In this document: in pieces, positions 1 to 21,371 of the stretch
How the letters are laid out: the number at the start of each line of letters is the position of its first letter
Numbering within the stretch: the stretch's first letter is position 1
DNA from: an uncultured Nitrospiraceae bacterium
GTDB lineage: Bacteria > Nitrospirota > Thermodesulfovibrionia > Thermodesulfovibrionales > Dissulfurispiraceae
DNA length: 21,371 nucleotides
Direction of reading: 5' to 3'
Assembly (NCBI GenBank): GCA_947085205.1
Contig: CAMTVO010000044.1
Location: 1 to 21,371 of the forward strand
The notes under the pieces: model-generated
Seen by the model: only the letters and a program-made list of their open reading frames with translations
Database searches by the model: none
Told to the model about the DNA's origin: nothing
Position numbers and translations under genes: made by a program

Positions 1-1
1 A

Positions 2-1567
2 ATGAAGTTTATGCTCCGTCGGACTGTTGAGGAACACTTCAAAAAGGAAAAGTTTTATAAGGGCAAAGGAATTAAAGTCCTTTCTCTGTTTTTCATAGAC
101 AAGGTCAGGAACTACCGGGAATACGACATAAACGGGAATCCTGTAAAGGGCAAGTTTGCCGGATGGTTTGAGGAGATATACAATGAGCTTGCCGCCTCAC
201 CCCTTGCTCCCCTCTCCTTCAGGAGAGGGGCGGGGGGTGAGGTTCACAATGGCTATTTCTCACAGGACAACAAGGGAAAAGTGAAAGATACTGAAGGCGA
301 AAGTCAGGCGGATTATGACACTTACAAACTGATAATGCAGGACAAAGAGAAACTTCTTGACCCTAATATTCCTCTTCGCTTCATATTCAGCCATTCCGCA
401 TTGCGGGAGGGGTGGGATAGCCCGAACGTGTTTCAGATATGCACTTTGAACGAGACCAAATCAGAGATCAAAAAGAGGCAGGAAATAGGACGGGGCTTAC
501 GCTTATCGGTGAATCAAAACGGCGAGCGGATATTTGACCGCAACATCAACAAACTGACCGTTGTTGCCAATGAACGTTATGAAGATTTTGCAAAGGCCTT
601 GCAAAAGGAGATACAGGAAGACTGCGGAGTGGATTTCTCAGGAAGGGTAAAGAACAGGGGCGACAGGCAGAAGGTCAATTTCTGCAAGGGCTTTGAGGCA
701 GACCCGAAATTCCTGCAGATTTGGGAGAAGATAAAATTCCATACCCGATACAGCGTTGATTATAAGACAGATGAATTGATTGCTGCGTCTGCAAAAGAAG
801 TGAAGAACATGCCTGAAACGAAAAAGCCCTCCATTAAGTCAACCAAGAAAAAGGTCTTGATAACTCAGGAAGGCGTTGACGGGCTTTTGGTAAGCGACAG
901 CACCTCTCCCCTAACCCCTCTCCTTGAGGAGAGGGGATTAAGGGGTGAGGTTGAAATGCCGGACATGCTGGCTTATATTCAAGCAAAGACTGACTTGACG
1001 CGGCATACCATCATGGAAATACTCAAAAAGTCGGGGAGATTGGGTGAATCGCTGCTCAACCCTCAGTTCTTTATGGATAATGCTGTAGCCTCCGTCAAAG
1101 CAGTGCTGTATCAACTGATGGTGGACGGCATCAAGTATGAAAAGATCGGCAATAGGATATATGAAATGCAATTATTTGAAGATAATGAATTGGAAATATA
1201 CCTTGACCAATTCACCTTTGCGGTGAGTAACCCGGATAAGACTATTTATGAAAACTACATCCCTCTGGATTCATCTGTGGAAAACCACTTTGCACAAGAT
1301 TGCGAGAGTAGTGAGAATATCGAGTTCTATTTCAAACTTCCTTTTTGGTTCAAGATAAAGACACCCATTGGCACATATAACCCGGACTGGGCGATAGTAT
1401 TCAAAGGCGAAAAGAAAATCTATTTCGTAGCGGAGACAAAAGGTGACAAAGACCAGGAATTGAGACCCAGCGAGAAACTGAAAATCAAATGCGGAACAGA
1501 ACATTTCAGAAAATTTGAGGATGTTGTTTATAAGAGAGTGTCATCGGTTTCTGAATTGAACGGGTGA
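2..1567 (+). CDS. res: Type III restriction-modification enzyme Res subunit, C-terminal part (5' end outside window)
   Basis: Helicase C-terminal motifs SHSALREGWDSPNVFQICTL and QEIGRGLRL, VHNGYFSQD, and C-terminal PD-(D/E)xK nuclease motif YNPDWAIV...YFVAETKG. No Walker A or DEAD box in the window, so the Met at 2 is internal. Confidence 0.92.
   Translation: MKFMLRRTVEEHFKKEKFYKGKGIKVLSLFFIDKVRNYREYDINGNPVKGKFAGWFEEIYNELAASPLAPLSFRRGAGGEVHNGYFSQDNKGKVKDTEGESQADYDTYKLIMQDKEKLLDPNIPLRFIFSHSALREGWDSPNVFQICTLNETKSEIKKRQEIGRGLRLSVNQNGERIFDRNINKLTVVANERYEDFAKALQKEIQEDCGVDFSGRVKNRGDRQKVNFCKGFEADPKFLQIWEKIKFHTRYSVDYKTDELIAASAKEVKNMPETKKPSIKSTKKKVLITQEGVDGLLVSDSTSPLTPLLEERGLRGEVEMPDMLAYIQAKTDLTRHTIMEILKKSGRLGESLLNPQFFMDNAVASVKAVLYQLMVDGIKYEKIGNRIYEMQLFEDNELEIYLDQFTFAVSNPDKTIYENYIPLDSSVENHFAQDCESSENIEFYFKLPFWFKIKTPIGTYNPDWAIVFKGEKKIYFVAETKGDKDQELRPSEKLKIKCGTEHFRKFEDVVYKRVSSVSELNG
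195..242 (+). repeat. 48-bp GC-rich palindromic element, copy 1, in frame in res
   Basis: CCTCACCCC-TTGCT-CCCCTCTCCT-TC-AGGAGAGGGG-CGG-GGGGTGAGG; encodes SPLAPLSFRRGAGGE. Confidence 0.9.
903..950 (+). repeat. 48-bp GC-rich palindromic element, copy 2, in frame in res
   Basis: CCTCTCCCCTAA-CCCCTCTCCT-TG-AGGAGAGGGG-ATTAA-GGGGTGAGG; same 10-bp inner stem and same right end as 195-242; encodes SPLTPLLEERGLRGE. Confidence 0.9.
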
Positions 1568-1661
1568 TAGTTGGATTTGAATATTAATAACGCATGGGCG
1601 GGAAAGATGTTAAAAATAGATATTTCGCTGTAAAATACTAATAAACGATAGAGGAGCTTAT

Positions 1662-2252
1662 ATGAAGTCATTTGATGATGTCGTTAAATTTCACGGACAT
1701 AGCTGTCCGGGGCTTGCCTTTGGCTATAGGGCTGCATTGGCAGCAATGAAAGAGATAGACATGGAGAATATTTCTGAGGATGAAGAACTGGTTGCTATTG
1801 TGGAGAATAATTCCTGTGCTGTTGATGCCATTCAGGTGCTGACCGGCTGCACCTTTGGAAAAGGCAATCTTATTTTTAGAGATTACGGCAAACAGGTTTA
1901 TACATTCATCAAAAGGCCTTCCGGCGAGGCTGTAAGAATATCCGTAGATTTTACTCCTCCAGAAGAAACAGAGGAAGAAAAGGAAATGTGGAAGAGATAT
2001 TCTGAAGGAGACCGTTCAGAAGAGGTCTTGAAAGCTGTCCATAACCGAAAGGCAAAGAAATTAAAGGCTGTCTTGGATGCATCCGATTCAGAGCTTTTAA
2101 AAATAACGAAAATAAATGTGCCTTTCCCGCCGGAGGCGAGGATATACCCGAGCATCAGATGCGAGATATGCGGTGAGAAGGTTGCCGAGCCAAAGGCAAG
2201 GGTGAAGGATGGAAATATCGTGTGCATACCGTGTTTTGAAGGAGATGAATAA
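1662..2252 (+). CDS. FmdE/FwdE family protein with C-terminal zinc finger
   Basis: [35 protein letters not shown]-terminal CEICGE...CIPC; GAGGAG RBS. Confidence 0.9.
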
Positions 2253-3130
2253 TGAAAAAACTTATCGAGAAGGCAAATATTTTGATTGAGTCTTTGCCGT
2301 ATATCCGCAATTTTTATGGGAAGACATTTGTCATAAAATACGGCGGGGCTGCACAGGTTGAAGAGGATTTGAAGGATTCATTTGCGCAGGATGTGGTTCT
2401 CTTGAGCTTCATCGGCATAAAGCCTGTCATCGTTCATGGCGGAGGGCCGAAAATAAGCGAGACTATGAAGAAGATGGGCAAGGAGCCTGCATTTATTTAC
2501 GGCCAGCGCGTGACGGACAAAGAGACGATGGATATTGTTGAGATGGTGCTCGGAGGGCTTATAAATAAAGAGATTGTTGCCCTGATAAACAACCACGGCG
2601 GCAAGGCGATTGGTTTGAGCGGCAAGGACGGAGGACTTATAAAGGCAAAAAAGAAGGTCATAAAAAAGTCTGCAGAGACAGGTGAAGAAGAGATTATAGA
2701 TATCGGACTCGTTGGTGAAGTTGAGTCTGTTGACCCGGAGATATTGAACTCTCTTGAACGGGACGGGTTTATACCTGTTATCTCACCTATCGGCGTTGGG
2801 AGTAAAGGTGAGGCATTCAATATTAATGCAGATTATGTTGCCTCTGCAATTGCATCGGCATTGAAGGCCGAAAAGCTGATACTGCTTACAGATGTACCCG
2901 GAATAAAGGATAAAAATGACAATGTAATATCATCGGTCAATAAAAAAGAAATTAAAAAACTAACCGATGACGGAACTGTTTCAGGAGGCATGCTTCCAAA
3001 GGTTCAGGCATGCACCCGCGCCATTGACGGCGGAGTGAAAAAGACACATATTGTTGATGGAAGGATACCCCACTGCCTTCTCCTTGAGATATTTACCAAA
3101 GAGGGCATCGGGACGGAGATAGTAGGGTAG
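2252..3130 (+). CDS. argB: Acetylglutamate kinase
   Basis: [55 protein letters not shown] stop-start overlap with the upstream gene. Confidence 0.97.
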
Positions 3131-3176
3131 CATTCCTTGGGCTGTATGTACACCGAGCTTTTTACCTGCCATTTCC

Positions 3177-3206
3177 TTGACTTTAAAAACCTTTTAGTGG
3201 TAATTT
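3177..3206 (+). promoter_or_regulatory. Sigma-70-type promoter of ileS (predicted leaderless)
   Basis: TTGACT 3177-3182, 18 nt spacer, extended TG-G-TAATTT 3198-3206; ATG 7 nt after the -10; no Shine-Dalgarno. Confidence 0.6.
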
Positions 3207-3213
3207 TTCTGTT

Positions 3214-6054
3214 ATGCCGATTGATTACAAGGATACCCTTAATTTACCACAAACAGATTTTCCGATGAAGGCCAATCTCAACCAGAGAGAGCCTGACATC
3301 CTGAAATTCTGGGAAGAAAAGTCTGTCTATCAAAAACTTCAGGATAAGAATAAAGGCAATAAGAGGTATATCCTTCACGATGGTCCGCCTTATGCCAACG
3401 GCAATATTCATATTGGCCATGCGCTGAATAAAATCCTCAAGGATATAATCGTCAAATACAAATCAATGCAGGGGCATTATTCTCCATATGTGCCGGGATG
3501 GGACTGTCACGGGCTTCCAATAGAACTTCAGGTTGATAAGAATTTAGGTGACAAAAAAGAGCAGGTGGATGTGTTAAAGAAACGTCAGCTTTGCCGCGAA
3601 TATGCTGATAAGTTCGTCAATATCCAGAGGGAAGAATTCAAGAGGCTCGGTGTATTCGGCGATTGGGACAGGCCGTATCTCACAATGTCCTACGATTATG
3701 AGGCATCCATTGTGAGGGAGTTTTTCAGGTTTGTAAAGAATGGTTCTGTTTATAAAGGCAAAAAGCCTGTTCACTGGTGTCCTTCATGCGTAACCGCTCT
3801 TGCAGAGGCAGAGGTCGAGTATGCGGAGAAGGAGTCGCCATCGATATTTGTAAGGTTTCAGATAATCAATGAAGACATTTTAAAATGCCTGCCGCAGTTG
3901 TCAGGCAAGAAGGCATATATCATAATCTGGACGACCACTCCGTGGACGCTTCCTGCAAATCTTGCCCTTGCAGTGAATCCAGAGCTTACCTATGTTGCGG
4001 TTGAAGACGTTGGAGAGGTACATATCATTGCTGAGGACAATCTCGAAAACCTCAAAGAGAAGAATGTCGTCAAAGGCAATGTTGTTCTAAAAATTTCCGG
4101 AGATAAGCTCGAAGGCATAAGGGCGAGACATCCGTTTATAGACAGGGAATCAAAACTTATTCTTGGTGATTTTGTCACTGTAGGCGAAGGCTCAGGCATT
4201 GTTCATATTGCGCCAGGCCACGGCGAGGATGACTATGATGCCGGACTTAAATACGGACTTGATATTTATGCGCCTGTTGACGACAAGGGCAAATTTACGA
4301 AGCATGTCCCTGAGTTCGAAGGGCAGTTTGTTTTCAAGGCGAATGAAGGGATTATCGAGCTTCTGAAAGAAAAGAATGCCCTTTTAGGCGTTGATAAAAT
4401 CAGGCATTCTTATCCTCACTGCTGGAGATGCAAAAAGCCTGTCATATTCAGGGCAACTGCCCAATGGTTTATTTCAATGGAAAAGAGGAATCTGAGGGCT
4501 AAGTGTCTGAAGGAGATAGAGAGGGTTGAATGGATTCCCTCATGGGGCAGGGAGAGGATACACGGAATGGTCTTAAACAGGCCTGACTGGTGCATTTCGA
4601 GGCAGCGGTCATGGGGAGTTCCTATAACACTTATTACCTGCGAAGACTGCGGTGCATTCATCGAGGATGAGGATTTATTCAATAAGGTTACAGGGCTGAC
4701 AGAGCAGAAGGGCGCTGATATTTGGTTTAAGATGGATGTCAAAGACCTTCTTAAAGACGGGTATAAATGCAATTGCGGAAGCACATCATTTAAAAAAGAG
4801 ACGGACATCCTCGATGTCTGGTTTGACTCAGGCGTAAGCCATGCAGCGGTTTTAGAGAGAGATAAGAGGCTTTTATGGCCTGCTGAAATGTATCTTGAGG
4901 GAAGCGACCAGCACAGGGGTTGGTTCCAAAGCTCTCTCTTTGCATCTGTCGGGACAAGGGGAAAGGCGCCTTACAACATAGTCCTTACACATGGATTTAC
5001 AGTGGACGGACAGGGAAAGAAGATGTCAAAGTCCCTCGGAAATGTTATTGCGCCGCAGGAAATCATCAAGGCCAATGGTGCTGATATTTTGAGATTATGG
5101 GTCTCTGCTGAGGATTACCGGGATGATGTAAGGCTTTCAAAGGAAATCATAAATAGACTCACAGAGGCATACAGGAAAATCAGAAACACAGGAAGATTCC
5201 TTCTTGGCAATATCTACGACTATGATGGAAAGGACTACAGCAATAATCTGCTTGAGATAGACAGATGGGCGATGTCGAGGCTTCAGGGGCTGATAAAGAA
5301 GGTTGCCGAGGCTTATGAAAACTTTAATTTCCATGAGGTTTTTCATTCCATCTATAACTTTTGCATTGTTGATATGAGTTCCTTTTATCTCGATATTTTG
5401 AAAGACCGTCTTTATACCTTCAAAACGGATTCTCCAGAAAGGCGTGCAGCGCAATGGGTTATGTACCGGATACTTGCTGACATGACAAGGCTGATGGCTC
5501 CTGTTCTTTCATTCACCTCAGAGGAAATATGGAATTATGTGCTAAAACAGCAGTCAGCAGTCAGCAGTCAGCAGTTACCCCCCTTAACAAGGGGGGGATG
5601 GGGAGGTGAGGAAGATATGGAAAGTGTCTTCCTTGCAGGTTTCCCCACTGTTAGGGAGGAATTTGTCAACGAGGCCATTGAAAAGAGATGGGAAAAACTC
5701 ATAGATATAAGGGATGAGGCAAATAAGGCGCTTGAGATAAAAAGAAAGGATAAATTCATCGGAAATGCCCTTGAGGCAAAGCTGGTGTTTTATCTGCCTG
5801 ATGAGGAATTGAATCTTTTGCAGGCCTATAAAGACTTTCTGCCTGCGCTTTTCATTGTCTCCGAAGTCAAGATTCATCCATCAAGCCATAAGGCAGGGGA
5901 TGTTTATGAGAGCACAGAGATTAAAGATATGTTCATAAAAGTGGAAAGGGCATCAGGCAGCAAGTGCGAAAGATGCTGGAACTGGAGCGTATCTGTTGGA
6001 AAATTTGAAGATCATCCGCAGGTCTGTGAAAGATGCTACAATGCAATCAAATAA
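3214..6054 (+). CDS. ileS: Isoleucine-tRNA ligase (type 1)
   Basis: LHDGPPYANGNIHIGH, GWDCHGLPIE, WTTTPWT, KMSKS, C-terminal CERCW...CERC zinc finger; followed by lspA. Confidence 0.99.
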   Translation: MPIDYKDTLNLPQTDFPMKANLNQREPDILKFWEEKSVYQKLQDKNKGNKRYILHDGPPYANGNIHIGHALNKILKDIIVKYKSMQGHYSPYVPGWDCHGLPIELQVDKNLGDKKEQVDVLKKRQLCREYADKFVNIQREEFKRLGVFGDWDRPYLTMSYDYEASIVREFFRFVKNGSVYKGKKPVHWCPSCVTALAEAEVEYAEKESPSIFVRFQIINEDILKCLPQLSGKKAYIIIWTTTPWTLPANLALAVNPELTYVAVEDVGEVHIIAEDNLENLKEKNVVKGNVVLKISGDKLEGIRARHPFIDRESKLILGDFVTVGEGSGIVHIAPGHGEDDYDAGLKYGLDIYAPVDDKGKFTKHVPEFEGQFVFKANEGIIELLKEKNALLGVDKIRHSYPHCWRCKKPVIFRATAQWFISMEKRNLRAKCLKEIERVEWIPSWGRERIHGMVLNRPDWCISRQRSWGVPITLITCEDCGAFIEDEDLFNKVTGLTEQKGADIWFKMDVKDLLKDGYKCNCGSTSFKKETDILDVWFDSGVSHAAVLERDKRLLWPAEMYLEGSDQHRGWFQSSLFASVGTRGKAPYNIVLTHGFTVDGQGKKMSKSLGNVIAPQEIIKANGADILRLWVSAEDYRDDVRLSKEIINRLTEAYRKIRNTGRFLLGNIYDYDGKDYSNNLLEIDRWAMSRLQGLIKKVAEAYENFNFHEVFHSIYNFCIVDMSSFYLDILKDRLYTFKTDSPERRAAQWVMYRILADMTRLMAPVLSFTSEEIWNYVLKQQSAVSSQQLPPLTRGGWGGEEDMESVFLAGFPTVREEFVNEAIEKRWEKLIDIRDEANKALEIKRKDKFIGNALEAKLVFYLPDEELNLLQAYKDFLPALFIVSEVKIHPSSHKAGDVYESTEIKDMFIKVERASGSKCERCWNWSVSVGKFEDHPQVCERCYNAIK
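5548..5575 (+). repeat. Heptamer tandem repeat (CAGCAGT)x4 inside ileS
   Basis: Four perfect units; encodes QQSAVSSQQ. Confidence 0.9.
5578..5611 (+). repeat. Palindromic element inside ileS, related to the res elements
   Basis: CCCCCCTT-AAC-AAGGGGGG followed by GATGGGGAGGTGAGG; ends in GGTGAGG like 195-242 and 903-950; encodes PPLTRGGWGGE. Confidence 0.8.
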
Positions 6055-6532
6055 AGAAATGACCTCATTACTCCATTACATTACTCCATTACAGAGTTTC
6101 ATCATTGCCCTGTCTGTTTTTATACTCGACCAGCTTACGAAATATCTCATAAAAACTTATGTAAGTTCCTTTGAAGTTATAAGGGTGCTGCCATTTTTCA
6201 ATATTGTATATGTGGAAAATGTTGGCTCTGCCTTCGGCATGTTCAAGAGCCTTGGAAATTTTTTCTTCGTAGCAGTTGCTGCCATGGCAATCATTTTTGT
6301 ATCAATCCTTATTATCAAGGACAAAGACAACAGATTAGGTTTTTCCCTCATACTCGGCGGCGCAGCAGGAAATCTTGCAGACAGAATCATATACGGCTAT
6401 GTCATAGATTTTTTGGATGTCTATGTAGGCAGATTTCACTGGCCTGCATTTAATGTGGCTGATTCAGCCTTGACAATTGGAATTTTTTTGTTATTGATAA
6501 AAACATTCTTTCATGGGAAAACTTCCAGATAA
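6041..6532 (+). CDS. lspA: Lipoprotein signal peptidase (signal peptidase II)
   Basis: DQLTK, NVGSAF, GAAGNLADR, VIDFLD, FNVADS; usual ileS-lspA order. Start placed at ATG 6041, overlapping the ileS end; 6059 is an alternative. Confidence 0.93.
   Translation: MQSNKEMTSLLHYITPLQSFIIALSVFILDQLTKYLIKTYVSSFEVIRVLPFFNIVYVENVGSAFGMFKSLGNFFFVAVAAMAIIFVSILIIKDKDNRLGFSLILGGAAGNLADRIIYGYVIDFLDVYVGRFHWPAFNVADSALTIGIFLLLIKTFFHGKTSR
6066..6091 (+). repeat. Tandem duplication CATTACTCCATTA x2 (CATTACTC octamer-like) in the lspA 5' end
   Basis: Identical 13-mers at 6066-6078 and 6079-6091; encodes LLHYITPL before the first transmembrane helix. Confidence 0.7.
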
Positions 6533-6561
6533 TTGACTGCAAATTTACCCCATGATATTCT
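6533..6561 (+). promoter_or_regulatory. Sigma-70-type promoter of the pdh operon (predicted leaderless)
   Basis: TTGACT 6533-6538, 17 nt, TG-A-TATTCT ending at 6561; ATG 8 nt downstream; no SD. Confidence 0.65.
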
Positions 6562-6569
6562 TTTATTAA

Positions 6570-7625
6570 ATGCCTGAGAGAATAATTAAATCCTTTGATG
6601 TAAGACATCTTTCCATCCTCGATGAAAAAGGGGATGTGGATGCAGCCCTCATGCCCCCATTGTCCGACTCTGATATAAAGAAAATCTATGAACTTCTTGT
6701 CCTGTCAAGGACATTTGACCATTATGCCTTAAGCCTGCAGAGGGAAGGAAGGATGGGCACATATGCATCCATCTTAGGACAGGAGGCATCCCAGATAGGC
6801 AGCGCCTTTGCCATTGAAAAATCCGACTGGATATTCCCGTCATTCAGGGAGATGGGCGTTTACATAACAATGGGCTATCCCATGCATATGCTCTTTCAAT
6901 ACTGGTCTGGCGATGAAAGGGGAATGAAGACGCCGGATGATTTAAATATATTCCCTCTTTGCGTGCCTGTCGGGACACAGGCACCCCATGCAGTCGGCGC
7001 TGCAATGGCTGCGAAATACAAAAAAGATAAGACAGCGGTTATCTGTTATTTCGGAGACGGCGGCACTTCAAAGGGCGACTTCCATGAGGGATTCAATATG
7101 GCGGGTGTTTTCAATCTGCCTGTAGTTTTCATCTGCCAGAACAACCAGTGGGCAATATCTGTGCCGAGGGAAAGGCAGACCGCATCAAAGACACTCGCGC
7201 AAAAGGCATTTGCATACGGCTTTGAAGGCATTCAGGTTGACGGCAATGATGTATTCGCTGTCTATAAGGCGACAAAAGAGGCTCTTGAAAAGGCAAGAAG
7301 CGGAAATGGCCCTACATTTATTGAATGCTTTACATATAGGATGTCTGACCATACTACAGCGGATGATGCGGCAAGATACAGGTCAAAGGACGATGTAGAG
7401 GCATGGAAGCTGAAAGACCCTATTTTGAGACTGAAATTGTTTATGGAGAAAAAAGGACTCTGGACAGAACAATATCAAAGTGAGATGGAAGATAAATCAA
7501 AGGCTGTAGTTGATGAGGCTGTAAAGAAGGAGGAGGCAATTGAGCATCCGCATCCGCAAGATATGTTCGGATACACGTATAAAGACTTGACTGAAAGACA
7601 ATCGATACAGATAAAGGATTTCTGA
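6570..7625 (+). CDS. pdhA: Pyruvate (2-oxoacid) dehydrogenase E1 alpha subunit
   Basis: TPP motif GDGGTSKGDFHEG...QNNQWAIS, GQEASQIG, YRMSDHTTADDAARYR. Substrate (pyruvate versus branched-chain) is not provable from sequence. Confidence 0.88.
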   Translation: MPERIIKSFDVRHLSILDEKGDVDAALMPPLSDSDIKKIYELLVLSRTFDHYALSLQREGRMGTYASILGQEASQIGSAFAIEKSDWIFPSFREMGVYITMGYPMHMLFQYWSGDERGMKTPDDLNIFPLCVPVGTQAPHAVGAAMAAKYKKDKTAVICYFGDGGTSKGDFHEGFNMAGVFNLPVVFICQNNQWAISVPRERQTASKTLAQKAFAYGFEGIQVDGNDVFAVYKATKEALEKARSGNGPTFIECFTYRMSDHTTADDAARYRSKDDVEAWKLKDPILRLKLFMEKKGLWTEQYQSEMEDKSKAVVDEAVKKEEAIEHPHPQDMFGYTYKDLTERQSIQIKDF

Positions 7626-7626
7626 T

Positions 7627-8589
7627 ATGCCCAAACTCAATATGGTTCAGGCAATAAACCTTGCATTAAAAGAGGAGATGCAGAGAGACAGTAATGTCGT
7701 CATCCTTGGCGAGGATGTCGGCAGGGATGGAGGCGTGTTCAGAGTTACAGAAGGCTTGTTTGAACAATTCGGGCATGAAAGAGTCATAGATACTCCTCTT
7801 GCAGAATCTGTTATTGCAGGCGCTGCTATCGGAATGGCAGTTTATGGATTAAAGCCGGTGGCAGAGATTCAGTTTATGGGATTTATCTATCCTGCAATTG
7901 ACCAGATATTCTCGCATGCATCAAGAATCCGTAATCGTTCAAGGGGGAGGTTTATATGCCCTATTGTGATAAGAGTGCCGTACGGAGCAGGCATAAAGGC
8001 TCCGGACTTACATTCAGAAAGCACAGAGGCATTGTTCTGTCATATGCCCGGCCTGAAAGTAGTTGTTCCATCATCGCCGTATAATGCAAAAGGATTATTA
8101 ATCTCATCCATTAGAGACCCTGATCCTGTGATATTCCTTGAATCAACGAGGCTCTATCGCCTCATAAAAGAGGATGTGCCTGAAGGCGAATATACAATAC
8201 CTCTTGGCAAGGCGAGAATAGTGCGGGAAGGAAAGAATGTAACAGTAATAGCATGGGGAAGCATGCTTCACAGGGCTTTGCAGGCAGTGGAAGGACTTGA
8301 TGCAGAGGTGATAGATTTGATGACACTCAATCCATTTGACGAAGAGACTATTTTAAAGTCTGTGAAAAAGACCGGACGTGTTGTGATTGTGCATGAAGCG
8401 CCCAAGACATGCGGATTTGGAGCAGAGCTTTCAGCGACCATTGCAGAGGATGTAATGCTTTATTTGAAGTCTCCAATAATAAGGGTTACGGGTTATGATG
8501 TTGTTATGCCCCTTCCAAAACTTGAAGATTATTACATGCCGACAGCGGAGAGGATAAGGAAGGGGATTGAAGAGGTAATGAAATATTAA
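7627..8589 (+). CDS. pdhB: Pyruvate (2-oxoacid) dehydrogenase E1 beta subunit
   Basis: GEDVGRDGGVFRVT, DTPLAES, EIQFMGF, LHSES, VVIVHEA. Confidence 0.88.
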   Translation: MPKLNMVQAINLALKEEMQRDSNVVILGEDVGRDGGVFRVTEGLFEQFGHERVIDTPLAESVIAGAAIGMAVYGLKPVAEIQFMGFIYPAIDQIFSHASRIRNRSRGRFICPIVIRVPYGAGIKAPDLHSESTEALFCHMPGLKVVVPSSPYNAKGLLISSIRDPDPVIFLESTRLYRLIKEDVPEGEYTIPLGKARIVREGKNVTVIAWGSMLHRALQAVEGLDAEVIDLMTLNPFDEETILKSVKKTGRVVIVHEAPKTCGFGAELSATIAEDVMLYLKSPIIRVTGYDVVMPLPKLEDYYMPTAERIRKGIEEVMKY

Positions 8590-8600
8590 AGGAGTTTAAT

Positions 8601-9791
8601 ATGCCGTTTGATTTTGTATTGCCGGATTTGGGCGAAGGTATAACAGAAGGGGAGATAAGGAAATGGCTTGTGAAGGAAGGCGATGCCGTTGAGGAGCATC
8701 AGAATGTGCTTGAGATAGAAACCGACAAGGCAATAGTGGAAGTGCCGTCTCCTAAAAAGGGCAGGGTATTTAAGATTAATAAAGAAGAAGGCGAGATAGC
8801 AAAGGTCGGAGAGATATTGATGACAATTGCTGAAGAAGGCGAGCAAATAAAAAAGGAAAGGGAAGAAAAACCAAAGGCTGAGGAGAAGCCAAAATCAGTC
8901 TCGGTTGTCGGCGTTCTTCCGGAGGAGGAAGATGAGGAAATACTCGCAACGCCTGCTGTAAGGGCATTGGCAAAAGAGCTTGGAGTAAAGCTCGAGACTG
9001 TCAAAGGCTCAGGCCCAGGAGGAAGCATTACAAAAGATGATGTCAGTGAGGAATCAGAAAAGACAAAAAAGACAGAAGACCAGTATGGCGCTATAGAAAG
9101 AATACCTTTAAGGGGATTGCGAAGAACGATAGCAAAGAATCTTATTCTGTCACAGAGGGCAACTGCATTTGTAACAGGCATGGATGAGGCGGATGTTACG
9201 GACTTGTGGAATCTAAGGGAAAAAGAAAAGAAGTCACTATTGGAGAGAAATATTCATTTAACATTTCTGCCGTTTTTCATAAAGGCTGTACAGCATGCCC
9301 TTGTAGAGCATCCGATGTTAAATGCGTCTGTAGATGAAGAGAGGGAGGAAATAATCGTCAAAAAATATTACAACATCGGAATTGCTGTTGATACTCCAGA
9401 CGGCTTAATGGTGCCTGTGATAAAGGATGCTAATAAGAAGACTATCCTTGAGCTTGCATTAGAGCTTCAGAATTTAAGCCAGAAGGCAAGGGAGAGGAAG
9501 ATAAAGCTTGAGGAGATGAAGGGAAGCACATTCACAATCACAAACTACGGGCATTTCGGAGGAATATTTGCAACGCCTATAATCAATTATCCGGATGTTG
9601 CAATTCTTGGAATCGGAAAGATTTCTGACAAGCCATGGGTTAAGGACAGCCAGATTGTAATCAGAAAAATACTCCCACTTTCTTTGACTTTCGACCACAG
9701 GGTGACAGACGGCGTCGATTCGGCAAAGTTTCTGTCAAGGATGATTCAATATCTTGAAGACCCTGCGTTGTTGTTTATTGAAAGCGCATGA
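8601..9791 (+). CDS. pdhC: Dihydrolipoamide acyltransferase E2
   Basis: One lipoyl domain (EIETDKA), subunit-binding domain (ATPAVRALAKELGV...GSGPGGSITKDD), catalytic DHRVTDG; AAGGAG RBS. Confidence 0.9.
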   Translation: MPFDFVLPDLGEGITEGEIRKWLVKEGDAVEEHQNVLEIETDKAIVEVPSPKKGRVFKINKEEGEIAKVGEILMTIAEEGEQIKKEREEKPKAEEKPKSVSVVGVLPEEEDEEILATPAVRALAKELGVKLETVKGSGPGGSITKDDVSEESEKTKKTEDQYGAIERIPLRGLRRTIAKNLILSQRATAFVTGMDEADVTDLWNLREKEKKSLLERNIHLTFLPFFIKAVQHALVEHPMLNASVDEEREEIIVKKYYNIGIAVDTPDGLMVPVIKDANKKTILELALELQNLSQKARERKIKLEEMKGSTFTITNYGHFGGIFATPIINYPDVAILGIGKISDKPWVKDSQIVIRKILPLSLTFDHRVTDGVDSAKFLSRMIQYLEDPALLFIESA

Positions 9792-11143
9792 ATCTTGATC
9801 CTCTTTTTAATCCAAAGAACATCGCCCTTATTGGCGCTGCCCATACTATTGAAAAGCTGGGAGGCGTGATACTTAAAAATCTCCTGAAATTCAAAGGCAG
9901 GGTATATCCTGTTAATCCTAAATACACGGAAGTCATGGGCTTAAAGGCATATCCGTCCATCAATGATTTGCCGGAAACAGTGGATTTGTCTGTAATTATA
10001 AGGCCTGCCTCGGAAGTTTGTGAAATTCTTAAGGAACATAAAGATAAAGCCAGATGCGTGATTATTGCCAGCTCAGGTTTTGCGGAAATAGGAGAGACCG
10101 GACTTCAGGATGAGGTAAAAAAGATAGGAAAAGAGATAGGGATTAGAATCCTCGGGCCGAACTGCATGGGATTATACAATCCATATCAAAGGCTTGATAC
10201 ATTTTTTCTACCGTATGAAAGGCTTCAAAGACCTAAGAAAGGCAATGTGGCTGTTGTATCCCAAAGCGGTGCAATTCTGAGTTGTATCCTCGGAGCAGTA
10301 AGAGCATCAAATACAGGCATATCAAAGGCTATAGGTTATGGAAATGCCATAGATATTGACGAGTCGGATTTATACGAATATTTTGCGGAAGATAAAGATA
10401 CAGATATAGTGATTTCCTATGTGGAATCTTTGGGTGATGGAAGAAAGTTTATAGAAAGGGCGAAGATGTTGTCAGAAAAAAAATCCCTCCTCATCCTCAA
10501 AGCAGGCAAGGGTGTAAGCGGACAGGCTGCAGCATTTTCCCATACAGGGAGGCTTGCAGGGAAATACGAGGTCTTTCATTCAATCCTGAAGCAGTTCAGA
10601 ATAAAGGAGGCAAGGGACTTTGATGAATTGATTGATGCAACAAAGGCATTATCATTTCAGGGTCAAGGGTCAAGGGTCAAGGGTCAAGAAAGAATTAGTA
10701 ATCGTGTTTGTATCATAACAAACGGCGGCGGCTCAGGCGTGCTGGCTGCTGATGAGTGCATGAGACAGGGGCTTGAGGTTGCAAAATTACCGGATGATAA
10801 GGCAGAAAAACTCAGACATGTATTCCCATATTTTTACGGGATCAATAATCCCATTGACCTCACTGCCCAGGTGAGGGATGAAGATTATATTACGGCACTG
10901 AATGAACTCAAGGATGATTATGACAGCTTTTTAATTATTGCACTTCCAAATGTATATGGAATAACAGAAAGGCTTGCAGAGATGATAAAGGTTGCTAAAG
11001 CAGGTATAAACAAGCCATTAGTTTTCCATATTCCTGCCAATGGTGTGGCAAAAAGACTGATTTCCCTTCTCGAAAAAATAAAAATACCTGTTTACCCCTC
11101 ACCTGAAAGGGCAGTGAAGGGATTAAAGGCAATTTTGAAATAA
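9788..11143 (+). CDS. Acetate-CoA ligase (ADP-forming) alpha-subunit-like CoA-binding protein
   Basis: IALIGA, YPVNP, GPNCMG, SQSGA, phospho-His motif SHTG, TNGGG.GVLAAD, NNPIDL; no ATP-grasp or GNAT domain; ATGA overlap with pdhC. Confidence 0.85.
   Translation: MNLDPLFNPKNIALIGAAHTIEKLGGVILKNLLKFKGRVYPVNPKYTEVMGLKAYPSINDLPETVDLSVIIRPASEVCEILKEHKDKARCVIIASSGFAEIGETGLQDEVKKIGKEIGIRILGPNCMGLYNPYQRLDTFFLPYERLQRPKKGNVAVVSQSGAILSCILGAVRASNTGISKAIGYGNAIDIDESDLYEYFAEDKDTDIVISYVESLGDGRKFIERAKMLSEKKSLLILKAGKGVSGQAAAFSHTGRLAGKYEVFHSILKQFRIKEARDFDELIDATKALSFQGQGSRVKGQERISNRVCIITNGGGSGVLAADECMRQGLEVAKLPDDKAEKLRHVFPYFYGINNPIDLTAQVRDEDYITALNELKDDYDSFLIIALPNVYGITERLAEMIKVAKAGINKPLVFHIPANGVAKRLISLLEKIKIPVYPSPERAVKGLKAILK
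10660..10687 (+). repeat. Heptamer tandem repeat (GGGTCAA)x4 inside the ACD alpha gene
   Basis: Four perfect units; encodes GQGSRVKGQ in an inter-domain linker. Confidence 0.9.
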
Positions 11144-11203
11144 TAAAAAATCTCCCTCTCAGACCACAAAACGGGTATGACCCGAAAGGGAGATTTTTTA
11201 TTA
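11141..11203. terminator. Bidirectional intrinsic terminator with an internal hairpin
   Basis: Perfect 17-bp inverted repeat TAATAAAAAATCTCCCT (11141-11157) / AGGGAGATTTTTTATTA (11187-11203) between convergent genes; the loop contains CGGGT-ATG-ACCCG. Confidence 0.8.
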
Positions 11204-11216
11204 AGACAGAGGATGT

Positions 11217-11306
11217 CTACTTCTTCTTTGCTGTCTTTTTTGCGGTTGTCTTTTTCGCAGTTGCCTTCTTGGCTGTGCCGCATGGTCCCTTTGACTTACA
11301 TGCCAT
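11217..11306 (-). CDS. 29-aa Lys/Ala/Thr-rich peptide MACKSKGPCGTAKKATAKKTTAKKTAKKK (absent from ORF track)
   Basis: Translated by hand. RBS GGGAGGTGA (11322-11314) lies 7 nt before the ATG; promoter upstream and terminator directly downstream. Confidence 0.8.
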   Translation of the reverse strand: MACKSKGPCGTAKKATAKKTTAKKTAKKK

Positions 11307-11343
11307 CAGATAATCACCTCCCTCTATCGATTTAATATATTCA

Positions 11344-11372
11344 AATATATCATTTTTTAAAACGTATTTGAA
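11344..11372 (-). promoter_or_regulatory. Sigma-70-type promoter of the small Lys-rich peptide gene
   Basis: Minus strand TTCAAA-17 nt-TATATT with extended TG; overlapped by the inverted repeat TTCAAATA (11340-11347) / TATTTGAA (11365-11372). Confidence 0.55.
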
Positions 11373-11380
11373 GTATCCAT

Positions 11381-11445
11381 GATAGTGCTCGGTACTATCG
11401 CTCTATTATCGCACTGTCGTGCTGTCGAGCTATTTTACTATTTTG
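11381..11445. repeat. Degenerate octamer tandem array (CTRTCGNN-like) with one inverted unit
   Basis: CTATCGCT, TTATCGCA, CTGTCGTG, CTGTCGAG, CTATTTTA, CTATTTTG at 11395-11445; GATAGT at 11381 pairs with ACTATC at 11394. Confidence 0.55.
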
Positions 11446-11455
11446 TAGGGAAAAC

Positions 11456-12805
11456 TTAATATTTCAGCTTTTTTCTGAGTGTTAAGCGGTTTATGCCCAA
11501 AATACGCGCAGCTTCTGATTGGTTTTCCTTCGTGTAGGACAAAATATAATCAAAAACGGATTTATCCACTTCATTATGAATCTTCTCGTAGATATTCTTA
11601 TTCTTTCTTTCAAGGGCTTCTTTTATAAAAGGTATTAAGATGGAGGCAAGATTTTCTGAAAACGTGTTTTTTTCTGTAACTAAAGGAGGATGGCTTCCCA
11701 GTTCTTTAAGTTCATATGTTGTGAGGCAGTTTGTCTTACTAAGGGCAATGGCAGAACGGATAGCGTTTTCAAGCTCACGGATATTTCCAGTCCAGTCATA
11801 GGAAATCAATTTTTTCAGAAATGCCATGGTAAAGCCCTTAAGAGGCCTTGGCACTGTGTGTCGGTATTTGTTAATAAAAAAGTGTAGGAGAGGAGTAATA
11901 TCCTCCTTGCGTTCACGAAGAGGGGGTATATGTATTGTTGTAACACGCAATCTGTGGTATAAATCCGCCCTGAATTTTCCTTCCTTAACCATGACTGATA
12001 GATCTCTATTTGTAGCAGAAATGACCCTGACATTGACCTGAGCCTCTTTTGTGCTGCCAAGCGGATAAAAGGTCTGTGTTTGTAAAAAGCGCAGAAGTTT
12101 GGCCTGCAGTGATAAAGGCAGTTCTCCCACCTCGTCAAGGAAAACGCACCCTTCATCAGCAATCTTAAGAATTCCCTCTTTTGCAGAAACCGCACCTGTG
12201 AAGGACCCTTTCTCAAATCCGAACAATTCTGACTCAAGGAGAGTTTCTGGAACGGCAGCACAGTTAACTACTACAAATGGTTTGCCAAATCGCGAGGAGA
12301 GTTGTGCAATGGCCTCAGCAACGAGTTCCTTTCCAGTCCCTGTCTCGCCAGTAATAAGTACAGGAGCGTCTACCTGTGCTAATCGGGATATTTTCTTGCA
12401 TGCATCCATAATGATAGTGGAATGTCCTACTATTGCACATGTAGGTGTAGGCGGCAGGCTTGTAACAGGGATAATGTTTTTTATCTCATTGCTTAGATCT
12501 TCCAATTCCTGAAGCGTCTTAAGGACGACATCCTTACTTAGGGGACGATGTATGATCTCGTATGCTCCAAAAGTTGTAGCTTCCATTACAGGCCCTGTTA
12601 TTTTCTGCCTTGTAATTGCGATTACGAGGGCTTTATCGCGAAGTTCTTTTATGAGGCCTGGTCTTATTGTATCCAGGTCAAAAAATACAAAGGCATTTTT
12701 ATCCATGGCTGTACGACTGGATAGCTTAAAGCCCTTTTGGAGCATATCCGATAGCTCTCTTCTTAAAGAATTATCTTTTGTAAGCAGGACTATTTTCCCC
12801 ATCAT
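11456..12805 (-). CDS. Sigma-54-dependent transcriptional activator (NtrC/Fis family) with an atypical receiver-like N-terminus
   Basis: Walker A GETGTGKE, ESELFGFEKGSFTGA, Walker B FLDEVGE, FRADLYHRL, WTGNIREL, C-terminal HTH NQSEAARILGINRLTLRKKL. Confidence 0.93.
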   Translation of the reverse strand: MMGKIVLLTKDNSLRRELSDMLQKGFKLSSRTAMDKNAFVFFDLDTIRPGLIKELRDKALVIAITRQKITGPVMEATTFGAYEIIHRPLSKDVVLKTLQELEDLSNEIKNIIPVTSLPPTPTCAIVGHSTIIMDACKKISRLAQVDAPVLITGETGTGKELVAEAIAQLSSRFGKPFVVVNCAAVPETLLESELFGFEKGSFTGAVSAKEGILKIADEGCVFLDEVGELPLSLQAKLLRFLQTQTFYPLGSTKEAQVNVRVISATNRDLSVMVKEGKFRADLYHRLRVTTIHIPPLRERKEDITPLLHFFINKYRHTVPRPLKGFTMAFLKKLISYDWTGNIRELENAIRSAIALSKTNCLTTYELKELGSHPPLVTEKNTFSENLASILIPFIKEALERKNKNIYEKIHNEVDKSVFDYILSYTKENQSEAARILGINRLTLRKKLKY

Positions 12806-12900
12806 CTCATCCTTGTATAAATACTATACAGAATGATTACAAATTAATCAAACTGCTTTATTCATTCACTTTCAAATGCCCTTTCCCCAATGTTTTGCGT

Positions 12901-12917
12901 TTGGCATGCAGATTGCT
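12901..12917 (+). promoter_or_regulatory. Sigma-54 (-24/-12) promoter
   Basis: TTGGCATGCAGATTGCT: GG at 12903-12904 and GC at 12915-12916 with exact N10 spacing; divergent from a sigma-54 activator gene. Confidence 0.8.
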
Positions 12918-12959
12918 TTTATTTAATGTTAAATGAAATATTGAATTTGTAAGGAGGGC

Positions 12960-13352
12960 ATGAAAAGTATGTTAGAAGCAAAAATGTACGGACTCTGCAT
13001 GGAGAGGCTCAAATATCAGATAAGCAGTGCTAAACAGAGGGTAAAAAACGAGCCTCATAAATATAAAGGATATTTTCTGCTTGAGTGCTACAACACAGGT
13101 GACTTGGATGATATTATAGACATCCTTGAGCTTTATGATATAGAAGAAAGGACATTTGACGGAGTTAGAGAGAAGCTGGAAGAACTGGCGTATACGGTTT
13201 CCGTGCTTACCCGGGAGACATTATTTTTTGATTTCACACAAAACGGGCATCTGGGCCTTTATTTGTTGCTCATCGACAAATTAACCGAAAAACCGAGGGA
13301 GACAGTTTATCCCATGCCAGCGGAACAGTGTATTCATGAAAAAGAATGGTAA
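12960..13352 (+). CDS. Hypothetical protein, 130 aa
   Basis: Strong RBS AAGGAGG and a sigma-54 promoter upstream; no family recognised. Confidence 0.75.
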   Translation: MKSMLEAKMYGLCMERLKYQISSAKQRVKNEPHKYKGYFLLECYNTGDLDDIIDILELYDIEERTFDGVREKLEELAYTVSVLTRETLFFDFTQNGHLGLYLLLIDKLTEKPRETVYPMPAEQCIHEKEW

Positions 13353-13376
13353 TTTAAAAGTGACAGGTTGTGCGTT

Positions 13377-13403
13377 TGTCATTCTGAGCGTACCGAAGAA
13401 TCT
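13377..13403 (+). repeat. Possible half of a REP-like dispersed repeat
   Basis: TGTCATTCTGAGCGTACCGAAGAATCT resembles a GTCATTCTGAGCGAAGCGAAGAATCT-type intergenic repeat recalled from other bacterial genomes; single copy here and no clear inverted partner. Confidence 0.45.
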
Positions 13404-13432
13404 CGTTTTTAAGAGTCAGCAATACAAAGGCT

Positions 13433-13612
13433 TTAAGTGCTTATTTTGTTGATTCCGGCCCTGTAAAGCTCTGCCTCATACGCAGCATAGTTCATTCCGA
13501 GGCCTATGAATGCGGTTATCAGAGGGCTCAATGATATGCCTATATTTGGAAGGCCGTAATACAGAATATAGAGTTGTATAAGCAGCGGTGTCACCCTTAT
13601 TTGCTGAATAAT
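13433..13612 (-). pseudogene. Internal fragment of a polar amino acid ABC transporter permease (HisM/GlnP family)
   Basis: Manual translation IRVTPLLIQLYILYYGLPNIGISLSPLITAFIGLGMNYAAYEAELYRAGI matches the family pattern RGTPLLxQL...YYGLP...AYxAExxRAGI; bounded by in-frame stops on both sides. Confidence 0.85.
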
Positions 13613-13623
13613 TTAGGTCCGGT

Positions 13624-13652
13624 TCGCAAAATCATAAAAATCAGGATATAAT
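13624..13652 (+). promoter_or_regulatory. Sigma-70-type promoter of the ACD beta gene
   Basis: TCGCAA-17 nt-TATAAT (13647-13652); ATG 10 nt downstream; no clear SD. Confidence 0.55.
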
Positions 13653-13662
13653 TATAAACGAG

Positions 13663-14316
13663 ATGCTAAGGGATTTCATAGAGAAGAATAGAGGCAAGAG
13701 AGTCCTTGAACACGAAGTCAAAGGACTGTTGAGGATGATGGGCTTTTCTGTTCCTAATGGAATATTTGTGAAGTCTGGCGAGGGATTGCCTTCATTGGAC
13801 TTAATCTATCCCCTTGTTGCAAAAGTCTCTTCATCAAAAATAATCTCAAAGAGCGATGTAAAGGGAATAAAGCTCGGGATAAAAAATGAGAATGAATTGA
13901 AGGGCGCTGTTTCTGAACTTATGCAGATTGAACATGCAGAAGGAGTTCTGATAGAAGAGATGGCTCCGCAGGGGCTTGAGGTTATTGTGGGAGGTGTGAT
14001 TGATGCGCAGTTCGGCTCTGTTGTTATGTTCGGCCTTGGAGGAGTTTTTGTGGAGTTGTTCAAGGATGTCTCATTCGGCCTTGCGCCGCTTAATAAAGAT
14101 AATGCCTTGTGGTTGATAAATCAGATTAAGGGTTACAGGCTTTTAGAGGGCTATCGGGGAAGTCCCGCTGTGAATATCGATGCCCTAATAAACATAATTG
14201 TTTCTGTCTCAGAAATGATGGCGACTAATCCGATTAAAGAGATAGACCTGAATCCCATTGCCCTTTATCCTGATGGAGCAATTATACTGGATGCAAAGAT
14301 GGAGATTTTTTCGTAA
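13663..14316 (+). CDS. Acetate-CoA ligase (ADP-forming) beta-subunit-like ATP-grasp protein
   Basis: LEHEVKGLL, YPLVAKV, KSDV, GVLIEEM, GLEVIVG, VMFGLGGVFVELFKDVSF, EIDLNP, LDAK. Confidence 0.88.
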   Translation: MLRDFIEKNRGKRVLEHEVKGLLRMMGFSVPNGIFVKSGEGLPSLDLIYPLVAKVSSSKIISKSDVKGIKLGIKNENELKGAVSELMQIEHAEGVLIEEMAPQGLEVIVGGVIDAQFGSVVMFGLGGVFVELFKDVSFGLAPLNKDNALWLINQIKGYRLLEGYRGSPAVNIDALINIIVSVSEMMATNPIKEIDLNPIALYPDGAIILDAKMEIFS

Positions 14317-15037
14317 CCCCGTATTTCTTTCTTGCCTCGTTTATCTTTCCGCAAGTGTATTCACCTTCGGGGCATGGCGCATAGAGGCAGCCGGGGCCTG
14401 CTTTTTCGAATATGACGGGAGAGGTTTTTTTAACAAGCTTCAGCATTTCATCGGCCATCTGCCTTATCTCCCATTGTGCGCGGTTGCAGCATCTCATCCT
14501 GAAGAAGTGCAGGAGTTCCCTTGCATTCATGGTGACCATAATCTTTGTCTCTGCTGCATTGGGAAGCACAAACCTTGCATCCTGATTTGCTGCTTCTCCT
14601 TTTATGCCTTTTTCATTAAGCCTTTTTACGATATGGTTGTATGCCTTTTGCGCCTCTGTCATAAATGCTTCAAAATATCTCTTGAGTTCTTTGTCCTCCT
14701 TGATTACCGGTGGAATTATATAATCAAAACCTGTTTCTTCGCTCACATATCTCTGCGATTGCTGGGAGTATGATGCAAGCCTGTGTCTTACAAGCTGATG
14801 GGAGCATGCCCTCGAAATGCCCTCAATTGCGAAGGTGAAGGATGAGTGCTCAATTGGGCTCATGTGACCCATTTTCATGAGTTTCTCTACGAATGCCTTC
14901 TGGTCTTTTGCTTCTATCTTCTCTTTTAGCGCCCCGATGTCAGAAGGGCTGTAGCAGAGCTTCGCAGCCATTGCCACTGTTTCTTCTGGATTTGGCGTGT
15001 GGCGGAGTAGAATTACTTTTAATTTTACTTCCGACAT
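14282..15037 (-). CDS. thyX: FAD-dependent thymidylate synthase
   Basis: ThyX signature RHRLASYSQQSQR, GHMSPIEH, DARFVLP, AQWEIR; GGAGGA RBS. Confidence 0.97.
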   Translation of the reverse strand: MSEVKLKVILLRHTPNPEETVAMAAKLCYSPSDIGALKEKIEAKDQKAFVEKLMKMGHMSPIEHSSFTFAIEGISRACSHQLVRHRLASYSQQSQRYVSEETGFDYIIPPVIKEDKELKRYFEAFMTEAQKAYNHIVKRLNEKGIKGEAANQDARFVLPNAAETKIMVTMNARELLHFFRMRCCNRAQWEIRQMADEMLKLVKKTSPVIFEKAGPGCLYAPCPEGEYTCGKINEARKKYGVTKKSPSLHPV

Positions 15038-15083
15038 CTTGTTTTATCCTCCAGCATTCAATATTCTAAAATCCTAAATCCCA

Positions 15084-16199
15084 TTATCTTCCCATTATCT
15101 GAATATATTTTGCTATGCCGTTTCTTGTTATAAGACCGATTACACTGCCTCTATCCATTACCACCAGTCTCCCTTTGTCTTCCATAATCATCAGTTCCAG
15201 CGCCTTCATGACATCATCATCTTCGGAAACCTCCCATTTTTTATCATGGGGTACAAAGATTTTGGATATCATGACATCCTTCCATTTTTCCTTTGGGACA
15301 TTTTTTATCTCTTTTAATGTTATGAATCCGAGGAATTTTCCGTCATCCACCACCGGGAAACCGCCGTATCCGTATTTCAGGAAATACTCATTGACCGCCG
15401 TGTCTATTGTCAGATTTAAGGACATTGTTATGATGTCCCTTACCATGATGTTTTTGACCTTGATGCCGCTAAGGGTTTCCTGAAGGCTTGCCTGCTGATA
15501 GCTTGCCTGCGCTGCTGAATAGAGAAACCAGCCTATCAGCATCAGCCATAATCCGCCCGGAAATCCTGCAAATATTGAGAATATTCCGAAAATTATGAAA
15601 AACATTGCGATTTTTAAGCCGTAATTCGATGCCTTGCGTGTTGCATAAAAGAAGTCGTTGGTCTTTCTCCAGAGAAACGCCCTTACCACCCTTCCGCCGT
15701 CCATGGGAAAGCCCGGAATCAGATTAAATGCTCCGAGTATGAGGTTAAGTTGTGCGAGATATGCAAAAAGCGCTTTTGTAACCTGTGTTGTCGCTATAGT
15801 ATAAGCAATGCCGAAAACCATTGCCAGAAAAAAGCTGGACAATGGCCCTGCAATGGCTATCCTGAATTCGGCCTTCGGATTCGGCGGCTCACCCTTCATC
15901 TGTGCCACGCCTCCGAAGATGAATAATGTGATATTGATAATTGGCAGCTTGTATTTCATGGCAACAAAGGAATGGGATAGTTCATGAAACGCAACGGACA
16001 TGAAAAGAAGCAGCGCTGCAATTGTACCGTTTATCCAGTAAGATGCAGCAGGCAATTGGGGCGCAGCCTTTGGAAAATAGAACGTGGACAACGACCATGT
16101 TATGAGTCCGAAGATAATTAGCCATGAGAAGTGAATCCTAATGGGTATTCCCATGATTGTAGCTATTTTTAGAGAGCCTGCATGGAGCGACATGTTCAT
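15084..16199 (-). CDS. Site-2 (M50) membrane metalloprotease with C-terminal CBS pair
   Basis: GIPIRIHFSW, HELSH (HExxH), IAIAGP, FNLIPGFPMDGGR, two CBS domains. True start at ATG 16199 (or 16193), not 16751. Confidence 0.93.
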   Translation of the reverse strand: MNMSLHAGSLKIATIMGIPIRIHFSWLIIFGLITWSLSTFYFPKAAPQLPAASYWINGTIAALLLFMSVAFHELSHSFVAMKYKLPIINITLFIFGGVAQMKGEPPNPKAEFRIAIAGPLSSFFLAMVFGIAYTIATTQVTKALFAYLAQLNLILGAFNLIPGFPMDGGRVVRAFLWRKTNDFFYATRKASNYGLKIAMFFIIFGIFSIFAGFPGGLWLMLIGWFLYSAAQASYQQASLQETLSGIKVKNIMVRDIITMSLNLTIDTAVNEYFLKYGYGGFPVVDDGKFLGFITLKEIKNVPKEKWKDVMISKIFVPHDKKWEVSEDDDVMKALELMIMEDKGRLVVMDRGSVIGLITRNGIAKYIQIMGR

Positions 16200-16206
16200 A
16201 AAAGGT

Positions 16207-16215
16207 ATTATACCA
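16207..16215 (-). promoter_or_regulatory. Extended -10 promoter of the M50 protease gene (predicted leaderless)
   Basis: Minus strand TG-G-TATAAT, 7 nt before ATG 16199; no SD. Confidence 0.65.
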
Positions 16216-16260
16216 CTGTTTGCCTTGATAATATCCTGAAAATTTGTTTTTATAGTGGAT

Positions 16261-17274
16261 ATGATTAAAAAGATTATTCTCGGAATTGCCATAATCCTGC
16301 TTTTATCAATAGCAGGGCTTATTTTATTTTTTCCCCTCGATTCTTTTGTAAAAGAAAGAGTTGACAAAGCACTCGGCCCTGACATCTCCATTAAAAACTT
16401 AAAGATAGGATGGAGCAGCATAGCGGCAGATGATATTCTTGTGAAAACACCTGCCGGGACTGATTTCCTCTCAATAAAGCATCTTAGGCTTAAGCCATAT
16501 CTGTGGGGACTTTTAAGAAAGAAGCTGGATATTAAGGAAATAGAAATGGATTCACCGCTCCTCGTTATTAAACGGACTAAAGGCGGCAGATGGCTTTTCC
16601 CTGAGCTTAAAAAGAGAGAGGACGGGAAGTCATCGGTAGAGCTTATTGTTAAAACTTTCAGGGTAAATAACGGAAATGTAATTATCGAAGATGACCTTAA
16701 AGGATTTAATTTAAATCTAACCGATGTGGCTATCGATATGAAGAGCAGCATATCCCTTCGTCAATCAGGCAAAACCAATATCAATGCCTCTGCAAAACTG
16801 CCCAATGCTGGAAGGGCTATATTAAAATCTGAAGGGAACATGCTTGGTGTTAATTTCAAGGGAATTTTGTCCATAAAGGACATGGACATGACTCTATTAA
16901 GACCATACATGAAGAGCGATGTAAAGGTTAAGAGGGGAAGGTTGAATCTCGATTCGAATTTCAGTCTTGATAAAGGATATGTGAAGTTTCCTTCAATGCT
17001 GAGGCTCAGGGATATGGATATAGAAACAAGGGGTCTTTTAATGGGCATATCCGCTCCCCTTGTGATAGAGCTTATTAAGAAAAAAGGAGAGATCGCCTTA
17101 AGCTTTAATGTATGGGGCAAGTGGAACGATCTCCAGCATGACTTAAAAGAATCGTTTAAGAAAAAGGTTTCTGAGGAGCTGGGAAGGGCTATTGCCTCAC
17201 CTTTACAGGAGGCTGCAAAGCCATTGGAGGATGTGATGAAAGGCATAGGCGGCCTTCTGCATGGAGTAAAGTAA
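16261..17274 (+). CDS. AsmA-like / DUF748-type envelope protein with N-terminal membrane anchor
   Basis: MIKK followed by a hydrophobic helix; beta-rich body with LxLKPxLWGLLRKKLDIKEIEMDSP, typical of AsmA N-termini. Confidence 0.65.
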   Translation: MIKKIILGIAIILLLSIAGLILFFPLDSFVKERVDKALGPDISIKNLKIGWSSIAADDILVKTPAGTDFLSIKHLRLKPYLWGLLRKKLDIKEIEMDSPLLVIKRTKGGRWLFPELKKREDGKSSVELIVKTFRVNNGNVIIEDDLKGFNLNLTDVAIDMKSSISLRQSGKTNINASAKLPNAGRAILKSEGNMLGVNFKGILSIKDMDMTLLRPYMKSDVKVKRGRLNLDSNFSLDKGYVKFPSMLRLRDMDIETRGLLMGISAPLVIELIKKKGEIALSFNVWGKWNDLQHDLKESFKKKVSEELGRAIASPLQEAAKPLEDVMKGIGGLLHGVK

Positions 17275-17347
17275 AACTAAAAAGGCAGCGGTATCGGGTA
17301 AGGCTAACCTGATGCAAAATGTCTGGGTCTCCGAGGGGCAAAGTTGC

Positions 17348-17935
17348 CTACAATTTTCCCTTTGTTGTCGGCAGGCCTTTTATCCTTGGGTCAATGATCA
17401 CTGCCTGTCTTAAAGCCCTTCCAACGCCTTTAAATATCGCCTCGATTATATGATGGGTATTTCTGCCGTAAAGGGCATTAACATGCAGCGTAATGCCGCT
17501 ATTGCTTACAAATGCCTGAAGGAAGTCCTCGATGAGATCAGGGTCAAAGTCTTTTAATTTGCTCCTTTTGGGGAATTCCACTTTATAGACAAGATACGGC
17601 CTTCCGCTGATGTCGAGGCTTACAGATGCAAGCGCTTCATCCATCGGTACGGATGCCTGACCATATCTTGACATTCCCTTCATGTCTCCGAGCGCCTGCT
17701 TAAATGCCTTTCCAAGTACTATCCCGACATCTTCAATAGTGTGATGACAGTCAATCTCTATGTCTCCTTTTGCTTTTAATTTTGTATCGAATAGCCCGTG
17801 CTTGCACATCAAGGAGAGCATATGGTCAAGAAACGGAATGGAGGTATTTATCGAATACTTGCCACTTCCGTCGAGATTTATTTCAGCAGCTATATCTGTC
17901 TCTTTAGTCCTTCTTTCAACCTTTGCCTTTCTCAT
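17348..17935 (-). CDS. hisB: Imidazoleglycerol-phosphate dehydratase (monofunctional)
   Basis: [47 protein letters not shown]. Confidence 0.97.
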
Positions 17936-18981
17936 TACTCTCCTCCGATTGATTTCCTTAGAGCCTTTATAAAAAAGCTGTTTTCTTCCGGAGTGCCGAT
18001 TGTCACTCTCAAGGAATCTTTGATAACACTGCTCAGATTTCTCACAAGCACGCCTTGTTTTATCAATCTCTGATATACCGCATTTGTATTTTTTGCCTTA
18101 AACAGTATGAAATTCGCTTCAGAGGGATATGGGGTAATGCCTGCTATATTGCACAGCTCCTCGAACAATCTCTCCCTTTCTGATGTTATGTTTTTTATCC
18201 GAGACGCTATAACAGTTTTGTTTTTGAACGCCTCTAATGCTATTGCCTGTGATAAAGAGTTGAGGTTAAACGGAAGCCTTACTTTATTAACCTCTTTGAT
18301 TAAACTTTCATCGGCTATCAAAAACCCCACTCTTAAAGAGGCAAAGCCTATTTTGCTCAATGTCCTGAGTATGGCAAGGTTTTTGTAATCCTTTAATAAA
18401 GGCAGAAATCCTTTCTTGCTCGAAAAAGGCTGATACGCCTCATCAACCACAACAATGCATTTGGATACTTCTATAATCTTCAATATCCTGTTAGCAGAAA
18501 AACAGTTCCCTGTTGGATTATTTGGAGAACTTAAAAATATAAGTTTTGGATTATATTTTTTTACAGCAGCAAGCATCTTTTCTGAACCGAGGTCAAAATC
18601 CTTATCTAATGGGATTCCAACGTGTTCTTCACCGAGGGACTGGGAGATTATCCCGTACATTGAGAATGTCGGTACAGGATAAAGAACAGTTCCTCCAAAA
18701 GTAGTGATTAAGTAATAGATTAGCTCGTCAGAGCCGTTACCAAGAAGAATGCTGTCAGATGTGATTCTGAATGCCTTTGCTATGGCTTTTTTCAGTTCTT
18801 TAGCCTCTGGATCGGGATAGCGGTTTAACTTTTTAAAATGTTCCTGAGGCAGTGTTATATCAAGTGGGTACGGACTTTCATTAGCATCCAGCTTGACTTT
18901 ACACGATATCTCTTTTGCCTCGTAAGGCTTTAAGGAGCGGATATTCTGTCTTGCGAGTTTTGCGAAAATTATATTTTTCAT
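17935..18981 (-). CDS. hisC: Histidinol-phosphate aminotransferase
   Basis: [36 protein letters not shown] lysine in [15 protein letters not shown]; coupled to hisB. Confidence 0.95.
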
Positions 18982-18987
18982 GCTTTT

Positions 18988-19038
18988 ATAATATATTGAC
19001 AGGAAACCGTTGTCAATATTCTTATTGTCGGGTATAAT
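18988..19038. promoter_or_regulatory. Overlapping divergent sigma-70 promoters (hisC and the IMPase-family gene)
   Basis: Minus: TTGACA (19016-19011)-17-TATTAT (18993-18988), 6 nt before the hisC ATG. Plus: TTGTCA (19010-19015)-17-TATAAT (19033-19038). Inverted repeat ATATTGACA-N9-TGTCAATAT at 18993-19019. Confidence 0.7.
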
Positions 19039-19092
19039 GAGCGTATGAAAGTTTGCTTGAATAAGCTGATAATATGGAATAAGACTTGATTT

Positions 19093-19878
19093 ATGAAAAT
19101 AGAAAATCTTAGAAATATCGGCAAGCGCCTCTTTTCTGAAATCGGAAACACGCGCCTTATGCCTTTTACATCCGAATCCCTCGGAAAGGGGGCCGGAGGC
19201 GATAAGACATTTCCTATAGATAAAAAGGCTGAGGATATTATAATCGGTTCATTAGAGGCCCTCAAAGAGCCATTGAGCATAGTTTCAGAAGAGGCTGGAT
19301 TAAAGGAAATCAAAGGCGGTGGCAAAAAAGTATTACTAGACCCCATCGACGGCAGCAAGAATGCCATTACAGGAATACCTTTTTACTGCTCTTCAATCGC
19401 TGTTGCGGACGGTGATAACATCGGCAGCATTACGCTCGCATACGTAATAAATCTCCTTACAGGGGATGAATTCTGGGCTGAAAAAGGCAGGGGCGCATTC
19501 TTTAATGGCGAAGGGATTCATACACAGAAAGACGATATTTTTTATCTCGTTGCGTATGAGACTCCGAGTCCAAAGAATGATATCCCAAAGATGATGAGAT
19601 TGCTTGCAGAAGCGAGGAGGACAAGGTGTCTCGGCGCTACGGCCCTTGATTTGGCGTATCTTGCATACGGCTCTATAAGCGTATTTATAACTCCTTCGCC
19701 TTCGCGTAGTTTTGATTTTGCAGGGGGCTATCTCCTGACGAAAGAGGCGGGAGGCGTATTTACCGATATTAAAGGGAATTCCATAGATGATACCGAAATA
19801 ACACTTAAAAAAAGCGCATCGCTTTTAGCTTCCGGAAATAAAGAATTACATGAAAAGGCATTGAAGCTGTTGGGCTGA
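19093..19878 (+). CDS. Inositol monophosphatase / FBPase class IV family phosphatase
   Basis: GAGGDKTFPIDKKAEDII, SEE, LDPIDGS, RCLGATALDLAYLAYG, DFAGG...EAGG. Confidence 0.88.
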   Translation: MKIENLRNIGKRLFSEIGNTRLMPFTSESLGKGAGGDKTFPIDKKAEDIIIGSLEALKEPLSIVSEEAGLKEIKGGGKKVLLDPIDGSKNAITGIPFYCSSIAVADGDNIGSITLAYVINLLTGDEFWAEKGRGAFFNGEGIHTQKDDIFYLVAYETPSPKNDIPKMMRLLAEARRTRCLGATALDLAYLAYGSISVFITPSPSRSFDFAGGYLLTKEAGGVFTDIKGNSIDDTEITLKKSASLLASGNKELHEKALKLLG

Positions 19879-19914
19879 ATTTCAAGTTATGTTTCTGCTC
19901 AAAATTTCCGTAAA

Positions 19915-20145
19915 GTGCCAAAAGCCGATGTCATAGAAAAGGTATCAATAATAGTTGCCACCGAGAGCTTACACATCCCAGACAAAAAGATAATTGCAGA
20001 TGCCCTTGTTCTTTACAGCAGGAAAAATATTGACTATATAGACGCATACAATGCTGTATTCATGAAGAATTATGGTCTCGGAGAGATTTATTCATACGAT
20101 GAAGATTTTGATTCAATAGATGGTATAAAAAGAGAAGAACCGTAA
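19915..20145 (+). pseudogene. PIN-domain (VapC-like) toxin, N-terminally truncated
   Basis: C-terminal PIN motifs IDYIDAY and IYSYDEDFD are present. The N-terminal DTN-type strand, an RBS and an antitoxin are missing; the frame begins at the stop of the upstream gene. Confidence 0.75.
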
Positions 20146-20184
20146 AAATGATAATTATAGCTGCGCTGTTATAGCATCAGGAAT

Positions 20185-20442
20185 ATGTCTGAGATGACAG
20201 AAAGATTTTACGCGCACAGCCTGAACGGCAGGCCGGTTGAAGATTGGCATCGGCTTGAGGAGCATCTCTTCGGCACTGCCAAACTTGCGGCGAAATTTGC
20301 GGCTGAATTCGGCTGCGGGGAGTGGGGGTATCTGGCGGGGCTGTGGCATGATCTGGGGAAGTATTCGTCTTTTAGAGCGATCCCGATGGAAAATATAGGG
20401 TTCGGTACGGTGAAACCGGTTGACAAGGTTCACGATATATGA
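20185..20442 (+). pseudogene. 5' fragment of a Cas3-type HD nuclease gene, copy 1
   Basis: FYAHS...WHRLEEHLFGTAKLAAKFA...LAGLWHDLGKYS matches the Cas3 HD N-terminus (AH..., L..HL, HDxGK). Similarity ends near 20370; later His/Asp ligands and the helicase are absent. Confidence 0.8.
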
Positions 20443-20468
20443 CATAGTAGCTACAAATGTAGCTACAT
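20420..20468 (+). promoter_or_regulatory. TA operon promoter with tandem palindromic operator
   Basis: TTGACA (20420-20425)-17-CATAGT with extended TG; GTAGCTAC palindromes at 20447-20454 and 20459-20466, the second within the perfect 12-mer ATGTAGCTACAT; GGAGG RBS at 20469. Confidence 0.75.
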
Positions 20469-20479
20469 GGAGGCATGCA

Positions 20480-20743
20480 ATGAAATTCGCTAATGTCAGG
20501 GAACTCAAGAACAAGACATCCGAGATATTGAGAAATGCCGAGAAAGAGGCTGTGATTATCACCTCAAACGGCAAGCCGCGAGCAATTGTCACTGCGATTT
20601 CGGAGGAGGACTTTGAAGACTATCTCCTCGAAAAGAGCGCCGATCTTCAGGACATGCTCGCGGAAGCACAAGCAGAGTACCGGAGCAAGGGCGGCGTGAC
20701 ATTGGAAGATTACCTGTCTAAAAGGGAAAAAAAGCGTGGATAA
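20480..20743 (+). CDS. Phd/YefM family antitoxin
   Basis: MKFANVRELKNKTSEILR...VIITSNGKPRAIV, acidic C-terminal half; start moved to ATG 20480 after the GGAGG. Confidence 0.88.
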   Translation: MKFANVRELKNKTSEILRNAEKEAVIITSNGKPRAIVTAISEEDFEDYLLEKSADLQDMLAEAQAEYRSKGGVTLEDYLSKREKKRG

Positions 20744-21017
20744 GTTTCAGATCGTCCTTTCACCCCCTGCGATTAAAGACCTTGACGGCTTCAGCGACGG
20801 TGTTTGCAGAAAGGTTGTTCGAGCATTACAGGCACTCAGGGACAACCCTTTTCCCAGAGGAAAAGCAATCAAAAAAATCAAAGGGACGAATTCAGATTAT
20901 TACAGGCTCAGGGTGGACAAGTACCGGGTGTTCTATATGATTGAAGGCAATCGTGCCGTAGTTTTGCGAATTCTCAACAAAAAAGATGCTGAGCGGTTTA
21001 TCAGAAATCTGAACTGA
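20736..21017 (+). CDS. RelE/ParE superfamily toxin
   Basis: IVLSPPAIKDL, L.DNPFP, KKIKG, YRLRVDKYRVFY; basic, 93 aa, overlapping the antitoxin stop. Confidence 0.9.
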   Translation: MDKFQIVLSPPAIKDLDGFSDGVCRKVVRALQALRDNPFPRGKAIKKIKGTNSDYYRLRVDKYRVFYMIEGNRAVVLRILNKKDAERFIRNLN

Positions 21018-21030
21018 AAGAAGGCGCTTT

Positions 21031-21051
21031 CTGAATGCTGAAAGCTGAGGG
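21031..21051 (+). repeat. Degenerate heptamer repeat CTGAATG CTGAAAG CTGAGGG
   Basis: Three units; the reverse complement is TCAGCNN-like, resembling the TCAGCAG register of the ileS repeat. Confidence 0.45.
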
Positions 21052-21059
21052 ATTAGAGG

Positions 21060-21273
21060 AAAGAATTTTTTGCACATATTACCGTCACTATTCACTGTCA
21101 CTGTAACACGGCTGGAGTGAAGGGGGAAAGAGGAGCATCTGGAGGGGACTGTCCCGGATTTACGGATGGAGCGAATCGTAGTCGTAGAATCGGGACTGTC
21201 CCCGCCTAAGAGGATAGTTGCAAAGTTTGCCCATGAATTCGGCTCCGGGGAATGGGAACGGCTTGCGGGGTAA
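21060..21273 (+). pseudogene. 5' fragment of a Cas3-type HD nuclease gene, copy 2 (degraded, not in ORF track)
   Basis: KEFFAH at 21060-21077, then a frame change and stop, then EEHLEGTV (21130-21153), a 19-codon insert, and RIVAKFAHEFGSGEWERLAG-stop, homologous to 20185-20340. Confidence 0.8.
21144..21203. repeat. 60-bp palindromic element with GGGACTGTCCC ends inside Cas3-HD fragment 2
   Basis: Arms GGGGACTGTCCCGGATTTACG and CGTAGAATCGGGACTGTCCCC are 17/21 complementary without gaps; absent from the homologous position of copy 1. Confidence 0.8.
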
Positions 21274-21291
21274 ACATTGCAAAACAGGATA

Positions 21292-21317
21292 TGGTAAAAT
21301 GTAGTCATATTGGAGGT
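21292..21317 (+). promoter_or_regulatory. Extended -10 promoter and RBS of the last gene
   Basis: TG-G-TAAAAT at 21292-21300; GGAGGT at 21312-21317. Confidence 0.5.
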
Positions 21318-21322
21318 GGTTT

Positions 21323-21371
21323 ATGCATAAGATAACAGATGTCAGTCCTCTGGAAGGATTTAGGATCTGGA
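21323..21371 (+). CDS. Start of a probable DUF2442-type (TA-associated) protein, truncated by the window end
   Basis: MHKITDVSPLEGFRIW resembles the DUF2442 N-terminal pattern (I..V.PL..Y.L.L.F.DG); strong RBS. Only 16 codons are visible. Confidence 0.5.
   Translation, partial: MHKITDVSPLEGFRIW

Follow-up and report, generated by a model that had tools for sequence, protein, structure and literature searches.

Short 5' Stubs of Type I-C cas3 as Probable Homology Handles in Integrase-Free Arrays of Defence Modules

Two fragments of a CRISPR-associated gene lie among toxin-antitoxin (TA) genes at the end of a contig from an uncultured Nitrospiraceae bacterium. They are dead 5' stubs of a type I-C cas3, and we think that they probably act as homology handles for an integrase-free, RecA-type insertion, stacking and swapping of defence modules. 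In related genomes, stubs of ~60-200 nt link TA, BRO-N, ORF6N and four-helix-bundle modules to each other and to replacement cas or restriction-modification (R-M) operons. Most of these stubs end in a conserved G/T-rich stretch at the HD motif, and their upstream and downstream partners are freely combined.

Results

The Window and Its Two cas3 Stubs

The window, that is, the whole 21,371-nucleotide stretch analysed, is the entire contig C44 of genome G000 (1.89 Mb, 89.7% complete). The order and coordinates of its features hold as first described. All on the forward strand, a suhB-like inositol monophosphatase gene (19093..19878; PF00459, E = 2.6e-34), a core gene at the edge of the variable site, is followed by the 3' remnant of a PIN (VapC-like) toxin gene, stub 1, a promoter-like site, Phd, RelE/ParE, stub 2, another promoter-like site and, finally, the beginning of a DUF2442 gene. 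The PIN remnant (19894..20145; PF01850, E = 1.4e-4) aligns with residues 53-135 of the PIN protein of G055 (tblastn, 65% identity), corresponding to about the 3' two-thirds of the gene, and is without both the 5' third and an antitoxin gene.

Stub 1 (20185..20366) comprises codons 1-61 of a type I-C cas3 and is intact through the HD motif, ending just past HDLGKY, at nt 203 of the cas3 profile described below. Its last part (20313..20366, codons EWGYLAGLWHDLGKY) is a G/T-rich end zone with four TGG and four G-runs (20317-20358). The frame has 85 codons, continues in foreign DNA and stops at 20442. The match to TIGR01596 (cas3_HD; E = 2e-10) covers positions 1-47 of 178 and, at 41 bits, lies just below the cut-off of 43.45. 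Stub 1 is 82% identical to the full-length I-C Cas3 of G045, itself followed by Cas5c and Cas8c, and its tblastn matches on plasmids carry a Cas3 annotation. The Cas3-HD identity first proposed is thus borne out, as opposed to another HD family. Since the similarity ends at codon 61, leaving no complete HD nuclease and helicase, stub 1 does not qualify as a functional Cas3. No long inverted repeat was found in it.

Stub 2 (21057-21270, within a spacer-plus-stub segment at 21018..21270) is decayed. It is 75% identical to stub 1 over 51 nt, has AGG at the position of its relatives' start codon, and its two halves, the second ending at GERLAG, are in different frames. It also carries two hairpin inserts, a short hairpin repeat (~21083-21125) and a REP-like palindrome (21144..21203, unstranded; hairpin of -34.3 kcal/mol) at the E-H-L-x-G-T codons. 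With no start codon, a frameshift and two inserts, stub 2 is not a peptide gene. Judging from the profile match and the similarity to the Cas3 of a cas5c-cas8c operon, both fragments are 5' ends of type I-C cas3. The original prediction, which had both ending at or just before the HD motif, was right in making them cas3 5' ends; fragment 1, however, contains the whole HDLGK and fragment 2 has no open reading frame.

Copies of the REP-like element were also found on contigs C7 and C1 of G000, and the element occupies the identical stub site in loci L183, L186, L215, L216 and L267. At its loci, which include L259, the palindrome also ends a BRO stub, and often new DNA is joined on where it lies. 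Such names as REP-like, four-helix-bundle flank repeat, G-quadruplex, Chi and attC serve here as presumptive designations. In the rest of the window, palindromic-looking inserts lie in frame within coding genes (2-1567 and 3214-6054): a type III-like restriction protein (PF19778) has two proline/glycine-rich stretches as inserts, and IleRS has a similar insert plus a short stretch of tandem-repeat origin near its end. We take these palindromic-looking inserts to resemble REP-type insertions.

A new promoter had been predicted after each fragment, and promoter-like sites do follow both, at 20420-20448 and 21271-21300. The second belongs to a third module (21270..21371) that is cut by the contig end and has 97% DNA identity to G246, beginning exactly at 21270, where stub 2 ends. 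The first 16 codons of its last ORF (ATG at 21323) have relatives with 82-97% DNA identity that encode a DUF2442 and DUF4160 pair (Pfam).

A contig from public run X1, which may be the source sample, covers 19815-21051 with one difference, and none of the public-run contigs spans the whole region in one piece. One X1 contig joins 19900 to 21031 (30 nt on the short side), and X3 contigs cover 21031-21125 with other flanks; the 19900/21031 joint may represent a second, unbinned copy of the region and was left out of the analysis. With the queries used, no orthologous acyl-CoA synthetase, BRO, WYL, ORF6N, cas1, cas5 or cas6 gene was found on other G000 contigs, and neither a full-length copy of the stub's cas3 nor any cas1 was found in this 89.7% complete genome. 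Another short contig of G000, C18 (1-3357), has a cas8-like gene with a stand-alone cas3'' and cas3' in a type I-A/I-B-like order; it bears no relation to the stubs and was rejected as a continuation of the array.

A Mosaic Phd-RelE Module

Between the stubs lie a Phd/YefM antitoxin gene (20480..20743; PF02604, E = 9.3e-11; TIGR01552) and a RelE/ParE-family toxin gene (20736..21017; PF05016, E = 2.6e-9). The segment before them (20420..20466) has a sigma-70-like promoter (TTGACA-17-CATAGT, 20420-20448) and two 8-nt palindromes (20447-20454 and 20459-20466), and is conserved among the aligned Phd loci. The palindromes are predicted to form the Phd operator. An antitoxin gene overlapped by its toxin gene, a promoter-like site of its own and a palindromic putative operator make up the layout of type II systems, and from this layout and the domains we predict a type II TA module.

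Alignments to relatives place the left flank of the module at 20369..20419. Similarity to G298 and L206 begins at 20369, and a stretch of ~18 nt directly ahead of the Phd promoter (20398-20415) aligns with the 3' end of cas6 of G015, G184 and G251, a cas6 remnant. The promoter and Phd-RelE are 88-100% identical to those of G220, G298 and G301; the segment 21015-21080, with the spacer and the start of stub 2, is 86% identical to G144 and G260, compared with 32-50% to G220, G298 and G301. These values indicate that the module is a mosaic, stub 2 deriving from another donor lineage than the TA genes.

Phd-RelE has other neighbours elsewhere: it follows cas6, precedes either full cas1 or cas1 stubs, or stands by itself among housekeeping genes. 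Distant Phd-RelE relatives in L252, L253, L255 and L260 lie amid tandem genes, some followed by 5' stubs of those genes, which are presumably adenylate-cyclase-like. This pattern is possibly the same process at another anchor.

Distribution and Full-Length Parent

The stub matched 22 of 68 genomes of the family and, with a 16-row profile, 128 of 390 genomes of the class, so that the stub pattern is widespread in this class. Short frames outnumber long ones: among 150 matches listed of 183, 82 have at most 165 aa, 64 at least 300 aa and four lie between, split stubs and contig-end matches being counted as they stand. The full-length parent is a Cas3 of 730-750 aa heading a cas5c-cas8c operon. 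The closest named relatives of the stub are in Nitrospirota MAGs. A small number of records from further phyla contain stubs as well, among them one Deltaproteobacteria MAG and one Methanosarcinales MAG.

Where the Stubs End

A nucleotide profile built from 41 full-length cas3 starts gave 114 stub calls, 89 after removal of duplicates; four were left out (two divergent or contig-end genes, one duplicate piece and one divergent cas3), and stub 2 of the window is not among the remaining 85 because it lies at the contig end. Ends fell at nt 60-99 (n = 10), 100-139 (n = 8), 140-174 (n = 2), 175-209 (n = 61) and 210-300 (n = 4). Smaller clusters occupy nt 89-91 and the site of REP insertion (nt 96-115). 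The 61 stubs ending in the 35-nt zone represent 27 classes of downstream sequence, although the counts are not independent, many junctions being shared by descent. The many truncated copies with clustered ends that the original prediction called for do therefore exist.

When 600 random truncations were made, 568 were detected and only 87 (15%) ended at nt 175-209, which rules out an alignment artefact as the source of the clustering; reversed sequences gave no profile match. The search is biased to stubs that reach the HD motif, which affects the lower side of the distribution and not its sharp upper edge. One stub of 120 codons is known (L070). Of 64 long matches, 49 are full length, nine run off the locus and six are point-broken or unclassified, and no long truncation was seen concealed among those counted as full.

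Within the first 330 nt, column conservation is highest in the zone (0.86 at nt 181-195). Synonymous identity is mildly raised there (0.47, against a median of 0.38 and a 99th percentile of 0.56). In 11 full-length genes, G occupies 62% of fourfold sites in the zone (60/97), compared with 23% in the rest (765/3339). In the window the zone is 52% G, a value that one of 37,708 segments of 50 nt on the G000 forward strand matches.

Such a composition would fit a dedicated system that cuts in or near the stub, guided by a G-quadruplex or Chi-like signal, by a REP/RAYT-type transposase or by a remote recombinase. The four G-runs, the G-rich fourfold sites and the REP-like element at a fixed stub site in several loci speak for it, as do RAYT-like genes near two stub loci and nine tyrosine-recombinase matches elsewhere in G000. 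Nevertheless, the ends occupy almost all positions of nt 175-209, so that there is no single cut site, and G-run motifs of this kind number 126 in G000. None of the k-mers of the zone is over-represented in G000 (the best 8-mer ranks 597 of 65,057), and a Chi-like motif was rejected on this basis; a structured RNA was likewise rejected, Rfam having given no hit at E <= 1. None of the stubs examined has a recombinase gene next to it: a profile made from five G000 recombinases found no tyrosine recombinase in the stub loci, the window's array being cut by the contig end, and Pfam found none among the neighbouring ORFs (109 of 143 representative ORFs scanned), with a single DDE transposase. We regard a dedicated cutting system as decidedly unlikely. 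The best candidates for what draws first-time junctions to the zone are its conservation across donors and its richness in TGG and G.

Arrays, Cargo and Shuffling

In arrays of two to five, the stubs stand between modules that include TA pairs, genes for BRO-N, ORF6N and four-helix bundles, R-M genes, and replacement cas operons. Stub matches number five in L215 and three each in L263 and L267, and 13 loci have at least two (some of these counts include REP-split halves). L215 reads BRO, stub, ORF6N, stub, four-helix bundle, BRO, a 221-aa gene, stub with REP, Phd-RelE, stub, DNA methylase; L213 reads Phd-RelE, stub, MNT-HEPN, stub, four-helix bundle, a short HD-motif piece and a different cas3. 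In both loci a four-helix-bundle gene lies between the left and right pieces of one stub. Further combinations occur in L263, L264 and L267-L273, with stub, cargo and full cas3 in succession in L264, L269, L270 and L271. The 221-aa protein lies directly 5' of stubs at L215:3709-4371, L194:10231-10893, L274 and L275; as it has no Pfam or NCBIfam match and falls just in unnamed Atlas clusters (of at most 1313 members), it was rejected as a recombinase.

The site beside suhB differs between genomes. Thirteen of 30 suhB loci continue straight into an acyl-CoA synthetase, eight have defence-type inserts and nine have other neighbours. In G055 the order is suhB, AbrB-PIN, stub, Phd-RelE, stub, BRO-N, WYL and a cas3 similar to the type I-E cas3 of G039. 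G055 shares site and order with the window, but its stub alleles and junction differ and its Phd is 78% identical, so that the two arrays were not simply inherited. Both the multi-unit arrays and the variation in content at one site that were foreseen for this system were therefore found.

The cargo was less well anticipated. TA modules, proposed as what the arrays accumulate, follow only nine of the 85 stubs, whereas after 42 comes a cas gene that belongs to another operon; BRO, ORF6N or four-helix-bundle genes follow 12, R-M genes four and other genes two, and 16 followers are unlabelled. As loci were collected with stub or Phd/RelE queries, RelE neighbours are inflated in these counts. The commonest follower (15/85) is a type I-C-like operon beginning with cas5 (L030, L031, L183, L202, L274, L275, L285, L286, L290, L294 and L296), and in L030, L031 and L183 cas3 stands after cas7 in this operon.

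The 85 stubs show 32 distinct pairs of upstream and downstream genes. The MNT-HEPN junction repeats behind RelE, PIN and PIN_3 (L213, L264 and L292), and junction 1 of the window repeats behind another PIN (L206) and in G301. In G283 a cas3 direct repeat, identical at 54 of 56 nt, flanks Phd-RelE; its upstream joint extends into the -35 box, a single suggestive case of possible microhomology. In L215, three arms agree at 90-95%, compared with a between-locus median of 67%. L215 and G283 are the only loci of high internal similarity; in five other cases, pairs from one locus are 33-71% identical.

It could be argued that the stubs are passive scars of independent deletions or operon replacements, their length being kept for a function in cis such as ribosome loading or translational coupling. 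Thirty-seven of 49 long stubs form one open frame and several stop beside, at or overlapping the start codon of the next gene, which fits translational coupling; the frequent follower is a replacement cas gene and not a cassette; and other genes leave stubs at these loci as well, with scattered ends (cas1, n = 5; BRO, n = ~7; ORF6N, n = 5), so that part of the pattern is general debris. Coupling would, however, be unnecessary in the window, where a new promoter-like site comes after both stubs, and stub 2 has no start codon. Junctions shared behind different upstream genes, the G283 repeat and the near-identical arms of L215 would also go unexplained. We therefore consider this explanation unlikely.

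The open frames, together with the start codon and 85-codon frame of stub 1, could also suggest that the stubs encode short peptides with the HD motif that have a function in their own right, such as modulating Cascade or Cas3. This second suggestion of the original prediction now appears very improbable: the other 12 of the 49 long stubs lack a single open frame, stub 2 has a frameshift and no start codon, lengths and C-terminal tails vary freely, and just the first motif of the HD domain is present.

Discussion

A Homologous Anchor Without an Integrase

Integrons and integrase-less attC clusters carry rows of small defence or TA modules with a recurring separator and with content that differs between genomes. 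The cas3 arrays resemble them in these respects, and the original prediction had compared them with an integron-style array. They differ, however, in having no IntI, no attC-like palindrome and no fixed crossover base, and in a spacer made of protein-coding DNA. IntI was absent beside the array at the stub loci examined, and an attC with fixed crossover was judged absent from the spread of ends, the repeat search in stub 1 and Rfam. On these two counts the arrays do not qualify as integrons. The idea of a recurring recombination or landing site in cas3 survives in the clustered ends and the arrays, but not as a single cut site, and cas1, BRO and ORF6N leave stubs too.

A closer parallel comes from effector-immunity arrays of Vibrio cholerae's type VI secretion system (T6SS) and from orphan Rhs/CDI arrays. 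Excerpts of PMC5361080 describe their integrase-free growth at a conserved coding anchor, which is ascribed to homology-facilitated illegitimate recombination (HFIR) followed by spread through homologous recombination, and compare them with integrons. The cas3 arrays likewise combine a conserved homologous anchor, variable non-homologous cargo and no integrase, the features of HFIR-type sequential displacement, a further mark of which would be 3-10 bp of microhomology where the illegitimate joining took place. In the arrays of those excerpts, a single anchor stands at the front and 3' pieces and immunity genes are pushed back (PMC5361080), whereas the cas3 arrays repeat the anchor itself between one unit and the next and carry cargo that has no relation to it. 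The best reading would be an integrase-free array on a homologous anchor, akin to the T6SS/Rhs displacement arrays.

The proposed mechanism would have three steps. In the first, an illegitimate joining, often of the microhomology type, would create the junction between a stub end and the promoter or ribosome site of a new gene. In the second, a piece consisting of promoter, cargo and cas3 start, produced for example by trimming and then recircularisation, would enter a resident cas3 start or stub through a single crossover, after which a stub would remain upstream and a cas3 start downstream; stub-to-stub crossovers could excise or exchange units again. In the third, TA addiction would retain TA units after replacement or loss of the cas operon that follows them. 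The events, circles and intermediates are inferred from sequence, and the mechanism as a whole is likely.

We counted in favour of stubs as homology handles the arrays, the clustering of ends, the shuffling of partners, the succession of stub, cargo and full cas3, the G283 repeat, the L215 arms and the mosaic module of the window. The low similarity of the five other within-locus pairs and the merely mild rise in synonymous identity were counted against it. A homologous anchor does not by itself explain the sharp fall in ends after nt 209.

Laboratory precedents exist for parts of this scheme. Excerpts of PMC3240628 report, for Escherichia coli, a partial duplication in 56 of 60 clones (109-950 bp in the 14 sequenced), attributed to degradation, recircularisation and a single crossover; a short duplication of the target gene flanks the insert, which is the geometry of stub, cargo and cas3. 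The event there is rare (~4e-9 to 6e-9) and has scattered ends, and the same excerpts report neither a natural array nor a preferred end zone. RecA prefers TGG repeats, on which its filaments are most stable (PMC3763553). We would not take these two precedents as showing the same process at the cas3 stubs. One fixed site sees the replacement of entire cas operons in the E. coli cas-E1/E2 exchange, for which excerpts of PMC3903273 describe no retained cas3 stub and no array of accessory genes. We found no description of cas3-stub arrays in the literature searched, a search with most subscription journals and supplements outside it.

Implications

Two things have been poorly explained so far: the route by which TA pairs and further small defence genes get into CRISPR and R-M operons when no mobility gene is at hand, and the exchange of entire cas operons at fixed sites. 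In the present case the junctions can be read base by base in dozens of genomes, with an anchor of 200 nt and an end zone of 35 nt, which makes the mechanism directly testable. For annotation, short "Cas3 HD" ORFs in these genomes should be taken as connectors or scars and not as split cas3 genes.

A bolder, tentative possibility is that the first 200 nt of type I-C cas3 act as a universal connector across the class, an equivalent of attC made of coding DNA whose G/TGG-rich end would be recombinogenic. Defence cassettes made up of promoter, cargo and cas3 start would leave as circles between stubs and re-enter any cas3 start by RecA alone. If this is true, these bacteria would have an integrase-free analogue of the integron, through which entire CRISPR effector operons and R-M operons would be swapped as well.
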